Below, in pieces: positions 1-64,000 of a DNA stretch of 64,000 bases. A program made the translations under genes and the position numbers. Source of the stretch: Octopus vulgaris (lineage: Eukaryota); NCBI GenBank assembly GCA_951406725.2, contig OX597817.1, positions 23,622,001 to 23,686,000 on the forward strand, given 5' to 3'. Positions within the stretch are counted from its first letter, which is position 1, and each line of letters begins with the position of its first letter. The notes beneath the pieces were generated by a model. The model saw only the letters and a program-made list of their open reading frames with translations, was not told the DNA's origin and did not search any database.

Positions 1-679
1 CCACTATCATCACCAAGATGTGTACTAGTATTTTGTCTTATACTGTTTGAATAGTCAGAATATTAGTAAGAATGGATCCCATTACTTCTCGACTATATTA
101 TTTGCTTTCTCTAAAAACTTCCATATGTTCGTACGAGCCTTTTAAGCAGTCAACCTTTCTCTGCCACAAAATCTTTAGTAATACGCTCACATATGCTCCA
201 TCCCCATTATAACTGATTTTAGACATTGCTTAGAATGACATGTAATGAATATGAGACGATAGAAGACCACCGCCTAAAGCTAGTATAATCTCATTAATAA
301 CGAAATCAAATTGAGAAGTCTCATGTTCTTTGACAACAAGCAATTCAGTTGGTAGGGAAGAATGACAATACCCATAATATTGATTATTCATGGGAAACGG
401 CATCTGTATAGTTGTGAGAAAGTTATTTTAAAATGACAGGAGCAAATACGATGTAACTAAAAGTAAAATGGTAGCTGTGAACGAAACTATCACTGCAATC
501 GCCAAATCCTTATTACATGTCGATGTTAACTTTGATGCGTTATCAAACTATCGTTTCTTGCTTGCTTTTAAACTGACAGCATCTAGAAATATTATCGAAA
601 TATCATAGTCACATTGTCTTAATATATCACATTTTTTTTTACTTACGTCAACCATTCTGTATATTTATATATATGTGTA

Positions 680-893
680 AGGCAGCGAGCTGGCAGAAAC
701 GTTAGCGCGCTGGGCGAAATGCCGTTAAGTTCTGAGTTCAAATTCCGCCGAGATTGACTTTGCCTTTCATCCTTTCGAGGTCGATAAATAAAGTACCATT
801 TACGCACTGAGGTCGATATAATCGTCTTAATCCCTTTGTCTGTCCTTGTTAGTCCCCTCTATGCTTAAGCCCCTTGTGGGCAACAAAGAAATA
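680..893 (+). mobile_element. SINE family A (tRNA-like head, GCCTTTCATCCTTTCGGGGTCGATAAA central domain), internally deleted copy
   Basis: GGCAGCGAGCTGGCAGAAACGTTAGCGCG head, GTTCAAATTCC B-box-like motif, shared body and AAAGAAATA end; homologous to the copies at 6.7, 16.1 and 17.8 kb. Confidence 0.85.
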
Positions 894-999
894 TATTCAT
901 ATGTATGTGTGTGTATGTATGCATGTATGTATGTATGTACATACATACAAACATATATACATCTAAACTTTATATGGAACCCCGGATATTTGCGAATTG

Positions 1000-1900
1000 T
1001 CAAAGGTTGGCAGTTTTAACTATATTCATTTATTTAGGAAGTACTTTGAGCACTACTGGTCTTGATGAAATTTTGTATGGAATCAGCAAGATTACTAGTG
1101 CCTTTGGTAGTCTTGACAAGCATCTCTCATCACACCATAGTGTATCTTTCCAAATTAAAGTTAGGGTTTATAGCATATGTCTCCTACTATTGGGATAAAT
1201 TGGAAAATGGCCAAATGCGGTGGAGGTACTCTAAAGAAGTGGTAGTACATGTCTGGAATCAATGGTTCTGGAAAGTCTTTTGAGGTGGGTTAGACATCTG
1301 GTGAGAATGAATGCTGAAAAACTTCCCAAGCAACTTTTGTATGGTGAACTGGAAGATAGCAGAAGATGGCACATAAACCAAAAATGAGGTTCAAGGACTG
1401 CCTCAGAATTGCTCTGACACAGACAGGTGTTTCAGTTGTTGTTTGCATGACGGAAGCACAAGATCAAATTGGATTGAGGAAAAGAGTGCATAGTGGTTGT
1501 TTGAAGTTTGAACGACAGAAAATGAAGCACTAGAAGGTTACGAGAAGGCTTAGAAGGAATGAACCTGTGGAAAATGAAGGAGTGTTGCTTTTTACGTGTG
1601 TGATTTGTGGGGGAAATGCTCGGGTCTCACCGGCCAGGGCAGCTATCAGAAAACTCACAGTAATCCATCCATTGTAAATTGTTATATGGCTATTATTCGC
1701 AACAGAACATGTGCAACCTGTGGAAATGTGTGGCTTTCAGTTGGAGGATAGAAAAGACACGTCGAAAAGAGTCCATAGTGTGTCACCCGTTTCTTCTGCC
1801 AGCCAACCAGCGCAGTGGTGCAATATGCAATAGAATGTTTCTAGCAAAGCCTTTGCTCGTATACGAGCAGCTGCACATAATCCTGGGTTCAATATCACTG
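1000..1900 (+). mobile_element. RTE-clade LINE remnant (C-terminal part of RT, degenerate)
   Basis: Translations FIYLGSTLS...SKITSAFGSL and WVRHLVRMNAEKLPKQLLYGELE...RFKDCL match the RTE motifs FxYLGS, KASxAFGxL and RLPKQLLYGEL; multiple frameshifts and stops. Confidence 0.8.
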
Positions 1901-2279
1901 CGTAGCACGTCGGGCCAACCAAAGCTTTCTCAGTAGATTTGGTAAAAGGAAAGTGAAAGAAGCTCGTCGTGTGTGTGCATGTGTGTGTGTGCATGTGTGT
2001 GTGTGTGCATGTGTGTGTGTGCATGGGTGTGTGTGTTTGTCCCCTCACAATCGTTTGACAACCAATGCTTGTGTGTTTCTGTTTCTGAACCTTGGCTGTT
2101 CGACAAAAGAGGCCAGTAGAATAAGTAATAGGCTTATAATGAATAAGTCCCGAGGTCTGTTTCCTCTCCTAGAACTCTTCAAGGTCTGTTTCTTCTACAA
2201 GAACTGTTTAATGACTGAAACAAATATACGTGGCTTGTTTCGCTTTCCTGGAGGCCTTCTGACAAATTCTCGCTTATTA

Positions 2280-2665
2280 GAAAGTTTAGCTAATCAAGGT
2301 GTTACCGTATTGAAATATTGGTTGGCTCAGAGCCTTGACTTAAATATAATCGAGAAAATGTGGACAGAACTAAAGAGAGAAGTTTCTCAGAAGAATCCAC
2401 GCAACTTTGAAGACTGCTGAGAGTTCAGCCAAAGAGAAGGACATCTCACACCTGTGAAGACGGTGAAGGATTTGTACGCATCTCTTCCCAGGCGCATTGA
2501 AGCAATTATTCAACTAAGGGACACCACACGGAATATTAACAATCTACTGTAACGTCTTGAAGGGAACACTATATAATCAATTTTCATTGATACACATTTT
2601 TCTGTTTTAAAATACTGTGTCTTGATTGGTTTATGTGAGGTGGCTCAAAACTTTTGCACAGCCAT
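2280..2665 (+). mobile_element. Tc1-like transposase C-terminal remnant with 3' TIR-like end
   Basis: WLAQSLDLNIIEKMWTELKREV...LYASLPRRIEAII resembles Tc1 WPAQSPDLNPIENLW...SMPRR; CAAAACTTTTGCACAGCCA at ~2645 resembles a Tc1 TIR. Confidence 0.75.
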
Positions 2666-2867
2666 TTTTGGTGGTCGTCTCGCATCTTTCTCTCTCATTC
2701 AGAAGCCCTACTACAAAATATAATGATTGGGTATGGAAATGACTCCTAGAGGGCCTGTGTATCATCAGTATAAAGCGCAATGCATAACATCTATTTATAA
2801 TTTGGCAGTTAGTAGAAATTCAGAATAGTTTAAAATAGCCGAAGACTTTTGCACACTACTGCATATA

Positions 2868-2968
<101 letters not shown>

Positions 2969-4559
2969 CTATTTCTCTGTTTATCTACATACATACATAC
3001 ATATATACATCTTTCAACAAATCAATACATATGAATATTGATTATGGTTAACGTAAAAATACCTCCTACTGTCAATGAATTTGAGTAAATTTACGCTTGT
3101 TTCTCCTTTTCTTTCTTGTTTTCTTGTTTTTATTTATTTTAATTTTTTTCATTCGCTGTACGCAAACTATTTCATGCGCCCCAAATATGTATCACTGTGT
3201 TTGAACAGTGATTGCTCAAGGATTAATGTCTGTACCTACTAATATATTTGTCCGTGATTCTACATATGTGATTGTTTGCGTATATACTTGTATATTGGTT
3301 ATTTGCAGAAGGTAAGATACGTGTAGATGCATAATCATTAGAAATCATGTGTGGGTGTGGGTGTGTGTGTGCGCGCTGAGCGCGCACGTTTAATGGCTGA
3401 GTATCTGAAGCTATACGTGCGTCAATCTACATGCATACACAAACACATTTGCGAGAATATTCAAGATTAGCGCATAAACATAAACGTAAGCCTACGTGTA
3501 TTTGCAAGCGAGTAAAATTATACACATATAGTTTCAAATAATTAGGTATTTTCCTTTCACAAAAAGTGATACAAAGCAGTATTTATGTGATTGTCATTTG
3601 CAATGGAAATTCAGCTAACTGGCACTAACGAATTTAGTTATAGTTCAGTTCAACTTCAAAATCGATTTCAATTAGAGGACTGAGCTAATTTGATCACAGC
3701 ATTACTCGTTGATTGGTCTTACAAATGACCGGTGATCCTGTTCTTTCATGTTATGCACGGAAGTATTTATTTAGATTTTGAACTAAAATAGTGTTGCGCA
3801 CTAATGTCATGCAATTATTTTATTTATATATTTTATATGTCGCAAATATCTTTGTTAGAAGCATAACGATTCCTCGACGTTCTCACCGATTCGAAGTCCT
3901 ATGGCGCTATAAATCGGAGTAATGTGCCCGCATCCATGCGCAAATCATACACTCATGCACATACACACACACATACATATATATACATACGTACACAAAT
4001 TCATACATGCATACATTATACATACATATCTAAACACACACATAATGTGTACTACTCGCTTATTGATAAGATCAACAAAAACGTATTTAATTGAATGCCA
4101 GATGAATACCATCTAACGAATACAGGCTTTATACGTAAGCTACTTCATTTCTGCATGCGCGCTTAGTGCTGGAATCTATGTATTTCAAAGTCTATCGCAC
4201 ACCATTCGGCAATCGTTCAGGCTTGAGTAATATAGCTACTCTACGAGGAACTACGAAGATATCCAAGGAAACATACAAGAAAAATTGCGGAAAATCGTTA
4301 AGAAAATTTTTAAGAGGAATGCGGATAATTCCCACATGGAAGCTAGTTTATATCCACTTAACGTGTCAAAAGAAGGTTGTTTTAATGTGTGCTTACATAT
4401 AACAAAGAAAAGCTATATCATTCGTGGGTAGTTGAATGGAGAGAAATGTAAATTGTGTTAAACTGTCTTTAATCATGAGATTGGGGCATCTTCTAGTTGG
4501 ATACCACAAAAGGTTTGAGATATATACATCCTTTAAACCTCTCACACTAACTTCACTTT

Positions 4560-5780
4560 TAGATGGTCGGTGCAGTTGATCTAACAAAGATATGTGTTTT
4601 TGTGGTCATACAGATCTTGCACTTATGAGACCCCTTGATGTAAGGTATCGATCTCCCGGCGATGCTCTACATACTGTTGTGTGATATATTGCTGTCTTTC
4701 ATGTTCCAGATATGTTTGGGTAGCTTTGGACTTTTTTCTTTTCTAGAGGTGTCTCAAACAATACTGATAATTGTTATATCTTGTTATCGTCTGTTTCGTA
4801 CAGTCTAATTGAATTCTCCTTTCGTTCCCGTTATTTGGGGGAAACGGATCTTGGTTCCGCTGACGACTGAGGTAACCGTGCCTACATGATCTGGTGGGCA
4901 TGTACCTGGGATTTTGGAGATGCATTCTGGAGTGGGCATTTTGGTTGGGTTACATAAAAAGATATTATTCTCACTTCAGGCACGGTAGAAGTAAATATTC
5001 AAACAATGTCTATTGATGAAGTTCTGGCATCTATGGCGACCGGTGAAACATTTATGTTTTAGAGTTACAAAGTTTTTGCCATCATTACCCCTACTTTCAA
5101 ACAAAAACGGGTGAAAAATTATTACTTTATTCTAGTAAATAAAAGGGATTTGGTTTACAGCGTTTGTGATTCTCTTTCCGTCGTGTGAGGGTAATTTTGC
5201 TTGTAACGGTGTGTTTTGGAATACGGTGTAGTTATAATTTTTTCCGCGAACGGATCTGATTTTTGATTCGTTAAATACTGGTGACATCTTATTTTTCTGG
5301 TAGTCAAGTTTGCCGTTCTGCCTGGTTGGTTTCCCTGTGGGAAACGATCATCAACCGTTCCAGTTGGTTGACTCTCGTAAAGTGTCATTTTGTTGTATTT
5401 GCTGAAGTTCGGTTTTGATCGGAGGTAAAATTTCATTTGTCTAGAGTTGGGTGACGTCAGCAACTGGTATTTGTATCGTGTTATTTTATGGTGATTTGGA
5501 GTTGCGGTTTCGAAACCCGGGTGAAAGACTGTTACTAAAGTTTTCAAAATAATATCTGTTGTACCTGGGATATTTTGTAGAGAAATTGGGTATTTTTCCT
5601 TTTTATTTTTAGTGTTTTTTTTACCTCTTTCTAAAGAATATTTATCTGTGGTTTCTATTTTTCAATGAGTATGCTTTCCTTATTTAAATGGAATTGGTTT
5701 GAAGTATTTCCGGTACATAGATAGAGAGGGAAGATTTGGTTTATTCTTACGGGGAATTGGTCTAGGTGTTTGCTTACGGG
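4560..5780 (-). mobile_element. Penelope-like element remnant (linker and GIY-YIG C-terminus, degenerate)
   Basis: Minus-strand frame at 4590-4730 reads LPKHIWNMKDSNISHNSM*SIAGRSIPYIKGSHKCKICMTTK, matching the PLE endonuclease tail LSKxIWxLK...PY..GS..CxLC; the upstream boundary is uncertain. Confidence 0.6.
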
Positions 5781-5781
5781 A

Positions 5782-5813
<32 letters not shown>

Positions 5814-5823
5814 GTAGGTATAC

Positions 5824-5891
<68 letters not shown>

Positions 5892-5991
5892 GTATATATA
5901 TATACGTAAATATATGTATATATATTTATGTATATATATATATGCACTCAAACATACGAAGGTATTTATTTCTCTCCCTATCACACACGTC

Positions 5992-6022
<31 letters not shown>

Positions 6023-6669
6023 TTATACAGGCTAAAGATAGTAAACCACAGCCATCACTATCAGTCAATGTTAGAAGACCCACTTTCTATTTTCCATCAA
6101 ACGTCACACCGGGAGGTGCAACCGGACTCGAAGGGCAAACTGGTCATCCTGGAGGAGGTAGAGTCAATATTATTCTAACTAAACGTGTTTCTCATTTTCA
6201 AGAGTACAAAACCAATAATATTGGCCAGACTTACAGCGCTCCGCTAGGAAACATACGGCATTTTTCACCAGCTGTAAGCCAAATATCTAGACTTGTTTGA
6301 CAATGCCCTTGTCAAGTGACAACAAGTAGTTTAATTTCGTATTGAAGTCGACTGCTGTTGTTTTCCAGCTAGATCTAGGCGCTATAACCACCAGGTTATA
6401 GATATGGCTGCGAAACCAGTTCAATATGGTTGTGATTGAGAAAAGAATTCAGTCCTTGCTTCCCTTCTCGGGAGAAGCGTACAAGCTAAGGAGCGAAACG
6501 CTGTGACACAGGAATATCCACTGTCAACACAAGCGTTTGATTCTTTGTCATGGGTTAAGAAGTATCTGCAATAATAATAAGTAGCTCCTGTTTGCAGGTT
6601 TTGAACGTGGAAAGACATCTCTGATGTTAATTTCATGTATACATATGTATGTATGTGTGCATAAATATA

Positions 6670-7092
6670 TATCTTTACTACCCAAAAGGGGCTAAACACA
6701 GAGGGGACAAACAAGGACAGACAAACGGATTAAGTCGATTATATTGACCCTAGTCGTCTGTCGTTACGTTCTGAGTTCAAATTCCGCCGAGGTCGACTTT
6801 GCCTTTCATCCTTTCGGGGTCGATAAATAAAAGTACCAGTTTCGCACTGGGGTCGATGTTATCGACTTAATCCATTTGTCTGTCCTTGTTTGTCCTCTCT
6901 GTGTTTAGCCCCTTGTGGGCAATAAAGAAATATATATTGACCCCAGTACGTAACTGGTACTTATTTAATCAACCCCGAAAGGATGAAAGGCAAAGTCGAC
7001 CTCGGCGGAATTTGAACCCAGGACGTAACGGCAGACGAAATACGGCTACGCATTTCGCCCGGCGTGCTAACGTTTCTGCCAGTTCGCCGCCT
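6670..7092. mobile_element. Nested SINE family A: a + copy (6755-6932) inserted in a - copy
   Basis: Minus-strand tail at 6670-6754, plus-strand body, then the minus copy resumes to its head at 7092; duplicated TATATTGACCC(T/C)AGT at 6740 and 6933. Confidence 0.85.
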
Positions 7093-9194
7093 TAAATAAT
7101 TGAAGAGCTGCTAATATTGCATAATAAAAATGCTATTCGGCCTAAAGTACATCATTCCAAATCAGTGTATCGTATATTATCTGTCTCTGTATGCTTCAAA
7201 ACGGCCGATTCGACCTCTTTCGGAAATGACACAAGAATGTGATATTCAGAAACACTAAAATGAACATTTGTCGCTTTCTCGGTCACTTCCAGAACACTTT
7301 TGTTTGACTTAGCTCTTATATATATTGTTTGACTTAGCTCTGACATATATTGTGTTTTTAGCACAACACCTCAATAAATAGATTTGCTTCTCTGGAAAAT
7401 ACTGGCTTTTCAATGCTACATATATGTTATGAGTGTTACATGGATGACGATTTCACTCTAGAGCTACTTATATTAAACAATTCAAATCAGTTTAATCTAT
7501 TTTAATAATGGGATTAATATAGAAATGTGTATGTGTGCATGTGTGTGAGAGAGGGAGAGAGAGAGAGAGAGAGATTGTGTGTGTATGCGTGTTTGTGTGT
7601 TTGTGGGTGTACACGCGCGCAAATGACTACTTTCCCTTTAATCCAGGAATTAATACACGTCATTTGCGTTGTGCAATACCTATTAATCTATCCGAAATGG
7701 TTAATTCAATACATATTCATGCATAATGAACTTCCCGTAACTTCTAGATCTAATGAAAATGTTTTTGTCTTCCATATGATGCATTCCGTAGCTCAACAAA
7801 CCTATCAATAGAGGTCTGACATTTACAGTCTGATAAATACTAGTGAATCAATGTCTATGTACATTGCGCGCGTTATTGTTACTGACAAAGGATATCCATT
7901 TGAATAGTATCTCATTTGAAGTATCGTGTCCCTAATTCCAACGCAAACTCGGTAATTTGATCACATGTCAGCTCATCGTGATGGAGGATAACGTGCTTCA
8001 ACATACAGTATATCGTATTAATGCAAACACATTGCAGTGTTTGCGTCATTCACTTCTAACTTCAGAACCTTCGGTAGACACGACAACGCTTGTAATGATG
8101 TTTTGGGCAATAAAAGCGGCACAGAGAATATAGAAGTATAAAGATACGATCTATGTTATCAATTACACATCCCTTTTCACAGCGTAAATCCGTATTATGC
8201 ATCAGACTCCAATATTAACAATACTTTCAATATATATATATACATACATTTGCAGCAGTGTAAGTACTACCACTCAACCTATGAGATAACATTGCATCAA
8301 CTTCGTCATCTCCGGATTATAAATTATACTTTGTATTGTATTTCTTAATCTTACTATTTTATTTTCCTTGTTTCTGTTCACATCTTAAAATATTTACTTA
8401 GATATTATTCATTTAATCTTTATTTTTTTTTTTAAATTGACACAATATAACGACACGTTATTTGTTCACAATCTACAAGGATTTTTAATGCACAAGTACT
8501 GTACCGCTTCTCTATCGCATTGTTTGTTTCTATCGATTTTGTTTCGTGCGCAACCCTGCCATGAAGTGTTTGCGTTTAAAAAGGCAGCCAATAGTTTTTT
8601 GAGGAATTATTATCCTTTATGACACATAATTCTACTTTCTATGGCAAATATTCTCTGAAAATTGAACTCATTCCTTTCCTCCTTTCTTTATTTCGATTCC
8701 ATTTATCATCATATTTAGCTGCCCATTGACACACACAATACACACACACACATGTATCGATGTGCACGAGTCTGTACGTGACTGTATATATATATATATA
8801 TATATACGGTGTGTAGATGCATGTGTGTGTTTACTCATAAGACATAAGTGAGTATAAATGTATGTGATTAAAGAAAGGAAGCATGTAGGAGAATGAGCAA
8901 ATTACAGGGAGTGAATATATTTTTTAGCATTTCACTTCAGCATTCGAAACATGTACGTATATATATATATATATGGAAATATACGTTTATAAATGCGCAA
9001 ATATTATCGCATCTTCACACAAACTTAGAATCACACAAAATCGCTCGCATAAATATATTAATCATACGCAATCTTATGCTGAAACGAAACGTACATAATA
9101 AAGTACGAATGCATATATGAATGTATACGCGCGTTTATTCATATATATATAGAAATATATCTGTATGCATTGATATAAATATATTTCCCTGCGC

Positions 9195-9310
<116 letters not shown>

Positions 9311-9384
9311 GTATATATACATATATGTATGCATATGTGTATGTATGTACGTATTTGTGCATGTATATATGATTCCATATAAGA

Positions 9385-9473
<89 letters not shown>

Positions 9474-9924
9474 GCATACATATATATATCCCTAAGCATT
9501 TAAAATTGTAACTAACTTCCTGGCAACAAAGAAAATATCTGAATACACTTTCAGCAATGATTCCTAGCTATCCAATAATCTTCAGATTAACAACTTTGTT
9601 TATGATTTTATTTTTTTTTTTTTACATAGATTCTTTATAATCGCTATTTCTTCTTTCTTAATTTTATGCTCTTTCTTTTATACTTTGCTCCCGATTTTCG
9701 TTTTAAAATTCTTTGTCCCTTTCAGCGCTTCTTTAAGTCCTTTATGATATTGTTCTCTTTTCTCTTTCCTTTTTTTCCGGTCTCTCTTTTTCTTACACAA
9801 AAATGTATGTATGTATGTATGTATGTATGTATGTATGTATGTATGTATGTATGTATGTATGTATGTATGTATGTATGTATGCACGTATGTATGTATGTAT
9901 GTATATATGTACGTGTTATCTCTT

Positions 9925-9957
<33 letters not shown>

Positions 9958-10018
9958 GAATATATATATATATATATGTGTGTGTGTATGTGCACCCACG
10001 TATATATATATATATATT

Positions 10019-10081
<63 letters not shown>

Positions 10082-10131
10082 GTATATATATTTATATATA
10101 CATATATATATATATATTCATACATGCATAC

Positions 10132-10163
<32 letters not shown>

Positions 10164-10742
10164 TTATATATACATATATATATATGTATATATATTTATA
10201 TATACATACATATATATATACATATACATACATATATATACATATATATATATATATATGTATGTATATATGTACATATGTATATTTAGATTGCTTCTTC
10301 ATTTTTCCCGTTTTGCATTTACTTATTAATCTCCACGAATTACCGTTTCTTTTGAATTATTTCTGATTCCACAAGTATTTTGATGCATGCATCGCATTTC
10401 ATTTCATTTCATGCATAATGGTTTCACATAAATAGCTTTGTTTACAGTTATTGCCACGTTATTGTTATTGTTGTTATTGATTTGCTTCGATGATCCAAGT
10501 TTTATGGTTCTGTCAACAGAATCTCAAATAAAATGCTACAAATAATCAGTTCTCCACAGAAAAAAAACCTGTAAAATTCTCATTGTTTTCCTTATTACTC
10601 GATATATACAGCCACTACAAAGTAAACTACATGCCCCAATATTGTTTGAGAATAAATTCTATCGTTAGTATTCATGAAACAGGCGAGTTACAAGGAACTG
10701 AATGATGCTGAGAAAATATCTTGTAATAATAGGATACTTATA

Positions 10743-11095
10743 AAAAAGGTAAAGGTAAAGACCCCCTTCGGTCATGAATGACCATGGGATTGCACCTAGA
10801 AAGTTACCCTCCTAGACACAAGTCCGGGCAAGGTTGTTTTATGGAAGACCAGCAGTCGCCCATGCATACCAGCCTCCTCTCTCCACGCCACCAGTGTTAT
10901 CCAAGGGAAAGTCAAAGGTCGATACAGCTTGGCACCTGTGACGTCGCAACTCATTTCTACAGTTGAGTGAACTGGAGCAACGTGAAATAAAGTGCCTTGC
11001 TCAAGAACACAACACGCAGCCCGGTCCGGGATTCGAGCTCACAACCTCACGATCGTAAGCTCGATGCTCTAACCATTGAGCCATGCGCCTTCACG
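10743..11095 (-). mobile_element. tRNA-Arg-derived SINE family B (octopus OR-like, CORE-like central block), full length
   Basis: Reverse complement begins GAAGGCGCATGGCTCAATGGTTAGAGC...TTACGAT (ACG anticodon-like)...GCTCGAATCCCGG; CORE-like GTGTTCTTGAGCAAGGCACTTTATT block; (TTTACC)n tail; TSD GGATACTTATA at 10732-10742 and 11096-11106. Confidence 0.88.
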
Positions 11096-14000
11096 GGATA
11101 CTTATAGAACTGCATAATGGCGGTATCGATAGAGCGCCGAAAAGAAACTTTTTTGCACTATTACGACATATATTTTGCATACAGATTTCAGATCTTTCAG
11201 AGTTCATCTCTGGAATTTTGATCCTCTGGCAAAGAATGAAAGGAAGCAACAGAAAAATAGAGCTTAAGACGTTTGGCTCCGGCCTTCTGTTGGAAATCGA
11301 TATTAATCTTGATCTGATTGCACATGACTCCAAGTTTAGCTTTGCATTTGCTCTAACACTTTTTGATATGACATGATATGATTTTATGGTATGATAAAAT
11401 ATGGTGTGTGTGTGTGTGTGTGTGTGTACAGGCATGCAGGATTGTACTAATATCGGTTACAACAGTTATTTCTTTCAGAAGTTGAGCTTGCTTTAGACAA
11501 TTTTATTGCGAAACAAGAGCTGATAAATAGAAGTGTTGCTCTCATTTTTCATAATTCTCTTAGGTAGCTGGCTTCAATGTATTTGACAAGTACAGTTCAC
11601 ATGAATATGAAAGAGTGGAATGTAAATCCATAGGCAAAAGAAATACTAGTTGGCTTAATAATTGTTTATATACCTGTTCCAAACCTATCTAATATATGTA
11701 AGCAAAAAAGGAACCTATATATCAGCGACAAAATCTATAAATTTTTATTCACAAACCTTAAAAATGCGGAATAATTCATAATTTTATCCGGGTACTGCTC
11801 TACAATGTCACATCATGGGTTAGCTTGCATTGTTGAGTTCAATTCTTCCAGTCAAAGTTATTGCTCCGGTGTTAAGGAAAAAAGGTTACTTTACATTTAT
11901 GTATTAAATCTAAGAATCTTTGAAATTATAAATCGAAAGATAACTGATCAAATGGAAAAATCAGTCGGCGTATGCAGCTAAAGTCACAAGGAATTTATTG
12001 GCAGGGATGTTATTGATGCAACGTATAGGAAAAAAAAAACATACATAAACATACACACACACATACACGCACGCATACACACATACACAAACACACACAC
12101 ATTCACACACAAACACGTACACACATGCATGCACACAAACACGTGTGTCTGTTTGTGTATTTGTGTGTATGTGAATGTGTATGTGTAACAATATTCATAA
12201 GGCTAGATAAGAGAATTATACAGCCGGATTATAATTAGTTAAGGCAACCAACATTCTGAGTTGAAATACTACTGAAGTAGATGTTTTTTCATGTCAAGTT
12301 CGATAAAAATATGTACTATAAATACATGCGAATCGATCCAATCGGCTGCAACTATAATCTTCTAATCAGTAGCTTGTGCCCACCCCAGAAATCAGTATTT
12401 ACTTAGCATGTGATCAGCGGTAGTCTTTACTTTCATTTAAATCGCTAATGCTTTGGGGCAAGTTTGAAAGTTAGAAACGATACAGGTCTCTATCTCCTAA
12501 AAAAATAAATTCGATATTTATTCTCAAGTAACAAATATTCGTTATGTATATATAAAATATTGATTTGTTGATGCTGAGGATGTTTAGCTCAAGGAATTCC
12601 CTGATTTAAAAACCAAATATCAATAACATTCTAACCATGACCTTCCCATCTTACCTTCGTATATACAAGTACGTTATCTAATGCGTTTTGAAATCTGTAA
12701 ATCTGGACATCATGTGAGGGAAAATTAGGTGCTCTTGCTAACATGTTTAACATCCACGCAAACTTGATTCGCTCATAAAATTTTGATTTGTTTTGACTAA
12801 AACTCAAGATCATTTTGTGTAGAAAAATAATATTCTTCTTTTATGGTATTTGTCTTTGTAGATTATTGGATTAATGCTATCAAGAAAGAGTATGAAAGGT
12901 AAATCTGATTTGAATTACTCTGTTATATATTAACGTATAAATTCATTAATGTATAGTATATTCATTTCCAGTGAATACGCAGTGCCAAATATTTATTTCT
13001 ATTGTGTTTTTCTTGGGTATAAAATTGATGAGATCAAGCCTATTACTTGACTATGTTATCGACATACATCCAGAACTACTCAACGAATCGATATCCAGTC
13101 ATTTATTGATACGCTACAGCCTTTGGCCAACTGATATGTAGTTTATTCTCCCTGTCATTTATATCGCTATGATGACAACTTTCCGCGGATCTACTCACGC
13201 ACCTCCAACTCCCTTACCTTTACACCTCTTCGATTTTGGTGCAACCAACCTCCTCAGCACAGCACTAATTCCTAAACCCAGGTTTTTCACCCCTGTGCAT
13301 CAGCCCTGAGGAATATTCTTCTACTCATGATTTTTCGGGATGTGTTAAACTTGTCAGTTTAAATAGAGCATGAATGGCATCAAACTGATTGGTTTTGGAA
13401 GCCCTCCAAAAACCATAGATAATGTCCCTTCCTCCAAATTCAAGAAATGGAAGAAAAAGAAAGAAAACTGAAATCTAAACTCATGCGTATAATATTCAAT
13501 ATCATAAACAAACTCATCATTTATGCTCTGAATGTCTTCCGTCATCTACTAACACAGAACAGCAGTCACCTTCTTTATAGAAAATAAGTCATTTTGTTAT
13601 TTTGAACATAGGTACGCAACCACTTATTTTCAGGAAGTGTAGTCCATTATCAAAGATAATTAATGTATCATATTCGTTCAATTGACACATCTACTTCACT
13701 GGTAATTACTAACTTTAGAATAAGCAATAATAAAGTTGATTTCAGTGGAATTTGAACTCAGAATGTAATGGAATGTGACTAAATTCCACAAGGCACTAAA
13801 AAGCCACTGTGTGGCTACTCCTGTCACGAAATGTTTTTAATTTCGCTAATAATATTTTCATTTATCTTTGAACTCTGTAACTTACTGTTAAGTATTATTC
13901 CCTTCTTTTCATATTTTTGTCGTTCTTTTCATTTCTTTATCAATTTGATTTAATTTTGCTATTTATTTTACTAGTATCAGGTTGACGATTTGTGCAGTTG

Positions 14001-14880
14001 TTCAAACAGATTATAGGACAACCAGGCGCTTTAGTTATAGACTGAACGCTCACAAAAACCGATAAATCAGCGGAAGGAAGAAGACCGGAGAGATTTTCAC
14101 AAAGAAAAGAAAAGGAAGGAATAGAATTTGTTTAATGTGAGCAGAGTCGCTCGCTGCGATAAAATGAGAAGTGGCTGAATTGGTAAATTTACTGCACGGC
14201 CGTTTTATTGGCCATAAAATACTGTAATTCATTCAATGAGGCCGGATGCATTTACGATGCTGCTTAGGCTTGGGAGGCGACAAAGAAGGGTATATCAGTG
14301 CTGAATGAAAATATATTGCCGAATGTCTACTTGTAGTAACTCCATGATGGGAGTAGACAGCAGACTACAGTGGACGCGCGATCTCAACTAATATTTGAAG
14401 ATTATAAAATCACTGTAATGGCTTCTGCGTGAATATATGAAGACGCTTCTATGATATATGCGTCTGCAACTGTGTATATGCGTGTGTATGTCTATGTGAC
14501 AGTGTTTGCATATATTTTTGTGTATTAGCAGGTTACTGTGCTTGCTTCTGTGTGCGTGTGTGTATGTGTGCTAAAATGTATTTATAGATGTATATGAGTA
14601 TTAGTCATACCTTTGTGTTCATCTCTACCTATCTGTCTATATATGAGTAAATGTAGATGTATGAATATATGAGTGTAACTGTTTAAGCGAAATTATAAAT
14701 ATATATGCACATATATTTATGTATATCTAAATATACTTCCACGTCTACAAACATCCTCATATATATAATTGCATACCTACAAGCATGCGTACATATATGT
14801 ACACACATACAACATACATACACCCCCACACGCACAGAAGTATATAAGCATATACATGCATGCATACATACGTGTGTGTG

Positions 14881-14934
<54 letters not shown>

Positions 14935-16067
14935 CATATATATATACACATATATATACATATATATATACACATATAAATCATAGATACGAATATATAT
15001 AGATACACACATACAAATATGTATTATATATGTATGCTTGTATCTATGTATATGTGTGTGTACGTATGCATATATATATATGTATATGTGTGTATGTGTG
15101 TGTGTGTGTCTGTCTGTGTACATTAATACATACATATGTATACAAATACATTGTAAAGTTGTGTGGTGGGAGTACAAGACGCAGATATTCTGCCAAGTAT
15201 TCCTCGCTCTGAGTTTAATTGAAATTTATAGAATTCCTAAAGGCATTTATGCACGAATAATATGTGTGTTTGTGTCTATGAACCTTTGTAAATCATAAAA
15301 TTGCATATATTCTACTTCAGGCATACATGGGTCTATATATTCTAAACGTGTGTGCACAAGTGTGTATATGTGTGTGCGTGTTTATTTCCATTATTTGCTT
15401 CTCCACATCCTATGTATAGTCACATACGCATTATATTATTGACTGTGTTGTAAGAAGTTTAACTGAAAATATCAACCTACACATATATACACATTCTTTG
15501 AATTTGTAACCACGGCTGTATTGTTAGGTCAATTCCCAGAATAAGTGTAACAAATAAAATTTATTAGAAATAGTAACCTATTGTATCTCGTAGAGTATTT
15601 TCACTTCCTTTAAGTAAATCCATTTATAATACTGTTATTTGGCGTTTTAGTAGCTTTACATATCTTCGAACTAAGCTCATTATGTAAATTTTATCCAGAA
15701 ATATAACCTAAAATTCCGTACAGCTATAGTCTCATGTTATATGTACTCTCATCCCTTTCAACGTTTTACATATATTTTTAAATGGCTTGCTCTTAAGTAA
15801 ACGAGACAACCTTTTGCTCGTTGTTCACTATACTAAGAATAGCAGCTTAAAATCCTTCAAGCCAATACTTAATATTAGTAGAAACAATCTGATCAAAACA
15901 AATATATACTGCAGAATATTCTGTAACAGTATTCCTGAAACAAAATCAAATTTGTTTCGGCTATGCCACCACTCGAACAATATCGCATTTGGCATGAGCG
16001 ACATAAGTCAGTAACTATGAAGTCTTTCACACTGCTAGATATATCAACCACGTATCTGTGATATTAT

Positions 16068-16301
16068 ATATATTTCTTTACTACCCACATGGGGCTAAAC
16101 ACAGAGGGGAGAAACGAGGACAGACAAACGGATCAAGTCGATTACATCGACCCCAGTGCGTAACTGGTACTTAATTTATCGACCCGAAAGGATGAAAGGC
16201 AAAGTCGACCTCGGCGGAATTTGAACCCAGAACGTAACGGCAGACGAAATACGGCTACGCATTTCGCCCGGCTTGCTAACGTTTCTGCCAGCTCACCGCC
16301 T
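16068..16301 (-). mobile_element. SINE family A, full length
   Basis: Complete head to tail; 13-bp TSD TCTGTGATATTAT at 16055 and 16302. Confidence 0.9.
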
Positions 16302-17389
16302 TCTGTGATATTATTGGCTAGTATTTAAAACTAATACGAAAATGTTGAATAGTGTTTTCAGAAGTACATTATGAGTCAAGAAAGGATCAAAATTTTAAAA
16401 CTGGAGTAACTTTAGCCATACCTTTGCTCACTGAGAATCAACCTGAAGCAAACAACCAAAATGACATCAACAACAACAAAAATTTGAGACCATGAAAAAT
16501 CTTCTATGCGTTTACTGGATGTGTTTCCTCTTCTCGTAAATAAGAAGAATGTATTTTACAACATAGATTCTCATATGAAGAATAATTAGATAGTCACAAC
16601 TGGAACACGTTTCAAAATAAGTCTGTTAGTTCAGGAATGATGTGGGACTGAACAACAGTGGCAACATCATCATGCCTGGCATGAACAAGTCTTTAAAAAA
16701 AAGTGTACAAATGTCATGTAATAGGAAAAGAAAGTGTGCAATATGTCTGAGACTACAGTCTGCGTATGTGCTATTAGAAAGATTGAACAGAACTGGCAAA
16801 GAACGTGCGATAACTCTAGCAAAATGTCTATAGCTTCCAAAAGTCATCCATTTATATTTGCTTTTTCAGTACGAAGTTAAATTCTAATGTCACTTACATT
16901 TCCGTTGGTTTAATTCCCAAAACTTAATTTCACATTCTACTTAAATGAGATTCTTTTGTTATTGAGAAATGTCTATCGACTTATTTTCTGGGCTGTGTCT
17001 TAGTTTCAATGCTAGTAATCTAGACAAAATCTTAGAAAAAATCGTGCATCAAGATGAAAGTCGATTTAAATTCACAGGAAATACATTATTTCATTTATTT
17101 CTATGTCTCAACATGTTTATATTTACTAATATACGTTTCAATCCACTACAATATGTATCGACAAATATAAACGCTTGATTGTATAAGCAAAATCTTCAAA
17201 ATGAAGGATCAGTCGGACTAAGTTCAGCCTTATGATGGGAATATATTACATTATTGAACTTAATCTGCCTCGTTCCTCCTTTTATGTTCACAAATATGTA
17301 ATTTATGAATAGGTTATGCGTATGCATAACGTTGGATAATAATCTATTTTGTATTTTGTAGAACAAATTGATATTGCTTTCTACTCAAA

Positions 17390-17510
17390 ACACAAGGCCC
17401 AAAATTTTGGAGGAGGGAGCCAGTCTATTACATCGATTCTAGTACGCAACTGGTACTTAATTTATCGAATCAGAAAGGATGAAAGGCAAAGTCGACCTCG
17501 GTAGGAATTT
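17390..17510 (-). mobile_element. SINE family A-related fragment
   Basis: ACTGGTACTTAATTTATCG...AAAGGATGAAAGGCAAAGTCGACCTCGG. Confidence 0.7.
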
Positions 17511-17729
17511 GTAGAACAATATGAAATTGAAACAAATTAGCTAACGCAGCATTAATTTACTCATGTGTGCTTCTTACTTGGTGTGTGGGGGGAGACAGAG
17601 AGAGAGGGAGAAAGAAAGAGTGTATATTCATGTGTGTGTGAACGTGTGTGTGTGTATGTATGTGTATGTGTGTGTGTTGTGTTTGAATAATGATATAATC
17701 ATCACTTGAATATAAGGGCAACATATAGG

Positions 17730-18160
17730 TCCGAATTTTGGTACAAAGCCAGAAAGTTCGGCAGAAGTTGTAAGTCGATTATATCGATCACGAATTGGGC
17801 GGCGAGTTGGCAGAAACGTTAGCGCGCCGGGCGAAATGCTTGGCGGGATTTCGTCTGTCGTTACGTTCTGAGTTCAAATTCCGCCGAGGTCGACTTTGCC
17901 TTTCATCCTTTCGGGGTCGATAAATAAAGTACCAGTTTCGTACTGGGGTCGATGTAATCGACTTAATCCGTTTGTCTGTCCTTGTTTGTCCCTTCTATGT
18001 TTAGCCCCTTGTGGGCAGTAAAGAAATATATATCGATCACGAATGGATGAAAGGTTAAATAAAGCTCGGTGGAATTTGAACACAGAGCATAAAGACGGAC
18101 GAAATGCCGCTAAGCATTTCACGCTTCGCGTTGAAGAGTCTACCAGCACACCACCACCTC
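17730..18160. mobile_element. Nested SINE family A: young + copy (17797-18028) inside an older - copy
   Basis: 16-bp TSD TATATCGATCACGAAT at 17780 and 18029; the diverged antisense copy continues to ~18155. Confidence 0.85.
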
Positions 18161-19186
18161 ATAAAAACAATATATTCATTGGAAAATATATTTGAATGAG
18201 CAGTACACATATTTTAACGGCTCTTAGAAATAGAAGGTAAAATCCTGAATATAGTGGTTTTTAATTTGAAATTTTAGGTTAAATATAAATCAACATTAAC
18301 GCCGTTACTAATATATCGAATATGTATAGGGCTTTAAAGATATAGGATACATTAAACTGACGCATTTCCCCATCGTCAGGCGTCGTAGGGAGCTATATGT
18401 TTGCATACACAGCTGGCAATGACAATGTGAAGAAGTGAATGTCTTACATTTCTGTAATATTCTTCCATAGAAAAATATAAATCAACGCAGAGGTAACATA
18501 AGAAAGAAAGGAGATGCTTGTTCATAAAATTTCTTGAAAATTTTGAAAATAATAATAATGTGGTTGTCATGCATTATTGATGTGCATGAATGTTGCAAGT
18601 GAGCTGAAATATCTGTAAATCGAAGTGAAATGGTGTATCAGTCTCTGCTTATTTTTGGAGAGGAGGTTGGTATTTCGAGATATGCCTTCTGCATGAACTG
18701 GATATTGTTAAGTGAAGGCTGACATATTTAAAGTCATGAGCCAAAATAATATTTAGTCAATTGAAATTGCATTCGTACTACGATGATAAATCATTAGCAT
18801 TAATATAAATTCTTGTCAATGAGGACGAACGAAGAACTTCCAAAGTTTAAATTGATTAAAATTTTAATAGAAATTTGCATTGAGCACAATGTGTGATATT
18901 TGGGCATTTGTTAATGAGGCGTGTTGTACTACAGGACGTGGGCATTGCAGTGAAACTATCATGGTGTTTAGAAGCAACTGTAATGGATACAGAGATTAAT
19001 CAAAAATATAAATCAATACAGAGACAATGGCATGAAGAATGTAACTGCATTGCCCTATAATTCGTGCCTTTGTCCAAGAAAATGATGTTGTGGCTTTTCA
19101 GTAATTTTACTGCTTCTTAATAATAGATTCTACGATATCCGAATCTATGCTAGGGCAAACATACAAAATGACTACGACATAGACAT

Positions 19187-19580
19187 TCTTTTCTTCTTCT
19201 TCTTCTTCTTCTTCTTCTTCTTCTTCTTCTTCTTCTTCTTCTTCTTCTTCTTCTTCTTCTTCTCCTTCTTCTTCTTCTTCTTCTTCTTCTCCTTCTCCTT
19301 CTTCTTCTTCTTCTCCTTCTTCTTCTCCTCCTCCTCCTTTCTTCTTCTTCTCCTTCTTCTTCTTCTTCTTCTTCTTCTTCTTCTTCTTCTCCTCCTCCTT
19401 CTTCTTCTTCTTCTTCTTCTTCTTCTTCTCCTTCTTCTTCTTCTTCTCCTCCTTCTTCTTCTTCTTCTCCTCCTCCTCCTTCTTCTCCTTCTCCTTCTTC
19501 TTCTTCTTCTTCTTCTTCTTCTTCTTCTTCTTCTTCTTCTTCTTCTTCTTCTTCTTCTCCTTCTTCTTCTTATTCTTATT
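19187..19580. repeat. (CTT/CCT)n trinucleotide microsatellite, ~390 bp
   Basis: Direct inspection; source of the poly-R/K ORF 19172..19741. Confidence 0.97.
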
Positions 19581-19659
19581 CTCCCCTCCTCTTTCTCCTC
19601 ACCCTCCTGCTCATCATCATTTTTTCCAGCTTTTCTTCTTGTCTTCTTGGTCTTCTTAC

Positions 19660-21070
19660 AAAGGGTTAAAAATAGATTGGTTAAATTGTTCTGAAACATG
19701 GGCTTAAGCATTGTTTTCGTCGATGATATAACTGAAGCCAACTTTATGATATTACCCTTAACTTACATAAGGATTCCTATTTCCCATACCATAAACCCTC
19801 AACTAATCTAATATATACTGGCCCTCTCAGTAATCATTCAAAGGCTATTACAAGGAATTTAGTTAGAAATATTTCACTTAGACTTTCTAGATTACCTGTC
19901 TATGTTGATATCTTCAAAGATAAAGCCGTATTTATAACTCTGCCTTACTTAATGCTGGATATAAAGAAAAAGTTACCTATATTAACCTTATTGACATTAA
20001 TTGTACCTCTATTAATCAGAACAGGTGAAGGCGCATGGCTCAGTAGTTAGAGCGTAGAGCTTACGATCGTGATGTTTTGAGCTCGAATCCCGGACCGGGT
20101 TGCATATTGTGTTCTTGAGCAAGACACTTTATTTCACGTTGCTCTAGTTCACTCAGCTGTAGAAATGAGCTGCGACGTCACAGGTGCCAAGCTGTATCGG
20201 CCTTTGCCTTTCCCTTGGATAACACTGGTGGCGTGTATGAGGGGAGGCTGGTATGCATGGGCGACTGCTGGTCTTCCATAAACAACCTTGCCCGCATTTG
20301 TGCCTTGCAGGGTAGCCTTCTAAGTGCAATCCCCTGGTCAGTCATGACCGTTGGAGGTCTCAAATGAGAACAAGAAAGCGCATCATAACAGTTATAACAA
20401 TATAAATGTTAGTTCGAATAACAACACTAAATCGAAAAATATCATTTTGAAGCGTAAGGTAGATAACAGTTCTTTAAGAACTTTTTTTTACATTATGAAG
20501 GTAAACTTAGGACTTTTAACGATAATTACCCTAATAATAAGGTATGTTCTAGTAAAACTGTTTGGTTGATAATTCCATATGGTAAAGAGATCAAATCCAA
20601 CCTCCCTAACCAGATTCGTGAAGCTATACATAGGAATTTCTCCTAAAATTCAAGATACCATTCTATTATCAATTCACAACGAATTAGAATAGGGTTTTCA
20701 AACACCAAAAACCTGTCACAACTCATCTCTTCACATAACAATATAAATTCGATTCGCATTTATTTCCTTAGCAGGAGTTCTAAGACCAGAGACTCTGTTT
20801 ATCAATGTAAAATTAGTTCCGGTTCAGAAATCTTTGTTTACATAGGTAGTTCTTCATCTCAGTTGTCGAAAAGAATATCTAACCATTACTCTTCATTTAG
20901 ACATATCAATAAGCGCAGCAATACTGGACTTAGTAAATTAATTTGGTCTCTACAGGAACATAATAAACTATTTGGTTTGGAATGGAACATTCCATCTAGA
21001 TCCTTTCTATATGATGAAGGCAAATCCTTTTGTTGCAAACATTGGCAAAAACATACCTTTATTTCCTATA
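19660..21070 (+). mobile_element. Penelope-like element remnant (RT thumb, linker, GIY-YIG), interrupted by a SINE
   Basis: DITLNLHKDSYFPYHKPSTNLIYTGPLSNHSKAI...RLS; TVWLIIPYGKEIKSNL...IRIGFSNTKNLSQLISSHN; VYQCKI...VYIGSSSSQLSKRISNHYSSFRH...TGLSKLIWSL (GIY-YIG-like). Confidence 0.78.
20027..20360 (+). mobile_element. SINE family B (OR-like)
   Basis: GAAGGCGCATGGCTCAGTAGTTAGAGCG...; colinear with the copy at 10743-11095. Confidence 0.88.
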
Positions 21071-21498
21071 ATTAGTTTCTACCAATCTATAAAATTTCAC
21101 TTTTGGCTGTCTTCTTACATTTCATTTCCACTACATGTATCTACTTACATGCCTTTAAGCTTTATTTCCACTGATTTATCGCACTGTATTTCTTCATTCT
21201 TAATTTTCTGTTAATTTCTTTCTTTCTCCTCCTCCTCTTTCTCTTAATATGACTTTGACGTTCAATCTATTAACGGTATTTAAAAAAAACCAACTTGCCA
21301 GCATTCCCTTCGTCATATACGCGGTAACAACATTCGGTTAAAATGGCTTATTGATGTGCTTTTTTCTCTTTTTTTCCTGATGAGATGATTACATTGCTTT
21401 ACATCATTTTATTCCCTCGGGAATAATACTACTGTTTTCTTCAAAACATATATCGGAAGTACAACGATTTGAATAACACCTACGTTTAACTACATTTC

Positions 21499-21609
<111 letters not shown>

Positions 21610-21782
21610 AAATAATTGATACGGAAGACAGAGTTACTGTAAATTTTATTTAGCTTGAGGATCGTTTCGGCTTACGTTTGCACTGCTCCCTAGTGGTCGG
21701 GAAACGATATAATGGAATCGAATGCAACCCACTATGCAGAAAATTTATCAGGTTACATAATAATTTACAGTGTTATTTTTAT

Positions 21783-22503
21783 ATATATAAAACTGAGAAT
21801 GTGTGTCTGTCTGTCTGTGTGTTTCCCTAAAACTTGAGAACTACACTACCAATTTCATTCAAATTTTAAACATGCCTTACTTAGGGTCCATGTAGTTTCA
21901 TGGGCAAAAAAATGTTCAACTTCTTGCCTAGAGCGAGCCCATAGCAATATCATATCTTCTCCACTTTTTCAGTATTACGTGTTAAAAGTGAAACAAAAAC
22001 ATTTCTCTATTTTATGTCAGATGCTTTCACTTTAACAATAAAAATAATAATAACAATTGAATTATATGTAGTAAGTAATAATTAAAATCAAACTGAAGTA
22101 TGATATAATCGTAACATAACAGAAGTAAAAATAGCAAATGGTATAAAATTGCATCAATGATTTGAACTTCAATAAGTGGTTTCACATGAATGGGAATAAA
22201 TTAAAAAATAAAATTAGCGCGCAGAAATGGAATAGTCCAGATGGATAATAAAAAATTAAATAAAAAAAAAGGCTATTGTCTATAAAGTATACAGTGTAGA
22301 GAAAAAAGAGGAGCTAATAATTCCTGTTTGTTATATATTTTGAGTATTGTTATCACTAGCGATATCAAGATATAACTTTGTATTTTGCATTTTATGTGTA
22401 GATGTATATATATAGATGTACATGTAATATGTACACACATATATATACACATATATACATGCACTAGCACTATGACCCGGCAACGACGGGTCTTTAATGC
22501 TAG
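21783..22503 (+). mobile_element. Non-autonomous Helitron-like element
   Basis: 5' TATATAAAACTGAGAATGTGTG(TCTG)n; 3' GC-rich hairpin CCCGGCAACGACGGG followed by CTAG|T; no TSD. Confidence 0.7.
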
Positions 22504-22910
22504 TAATATATAAATTTCACTACTGTTTGTGACAGGATGGTGTTAATATCATGCGTGCATTTATATTAGTCCAAAGACCCATTAACGATGTAGGATGTTT
22601 GGTAAGTATTCGGGAAGTTGTAGGTAAAGAATTCAAAGAATAAAATATAAAGAATAAACAGGAAGATCAGAATGGCTTCTCAATGAAAAGCGCTCTAAGG
22701 GATGTGGAGTTTTTTTCAAGTTTGGTCAAGCTCTTCATTCGGGAAAACGTGGATACACACACAAACACATACACACACAAAGACACACACACATATATAT
22801 ACATACACAAAAATACAGAATCATCTATGTATATCTATATATATATACATAGATATCTATCTATATATATATATATAATCATATATATTTATATAAATAT
22901 ATATATAAAC

Positions 22911-23613
<703 letters not shown>

Positions 23614-23629
23614 GGTGCTTTCTTCCAAT

Positions 23630-23731
<102 letters not shown>

Positions 23732-23857
23732 CTGCTCGCTTAGCCAGCGGGATGGCGTCATTTCAAGGCTAAAACAATGCGAACGCATTGTGACCAGCGA
23801 TGTGTAACAACACCTAATGGTCTGGTTGGTCCCGTGATCCCATGATATATATATATA

Positions 23858-24702
23858 CAGGAAGGTGTGAACAACTGTCGTCTATATTATGCGATAATGA
23901 AAATAACATTGACATCTCTTTTTATCAGATATATTTACCAAAATTACATAAAAATATCTTGAAATAGTAAAGAGTAAGCTTATTCAGTAAAATCTCCATT
24001 GGCTTCAACCACAGCCTCCTGACGACTTTGGAATCTCCTGCAACTTCTCTGCACGGTCTCCTTGTTTATGTTGGTGAAAGCTGCTAAAATCTTGGCCTTC
24101 AGGTCATCTTTGGTATTACAAGGACTTTTGTTGGTCTCTCGCTCGACTGCGCCCCGCACGTAAAATTCAAGTGGTTGCAGTCTAGGGGGTGTTAGATATT
24201 AAGGTTGATGTGGTGGCAGAAATTGTCTGACAGCCATGACTGTATTCTCCTGCTTGTGTGACATGGTGCAGAGTCCTCTTGCCAGACATAGAGTCTTCCA
24301 GTAGCCATCCAGGGATTTCCTGTTGGCCTCCGTGTTGAATCTGAAACCGTGTGGGAAGATAGATAGAGGCATAACTTAGCCATCACTAGTGATCGCTAGA
24401 AACACATTCGTGATCGCCATTAAACTCATCCAACTCTTTCCGAATCATCTACACTATCCTCAGATTGACACCTAAACACTCTGAAATATTCGTAGTGGAA
24501 CTTCCGGCGCGAATGCCCAGAAGTACAGCATGTCGCTTCCGAATTTCTGGCAGAATGAATTGCGTCATGGTGCTGTATTTTTTCTCACAAAGAGTGCCCA
24601 ACTGACCCTACTATACTGTGTAGTCATCAAAATGCGAATCAAACAATGCGCATGCGTGAAATTAAAAGTATAAAAGGGTGCAAATTTATCCATCGCACCC
24701 TG
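23858..24702 (-). mobile_element. maT/DD37D (Tc1-mariner superfamily) internally deleted transposon
   Basis: MTQFILPEIRKRHAVLLGIRAG N-terminus; YVWQEDSAPCHTSRRIQSWL...GAVERETNK...EAVVEANG; TA-flanked CAGG termini with degenerate TIRs. Confidence 0.75.
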
Positions 24703-25027
24703 TACATATATATATATATATATATATATTTAGTCATACACACACACATGTAACACAAGCATGAAACATATTTTTTACAGAAATTAAATTAAAGCATTAA
24801 AACATACTTGCTTTCAGAAGATCCTTATGAAAAGGACTAAGAAGATTAGACATAAGCAGCATTTCCTATTTTGAGCCACCTCTCTGCAACTAATCTATAT
24901 TTTGTGGATTGCAACCAACCAATTATTATTCCTGACACTACTAACGGCAATATTGCCTTTTCTTATATATCAGTAATATATATAAATGTGTGTGTGTGTA
25001 TGTGCTTGTATGTATTTATATATATAT

Positions 25028-25076
<49 letters not shown>

Positions 25077-25088
25077 TGTATGTGCTTC

Positions 25089-25159
<71 letters not shown>

Positions 25160-25887
25160 GAGTCAAAGAGTGTACGTATGGGTGCTTGTGTGTGAGAGTA
25201 TGTGTGCTTGTATATGGTTTTATATGTGACATTTATAGGGGCCTACTGGTTGACCTACTGAAGAGCTCTTTTTCCCCCTCTTTTATAGCACTTTATTAAT
25301 TTCGCCCGCCGTCTGAATCTCATTCTACGGAGCACCAAGTCTCCAGCTTCGTTTTCTCTTTTTTTTATGAATATAAATATTCTTTATAAATGAATTTTCT
25401 CTCGTCATTGTTACCAACTAACAACAAGTCATTACTAAACCGTTATTTCTATAATATATTTATTCCGCCCTCGCATTAGGATGGACCTTGAGCATAATAT
25501 AAAAGCAACGTATTTTTATGCGAGTTTTCTAAGGGTCATTATCATCCCAAAATTATCATCATTATCATCACAAAATAATCATTATCTTCACCAATGTCAC
25601 TCCTTCTATCAACACATATCACTCTACCTATAGCTATAAATTCGTAATTTATATTGCAGTTAGTGTTATGTTATTTTCATCATATCACTGCACATATAAC
25701 CTGTTTATTTCACATTTGTACTTTTGATATCATTTCGTTTTCGATATTAGTGTTAGATTTAATATATTTATTTTACTGTGCAAATAGCTACAAATTTGAC
25801 TCCACTGTCATCGCCAACTTTCAACGGGTTGAGAACACAAAATGCAAGTCTCTTCACATTTCCAATATCAATAATACATATTTATAG

Positions 25888-26690
25888 TCATTGCAATCCC
25901 AAAGAGGAAAGCAGCGGCATCTGCAACGAATAGCACAAAAACAAATAGAAAATGGCCAACGAAAATCTTGCTGTCTCCTCGGATAAAGAAGGGTCGTCGG
26001 GCGAGACAAAATCACCCGAGGGGGTGATCGTCGAGCGATCCCCCGCCAAAAGGAAAAAAAAGTGAGAGCGGGTGAAAATCCACATGTAACTCCTAAATCC
26101 AAAAGTTTTGTGGGTACGCAGCTGAACCTATAAACATGACACCCTAGCTCGAAAGGAAAGCAAATGACATGCTAGCGATAAGGATGACACATAAACCATT
26201 TCTTCGACGTGAAACACAAGGGTTGTATTGTCCGAGCTAGTGTTGTGAGCTCAGAAAGAACACGGCAATAATCTAGAATTCGGTCTGTGACGGACCATAT
26301 CAGCCGATTTGAAAGAGATTTGCACGACATTTCAGCAGCATTTCAGCGACCTCTTTCCCAGGACTGATATACTTGACACAACGGGCTTTCAGGACTACCG
26401 CGATGGCATGCCGGGCAAGTCAGACAAGGAGATTGTGTGTTGCGACATGGCAGTTTCAGTGGTGGAAATTGCAGAAGTACTGAGCCGCTGTTTGGGAAGG
26501 AAATCGTCAGGATTGGATGGTCTTGCCTATGAGCTATATATACACATGTCTGATTTGTTTGTTCCGGTTTTGACAGCCGTGTAGAGCACCTGTCAACAAA
26601 CTAGGGACATTCCCAGCTGTATGAGTCGAGGAGTAATAACTCTGCTGAGGAAGTGCCCGAACAATGGTGACGTGGTTGAAAACTAACGGA
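25888..26690 (+). mobile_element. L1/Tx1-clade LINE ORF2 fragment
   Basis: RKSSGLDGLAYELY...IPSCMSRGVITLLRK matches KSPGxDGLxxEFY...GxITLLxK; homologous to the minus-strand copy at 33.5-34.3 kb. Confidence 0.8.
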
Positions 26691-27321
26691 CCCAGCAGCA
26701 CTTCCTGAACAAAAATATTTTCTTATGTCTCTCGAGTTGCTGCTGCGAATCTCGTATTCTTTGGACTTAAACTTTCGTTGTTTTCTTTTATTATTTTGTC
26801 GTTGACCGCTGCTGCTGATGATGATAGTGCCGTCGGAGACGGTACTGTTTTCACAGTTTTTCTTTGTTTCTTCATTCACCTCCGAGTTTGTGATGGCGGT
26901 GTAGGGAGCAAAGGAATATTACATTCATTTGTCTGCCACTGTTGTTGTCGTTGTTGCCACCACGTTCTATGTCTTGGGGCGTAGATATGGTAGCTTACTG
27001 GCGGGTGCAGGAATACACTGCGACCCCCCGCTCTTGCTAGTTTGGTGAAGAAAGCTCCACCATATTAAACATTTTAGGAAACTTTTCGAAAAGAAAAATC
27101 TATTCCCGAAAATTTGCTCCTTAGGGCTGATAAGAATAGTTTTTGACTGGACCCCTCTTGTCTGCACAAGATCGGACACACAATGTGCAAAAAGAAAAAA
27201 AAAGCAGAAAACTAACTTTAGGAACGAAATAAAGTCAAAAACTAACAAGGACGAAGACAAGTGTTGTTAGACAAACAAGCCATGCAAACTCCCCCGCTCG
27301 ACGCATTAATAATAATAACAA

Positions 27322-28159
<838 letters not shown>

Positions 28160-28161
<2 letters not shown>

Positions 28162-28385
28162 TCCGTAATGTAGTAATAGGCAGTGGCTCTCATGGTTTTT
28201 GAACTTAACAGATTGGAAGTGTTATCATGTACATTGTTTTTTGTTGGTGGAAAAGATGGGTCTCAGAAAATATTCTGCTCAATACTGCAGATTTGCTGGT
28301 CAGTTGCTTAATCTTAACCAGGTGAGCATGTCCCATAGTGACAGGCAATATGTTCATCTTTGATCACGAGCATCTCTGATCACGA
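28160..28385. mobile_element. Family T partial copy, followed by a SINE A-like fragment (28385-28510)
   Basis: Colinear with the first ~250 nt of the 27488 copy. Confidence 0.8.
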
Positions 28386-28509
28386 GGTCGACTTTACCTT
28401 TCATCCTTTCGAGATCGATGAATTAAATACCTATGAAACACTGGGGGTCGATGTAATCGACTAGTCCCCTGCCGGAAAATTTCAGGCCCTTTTGTCTTTA
28501 GTAGAAGAG

Positions 28510-29096
<587 letters not shown>

Positions 29097-29098
<2 letters not shown>

Positions 29099-29320
29099 GA
29101 TGGCGAGCTGTCAAAATTGTTTGTGCACCGGCTAAAATGCTTAACAGTATTTGGCTCGTCTTTACATTCAGAGTTCAAATACCACTGACGTCGTCGTTGC
29201 TTTTCTTATCTCTTCGGGGTTCGATAAAATAAGTACCTGCTGTGTACTGGGGTAGAGGAAATCGACAAACCCTATCCACTAAGAGTTCAGCATTGTGCCT
29301 ATAGTAGAAAGGATTATTGC
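29097..29320 (+). mobile_element. Old SINE family A copy
   Basis: GGCGAGCTGTCAAAATTG...GAGTTCAAATACC...TTCGGGGTTCGATAAAATAAGTACC. Confidence 0.7.
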
Positions 29321-30003
29321 TCTTGTTATACACCATCATCATCATCATCATCATCATCATCGTCATCGTCGTCATGTGTAAGAAAATCATACTAATTTTT
29401 AAAGTTACGGCTTCGTAGAGAAAGCCGTAAGTTACTAGCGAGAAAGAAAGAGAATACTTAAATTTTATTTGAATACTAAATAGCACCCAATGAATTTAGT
29501 AATGTCCCTGAAAACACAATGCACGTGTCTAATTTATATTTATACTTTTACTGTAAATATAATGAAAAAATATACAAATTTCGTAACTGTATATTTATTT
29601 TTTCATTAATGACGTTTCGTATATATGTATTCACCTAAACAGTAACTTGAGTATGACTCTCTCAATAAGATGATTATGTAAACAACCAGATTATTAATGA
29701 GAGACTGAAACATTAAATTTATACCCTGCAGCTGTTTTATCGAAGTTTTACAACTCATAACTATGCCAGAAAATGTTTTCTATATCAAAAGGACTTTCTG
29801 TTGGTATGGATAGTAATAACGACAAAATATTCATGAAAACAAGCTTGATGGCAAAATAAATACAATATTTTAAATAATTTAAACTTAGTTAATGTATTTT
29901 ATAGACGTTTAGAAATTTATTGTAAAATCACGCCTCAGGGTATCCTAAATGTGCTTTGATTATAGCTTGATTAGTTTTATTTAATTTCCTCTCTAAATGA
30001 TTA

Positions 30004-30072
<69 letters not shown>

Positions 30073-30649
30073 TGTTTGTATGTATATATATGTATGTATT
30101 TATATATATATATGTATATATGAATATATACATACACACACATTTATATATATACATATATATATATATAAAGACACATATATATATATCGATATACATA
30201 TATACATACACACACATATACATATATACATAGATGCATACGCATACACACACACATGCATAAATATACATCTATGCACATATGAAGTATCTGTGTTAGT
30301 ATGTATGCATGTATTTATGAAACATTATAATGTCTTGTGTGTGTGTGTGTGGTTATATATGTTTTTGTTTCAATTTTCAATCAAATGTAGCATTAGAAAG
30401 TTTATATTTATAATTGGATAATTCATAATTCATTACTTAATGTTTCACTCACTCGTAAAATTATGTTTCATCATCCAGGTGCGATTCATCAATAATGATT
30501 TAACTGTCAGTCTTTGCCAACTTCGCCCGTATTTGATTCTAAATAAAGATTGTTTAGGGCTAATAAAAGTTAAGAACTTGGCATATAATTATTGACAATG
30601 GAACCTAATCTACTCGCTTGCACCAGCCTTGATGATTTCCTGAATTTTT

Positions 30650-30987
30650 CTTAACGTTTCCGTGATTGTGCCGTTAAATGTAATCGAAGGAGAGGGGCTT
30701 TCTCCATCCGGGTTGCGGATCCGTGGAATAAGCTGTCGGACGAGATGGTGAAGATGCCGACGACCGCTCGGTTCAAAGTCTCCCTTGACCACAAGTGGCC
30801 TGAACTCTTTACATGAACACCACCCTGTACATAACTCCATGTCCCCCTGCATGGCCTTGCTTTTTGCTTTTTGAGCCAAAAAATGAACTAACTAACTTAC
30901 TAACGACACCCCCTACGTGGCCTTGCTCTTTGCTTTTTGAGCCAAAAAATGAACTAACTAACTAACTAGCTAACTAACTAACTAACT
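30650..30987 (+). mobile_element. CR1-clade LINE 3' end with duplicated 3' UTR and (TAAC)n tail
   Basis: RRRGAFSIRVADPWNKLSDEMVKMPTTARFKVSLD matches the CR1 motif FSxRVxxxWNxL...FKxxLD; the terminal ~55 nt are present twice. Confidence 0.8.
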
Positions 30988-31396
30988 TCTGCGTTTCTCG
31001 TCGAAGAAATTCTCAAAGACCTTTTTCACTTGGAGTACGTAGTAAGAAATGTCTTTATTATTTGCTTTCTAATATATCGATTCGTCTTTTCTTTAATTTC
31101 TTTTTTTTTTTACTATTGCATATTTGTTTGGTCTGAGAGAGATTCTATCGTTTTCCTTGATGTTTATTATATACTTTATTCCCATCCCGGAGATTATTCA
31201 ACCTCGGGAAATACGTGTTCAGTCTTCAATGTCTTCGATCTTCTTTTTCGTTGTATTCTGAGTTGCCTGTAGGTATCACGAATTTGTCTGTATGTAGCCA
31301 ACCAACCGGAACAGTAGAGAATTTACACGAACCTAGCGGGCGAAAACCCTGGCAAATTACGAAGTTGATAATTCGCTCTGATAGTCCTAGTATGAT

Positions 31397-31467
<71 letters not shown>

Positions 31468-31702
31468 GGAAAACAACAACAACAGAAATAACAACAAGAA
31501 CAATAATAATAACAACAACAACGATAACAATAATGATGATGATGAGGATTTCTCTTATTGGCCACAAAAGCCCAAAACATAAAGGACTATCAAAGGACGA
31601 GATACAACACATAACAAGTGGGGCTTATATCAATTACAGGGAGGCACAAAAACATTAAGGAATATAACAAAGGATATAAAATACAAGTTAGAGAAATAAA
31701 TA

Positions 31703-31818
<116 letters not shown>

Positions 31819-31824
31819 GTATCA

Positions 31825-32070
31825 GAAGGCGCGTGGCCTTGTGGTTAGGCTTTAACACTCACGATCGCTAGATCATGGGTTCCATTCCCTGAGAGGGCAG
31901 CGCGTTGTGTTCTTGAGCAAAATACTTCATTTCCTGTTACTCCAGTCCCCCTTTCGATCAGTGGAGGAATGTTGGCCTGTTCGCCTAGCCAGTGGGATAG
32001 CGTCATTTAAAGGCTAAAACAATGTAAAACGTTTTGTGACCGGCTATGTGTTACAGCATCTGTTATTCTG
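31825..32070 (+). mobile_element. Diverged SINE family B-related copy
   Basis: GAAGGCGCGTGGCCTTGTGGTTAGG...GTGTTCTTGAGCAAAATACTT; its tail is shared with 23729-23830. Confidence 0.7.
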
Positions 32071-33119
32071 TTGGTACTTCCTTGCCTAGAGAGATTGTCT
32101 CGAACAAGCATTGTAACCCTATAGCACCGCTATGCTGAAGGCTTCTGGAAATGGATCGTGATCCTCGGACAGAAAAATCTACCCGAATAGACCACAGAGA
32201 TTGTTCTCGTCGATGCCTAGTATCAATCCTAGGCCATCGTTGCTCATACCATCAACTAGCCCCGTATAGAAACATTGGGTTGTTTTCACGCCAAGTCTTT
32301 TGTCTACCTGGTACAATGCAGTGAGCGTCTGGCAACATTAAGCACCTAATCTTGGTCTACGTTTGGCCCATGACTACAGCTCCATCAATGAGATGAGCTG
32401 CAGAAAGTCATCTCATCTCACACGAAGGACCCCCGCACAAGTTCATCCTTGTTTTCGTCGCCGTCGTTCACACCGTCAAACAGATTTACATATTTCTACA
32501 GGTGCGTCAGCCTCAACACGTGGCTTCGCATCATCAAGGATGGCACCCCAAGACCACTACGGAGTGCATATTGGCAGTAAATGGATTTCCTGACCTGCGG
32601 GACCTGACCCTTTAATAAGAATCGAGAGAGCAAGTGCTCTAGTTTTCGACGGCCAGGCGATACTACACTACCGAATCGATGTATGCATTCGCTACTTTCG
32701 TCTGGCCGTTTGGAGACAACATCCACTCTGCCTATTTCTGGCTGAGCTTGGCCATCCTGACAATGACCGCTTCCCAGTTCCTATCTATCTGGAGATCTAG
32801 TACCTGGAGATCTAGTCCGAACCAGACTCTGAGCACTTTCACTGTCCCTCCGCCCAGAGACAGAAATCGCCGCTAGTCAACATGGATTTGCCTCTCCACA
32901 AGCCTAGTTTCAAATCTACCGATTTGCCTGTTTCATATGTACTTTTGTACATAGCTGACATTTTTCAGTATAGCTTCAAACATTTCCGTTTTCGAAGAGT
33001 CAGACACCCCTGTGGCCTAATTCCAGCGGAATGCACCTCAAATTCTCCAGTCTTCGCAGCAAATGTCCTAATGCCAAAACATATAAAAACAGAGATAAGG
33101 GACATCAGTATTGAAGTGA

Positions 33120-34295
33120 GCATTCAATACTGAAGGGTTCTGGTGGGTGGCTACTTAATTTGACGACCGAGCAGATGCCACTATACATTTTGGTGATTTA
33201 GCCTCTGATGACGGTACCGAAGCCGACAGTTTTTAAGACAACCACCAGATAGCGATGCCCCACCCCCTGTTAAATGCCTTGAACTGGTCCAAATTGACCA
33301 CTGCCCTCCAAAACCAGATCTGCTCTACGATGTATCGTATGAGATTGAGGATTTTGTGGATAAACCTACAGGAGATCTCACAGATTTGTGCATTCCCTCA
33401 CTCACAATACGGACAACAAGCGCCAGTATCTTAGCGAGTACCCCAGCTAAAATCTTAAAGTCAGTGCTGAGGTGAGTTACAAATCTGTAGTTTTCAACCA
33501 CGTCACACTTGTTCGGGTCCTTCCTCAGCAGGGTTACTACTCCTCGGCTCATACAACTTGGAATGCTCTCAGTTTGTTGACAGGTGCTCTACGCTGCTGT
33601 CAAAACTGGAGCAATCAAATCTGACACGTGTATATATAGCTCATGGGTGAGACCATCAAATCCTGATCATTGCGTCCCAAATAGCAGCTCAATACTTCTG
33701 CAATTTCCTCCTCTGAAACTGCCATGTCGCAACACACAATCTCCTTGTCTGAATTGCGCAGCATTCCATCGCGTAGTCCTGAAAGCCCGTTGTCTCAAGT
33801 ATATCACTCTTGGAAAAGAGGTCGGTAAAATGCTGCTGAAACGTCGCGTAAATTTCTTTCAAATCGGAGAGCACACGGCCGATATGGTCCGTCACACACC
33901 GAATTCTAGATTGTTGCCGTGTTGTTTCAGAGCACGTAACACTAGCTCGGACAATACAACCCTCGTATTTCACGTCGAAGAACTGGGGTATGCACCATCC
34001 TTATCGCTAGCATGTCATTTGCTTTCCTTTCGAGCTGTGTGCCACGTTTATAGGTTCAGTTGCGTGCCCACAAACGTCTTGGATTTAGGTGTGTGTTACA
34101 TGTGTATTTTCACCCGCTCTCACTCTTTTTCTTTCTTTTGGCGGAGGATCGCTCGACGATCACTCCCTCGGGGTATTTTGTCTCGCCCGACACCCCTTCT
34201 TTATCCGAGGAGTCAGCAGGATTTTCGTTGACTATTTTGCTGTTTTGTGCTAGTCATTGCAGACGCCGCTGCTTTCCTCTTTGGGATTGCAATGA
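33120..34295 (-). mobile_element. L1/Tx1-clade LINE ORF2 fragment (RT N-terminal domains)
   Basis: MSRGVVTLLRKDPNK...NYRFVTHLSTDFKILAGVLAK...VNLDQFKAFNR matches NYRPITLLNxDxKILAxVLA and LDQxKAFDRV; may extend further in both directions. Confidence 0.82.
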
Positions 34296-35668
34296 ATTTG
34301 GCGTTTGGAATAGTGGTGCAGCGTGAGGTACCTTTCACGACTTCTTCAAAGTAAGACAGATAACTTTTATGTGATCAGTTTTGCCACAACTATAACATCT
34401 CAGTTTTCTACCCTCCATGACCACATGCATCTGCTTGCACTCTCTGAAACAGAGAGAGTCTGGTGTGGCATGGTATATCAGAACTTGGAACTCCATAGAC
34501 AATCTTGTTTTATTTTGTTGGGGGCTTGTTGTTAAATTTATTATCTACCAGTGCTCCTCTGACATGGTCATTGCTCTAGCCTGGTCCCCATAAGGAGGTA
34601 TGTTTGAGACCCTCATCTTGGTCGTACGACGTCCCATGTATAAAAGTGAGCATCAGGAACGAGTCTGAAGAGCAGGTCACTGTTGCCATCCTTTGCACTT
34701 TCCCTTCCTTACTGCAGATAGCGACCATATTTCCATATTGCCTTCCTCGGCAGATATAAACAATGGAAGACCATATTTCTTCCAGACGTTTTTCTATTTC
34801 ACCTGGGGAAGGGTATTGTGGCTTACATAGTATTGATTTTGTTTATCGACTCATTTCCTATTCTAGATCTATGAATGATATATTTCTGATATGTTTTAAT
34901 AACCTATGCTTTCTCTTGCAAGGAATGTGTGATTCACTTATTTATAATACTTGCAAAGAAAGAATATTTTTTTTTCCTTTGCGTATGTTTTCTCGTTACT
35001 GTCTTCGTAAAAAGCATTACTGTTGTCTTGTTTGTTGAAGACGTTACTACTGTTGACGTTTTATACTATGATAGCTGTTGTTGCTGTTTCCGTTACAGTT
35101 GCTGGATCTGTCACGGGTCATGTTTTGCTGTTGACGTTGCTGTTGCAGTCGTTGGTAACGTTAGAGGTGGTGTTATTGTTCGTAGGTTTTTTACTACTGT
35201 CACTGGAAGTAGCAATCTCCATGCATGGTTGACTACTCTGGAGCACAAGAAAACTAATACATTTTCTCCTACAACCACTGCTCTCTTTAAAATTGTTCCA
35301 TCTTTTGAGAAAAAGTTGAATAGTAAATATATATCTCAAAACGATTTTGGAACGGGTGGAAAGCGCGTTCCGTGATTGAAACTGAGTGAATCTTTTCCAG
35401 AACACACTTGGGTACATCTGCAAAACAATAGTCACAATTTCGGCGGCCGAAAACGGCAAAGAGAAACAACATTAGAGAGAACTCACCAGCGATGATTAGA
35501 GCATGGTTTCCACGTTTAATAGCAATAATAATGATACTAATAATATCGACACTGAAAGCATGAAAGCGATCTCGGCAGAGTTTGAACTCGGAATGTGAAA
35601 ACGAATGAAATGCAACTCAGCATTTTTTGCTCGGTTTGCTAATAATTCTACCAGCTTGCTGTCTTAAT

Positions 35669-36310
<642 letters not shown>

Positions 36311-36320
36311 AATAATAATA

Positions 36321-36381
<61 letters not shown>

Positions 36382-36444
36382 CGATGACGACGACGATGAT
36401 GATGATGATGATGATGATTATGAAGAGGAGGAGGAGGAGGGTAA

Positions 36445-36895
36445 ATGCCTTGATGCACTACCAAGCTGTGACTCTCGTGGCTTTTGATCTTAACTGATTG
36501 GGAGTGTTATCATGTACAGTGTTTTGTCTTGGTCTAAAAGATAGGTTACAGCAAATATTCTGCTCCATACCATAGACTTGCTTGTCAGTTGCTTGACCTT
36601 AAACATTTGAGCATGTCCCTTAATGACTGATCATGAGCAGAAGTAATGAGTGTGTTGTTCATCGTTCTAAAGCAAACCTTATTTAGGGATTTTTTGAGCA
36701 GGATGGGCTATTCAACCTGAATAAAATTATAAATGGGCCCCACCTGCAAAACCATATGCTGTTTATTTTGATATGAGATTACTATGTCGCGCACATATGC
36801 TTGTGATGCATGAGCCTAGTGTACCCTTATCATGATGTGTAAAATGGGTTTCGTATATTTTACCCGTGTCACTTTGATGCGCTACTCTTTCATTC
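36445..36895. mobile_element. Family T older, internally deleted copy
   Basis: Colinear with the other copies; followed by (AAC/AAT)n. Confidence 0.8.
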
Positions 36896-36922
36896 AATAA
36901 TAACAACAACAACGATCATAAC

Positions 36923-36973
<51 letters not shown>

Positions 36974-36979
36974 TACTTA

Positions 36980-37770
36980 GGGCTATTGGAAATGGATTAA
37001 TTACTAGCAGTAAGAAGGTCAGGTTTGTGTTGGTTGGAAGGTTGTAAAGATAAAGCACTGTACAAGCACTTGAGAATGAATGAAACTGAAAATGGGTGTA
37101 TAAAGAAAAGAATGCATGGACAATTTCATAGGGATGTTGAACATAAGACAGTCAGAGAAAAAAGACGGCTATGGATGATTAAATGTGATTTAAAACCGGA
37201 AACGGAGGCTCCAATGTATGTTGCCCAAGAGCAAACATTAAGAACCAATTACATCAAATACAGAATAGAGAATGCGTCAGAAAGTGATAAGTGCAGAATT
37301 TGTAATCAAAATGGTGAAACCATTCGGCATATTACCTGTACACCGCTAACTCAGAAAGAATATAAGAGACGTCATGACAATATAGCAAGGATTGTCCATT
37401 GGACATTTTGCAACCAATATATTCTTGACAGAGCAAAATGTGGTACGAACATAAACACGAAGGCATCATCGAAAATGATAATGCAAAGATCCATTGGGAT
37501 TTTATGATTCAATACGGCCACGATATAGAGAATAGGATACCAGACATAGTGTTAATGGAGAAAGAAACCGAACGATACTGTATCATAGATATAGCATACC
37601 CAGCTGACAACAAGGTATGCGATAAGGAAGAAAGAAAAGTCGATAGATATAACAGGTTAGCTTGGGAGGTTAAGCGGTTTTGGTAGCTGAAAAAGGTGGT
37701 AGTAGTACCAATAATTTTCAGAGGCCTGGGAACAGTGATTAAAAATTTTGAAAAGTTCATGGAAATCAAG
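36980..37770 (+). mobile_element. R4/Dong-clade non-LTR retrotransposon C-terminus (CCHC finger and restriction-like endonuclease), frameshifted
   Basis: MHGQFHR...LKPETE...AQEQTLRTNY...CRICNQNGETIRHI...YKRRHD; IHWDFMIQ...NRIPDIV...IIDIAYP...KEERKVDRY; lies directly after a (TAA)n tract. Confidence 0.9.
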
Positions 37771-40150
37771 ACAGCTGACTATATTTGGACGAAAACAAGT
37801 TAGCAAATGTTAGGTGGGATATCTTCAGAAATAACTGCGATCAAGCGCTCATCGGAAAATGACCAAAAAAATAAGAAAGCAAGGAAATGAAAAACCAGAC
37901 GAAGAGAGCAACTCTCCACGACTTTCAATTGAAAGACTGCCATCTGACCAGAACATGCAAACGTCTAGAGAAATAAATTGTAACGAACCTGATAAAAATA
38001 GCGAGGATAGTAGTAAAGAAACAATATTTGAAGACTACACTTTTACTGAAGAACATAGAGTCTTTGATAGAACCGAAGCAGAAAATCCTGAATAAGTTTG
38101 CAATTGTAAGACACGCTAATATGCATGATAGATAAACACTTCATAAGCTCTCAAATACAATCCAGAATAGAAAAACAAATTAAAATGTGAAACTATGTAA
38201 CAAAGGAAATTAGAAAAGAACTAAAACCAGATTTCATTGAATTAAATGAAATTATTTACGCGGCTGCTAATACAATTGAAACCAATTGCATGCCTCTGAA
38301 AAAAAAAAGATTCAAACCTTAGAAGAAATCCAAACTGGAAAAGTAAAATTGAAAAAGAGATTGAAATAATGAGAGGTGAAATATCAACATTGAATGAACT
38401 AAGTTGTGGAAAAAATATAAAACCCAGAAAAGGAAGAAAGATGAAAAGAAAACAGATTTTAACGAAGAGAAGAACTGCTTTCAATAAAGAAACACTGCAA
38501 CAAAATGTCCCAGCAAAATCTCAAAGAATACAAAGATTTGACAAGAGAAACAAAATTTACAAGCAAAATAAGCAGTTCACATTGAATGCCAAAGCATTCT
38601 ACAGTGAAATAGGGAAAGAGAAAATAAACTATGAAGAGACCCGCCGCCATTGAAGAAGTTGAAAGCTTCTGGATAAATATACGGAGTAATGAAAAGATTT
38701 ACAATGAAAATGCAGACTGGATTAGACACACGGAAGGATCCTACCAAATATTTCAAGGACAAGCATGGGGGGCATCACAGAAGCAGACCTAGTGATGACA
38801 CTCACGAAGGCTCATAAGTGGAAATCTAGTGATGATAGGGTGCACATTTCTGGCTCGCCAAGTTCCTGTGCGCACACGGAAGTTAGTCAAGTTAGACAAT
38901 GGAATTATGAGAGATCCTACGAAAACACCTGATTGCATAGCAATCACAAAGTTTACCAAAACCCGAAGAATAATGAAACCAAATTTCCCCCAAACTATCG
39001 ACCCATAACATATCTGTCTACCACGTATAAAATTTTCACATCCATCCTCCTGGAGAAAACATACAAATTAAATGAACGGAACAATATTTTCCCCATTAAA
39101 CAAAAAGGGTGGCGATGAGGCTCCTATTACACCACAGTTATGAAGTACTGACCACAAAAAGTATCTTCCATGGCGACTAACTTTCACCTTTAATTTTCTG
39201 CATAGCCCTAATACCCCTTACAGAATAGGTTATGGATATGAAATTGGCGACAAGAAAATAAGTAATCTATTTTATACAGATGACCGAAGACTCTACGGCA
39301 AAGGTGATAATGAGCTTGAAGGATTATTACGTACTGTTATAGCACTCAGTGATGACATTGGGATGGAATTATTTGTGTTGATAAATGTGCCAAAGCCACT
39401 TTCGAGAAAGGGAAACAGAAGACCTCACATTCAGTTGTGTTGGATATTGACACAGTCATAAAATAACTCGAGGAGGGACAAACATACAAATACCTCGGAA
39501 TAAATGAGGGCTCTGGCTTTTAACATGTAAATATGAAAGAGATGATGAGGAAGGAGTGTTATAGGAGAGTTCGAGCAGTTATAAAATCCGAATTAAATGC
39601 ACGTGACAAGGTGTTAGCTATAGATTCTTTAGCAGTTCCGGTTGTTATTTACAGTTTCTGTGTTGAACTAGAATATGAACGAAATAAGGAAGATTGACAG
39701 GAAAATCCGTAAGCTGCTGACTTGCAATAAGATGCACCACCTAAAGGTAGATGCAGATCGTCTTTACCCACCCAAAGCTGAAGGATGTCGTGCTTGATCT
39801 AGTTTGAAATATATAAAACTACCGCAATTGGACTGGCAAAATATCTTGAAATATCTAACGACTGGATTCTAAAGGTCATTGAAAACCACGAAAGATGTAA
39901 GAAGCCTCATTCTGTTATGAAAGAGAGCAAAAAATTTTCAAACTCGTTTATGCATAACACCCAGGTAGAACAGCATGAGAGAAGTGCAGCAACTGTAGTT
40001 GCAAAGAAGGTGACATCAATGACAAAACAAAATGCACTTGAACAATTGGCTGATAGGTGGGAACAAAAACCTCTGCATGGCAAATATGTGACCCGTAGCA
40101 AACAAACTGATGTACACCTATCAGTAGCAAGGGAGCTCAAGGCTAAAAGC
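37771..40150 (+). mobile_element. Second R4/Dong-clade element: N-terminal region and partly deleted RT
   Basis: PNWKSKIEKEIEIMRGEIS; AKSQRIQRF...QNKQF; NYRPITYLSTTYKIFTSIL; ISNLFYTDD; DDIGME; DKCAK; YKYLGI; WEQKPLHGKY; many stops and frameshifts. Confidence 0.88.
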
Positions 40151-40480
40151 AGAGAGTGTCTTAAGTTGTACGTCACACGTATTGAGAAGAGCATTGTCGC
40201 TGTGAATTTTCCTTCCTTTTCCCCTTTAATTTTATTTGTTTACATTTCAATTTTTATTTTTTCCTTTCTCTCTCTTTTTTTCTCTCTCTTCCCCTTTTCC
40301 TCTATCACATAATTCTGTAAATGAACCATCTTGTGTGTTTGTTTTAATGGCCTAATAATGTATGCAGTAGGTATCAGGAAGACACTCGCCCGAAATGGTA
40401 ACAGAACAGAAAGAAGTTAATGAAAATGGTAACGGTGTAATAATAGTAATGGTGGTAATACTGATAACAATAAACAATAC

Positions 40481-40925
40481 CCAACGGTGGCTCTCATGGC
40501 TTCTGATCTTAGCTGGCTGGAGGTGTTATCATGTGCATTGTTTTCTCTTGGTGTAAAGGACGGGCTACCACGGGTGTTCTGCTCAATACCACAGATTTGC
40601 TTGTAACTTGCTTGACTATGACCAGTTGAGCCTGTCCTTTGGTGGCTGACGATATGTGCATCTCTGATCTGGGACGGAAGTGGTGGAGGTGTCGAGCTAT
40701 GTGTTGAGAGGAGTTATTTGGGGTTTGCACGGTTCGCCTTTAGAAGCATGGGTGTTTTGTTCAACATCCTTGAGCAGCCCTTGTTCGGCGACCTTTTGAG
40801 CAGGTTGGGCTGCTCGATCTGGAGAGAGTTCCAGCTGGGCCCCGCCTGCAGGGTCGTGTGCTTTTTGTCTTGATATGGGATCGCTATGTCGCGCACATGT
40901 GGGGCTGTGGTGCATATCCTGGTTC
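40481..40925. mobile_element. Family T copy with A>G hypermutation
   Basis: Colinear with the 27488 and 35776 copies but carries about 35 A>G substitutions on the + strand. Confidence 0.85.
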
Positions 40926-40973
40926 TTGTGCATGAAAGAGAAGAAGAAGTAGAAGAAGAAGAAAAAGAAATAT

Positions 40974-41098
<125 letters not shown>

Positions 41099-42068
41099 AT
41101 CCAGCGATAGTTGCTCATACCAATGCAGATATGCATTTCACATTGCGACATGGAATGACAAGAATACCGTAATTCTATGAGCATCGCTCTTCTAACTAAT
41201 TAGTGTGAATTTCAAGGCACGTAGGGAGAGAAAACGGTAAGACTATACTTTTATTGATGTGACAACGAAATTGGTGGACGTAAGAGCATAGACACTAGAA
41301 ATTGCAATTTAGATGCGGGCTGTCCAATTGATATGATACAACAGTAAATAGGATATCTCTTTTATATGGATAAATTAAATCAAAACTATCAAAATGTTTT
41401 CGCTGAGAACTAACACATGTGAACTAGCGCAGCTATATTAAGGTAATTAAGGGATGGCTTATATAAATGTCCAATTAAAGATACAGCTATAATATAATTC
41501 TATAAAATATACGCACGTGCGCAAATAATGAACTTAAACGTACACACATGCACGTATGTATGTGTCATTTAGTTGTGTATGTATATATGCATGTATGCAT
41601 GCAGGCATGCATATAAGTATTATAAAACTATTTCGATCTATGAAAATAAGTCTACACATAAAGTGCTTATACATACAATAAGAAATGTATAGAGGCATAC
41701 AAACATCCACGCATGCATGACTATCTCTATTGATCTATCTTTCTAGCTGTGTACATGTATATGTGTATATGACGAAGCATGGCTTGGTGCTTACAGAGTT
41801 GCATTCATGATATCTGGATCGCGGTTTCAATTCCTAGATCGGCTGGTGCGCTTTGTTCTTCAGGAAAACAATTTACCTCATGTTGTTCTGCGATCACTTC
41901 TGCCGCGTAGCACACACCTGCCGCGTAGCACACGGCGCACTTGAGGCGCACTTGAGGGATAGAGTGAGATAATATCTGGTACGAGCATTCTATCACTATA
42001 AGCATAAGCAAATTATTTGTGCAGGTTGGTCAGTAAAAGATGAACGCTCATACGTTGTATATATATAC

Positions 42069-42137
<69 letters not shown>

Positions 42138-42407
42138 TGTGTGTGTGTGTGTATACATATATGTAAATATGTATGTATATATATTTACATATATGTATGT
42201 GTATATGTAGGCTTAGATTTTCCTTTGGGGCTGGCCAGATCGGAACAATCTCAAGATTAATCAGCTGAAATTGCGAGGATGATCCGGTTCTTGACTGAAG
42301 ATTGAAGGCTTCGAATGTCCCGTCCATGATTTTTGTATCGTCTACTAAATGTTTTGCGTTCTTGTCTCAGTTTGTATTTTTTTACATATACATATATATA
42401 TATGTTT

Positions 42408-42452
<45 letters not shown>

Positions 42453-42457
42453 CACAC

Positions 42458-42501
42458 ACACAACGTTTCGGCTGATATATCCTTCAGCCTTCATCGGGTG
42501 T
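42458..42501 (-). ncRNA. Minimal type I hammerhead-like motif (U4>C core variant)
   Basis: Reverse complement: ACAC-CcGAUGA-A-GGCUGA-aggauaua-UCAGCC-GAA-ACGU-U-GUGU; stems I and II perfect, palindromic ACGU stem III. Confidence 0.65.
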
Positions 42502-42515
42502 CCTGGCAAAATTTC

Positions 42516-42560
42516 GAACCTGATGAAGGCTGGAGGGTATATTATCGGAAACGTTGTGTT
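42516..42560 (+). ncRNA. Inverted second copy of the hammerhead-like motif (core intact, stems eroded)
   Basis: CUGAUGA-A-GGCUGG...GAAACGUUGUGU. Confidence 0.5.
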
Positions 42561-43119
42561 AACAGCAAACATGATGAGGACAAATATCCGCCAATTGTAA
42601 ATAATGCAAATAATGTACATAATTCCTCATCTCTTAAATATAGAACTGTATTAGTCATGGCTGACAGACAATTTCTGAAACCACACCGGCCCAAACATCT
42701 GTCCACCTAACTCCCCAGACTGCAATCTCCTTGATTATTATGTATGGGGCGCAGTTAATCAAGAGACCAATAATGATAATATGATGCAGCTGCTAATACT
42801 ACAGATACTACTATTATAATAGCACAGGAATCTGAGGCCCAACTACCACCCTTACCACTACTCTCACCCCTGCTACTGTTGCTGTTGCTGCCACCGCAGC
42901 TGCTATTACACATAAAAACAATATCAGCGATACAGTGATGATGATGATAATAATGATAATGAAAGGAAACGGTTGGAGCCTCCCATGGACTGATTAATGA
43001 TACATCTAGTGATGGTGTCACAATAATAACACAACAGTGATAAATGCGCAAACTGATAATCGCTACCTCACATGAATGCCAATGAAAGAACAAAATATTT
43101 TTCATAACGGTGGTAATGA

Positions 43120-44380
43120 AACTGAAGCGAATGGTGGTGGCAGTGTTCCAACCGGCAGGCTCGGAGATTCTGGCCTGGCTCCAGCGTAGATGGAGCAAGC
43201 AAATTAATGCTGTGGTCATAGAGTGTTACTACATGAGCAGCCCGGTAGATGAAAATGGTGCACAAATTAGGGGTTACCGACAACGTATGTATGATCCTTA
43301 GAGAGAAAAATGTTTGTTTCAACTCACGGAACAGAGATTACGTGATCAAGCTAGAGCAATAAGAAAAAATCGTTGGTTCATAGAAGTGAGCTCGAAGCTA
43401 TCAAAAGACGGGACTTGGACAATAGAAGCAGAAGATACGAAGAAAATACAGTACTTACTGATAAGAGTAATCTCATAACACAGGAAATGAGCAGTGGTAG
43501 TTTACTTGATGAGAGACACATAGATGATCTAAAAGAAGACAATAAAACTAATGGTGACATGACAGATTAACAAAAGGCAATCTACAGCAGAATAAAGGTA
43601 AGACTACGGGAGAACGATATCGACATTATTTGCAACCTTAAAAATGTTGATCGATGGAAATTGAACCAAGAAACGAAAAATGTCAATGAAATTCTGAAAT
43701 ACGTCAGAACAAACAGCATCACAGAAACAAATAATTTGATCAAGGCAGCAAGTATTGTTGTAGCAGAAAACGTGGGTGTTGATGTCAAGAAAAAAAATAT
43801 AAAGGGAGTGAAAAAAGAAAAGACCCATGGTGGAAAAGAAAAATACAGGTAGAATTAAAAGCGAACAAAAATACAGGGCGCTGAAGAGGAAGTATAATAT
43901 CGATAATATTGAAAGAGAGGGCCTGAAAGTGGTGATGGAGGAACTGAAACAGCGCCTCGTTGCAAAGAAAGCAAAGATGGTAAGATACAACCAGAGAATG
44001 AAGGGTTACCACCAGAAGAGGTTATTCAAAGTAGATCAGAAGAGATACAATAGAGAAATAAATGGACAGTGTACAAATGAAAAGTTGATACCAGATAACA
44101 TCTGGAGTAACATCTGGAGTAACATCTGGAGCAAAGACAAAGAGCACTAGAAGAATGGTGAATGGTTGCAAGAACTGAAACAAGCAATGGTCTGTCTTAG
44201 ACAGGCAGAACTAATCATTTCAGTTAGAGAAGTGAAAGAAATCAACAAAAATTAGTAAAGATGAAACCCAAGTCAGTTCCCTCGATGATATGGTGTATAA
44301 CTTCAGTGCTGATATCAGAATGGAGTTTGAACTGAGAAAGTGTGGTGTATTAGTCTTGAAGAGAGGCAAGATCAAATAGG
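43120..44380 (+). mobile_element. R4/Dong-clade element, N-terminal fragment with internal deletions
   Basis: WSKQINAVVIECYYMSSP...RGYRQRMY; TEQRLRDQARAIRKN; TNSITETNNLIKAAS; EELKQRLVAKKAKMVRYNQR; FSADIRMEFELRKCG. Confidence 0.85.
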
Positions 44381-44513
44381 GGCCTGCAGTAAGGGTGAAG
44401 CACTTGCGGAACCACCCGAATACTCCTCAATGTGGTCGAAAAATAAGAGGTATTACATTAGTTCGCTGACACCGTAGTACATCTCCAGCGTTAGAGGCTG
44501 TGCAAAGGCAACG

Positions 44514-44590
<77 letters not shown>

Positions 44591-45249
44591 TATAATAATA
44601 ATGATAATAATGATAATAATAATAATAAACACACAATGCCTGAAATTTTGAGTGTGTGAAACAGTGGATTACATCGATACCAGTGCTTCACTGGTACTTA
44701 ATTTATGGATCCCGAAAGAATGAAATGCAAAGAGGACCTCAGCGGAACTTGAACTCAGAACGTATACCATGAATTCCTTGACTATGCCGATAGTAATGTA
44801 TAGCTTTGATTTTAAAGTGGTGTATCACTGAAATTAGAAGAATGTATACATAAATACTCAATTTCTCACAATGCACCTTTGTCCGCCATTGGCAGATAAA
44901 GGCAATTTAAATATTCCAGGAAAGAATTAAGTGCGTGAACTAAAGCAGCTGCATCCGTCTCTAATGTCAGCCAACATGTGCTTAGACAGCTTCCTGAAGA
45001 AACATGAAACCTGAGTCTGTATGCGAGCTTGAAAGTACAAAGACACTACACTAAGTATCAGAAGAATCAAAGAATATTGTAAGGAATTAAAGACCGCCGT
45101 GTTTGAGACGCAAATAAATGAAGAAAAACACGCTGAGAGCAAATAAAACATAAACTAATTCAAATGGAATTCCAGAGGTGCGTAAAAGATGGGAACGTTC
45201 TGTGTTTTACTCCCTATATTATGAGTTATTACTTATAACTACATGTTCA

Positions 45250-45600
45250 TTTGAGAACACCTCCTTTTTTTTCTTTTACTTCTTTTAGTCATTCAACTGC
45301 TGCCTTGCTGGAGTACCGCCTTGCAGAGTTTTTGTCGAACAAATCGACCCTGGAACATATTTCCTTCAAGCCGAGTACTTATTTGACCGGTCATTTTGCT
45401 GAATCGCTAACACAGACACAAAGGAAGCTCACACACTGATACAGATACATACAGCGGCTTCCTTCAGTTTCCATCTACCAAATCCACTCACACGGATTTG
45501 ATCGACCCAACGTTATACTAGAAGACACTTGCCATGCAGTGAGACTAAAACCGGAAGCATATGGTAGTGAAACAAGCTTCTTACCACAAAGTCACGCCTG
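45250..45600 (-). mobile_element. Diverged SINE family C copy
   Basis: Reverse-complement similarity to 61982-62385 (CAGTTTCCATCTACCAAATCCACTCAC; AGAAGACACTTGCC). Confidence 0.7.
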
Positions 45601-45604
45601 CATA

Positions 45605-45670
<66 letters not shown>

Positions 45671-45765
45671 ATACATATATATATATATATATACATGTAT
45701 ATACATATATATATTTACATATATATATACATATATATAAATATATATATTTATATACATATATA

Positions 45766-45821
<56 letters not shown>

Positions 45822-45825
<4 letters not shown>

Positions 45826-46550
45826 TGAGGGTACTACTATTCGTAGATACCAACACGCTAAGAGGGACCAATGCAGTCAAAACTACTAAAAATAAACAAA
45901 ATTTTACCGAATGCAAAACTTCAAAACACGTCATTTTAAAAAAGAATTCGGTTACATATCACATGTGATTTCGCATTTAATGCAGAATATGCATTTCATG
46001 TTCATCAGTGCAACAAACTCAAGAAATATAAGAGAAAACATAACATTACAAGCTCGATAGCCAACCGTAGAATTCGTCGTAGCATGTACGAATGTTTATC
46101 TTTACATATCTATGAAAATGGCGGGCTTATTCGCAATGCATTTCGGTAACAAATTGTCTAGTCGGAATAAAAATTCAGTATTGAACTATTCCGGTGAAAA
46201 ATATAAATTAACAATTGAGGATAAAATCTTAAAAAGAAATTATCAGTAGTCAGCGTGAAAAACCTCGTAAGAGAAAAAATCCGTAAATTCTTCCTCTTTG
46301 AAAATATTCATTTATATTATATTGAGGGTACTACTATTCGTAGATACCAACACGCTAAGAGGGACCAATGCAGTCAAAACTACTAAAAATAAACAAAATT
46401 TTACCGAATGCAAAACTTCAAAACACATCATTTTAAAAAAGAATTTGGAATATTTTCAAAGAGGAAGAATTTACGGATTTTTTCTCTTACGAGGTTTTTC
46501 ACGCTAACTACTGATAATTTCTTTTTAAGATTTTATCCTCAATTGTTAAT
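45822..46550. repeat. Composite A...B'-A-B structure (direct repeat plus inverted repeat)
   Basis: A (~125 nt) at 45822-45948 and 46319-46446; B (~103 nt) at 46448-46550 with its reverse complement at 46207-46309. Confidence 0.9.
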
Positions 46551-46666
46551 ATATATATATATATATATATTCAATATATATATGCATTCAATATGTGGGC
46601 GCGTGTGTATCCTTGGCCATTTTTGTCCTCCGTCTTCCCTTCCTTGATTATCTTTCCTTTTTCTAT

Positions 46667-46700
46667 GTTTCTGACGAAGAGCTCCGATCGAAACGTTAAA
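46667..46700 (+). ncRNA. Minimal hammerhead-like motif in a solo Penelope-type terminal repeat (46590-46800)
   Basis: UUU-CUGACGA-A-GAGC-ucc-GAUC-GAA-ACGU-U-AAA; one stem II mismatch; homologous to 51859-51894. Confidence 0.6.
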
Positions 46701-46816
46701 TCCTCCTTCTTTCTTTCCTTTCCTGAGCGTCCAATGACACTATACTTGTTCCACTCCTCGTGTTGTGTTTTCTCTTTATGTTTTCATGTTTGGATTAACT
46801 ATATATATATGTATAT

Positions 46817-46852
<36 letters not shown>

Positions 46853-47302
46853 GCGTGTGTGAGTAAATGTGTATGTATATATGTATTTATAAAAGCAACT
46901 GGGCGGTCTAGCATCTAACTTTGTGATTGAAAACTAAACCAAAGATAGAACTGAACGTCACTTTTTAGAACCAAATGCCGATCTCTAACATTTAAAGTCA
47001 TGGTATAATAATTGAAGAGCTTAAATTTGAAGGACACACAGCTTTTTCATACTTCATGCAGCACAAAATATCAGAGATCAACAAAGCGAAGTTACGGCTG
47101 TGTTAAAAATACATTTGAACGCATTTATTTAAAAAAAAAAGACTACTTTGTCTTATTCACCATAACCAAACACAAAGAGAGACGTATAAATTAGCTAGTG
47201 GTAGAACTTCTAGGGCGACCACTACTTCTGGCTGGAACATGTATAAGGAAATGACAGTAAAAGTATGTAAACGTACACACAAACAACACAGACATGTATG
47301 TA

Positions 47303-47359
<57 letters not shown>

Positions 47360-47564
47360 GTATGTATATATATATATATATGTGTATATATATATACATC
47401 TATATATATATATATATGTGTGTGTGTATGTATGTATGTATATATATGTGTGTGTGTGTATGCGTGTTTGAATGCAAACGCATAGATACACATACACATT
47501 CATATACACACGCACACACATTCACGCGCACATGCACACGAACGCACACACATACTCACACTCC

Positions 47565-47596
<32 letters not shown>

Positions 47597-47894
47597 TATG
47601 CATGGGCAGCAATGTGTGTATGTTTATGTAAAGTGACACTGAAATATAGATATTGTGTAAATTATGCAAGAAAATCGAGATCATCTTAGCACCATCTATT
47701 TCGGTTTTGCTACTGTAACACAAGGGAATATATTTTCTGTGAGACTTCAAGCACTAATTAACACCATCCTTTTCTGTTCCTTCTTAACCATTATAGTCAT
47801 CATGATCCGGACGATGATCAACATCAGCATCATCTAAATTTTGGTTTTTTCCCCCCTCTTGCGTCATCTTTGCTTTACATCGATGCTCTTGTTG

Positions 47895-47993
<99 letters not shown>

Positions 47994-48179
47994 CATTATT
48001 ATTATTATCATCATTATCGTTTTCTTGCGATTCTTTTATTGCTTCACCTCATCGTTTGCTTGGTATTATTGCTGGCGTCATTAGAGTTATTATTAACATT
48101 ACCATCATTGCTATAGCTATGACCATCAATATCCTCGTCCTTATTATCATCATCATCATCGTCATCATCATTATTATTA

Positions 48180-48234
<55 letters not shown>

Positions 48235-49995
48235 CACTGTTGGTTATCAGCCAAAATGGCGTGTTTTAATTACACCATCTTCAGTAACATAAAGCACCGA
48301 ACTAAACGTGCGTGCAGCAGGATAAAGAACAGAGATTTTCGTTTCCTTCATTCGACTGATGCGAAAAATAAAAGAAAATATAAGAGCCGTACTGAGGTAT
48401 TAGCCAGAGATAACACTTTAATTACGCAAAAGTTCTAGTTATATTCATTTGGAAACAAGACGTTCGAATTGGCAGTAGCCAGAAAATAAAAGTCATAAAA
48501 TAAATAAAAGATGTTTACTTGTAATTCTGTCTCTTTGAAAGTTGAATCAATTCAGTTATGTAATTTCGAAGAAGGAATATACATCACCCACGAAAAGAAT
48601 TTTCCCCTTTCCAGTCTCTTTTTCGAAATGCGCCGCCTTCGTAATAAACCCACACATACAAATACAGTTACAGACACAGGTATACGTACACTCACACATA
48701 CACATATATAAGAAGGTAAGGCGCAGGTATGCCGGAGTGGGAAAGAAGTTTCCTTCACAATCACGAGGCCAGGTTCGATACCACACTGCAATCATATACT
48801 ATGGAATAACTAATTTCATGTTCAAATACTTTTATGATGAGTCTTTTACTAGATAATTACGCATTCTAAGTTTGCTGATCTGAAAATACAACAACCTACT
48901 GAACAATCTCCATATTGTCTCTAATAAAGTCCGCGTTGATCATTCCAGATTTTCGAAGGGCCGTTGCGTAACATCATCTTCAAATTTCAAAAAGTATGAT
49001 ATTGAATCTGAAATATCCGTTGAAACAAACTTCCTGGTTATAGATTTATTTCAGTTGAAATCACCAAACAGCGTGGCAGCAAATTCAATGCTCTTCTTTA
49101 TTGATTGACTTCACGACTATAGGATATCAAGCAGGCCACTGCCGAATTAAAAATGACTAAATTTTCATCATCGTCAAAAATGTTAATACCCTCTAAAAAC
49201 ACTGCTTGTACATCGCTGCGTTTGCCATTTTTCCATCGACATTTCTTGACCATTTAAAAATCTTTTTATCATTCAAAATATTTATCCCATATGCTTTAAT
49301 CAATTTAATTTATTGGCAAGTAGAAAATATTTTTCTAGCATATTATATTAGGAGAATACATATAACTGTTATTGATGTATTTTATATTCACTCTTTAGCA
49401 TGTAGTTATATTTTTCTACAAATTCATTTCTATATTCGCCCACAGACAATACTTTCGGCGTATATCTGACTAAATACATCTTCCTGCTGTGACATTTGAC
49501 CGAGTGATTAGACTAAATACATTTTTATGTATGTTTTCTTTGCAGCAGAGGAATTTCACGTATTTACGGTTGAACAAGTTTCATTTTACCGCATAAGACC
49601 TAAATATAATAAAATCATGGAGCCTTAGAAGAGGAGAAATTTCACTGTGAAACGATTCGCGTGAGAAAATGAGTTGTAGATGATAGATATTGTCATGCAG
49701 GCTTTGTTTCGTTTAAAATCCAAGACAGAATGCAGATAGCTTTGCGCTCGCGTTATATTAATATCATAGAAAGGGGATTTACATTTTACTGCGACGTTAA
49801 ATACAGATGGGTATGACTAACCAATAACACACCCACTCCTTGCACCCGCACTAATATATCATATATATGTATATGCGAATATATATATATATACATGTGT
49901 GTGTGTGTGTATGTATTTATGTATGTATGTAAGTATGTCTGCATATATGTGTGTGTTAAATGTAGTAACGGTTCGAGTGACATTTCTGTAGACAA

Positions 49996-50069
<74 letters not shown>

Positions 50070-50459
50070 TAATAATAATAATTATAATATTTATAAGCTT
50101 AAAGTCTATATTCGATCACCGTGTATTGCCTTACGATAATAATCTTATATTGGGGCTCATTCGCGATAAGAGTGCTAATTATTACACCAAGAACTGTAAT
50201 TTTCTAGCAGACTTATCACGAATATAAGTGATGTTGGTTCGGTTCTCATGCTTACGGAAAACCCACTTTTTTTCCGTCGCAGGCGTATATGCCTCAATAT
50301 TAGACTATTTTCCTCAGTTAATGCACGGTGGTCACTTATAAGCTTCAAGCTTATAAATATTATAATTATTTACAGAGTATATATTTATGTATATGTATAT
50401 ATATCAATATCTATATCTATCTATCTATATATATATATATATATATATATGTGTGCGTG

Positions 50460-50498
50460 TGTGTATGGTCGCTACATAGACGACTGTATAGGCGCCAT

Positions 50499-50530
<32 letters not shown>

Positions 50531-51601
50531 TTTACGTCTACCATCTCTCACACCTCGGTTAACTTCCAAGATATCTCTCTTATTATTGACCTCCCTTCCC
50601 ACACGCTCACCATCTCCGCAACTCTACCTCAACTTCTACCTCCTAACTCTACCTCAACTTCTCCTCTTCCCATCCCTCCCACACCAAACGGGCCATCCAC
50701 TACTCCTAGTTCCTCCGCCTTCGACGCTTGTGCAGCCGGAAGCAGGATTTCGCGACCCAGTCCCAGTATCTTGCCCGCCTGTTCATCCATCGAGGTTTAC
50801 CCTCAACCCTTGTCCAAACCGCCCTTGCCCGCGCTCGTCGAAACGATCACACCACCGTCCTCTCTCCTTCCCCACACCAATCCTCTAACCGCAACCCTTT
50901 CTCCTCCTTTTCCAACCTTCCACCGTACCCATCGTCGGAGGCTCCTATGGGCCTTCCGATGTCTCCATCTAGATCCCACCGCCCGCCTCATTTTCTCTAA
51001 CCCACCCTTGTCTTCCTTTCAACGTGGCCGAAACGTAGCACCTTCTCTTTCCTTCCCGTGCTCCATATCCCGCTGTCACACCTGCCCTTTCATCACATAC
51101 ACACACATACACAAGCACACACAACACATATACACGCACACACAACACATACATACACGCACACACATACACACACGCACACGCGCACACACTCACAGAA
51201 ATGCACACATAACTAACACACAGCTCTACTCACACACATACACACACACATGCACACATAAACACACGCACACATACATGCGCATACATATAAACTCACA
51301 CATACCTCCAACACACACTCATACATACACACACACAATTACACATACATGGACATAAACACACACGCACATACACATACATGGACGCCCACACACACAC
51401 AGAAGAACACACATATACTCCACAGACAAAATCCGGCACACAACCCAACGCACACACTTACACACACACAAATACGCACACATTCTTCTACGTAAATGTG
51501 AAGAGACACACTACACAATAGACAGTCACTCTTACTACTAAATACTTCCTACATTAAGCGACACGAAGTTCACTCACACATGCACATATAAGCAGCCAAA
51601 A

Positions 51602-51637
<36 letters not shown>

Positions 51638-52110
51638 CACATACACACATATACGCACACACACGGGCTAATACACACACAGACCAGCGCGCACGCTTAT
51701 ACCCACACATACGCACACATATCTCCTTCTCTTACACTCTCCTGTCTTAGAAAGTACTTTTTCTTCACCCATTCCTTTCCGGTCATTTGAAAATGTAACC
51801 ACATGTGCATCTTTGGCGATTTTCTTCCTCCGTCTTACCTTTTATTGCACTTTCCTCTGTTTTCGAAGAAGAGCGTCTGCTCGAAACGTTAAACCATCTT
51901 TCTTTTCCTGAGTGTCTGCTAATACATTACATGTACCACGTCCTCACGTTGTTGTTTTTTGTCTTTGTTTTTTTTAACTTATTATACATACATGCATACA
52001 TACAAACATATATATATATATATATAACTCCAAATGGCCCGTCCTTGTTTTTTCTTGTCCCTTTTTTGTATCATGTCTGGATGTTTAGCGTTCTTGTTCC
52101 ATTTTTGGTA
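50460..52110 (+). mobile_element. Penelope-like element remnant with a microsatellite-filled interior and 3' terminal repeat
   Basis: YGRYIDDCIGA; HTKRAI...FLRLRRLCS; PCSISRCHTCPFI; terminal segment with hammerhead-like GUUU-ucGAAGA-A-GAGC-gucu-GCUC-GAAACGUU-AAAC at 51859-51894. Confidence 0.75.
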
Positions 52111-52125
52111 TTCCTTGATACGTAC

Positions 52126-52200
<75 letters not shown>

Positions 52201-52439
52201 CATACATACATACATACATACATACATGCATACATGCATACATATCTGGTACTATCGCATTTAACGTATGAAATAAAAAGATTTATATGTTAACACTTTG
52301 TACGGAGTTTCTGTCCCACCAACGCTGATTGTTGAAATCCACCAGAGACAAGACAAATATCCTGCTGCATAAAGACATACATGCTGTAAATTCGGCAACA
52401 AGATTCTGATCAGTTCTCTATCGCTTTCTATCTCTCTCT

Positions 52440-52497
<58 letters not shown>

Positions 52498-55454
52498 GTA
52501 TATGTATATATATGCATATATACATACCCACACACACATATAATCATACATATGTGCAAGTGAGTCTATGCTTGTGTGTTATGTGAGGCATGTATGTATT
52601 TATGTAAGTATATATATATGAAAATATGTATGTATGTAGACACCACTATATCTTTGAATTTGTATGCACATACTTAGACATGTCTGAGAGACTGCGTGTG
52701 TAATATGTTGGCCGACAATCTGTTTTTAGATGTGGCGGTAGAGCGAATGAAAACCACTTTGATATTCAGATATATCGTAACTATTTGTTCCGGCAGTGAT
52801 TTTTTTCTATGTAATCCCAATACTTTAAGTCTCTCACTCAAACAGACTCGAGGGAATTAGTCATGGCTCACTATGTTTATGACAGTAATTACAATGCCCT
52901 ATCACGTGAGTCGATGATTTGCTGATGAACGATATGGTCGTGAAACTAGCCAATTAGTGAGTAGACGGGCGGTTAGCAGCTTTGGCAATTTGCCACGAGA
53001 CACATGAATCTTGGAGTGCGATATTTGCTGCGCAGGTTGTGAGATTATGTCCTCTGTATATGTGTCTGATAGTGTGCAGGTGTGTGTGTGTGTGCTTGTG
53101 TGTATGTATGTATGTATGTATGTATGTATGTATGTATGTATGTATGTATGTATGTATGTGTGTACGTGAGTGTATACGTATGTGTTGATGTTTGTATGCA
53201 TTGAATTTGTTATCGGTGTACACGTGTGAAAGAACGATAGGTAGAGAGAATAACTGTCTGTGTGTGTGCTTGCGCGCATGTATGAGTGGCCACGCATGCG
53301 GTGCATAATAACAAGAGCAACTACAAACATGAGATGCTGAAATGTCATGCATATATGTGTGTGTCTCTCATAATATATATGCCTGTAGATGTATGTGTAT
53401 TCTTTTCTCTTAGGTCTCACACTGGTTCTCTCAGAACTATACATATATATATTTATCTATTAGAAAACATTCGTTAGTATTTATCTTATTTCCAGTTACT
53501 TTATAATAGTATTTCAATTTTGTGCATCATTTGTATTTGATAATTTGTTCTCACTGTTAAGGCCAACAAAATTCTCCCCACCCTTGTATCTTAGATCCCT
53601 TACTATCCTGCTGCATAATCCATATAACATTGTTATCCTGTAGTACGTAGGACAACCAAACGATTAAATCTTTACACGGCCGATCGATTAACTGAATGCA
53701 ATTATCCCAAATCATAAGGAGAATACAGGAGGCGGTCGAAAAAGCCAGCTTCTATATATAGCTGAAGCGGGAAGACCAAAAATGGCTTGAAAGTCATAAC
53801 ATGCCGGCAGGAAAATAACACCACTAGCTGAGACAGGCTGACACTGAAGTAGCTTCGCTGATTGACAGATGACGGTTTCGTTTAGAGAATGCGTGGGCTA
53901 AGACTACGCGCCCTCCATTTGTCAGTTAAAGTTGAGACAGTGTCACTTGACAACTTGGTGGGGCTGCCTGCTGGAGCCTTGCAGCAGGTATTTAAAGAGA
54001 AATTTGAGAAGACAGGCAGTCCCCCGCTGACACTCGTTGACGCTACATCGAAGAGGCCAGGGAACAGAAGAAAGAAGGAGAGAGAAGACATGCGCTCAAC
54101 AGAGCTGAAGGCACCTCCGAAATGGGGGGAGGTGCCACGTCAAAACGGTAGAGGAGTAGGGTCCGAAACCGGAAGTGGTTTCTCCTGATGATATCTTGAG
54201 CTAACTGCATCCTGTAAAGGAGCTGTTGTGGTAGCAGACCATGAAACATGGTTGAAATTCCTCGACAAAGGAAGTTGATACCGCATGAAATAAATTTTAG
54301 GTATTTATAAAACACAGAATGGTCTTTACCTTAACATCTGTCACCAATGCTTTGCTCAGCGATTTCAACAGAACAGAGTGTTAATATATGTATTGATTAT
54401 AAGCTTCACCGCCATGATAATGTGAAGTATTTTTTAAATATTGTTCATCCTTCCGGAGAAATTATTAAAACAGTTGTACTTTATAGAAATATACGCTTTT
54501 AGATTATTTTTCTTCTTTTTCATGACCAAAGTATATAAAATGCTGCTTGTAATTCCATAGGCATTGAATTGAATTGCAGATATTGTAACTGATTTCTCTT
54601 TTTCCATATCTGATTTCTCTTGTGTCAACATTGAGTTATAAGGACCAGGTAATTCAGCTATACTCTACAAGAGAATAACAGAACAAATGAGTATATATAT
54701 ATTTATATATATAGGTAGGTAGGTGTGTGTGTGTGTGTCTGTGTGAGTGTTTAAGTGTATGTATGCATGCACGTTAGAATGTGCTTGTGAGCTTGCATAA
54801 GTATATATTCATAAATGTATATATACATACATAAACACATGCAGACACACATCCGTACATACACACATACACACAAGCATGCACACACACACGTGCGCAG
54901 GCAAACGAATTTGCACATACGCACACAGTGCAGATAAATAAAGAGAAGAGATGCAGAAAAGACAGAAAGGAGAAAGAGTGAGAGGGAAAAAGACAGAAAA
55001 TAAAAATAAAAACTCGCCGCTTTACAATCTTCACTCTGTAACCCCTTCTGTGAATACTATTTACCCCAAGATGGATCATCGAGCTATCCAGGACACCTGC
55101 TATCAAACATCGTTTCTATAATACTAAGCTGTTGAAAGAAATTCGGATGTTTAAATTCAATAAACGTAATAGGAATATTTACACTTTCATTACAATAGTT
55201 GCTTAAATGATGACAGTTGTAAACATAAGCGAAAATAAAATCATTGGATAATTAGTGAAGAGTGCCTTCTGTGTATATAACATATTGTTATATAGTGGCT
55301 ACTATAATTAATGTGGTCAACCGTAAATAATTGTTTATTCAATTGATGTTAGAAACGCTAAGAAAAGAAATATCATTGGCTTTAGTTAAATTCCTGTTGA
55401 AAGGTGGAAAGGAAAATACTCAATAAAATTTAATTGATCAGAAAATGAATAGTT

Positions 55455-55541
55455 ATAGACATAAGTTGAATGTGTTGTTAGATAGAGATAGACATAAGTT
55501 GAATGTGTTGTTAGATAGAGATAGACATAAGCTGAATGTGT
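55455..55541. repeat. ~34-bp tandem repeat, ~2.6 copies
   Basis: ATAGACATAAGTTGAATGTGTTGTTAGATAGAG repeated. Confidence 0.9.
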
Positions 55542-55942
55542 GATTTATCAGCAGCTATGGTAAACAGTTCACAAATATTTGCTTTATGGAATAAGCTTAG
55601 GAGGCCTATACCAATAAACAATTTGCAGCTACCAAGACCACTAAGATGACCGGTACATATAGTATTTTGATTGCAAAATTATTAAGAGATTAAACATATT
55701 AAAATATTAACACTGAAACATTTCTCAGGAGTGGCACCTGAATGCCTTCAAGTGCTTCGTTTGATTGTGTTTACATATCTGTTTTGCTGCTGAGTGCAGG
55801 TTAGTATACTTAAGGTGTTCAGCTAAAAGTAATTTTTAGTCAGTTAAAATGGTAACAGTAATGAGAAGAACATTAACGTTAAATAAAATCACTCTCATAA
55901 GGAGTAAAGATTATCGTGAAGCGGTGAAAGCCTTTTGTTTCA

Positions 55943-55997
<55 letters not shown>

Positions 55998-56017
55998 TTG
56001 TTATCTGGTGTTACATG

Positions 56018-56050
<33 letters not shown>

Positions 56051-56216
56051 TGATATATATACGGGTGTGTGTGATTGTGTATAGAAGAATATATTAAAAA
56101 AAGGAATTCCAACCTTGTCTGATTTTCACGTTTTATTTACAATCTTATAATGATATAATATAAGCTAATATAATATAATAAAATGAAATAAAATAATGTT
56201 AAATGTTCATTCTGAT

Positions 56217-56261
56217 TGAACTAGTACTTTCATGCATTAAATTCTGCAATCTTCAGGTTCA
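56217..56261 (-). ncRNA. Minimal type I hammerhead ribozyme in the 3' terminal region of the Penelope-like element
   Basis: Reverse complement: UGAAC-CUGAAGA-U-UGCA-gaauuuaa-UGCA-U-GAA-AGUACU-A-GUUCA; intact core, 5-bp stem I, palindromic stem III; same strand as the ORF. Confidence 0.85.
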
Positions 56262-56731
56262 TGTAGTAGTGGTGAGAGTCATGAATCACAATTTTTTACT
56301 GTAGCGAGAAGATTAAATCTGTGCCTTAAGTACAGCTGTGTAGGCTCCAGATTGCTAGGTTTTGAAAACTGTATTCTGACCAATCAGTGTGTAGTATCAC
56401 TCAATTACTTATGCTGATTGGTTTAGGCGTCACGCTTTGTTGAACATGTCATGAGTCCTGTATCTTAACCCTGGCCGAGGCAGCAATTGTTGGGCTATTT
56501 TTAGAAATGTTGTAAATAGCCTTTGTCAGGGATTTTTTATATTTCAATTGTCATCATCATCATTGTCAGCACCTTAATTATTGTTGCTAGTGGTGATGGT
56601 GGTGGCAATAGAACTTTTAACCCTAAATAAGATAATTTTCCTGCTATCTTCATCTTGATCACCTTTAGTATTGTTGTTGTTGTTAGTGGTCATGGTCGTA
56701 GCAGTAGAAGTAGTACCTCTAAGTATTATTA

Positions 56732-57673
56732 TTATTGCTTATTTAGCTTGGGTTCGAATTTATCAATAAAATTTTTTTCTCTGATTTTCCTCTCGATTTG
56801 ACTTGGGCTGTGTAATTTGTAGAATGGAAATATTATATATATTTTCCGACCACATGCTGCTAGGTGGTTACTCAAAGGTATCTGACGGACATCTGGGTCT
56901 CTAATCTTTTGTCGGTGTACACGTGAGCGTTCTGATAGTGCATTTCCCGTCTGACCTACATATATATATATTTCTTCACAATTTGGGCATTTGATGCAGT
57001 AAATTAAATTTCTGCTTTTGCAGTTCATATTTGTGAATATTTTCCCGGTTTTTGTGTTTATATATTGGCCGGTATGTATGAAATGGCATGTGCCACATCG
57101 GCTATCATTGCATTTAGATACAGTGAATGTTTGGTCTTTGTTGCTAAGGTCAAATTTTGCCTTTGTTAGTAATTTTTTCAAGTTTTTAGGCTCTCTTTTA
57201 CTAAGAACCATAGCTCGATCCGTGATTATGTCTTTTAATTCATTATTTTGAGCAATGATTTGTAGGTTTGCTTTGGCAATGTTGAAGATATTCTGGTGAC
57301 ATGGGTTGTGTGTCACTATGAATGGTATGACTTGTTCTTGTTTTCCTCTTCCTTGGGCTGTCCTAAGTTGTTGTATGGGTATTTTTATAGCCTGCTGTAT
57401 GCCATTTTCTATAAGTAGAGATGGGTATTTTAGTTTGAGCAAAAATTCTCTTAGTTCTGTTAGGCGTTTGTTCCTGATATTTGCATCTTCTATAATGGTA
57501 CAAATTCTTCTGGCTAGGCAGTATGGGATGTTGCGTTTTGTATGTGGCGGATGGCACGATTTAAAATTCAGGTATTGATGTGTGTCTGTGTGTTTATAGT
57601 ATATATCTGTGGTGATGGTGGTGTCTTTTTTAATTACCATTATATTTAGGAATGGTAATTTGGTACTACTCAT
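56732..57673 (-). pseudogene. PLE RT thumb, Zn-finger linker and GIY-YIG endonuclease
   Basis: LPFLNI, TDIYYKHTDTHQYL, SCHPPHTKRNIPY, CNDSRCGTC, NLIYCIKCPNC...YVGQTG...ERSRVH. Confidence 0.92.
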
Positions 57674-58530
57674 CTCCTTTTAAATTGGAGAGATGGGTGT
57701 AGGTTGTTCAGGAGGATATTGAACTCTTCCAGAGTATTTAGAGATCCTGTCCAGATTATGAAACAGTCGTCAAGGTATCTCTTCCATGCCTTTTCAATAT
57801 GCTTTCTAAATCCAGTGCCATAGTTTACCTCCACCTCTTGGTAGAGTTGTTGTTCTAAGTATCCCATTACAGAGTTGGCGTAAACGGGAGCAAACCTCGT
57901 TCCCATCGCCGTGCCTCTAATTTGGATGTAATTCTTTCCATTGAAGAAGAATGTGTTGTTTTCTAGAATAAGTTTGACTGTGTCTAATATAAATGGCACT
58001 GTGAATCTGCTGGGAATCACTTCTCTATGTTTTTCTAACCTGTATTTAATCGCCTTTATTCCTAAATCGTGTGGAATATTGGTGTAGAGGCTTACCACAT
58101 CAAAACTTAGTAAAACTGAATTTGTTTCTGTTGTTTTGGGAAGATGGGACAGGAAGTCAAGGTCATCCCTGATGAAACAGAGTATGTAAGTACATAGTGG
58201 TTTCAAAACAATGTCAATAAAATTGCTTAGACGGTGGGTAGGGCATGCTGGACCAGCTATAATAGGTCTAAGTTTTAGGTCTTTTGGATGTAGTAATTTT
58301 ATGTACTCACTTTCTTGTTCTTTTACTGCCTGTTGAATATCTTTTGATTTATGTATTTTTGGTAAGCCGTAGAAGTTGCTGGGTTTTGGTTCGAAATTGG
58401 TGACGTAGTCTCTTTCATTATCGGTAAGTGAGTTGTGTTTTGAGATCAGGTTGTTGATCTTTTTCATGATGTGGTGGTCTATATTTGAGGGTATTTCACA
58501 ATATAAGGTTGTTTCCTTCAGTTGGTTCTC
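57670..58530 (-). pseudogene. PLE reverse transcriptase (frameshift at ~57670)
   Basis: FYGLPKIHK, LRPII, SFDVVSLYTNIP, QIRGTAMGTRFAP, WKRYLDDCF. Confidence 0.92.
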
Positions 58531-60241
58531 AATATATATACATATATTAATATAAACACACATGCAAACAAATATATATATATAAATTTTTTCTTACTTT
58601 CAAATGGTTCAATCAGTAGACTCCTAGCGGGGCAACGTCTTCGAGTGTTTCATTTGACTGTGCTTATATATTTACGAGCAAAACGGTCCCCGTCCGATAG
58701 ACGGTGCTGAGTTGTCAAACATTTAAACCAAATTTTCACAAAACAACTGATTTAACCTAAATTTGAAACACCAGCAAAAGAAGAAATAAAATAGACTTTT
58801 TTTCTATTTAAAGAAAAACGATTTTACAAATGCATGTTTCCACGGTTTTATCGATCACATTCTCAGCTGGAATCAATTTTTGTAATTTATTTCAAGACTT
58901 ATACACGCCCTGATACCGTCGGTATCCACATATCAAATTTGAGCACAATCGGATGGAAGATGCCCGAGATCCTAGAAGATACATACACAGACCGACAGAA
59001 ATTTTTTTATATAATATATATATATATATATTTATATATACATTGCCGTTCTCTAACAGTTGCCTAGGTTACATTTTGGGCATTATGCGAACCAACTAAA
59101 CACGCACGTATACTTTTTGTTTAGTTCTCTCCTTCGACCCGTCTTTACCTCGTTCACCTTATTCTTACATAACATTAGTAATCTTACGTAGAAAGAAATA
59201 TATAAACAAATATATTACATATATGTATATGTGTGTATTCGAGTTTGTGCTCGTGAGTAATAGTATGTGCGCGAATATTTTATGATAAAGCAGTGTTTGT
59301 GAACATCTAGCTATAATACTATCTCTACACTTGTCATTCAATTTAGTATTGTATGTTTCCTCAATTCGCATGAATTGTGTCTCTTAAAATAATGATGTGT
59401 AGAATTACACATTTAAGAGTAGAAACAATTGCAATGGCCTGTTACTGTTTTCGTGTCTTCAAACATATTTTAATATGGTACTAAGATGAAAAAGCCAAAC
59501 ATTAATCTACAGCTGCTAAGAACTATAGCAATCGATATGAGGTCAATTAAGAAAGATCTTTGCTCAGGTCTTTATTGATTACAAATTCATGTCTCTGTTT
59601 GATTTCCAATGGTTTCAAATGTATTGTTTGCCGTTCTATTTAATATTATCACACTGACTATAAAAGACATCTCTTCGGTATCCGGTGATGAAGAATATAA
59701 AAGGATGATAATATTAATGGCGTATATTAATGGTGACGTCTGTTAAATGAAAGTGGCTTTAGAAATAGATACCTTCTCTGGCGATTACGTCTACTCCCAA
59801 ACTCACGATATAGACGTTAGTTAAATAATATCTGTAATGCTTAGACGAAACTGTGTTTTAATTAACGAACATGGACCTGTATAAATTTCTCCTAAAGTAG
59901 ACACCGGAAAAGTCTAAATACAATTAATTACGTGGGTATACAACGTACAGAGAACAGAATATTAATTTCTGTTCTCCAGGCACAAAGTATTTATAGAGTA
60001 GAGCAGAGGATACGGAGTGTTCGAGTTTGTTATTGTTCTAATTAAAGAGATGTCACGTTATTTACAGATACAAAGCAGACCTACTTTTTGCACTTACTAC
60101 TTATTCTAAGACACTGAGACAGTTAGATGACGTTAATTTCATATAAAAGCAAAAAACTAGCACAGTTACAAATATAACTAATATTCATGTTAAAAGTATA
60201 TCATGAACCATAACATATGCTCACTTCTTTTTATTGAAATA

Positions 60242-60630
60242 CTAGCAGTATCGCCCGGCGTTGCTCGGGTTTGTAAGGGAAATAACTATATAAACATTTT
60301 TAGAGATGTAAAGTATAATAGCCATCTCAAAATGGCTAACCACAAAGGGGGTGTTACTGTAGCTTTTTACGTTCTGAGATTTAATAATACATTTTTAGAG
60401 AGTTACTTCCCTTATATAGTAGCGACGAAAATGCATTAAAATGGGAAAAAATGCTGGTAAATTTTTTTTTTAATCGTAGACTCATCGTAGACGCGCGCTA
60501 ATACCCAGAAGGGCTCGATATGAATCACGACTATAAGATACCCGCTTTTGGTTACACTTCACCTCAAAATGTGGGAGTAGTTAGGAATCTAAATCGTAGG
60601 AGACAGACACACAACTTCACTTTTATATAT
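60242..60630 (-). mobile_element. Non-autonomous Helitron-like element
   Basis: Reverse complement ends CCCGAGCAACGCCGGGCGATACTG-CTAG|T; its 3' part is shared with 61123-61499. Confidence 0.72.
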
Positions 60631-61122
60631 TGAAATATAAGCCGCTGATTCCTACGAAGTTTCAGTTATATTTTATTGTTAATAATCTTTAAGAACGTAG
60701 ACAGAGGTATGTACGTGGTGTTGTCAAAAAGTATCCGACCTTTGACCCATCCCTTCCCCCCAAAAAAACAATATAAAAAATAACGCACCATTTTGATTTA
60801 GTCTCCTTCAAAACATTCGCCTTGGGAGTCTACACACTTCTGCCAGCGTTCCTGCCACTGCTGGATATCAGATGTTTGGATACTGTAGAGTTGTGCCCTC
60901 GAATTTTGCTTCATGTCTTCTGTTTACTCAAATTGTCTCCCTTTGAGTGTTTTTTTTTTGTTTGTTTTTTGAGCTTTGGGAAAAGCCAAAAGTAACTGGA
61001 AGCCAAGTCTGGGGAATAGAAAGCCTGGCGAACAAGTGGTGTGTTTTGCTTGACGAGGAATTTTGGGATGACGTGGGAGGAATGAGCGGGTGCGTTGCCA
61101 TGTATATATATATATATATATA

Positions 61123-61499
61123 TCTCTATATATAAACCGCAGTTTGTCTGTGCGTGTTTCTGTGCGTCTGTTTGCTTGTACCCTCACCCTGACCACGGCT
61201 TTCAACCGATTCTGATGAAACTTGACACACACATAGCCCAATGTCATAATTCAAAACTAACGCAGCGAAAATTTTGAAAAGTTCCCCCAGTTCTGAAAAA
61301 AATCGATAAATTCGACATGGGGTCGAGAATCAGAAACACAAACCGCAAACTAGGGGACGCAACTCCACCTTTTTTAACTAAAAAAAAAATTTACCATCAT
61401 TTTTTTCCATTTTTTTGCTATTTTTTGGCTATAACTCTCTAAAAATGCTTTATAGTTATTTCCCTTACAAACCTGAGCAACGCCGGGCGATACTGCTAG
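61123..61499 (+). mobile_element. Non-autonomous Helitron-like element inserted in the mariner
   Basis: 5' TC(TC)TATATATAAA, 3' hairpin plus CTAG|T. Confidence 0.75.
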
Positions 61500-61551
61500 T
61501 ATATATATAAACACAAACACACATACACACACACACACATATATATATATA

Positions 61552-61848
61552 GGGGCAAATGTAGTTGTGTGTTAAAGATGTTTGCTTCCAAACCATATGG
61601 TTCCGTGTTCAGTCCCACAGCGTGACATCATCAGCAAGTATATGTTATAGCATAGGGCTGATCAAACACTTGTAAGTGGATTCGATAGACTGAAATGGAA
61701 AGAGGACCGCCGGATATATATACTTGTGAATGCGTGTGTGTTTGTCTGTGTGTGTTTGTGTGTGTTTTGTTTGTGTAAGACACCCAACACCACCACCACT
61801 TGAAAACCGGTGTTGATTTGTTTACGTCCCCGTATCCTACTAGGTCAG

Positions 61849-61850
<2 letters not shown>
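61552..61850 (+). mobile_element. Old SINE family C copy
   Basis: Diverged match to 61982-62385. Confidence 0.7.
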
Positions 61851-61885
<35 letters not shown>

Positions 61886-61981
61886 AAGATTGTTGCATAT
61901 AGTCATATATGCGTTGTGCATAAATACGTGTACATATATGAGTGTGCGCTTGAGTGTCTACACATATACAGATGTGTACAT

Positions 61982-62385
61982 AGGCGCAGGAGTGGCTGTG
62001 TGGTAAGTAGCTTGCTAACCAACCACATGGTTCCGGGTTCAGTCCCACTGCGTGGCACCTTGGGCAAGTGTCTTCTGCTATAGCCTCGGGCCGACCAATG
62101 CCTTGTGAGTGGATTTGGTAGACGGAAACTGAATGAAGCCTGTCGTATATATGTATGTATATATATATGTGTGTGTGTTTGTGTGTCTGTGTTTTTCCCC
62201 TAGCATTCCTTGACAACCGATGCTGGTGTGTTTACGTCCCCGTCACTTAGCGGTTCGGCAAAAAAGATACAGATAGAATAAGTACTGGGCTTACAAAGAA
62301 TAAGTCCCGGGGTCGATTTGCTCGACTAAAGGTGGTGCTCCAGCATGGCCACAGTCAAATGACTGAAACAAGTAAAAGAGAAAAG
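61982..62385 (+). mobile_element. tRNA-derived SINE family C (octopus OK-like), full length
   Basis: GGCGCAGGAGTGGCTGTGTGGTAAG A-box, GGTTCAGTCCC B-box, internal TA/TG microsatellite, AAGAG tail. Confidence 0.88.
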
Positions 62386-63122
62386 ATATATGTATAAAAT
62401 AAATATATAAAGAGCAACAGGCCATTTACATCTTTTATTTGGCATCTTGTCTTGTAATTATGGACGAGTATATAGGCCAAATTTTTTTCTTTCGTATTTA
62501 GTGTACATTCATATTTATACTTTCTCCGATAAATGAAAAGTTTGTAAATAGAGAAGCCAAATGAAATAGTACAGAAGAAAAGGAGCTGACAGTTCTTGGC
62601 TGCCCACAGGTCGGGTTGTCTTCGTCGCACAGCTTCAAGAGGGCGACGAAGAATCCCCAGGTAGTATTCGTTGTTAATTGTCGGGCCATAACGTAGGTCA
62701 CTGTCCACTAATGTGAAGCCATCTTTGAATTGCTTGTACCAGCCCATTATTTGTGTTTTTCTCATGGCATCATCTCCAAAGGCCTTCTTAATCTTCTTCA
62801 TTGTCTGGGCTAGTGTATCACCAAGTTTTAGGCAGAATTTGGTATAGTATCGCTGAATGCGCTCGTTCATCTTGACTTAAAAAGAAAAAGTCGCACAGTA
62901 CACTCTTCACGTCTGTACTCAACGCGTCACTACGAGCGAATCGTGCACCCTACGGCCACGAAAATTTCTTGCCCATGCTCAGGAATAACGCAGTCACCTA
63001 ACACCCATGTGGATTTTGCTCACACATTATTATTTAGTCCAAAATGGAAATCACGGTCTGGTATGTTTTGACTACACATCGTACTTTACATTGATATTTA
63101 GATTACAAAGCAACAGGTTCAT

Positions 63123-63525
63123 AGGCGCAGGAGTGGCTGTGTGGTAAGTAGCTTGCTAACCAACCACATGGTTCCGGGTTCAGTCCCACTGCGTGGCATC
63201 TTGGGCAATGCCTTGTGAGTGGATTTGGTAGACGGAAACTGAAAGAATCCCGTCGTATATATGTATATATATGTATGTGTGTGTATGTGTGTGTTTGTGT
63301 GTGTGTGTTTGTATGTGTGTGTTTGTCCCCCTATCATTGCTTGACAACCGATGTTGGTGTGTTCACGTCCCCGTCACTTAGCGGTTCGGCAAAAGACACC
63401 GATAGAATAAGTACTGGGCTTACAAAGAATAAGTCCCGGGGTCGATTTGCTCGACTAAAGGCGGTGCTCCAGCATGGCCGCAGTCAAATGACTGAAACAA
63501 GTAAAAGAGTAAAAGAGTAAGAGTA
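63123..63525 (+). mobile_element. SINE family C with an internal ~30-nt deletion
   Basis: Near-identical to the 61982 copy; (AAGAGT)n tail. Confidence 0.88.
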
Positions 63526-64000
63526 TACTCGTTAAGTAGCTATTTCTAAAGCTGCTTCCATTACACATACAATGATAAGTAATACAAAACTGAAAGTAGT
63601 ATGGAATGAAAATCACATACACACACACAATTCAAAAAAAGTTTTGCTAGCTGGAGATGTGAGTAAGAGGCTTGCGACACATTATTCTTCAATAATGCGC
63701 CACAAAGGTCAGATGTTAGTATTAATATTGCTAAAGAATATATGCTTCCAGCTAAAAGCCTAGCAGCGAAAATTTTGGTAGAAGTTTAGTAAGATTGATT
63801 GTTTCTTCTACACTGGCAAAGCACTGAATTTGTTAGCTTTATAAACGAATCCGTTCGTAAAAGAATTTTAGCTCTTTGGTCTGGTTTTACGAAATTTCTC
63901 TTTGAAATCTCAGATAGGAATTTCTCTTCTAAAATTCATAAATTGATTTTAATGCGACCACTATTTCAAAACAGCAAATTTAACTTGAAGCACATAACAG

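Follow-up and report, generated by a model that had tools for sequence, protein, structure and literature searches.

The locus and its repeats

The window, that is the whole 64,000-nt stretch of the Octopus vulgaris genome analysed here (contig OX597817.1, positions 23,622,001 to 23,686,000), consists almost wholly of repeats and microsatellites. It contains, at 40475..40923 on the + strand, an old copy of a 558-nt SINE-like retroelement which covers consensus positions 14-464 and is loaded with A>G changes; we refer to it as the 40475 copy. Sister copies lie on the same strand: a young one with tandem 5′ duplications at 27554..28088 (not loaded; A>G 3, T>C 1), an old partial one at 28158..28372 that was absent from the list of the first-pass annotation (A>G 3, T>C 2), a young 5′-truncated one at 35800..36310 (A>G 2, T>C 4) and an old one with internal deletions at 36443..36879 (A>G 2+2, T>C 2+1). 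One exact 33-nt motif of the element marks at least 10,253 copies (5,084 on the + and 5,169 on the − strand) in the genome searched, whose assembly totals 2.8 Gb in 227 contigs.

Copies of the element sit in (AAT)n arrays and have one fixed 3′ base, followed by AAT repeats, and 5′ ends that are variably truncated, duplicated or inverted. When copies were chosen on the central part, 28 of 29 ended exactly at position 558, with 5′ starts anywhere between positions 1 and 20; of 99 copies taken unselected whose 3′ end is intact, 34 do not begin before position 50. A fixed 3′ end, an AAT tail and a variable 5′ end are the anatomy of target-primed reverse transcription, so that the + strand is the RNA sense strand. 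The first-pass annotation had left the polarity open and allowed for an antisense or read-through RNA; the 5′ truncations settle the polarity, and an antisense template is thus not needed. The anatomy of a non-autonomous non-LTR element is present, namely the fixed 3′ end, the simple-repeat tail and 5′ truncation, inversion or duplication. An Rfam scan of one locus (L020) gave three matches, all far below the gathering score, and no tRNA, 5S or SRP RNA; since Rfam found no head of the tRNA, 5S or 7SL type, we term the element SINE-like. At another locus (L096, upstream of 1098), a 5′-truncated copy follows an inverted piece of its own 5′ part, as in twin priming. Two further copies (L175:953-1395 and L181:635-1077) are both cut at position 116 behind the same non-AAT sequence, which may reflect a duplication or a chimeric source.

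The 40475 copy lies in the (AAT)n tail of a decayed R2-like LINE, of the kind with a restriction-enzyme-like endonuclease, at 38300..40423 on the + strand. Near 40158 this host LINE lacks ~570-690 nt that are present in its sisters. The sister loci match Pfam RVT_1, and their best relatives of solved structure are R2 proteins; in the window, Pfam searches of four frames returned a sub-threshold zf-RVT match, two unrelated weak matches and nothing else, and one solved-structure search gave no match. Dong/R4-type LINEs target TAA repeats, and by this targeting we take the host-type LINE to be of the Dong/R4 type. The 3′ fragment of a second R2-like LINE (36990-37750; weak zf-RVT, E 3e-4, below the cut-off) lies between the AAT tail of the 36443 sister and the host LINE; these elements form a series of nested insertions that sit in AAT arrays and lie without exception on the + strand. 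Elsewhere in the window are frames with what we take to be motifs of a Penelope-type reverse transcriptase and GIY-YIG endonuclease (56732-58593, −; 20647-21075, +), and others that resemble Tc1/mariner transposase fragments (1881-2420, 60911-61183 and 62355-62876).

Directly 5′ of the 40475 copy is a degenerate (AAT)n array (40424..40474, +) which is itself rich in A>G, 11 of its 33 As being G, with four GGT triplets. In 96 other degenerate AAT arrays GGT triplets number at most two each, although the total of A>G is not exceptional, 3 of the 96 reaching at least 11. The array is spanned, with 2 differences, by a contig of one of the related organisms compared below (organism B). The load seems, then, to extend into the 5′ array. 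On the other side, the 3′ junction (40924..41095, +) lacks the last ~95 nt of the element and is GAA-rich, then a pure (GAT)n microsatellite. This agrees with the annotation, according to which the last ~100 nt were absent: the alignment stops at consensus position 464 of 558, at 40923. The (GAT)n array cannot be supported as an edited tail, since such arrays also stand behind unloaded copies.

A one-sided load of A>G changes

The first-pass annotation had counted about 35 A>G changes in this copy against a few each of G>A, T>C and C>T, and these counts hold. Compared with a majority consensus of the three sisters that it named (412 columns), the copy has 36 A>G, 8 C>T, 7 T>C and 7 G>A. Pairwise comparison of 40487-40908 with the same sisters gives 38, 40 and 39 A>G, and the sisters differ from one another symmetrically, with 4 A>G per pair. 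The reference for the main counts was a consensus of 24 old copies, those with a non-A>G divergence above 6%, over 423 compared columns. By this measure 39 of 102 As have become G, as against 6/134 for T>C, 5/104 for G>A and 7/83 for C>T (Fisher test, A>G vs T>C, P 4e-11; A>G vs G>A, P 2e-9). The strand asymmetry on the family consensus, which it had been proposed to check, is thus significant, and the A>G changes lie on the transcribed (sense) strand. At the old-copy mean of 3.35%, 3.4 A>G would be expected where 39 are observed (binomial P 9e-31).

The 39 sites are 40486, 40512, 40516, 40522, 40535, 40553, 40558, 40572-40574, 40576, 40620, 40641, 40673, 40676, 40682, 40713, 40731, 40732, 40736, 40746, 40772, 40774, 40777, 40783, 40787, 40812, 40822, 40826, 40828, 40834, 40844, 40851, 40856, 40867, 40878, 40883, 40899 and 40910. 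At these positions A outnumbers G by 712 to 30 in the old copies. G is therefore the derived state, as had been concluded from the retention of A in the sisters. The same retention of A by old copies rules out APOBEC activity or CpG decay in the sisters as an imitation of A>G. The site list, judged by eye, has no periodicity, and an effect of codon position in a coding subfamily was rejected.

Of the 44 As that have changed, 39 have become G. The transversions A>T (3/102) and A>C (2/102) and the opposite-strand transition T>C (6/134) compare with an old-copy background of 2.1%, 1.0% and 3.0%, respectively, and no other class is raised. G>A, at 5/104, is below the 8.2% of old copies, and the sense-strand G>A clusters of an APOBEC-edited retroelement were not found. 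The non-A>G differences number 33 (7.8%), compared with 8.7% for ordinary decay in old copies; the 40475 copy is therefore an old insertion with ~35 extra A>G changes. With 39 A>G at 38% of its As it exceeds both hyper-editing thresholds of PMC3197674, a minimum of 12 A>G and a minimum share of 20% of As. It falls short of the more than 90% A>G among mismatches expected of fresh RNA, having 39/72 (54%), and the remainder is at the level of neutral decay.

The changes had been described as clustered, with an untouched patch, and this did not stand. They are spread evenly, 2-6 per 43-nt bin, and both a runs test (P 0.80) and the longest unchanged run of 8 As (P 0.46) are at the level of chance. 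The adjoining host LINE has no A>G excess (A>G 19/544, T>C 15/441, G>A 27, C>T 25), which confines the load to the insert and rules out a regional mutator. Two positions of the window, 40477 and 40916, are A in place of the G found in other runs and in the family consensus; these are recent G>A changes of the assembled haplotype.

The G-rich form in the genome and in relatives

A genome search with the 40475 copy returned the copy itself and then matches of 81-82%, among the 40 of 4,874 candidates that were scored. Genome-wide, a G-rich 31-mer with up to 2 mismatches matches this locus alone, and so does a motif of the 3′ end and junction. A motif of the non-A>G differences has five other matches in the genome, all of them ordinary old copies with 1-7 A>G. 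The G-rich version, which the first-pass annotation had asked to be examined as a possible abundant subfamily or ancestral state, is neither: its motif is unique and old copies keep A.

Of 24 runs listed, 20 contain part of the stretch, with no RNA run listed among them, which speaks neither for nor against expression. Four were compared as contigs; the comparison used contigs only, from runs whose kind is guessed or unknown and whose sizes are genome-like, and the runs of organism E, with a small share, were left out. Run X2 is from organism A, with a sample and study other than those of the best-covering run. Its contigs cover 40492-40581 (1 other letter), 40644-40726 (0), 40697-40898 (0) and 40869-40950 (1), the single difference in the last being the ancestral G at 40916. 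Together these pieces take in 36 of the 39 A>G sites with at most 1 difference. Organism B contigs cross the 5′ junction (40390-40515 and 40487-40546) and keep at least 4 of 5 sites; over the 3′ junction, a contig of organism C (40851-40946) keeps at least 5 of 7 and one of organism D (40869-40950) keeps 4 of 4. The 3′ junction is crossed by contigs of runs X2, X8 and X10. Thousands of other short contigs derive from sister copies and show the consensus letters, as expected.

Organisms A-D are close relatives, differing by 1-3 per 100 nt, and the presence of the Gs at the orthologous locus in all of them makes the G state older than their split. The Gs, at the same locus in the contigs of an independent run and of three other organism labels, are not an assembly artefact. 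The check that the annotation had proposed finds them in DNA contigs and in relatives, under four organism labels. The 3′ truncation is common to organisms A, C and D and must likewise be old. The organism C run X8 skips ~60 nt (40790 to 40851) within 40742-40946, a deletion or replacement private to that ortholog. The A>G load of the 40475 copy is confirmed as real, genomic and inherited.

Sequence context and RNA folding

By 5′ neighbour, 14/24 As after A, 12/21 after T, 8/26 after C and 5/26 after G have changed; a 5′ G is depleted (5/26 vs 34/71 for the other neighbours, P 0.011), and 5′ A or T exceeds C or G (26/45 vs 13/52, P 0.002). Across the 114 unselected copies described below, the background rate of A>G is flat over 5′ neighbours, at 1.14-1.28%. 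By 3′ neighbour the changed fractions are 7/24 for A, 10/20 for C, 10/20 for G and 12/33 for T, and the test for G gives P 0.44. The ADAR-like neighbour bias that had been predicted is therefore present in its upstream part, the depletion of G at −1, and not significant in its downstream part, the enrichment of G at +1. Octopus hyper-editing is described as having a depleted upstream G, a weak or reduced downstream-G preference and an enriched downstream A, the last being a feature of invertebrate hyper-editing (PMC5625713). The 5′ order of the 40475 copy, A~T > C > G, matches the upstream-G depletion of that description (PMC5625713). The enrichment of A at +1 is absent, A being the least changed 3′ class (7/24).

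The element folds better than shuffled sequences (z −3.1), and the changed As are no more paired than others in its own hairpins (P 0.43). The lack of a tie to these hairpins, together with the even spread, makes a full-length duplex with an antisense copy the more likely substrate. Within the 64-kb window no inverted partner of the family was found, every family match being on the + strand, which favours import from another locus.

Other copies and the rarity of loaded ones

An unselected set of 114 copies at 97 loci, taken from the first 22 Mb of one contig regardless of A>G, has 1.19% A>G and 1.03% T>C, with a highest A>G count of 5. The genome was also scanned with motifs of A>G changes. 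The first three gave 0, 14 and 4 matches when three or four A>G out of six were required; the 40475 copy is in the last two sets, and the motif with 0 matches could not match the 40475 copy itself. A fourth gave 3 matches, namely the locus L082 and two copies with 3-4 A>G that are unconvincing. A mirror control gave 0 matches, with one T>C motif set against four A>G motifs. Of fully loaded copies, the three scans together are estimated to catch ~41% when old and 80% when young; as they found the 40475 copy alone, such copies are few at most, ~1 in 10,000. The annotation had also proposed a scan of other repeats. In a screen of 1,459 windows over 215 kb of repeat sequence, the 40475 copy alone stands out (P 9e-7), the next unrelated window having P 8e-4, and no second strong case was found. 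On the sense strand of one LINE copy (L094:1950-2450), 21 T>C stand against 8 A>G relative to sisters that are 83-86% alike; either a difference between subfamilies or a load on the antisense strand could account for this T>C excess.

Two young copies carry local clusters of A>G. L082:1372-1902 (G000:C28:3353580-3356611) has 10 A>G and 2 T>C, with 9 of the A>G in consensus 270-412, and L085:1269-1688 (G000:C30:11841881-11844912) has 12 A>G and 3 T>C, with all 12 A>G in the same interval; outside it, both have almost no A>G. Considering only the part outside the search motif, the 12 A>G of the two copies all follow A or T (12/87 vs 0/115, P 3e-5), and none of 54 As with a 5′ G is changed. These outside-motif sites overlap those of the 40475 copy in 4/4 cases for L082 (P 0.02) and 5/7 for L085 (P 0.07), so that the sites mostly coincide despite the older lineage of the 40475 copy. 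Changed sites in the 40475 copy, L082 and L085 include consensus 273, 274, 288, 376, 393, 398 and 409. The two copies have 7 A>G sites in common and may descend from one event. They are cleaner test cases than the old 40475 copy. Two other candidates, L084 (6 A>G, 4 T>C) and L069 (6 A>G, 0 T>C; 1 outside the motif), were not counted as edited.

The matches of one scan, 11-12 of 14, represent a single young subfamily. This subfamily of 12 copies (L068, L070, L071, L073-L081) on ten contigs has six common A>G, at consensus 308, 314, 315, 319, 467 and 476, and a seventh, polymorphic one at 358, none with a 5′ G. It was possibly founded by a lightly edited copy; having been found with an A>G motif, its count is inflated by selection. 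A second young subfamily (L010, L011, L016, L019, L091-L093) has four A>G, at consensus 237, 273, 274 and 316. Of 67 young copies, 18 have G at position 274, not all of them on the same background; the 40475 copy and L082 are changed there too. Among derived variants present in at least 3 of 76 young copies, A>G affects 9 of 123 A sites, compared with 2 of 160 T sites for T>C (post hoc, P 0.012); singleton variants in young copies are even (31 A>G vs 36 T>C). We treat this skew as a lead only, since transcription-linked mutation in the master copies could also produce it.

Origin of the load

The proposal of the first-pass annotation, that an edited RNA was written back into DNA, is supported. 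It had named three observations that would tell against it (a G-rich subfamily or ancestral G, A instead of G in DNA, and a lack of strand asymmetry or ADAR-like context), and none was upheld. Judging from the sequence, the 40475 copy is probably the product of an ADAR-hyper-edited sense transcript that was retrotransposed by a LINE reverse transcriptase. The source would be a sense transcript of the SINE-like element, probably a read-through RNA retaining some upstream (AAU)n. It would have paired over its full length with an antisense copy, the family having ~5,000 copies per strand, and ADAR would have deaminated ~40% of its adenosines. An R2-like (Dong/R4-type) LINE reverse transcriptase would then, in the germ line, have read inosine as G while copying the edited RNA, and target-primed reverse transcription would have inserted the copy into the (AAT)n tail of the older LINE, where it would have decayed neutrally by ~8% and lost its 3′ end.

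Several published observations bear on these steps. Cephalopod editing outside the nervous system is described as aimed at repeats, with ADARs broadly transcribed (PMC9068888). In human cells, ADAR1 is reported to edit mainly Alus embedded in pol II transcripts (PMC5974252), which agrees with a read-through source. Human L1 RNA, according to PMC8677026, is bound by ADAR2 with no editing detectable in that account. A loaded 5′ array likewise fits an RNA that carried upstream AAU repeats, microsatellites being weak witnesses. Dong-R4 LINEs are described as active in octopus (PMC13282606) and, to judge by the common AAT target, may have mobilised the element. The element resembles the partners of Dong/R4-type LINEs in its (AAT)n insertion, fixed 3′ end with AAT tail, 5′ truncation and R2-like nesting. 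Published divergences of 0.065 for 18 My and 0.09 for 25 My (PMC13282606) would put the event at ~20-25 million years ago for a divergence of 8-9%, if that clock applies.

Several observations count against this origin. The 3′ end required for target-primed insertion is absent from the 40475 copy, where a target-site duplication is also unreadable, the locus being a microsatellite; and there is little skew family-wide (1.19% A>G, 1.03% T>C in the 114 copies). The missing inverted partner in the window, the lack of a significant 3′-neighbour bias with A at +1 changed least, the possible single event behind L082 and L085, the one subfamily behind most matches of one scan, the single T>C control motif and the ADAR2 result on human L1 RNA weigh on the same side. 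The broken 3′ end is what a repair tract might leave, and it is rather unlikely that an existing copy was overwritten in place by the cDNA of an edited transcript, through RNA-templated gene conversion or repair. That the load reaches the 5′ AAT array, and that the 40475 copy and its host LINE show similar divergence (7.8%, non-A>G, for the copy and 9.7%, total, for the LINE), would fit such an overwriting. However, the orthologous pieces in organisms B, C and D all carry the Gs already, and no nearby inverted partner exists to make a transcript of the locus double-stranded. R2-type elements, moreover, bring upstream target sequence in with their RNA, which explains the loaded array without conversion. 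Retrotransposition and in-place conversion share an edited RNA as their source, and taken together these readings are highly probable.

One-strand A>G with no need of a duplex partner would also result from a single burst of polymerase error on the + strand, by T:dG mispairing of the polymerase-eta type or by second-strand synthesis from skewed dNTPs. Polymerase eta prefers a 5′ A or T as well, and the excess of changes after A or T noted above fits its WA motif. Such a burst is nevertheless distinctly unlikely. The restriction of changes at A largely to G, with transversions at background and no other class raised, favours deamination; 38% is far above the error rates that we presume for such polymerases; As with a 5′ C are still changed at 31%; and other copies, L082 and L085, have partial clusters at sites that coincide with those of the 40475 copy, a recurrence that we count for an edited RNA.

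Quite improbable, too, is a deamination of the DNA itself, in which ADAR would have acted in place on the + DNA strand paired with antisense family RNA. The dA of DNA/RNA hybrids is deaminated with the usual context preference, efficiently mainly at dA-C mismatches or with a mutant enzyme, as PMC5389660 has it, and action on a hybrid would end at the hybrid ends, as the load does. It should, however, hit either strand of resting copies, and the T>C motif gave 0 matches; in an insertion intermediate, moreover, it is the minus strand whose DNA lies in the hybrid, and T>C would result. Membership of the 40475 copy in an older G-rich subfamily or related family, or an assembly artefact, is very improbable and largely refuted: for it speak 39 further non-A>G differences from the young consensus, a unique 3′ end and a genome search that scored 40 of 4,874 candidates, but among those the next match is at 82%, the G-rich and 3′-end motifs match this locus alone, the five further loci with the non-A>G motif hold old copies of the usual kind (1-7 A>G), and contigs of four organism labels carry the Gs.

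Relation to known systems and implications

The 40475 copy works like a deaminase-hypermutated retroelement and differs from the known ones in enzyme, strand chemistry, element class and host. ADAR-linked A-to-G hyper-editing in retroviral DNA is described for RAV-1, avian leukosis virus and HTLV-2/STLV-3 (PMC8586724). The likeness to these retroviruses lies in dense one-strand A>G in a reverse-transcribed element, interpreted as inosine copied to G. The viruses as described there are exogenous LTR elements of infected cells or culture, whereas here a non-coding element of the non-LTR class has become fixed in the germ line of an invertebrate and is common to several species. With APOBEC-edited endogenous retroelements (PMC4866542, PMC2873906) it would share a deaminase burst during retrotransposition that left a heritable, strand- and context-biased hypermutated copy. 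Those cases arise by C-to-U on cDNA and show sense-strand G>A in vertebrate LTR elements, in contrast to the sense-strand A>G of this copy, in which G>A is at background (5/104). In the screen as these two papers present it, invertebrates served as the negative control and non-LTR elements were not covered. Octopus ranks with the most hyper-edited animals (PMC5625713), and hyper- or ultra-edited SINE RNAs (PMC3197674, PMC5625713) offer a third parallel, in the density (38% of As), the upstream-G depletion and the SINE substrate; there, however, the changes are in RNA reads and the DNA keeps A, while here G is in genomic DNA. Titles and abstract openings of mainly open-access literature yielded no account of a SINE copy that is A>G hyper-edited and fixed in a genome. 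Retrotransposon editing is reportedly discussed as a force in genome evolution in papers by Carmi, Knisbacher and Levanon.

Feedback of A-to-I editing into inherited DNA has often been proposed (e.g. PMC12941027) and rarely shown, and genomic A-to-G at edited sites is usually ascribed to selection 'unless' an unknown mutational route exists, in the wording of PMC7186786. The scale of what is described here is modest: about one fully loaded copy per 10,000, in a non-coding element, with nothing to suggest function or gene recoding. The finding opens an inexpensive test, in which every repeat copy is screened for A>G with regard to strand, as the mirror of the published APOBEC screens. Loads would range from the fully hyper-edited copy, via local clusters such as those of L082 and L085, to lightly edited masters, as perhaps in the 12-copy subfamily and the second one with four A>G, if A-to-I editing were a standing heritable source of mutation for octopus retroelements, with ADAR helping to write subfamily sequence; this is a tentative idea, towards which we lean less than away. 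The 40475 copy itself would be a dated fossil, common to several species, of a route from RNA editing to DNA in the animal group with the heaviest editing. By the clock of PMC13282606, if this applies, it implies that ADAR acted on germ-line RNA of retroelements about 20 million years ago.
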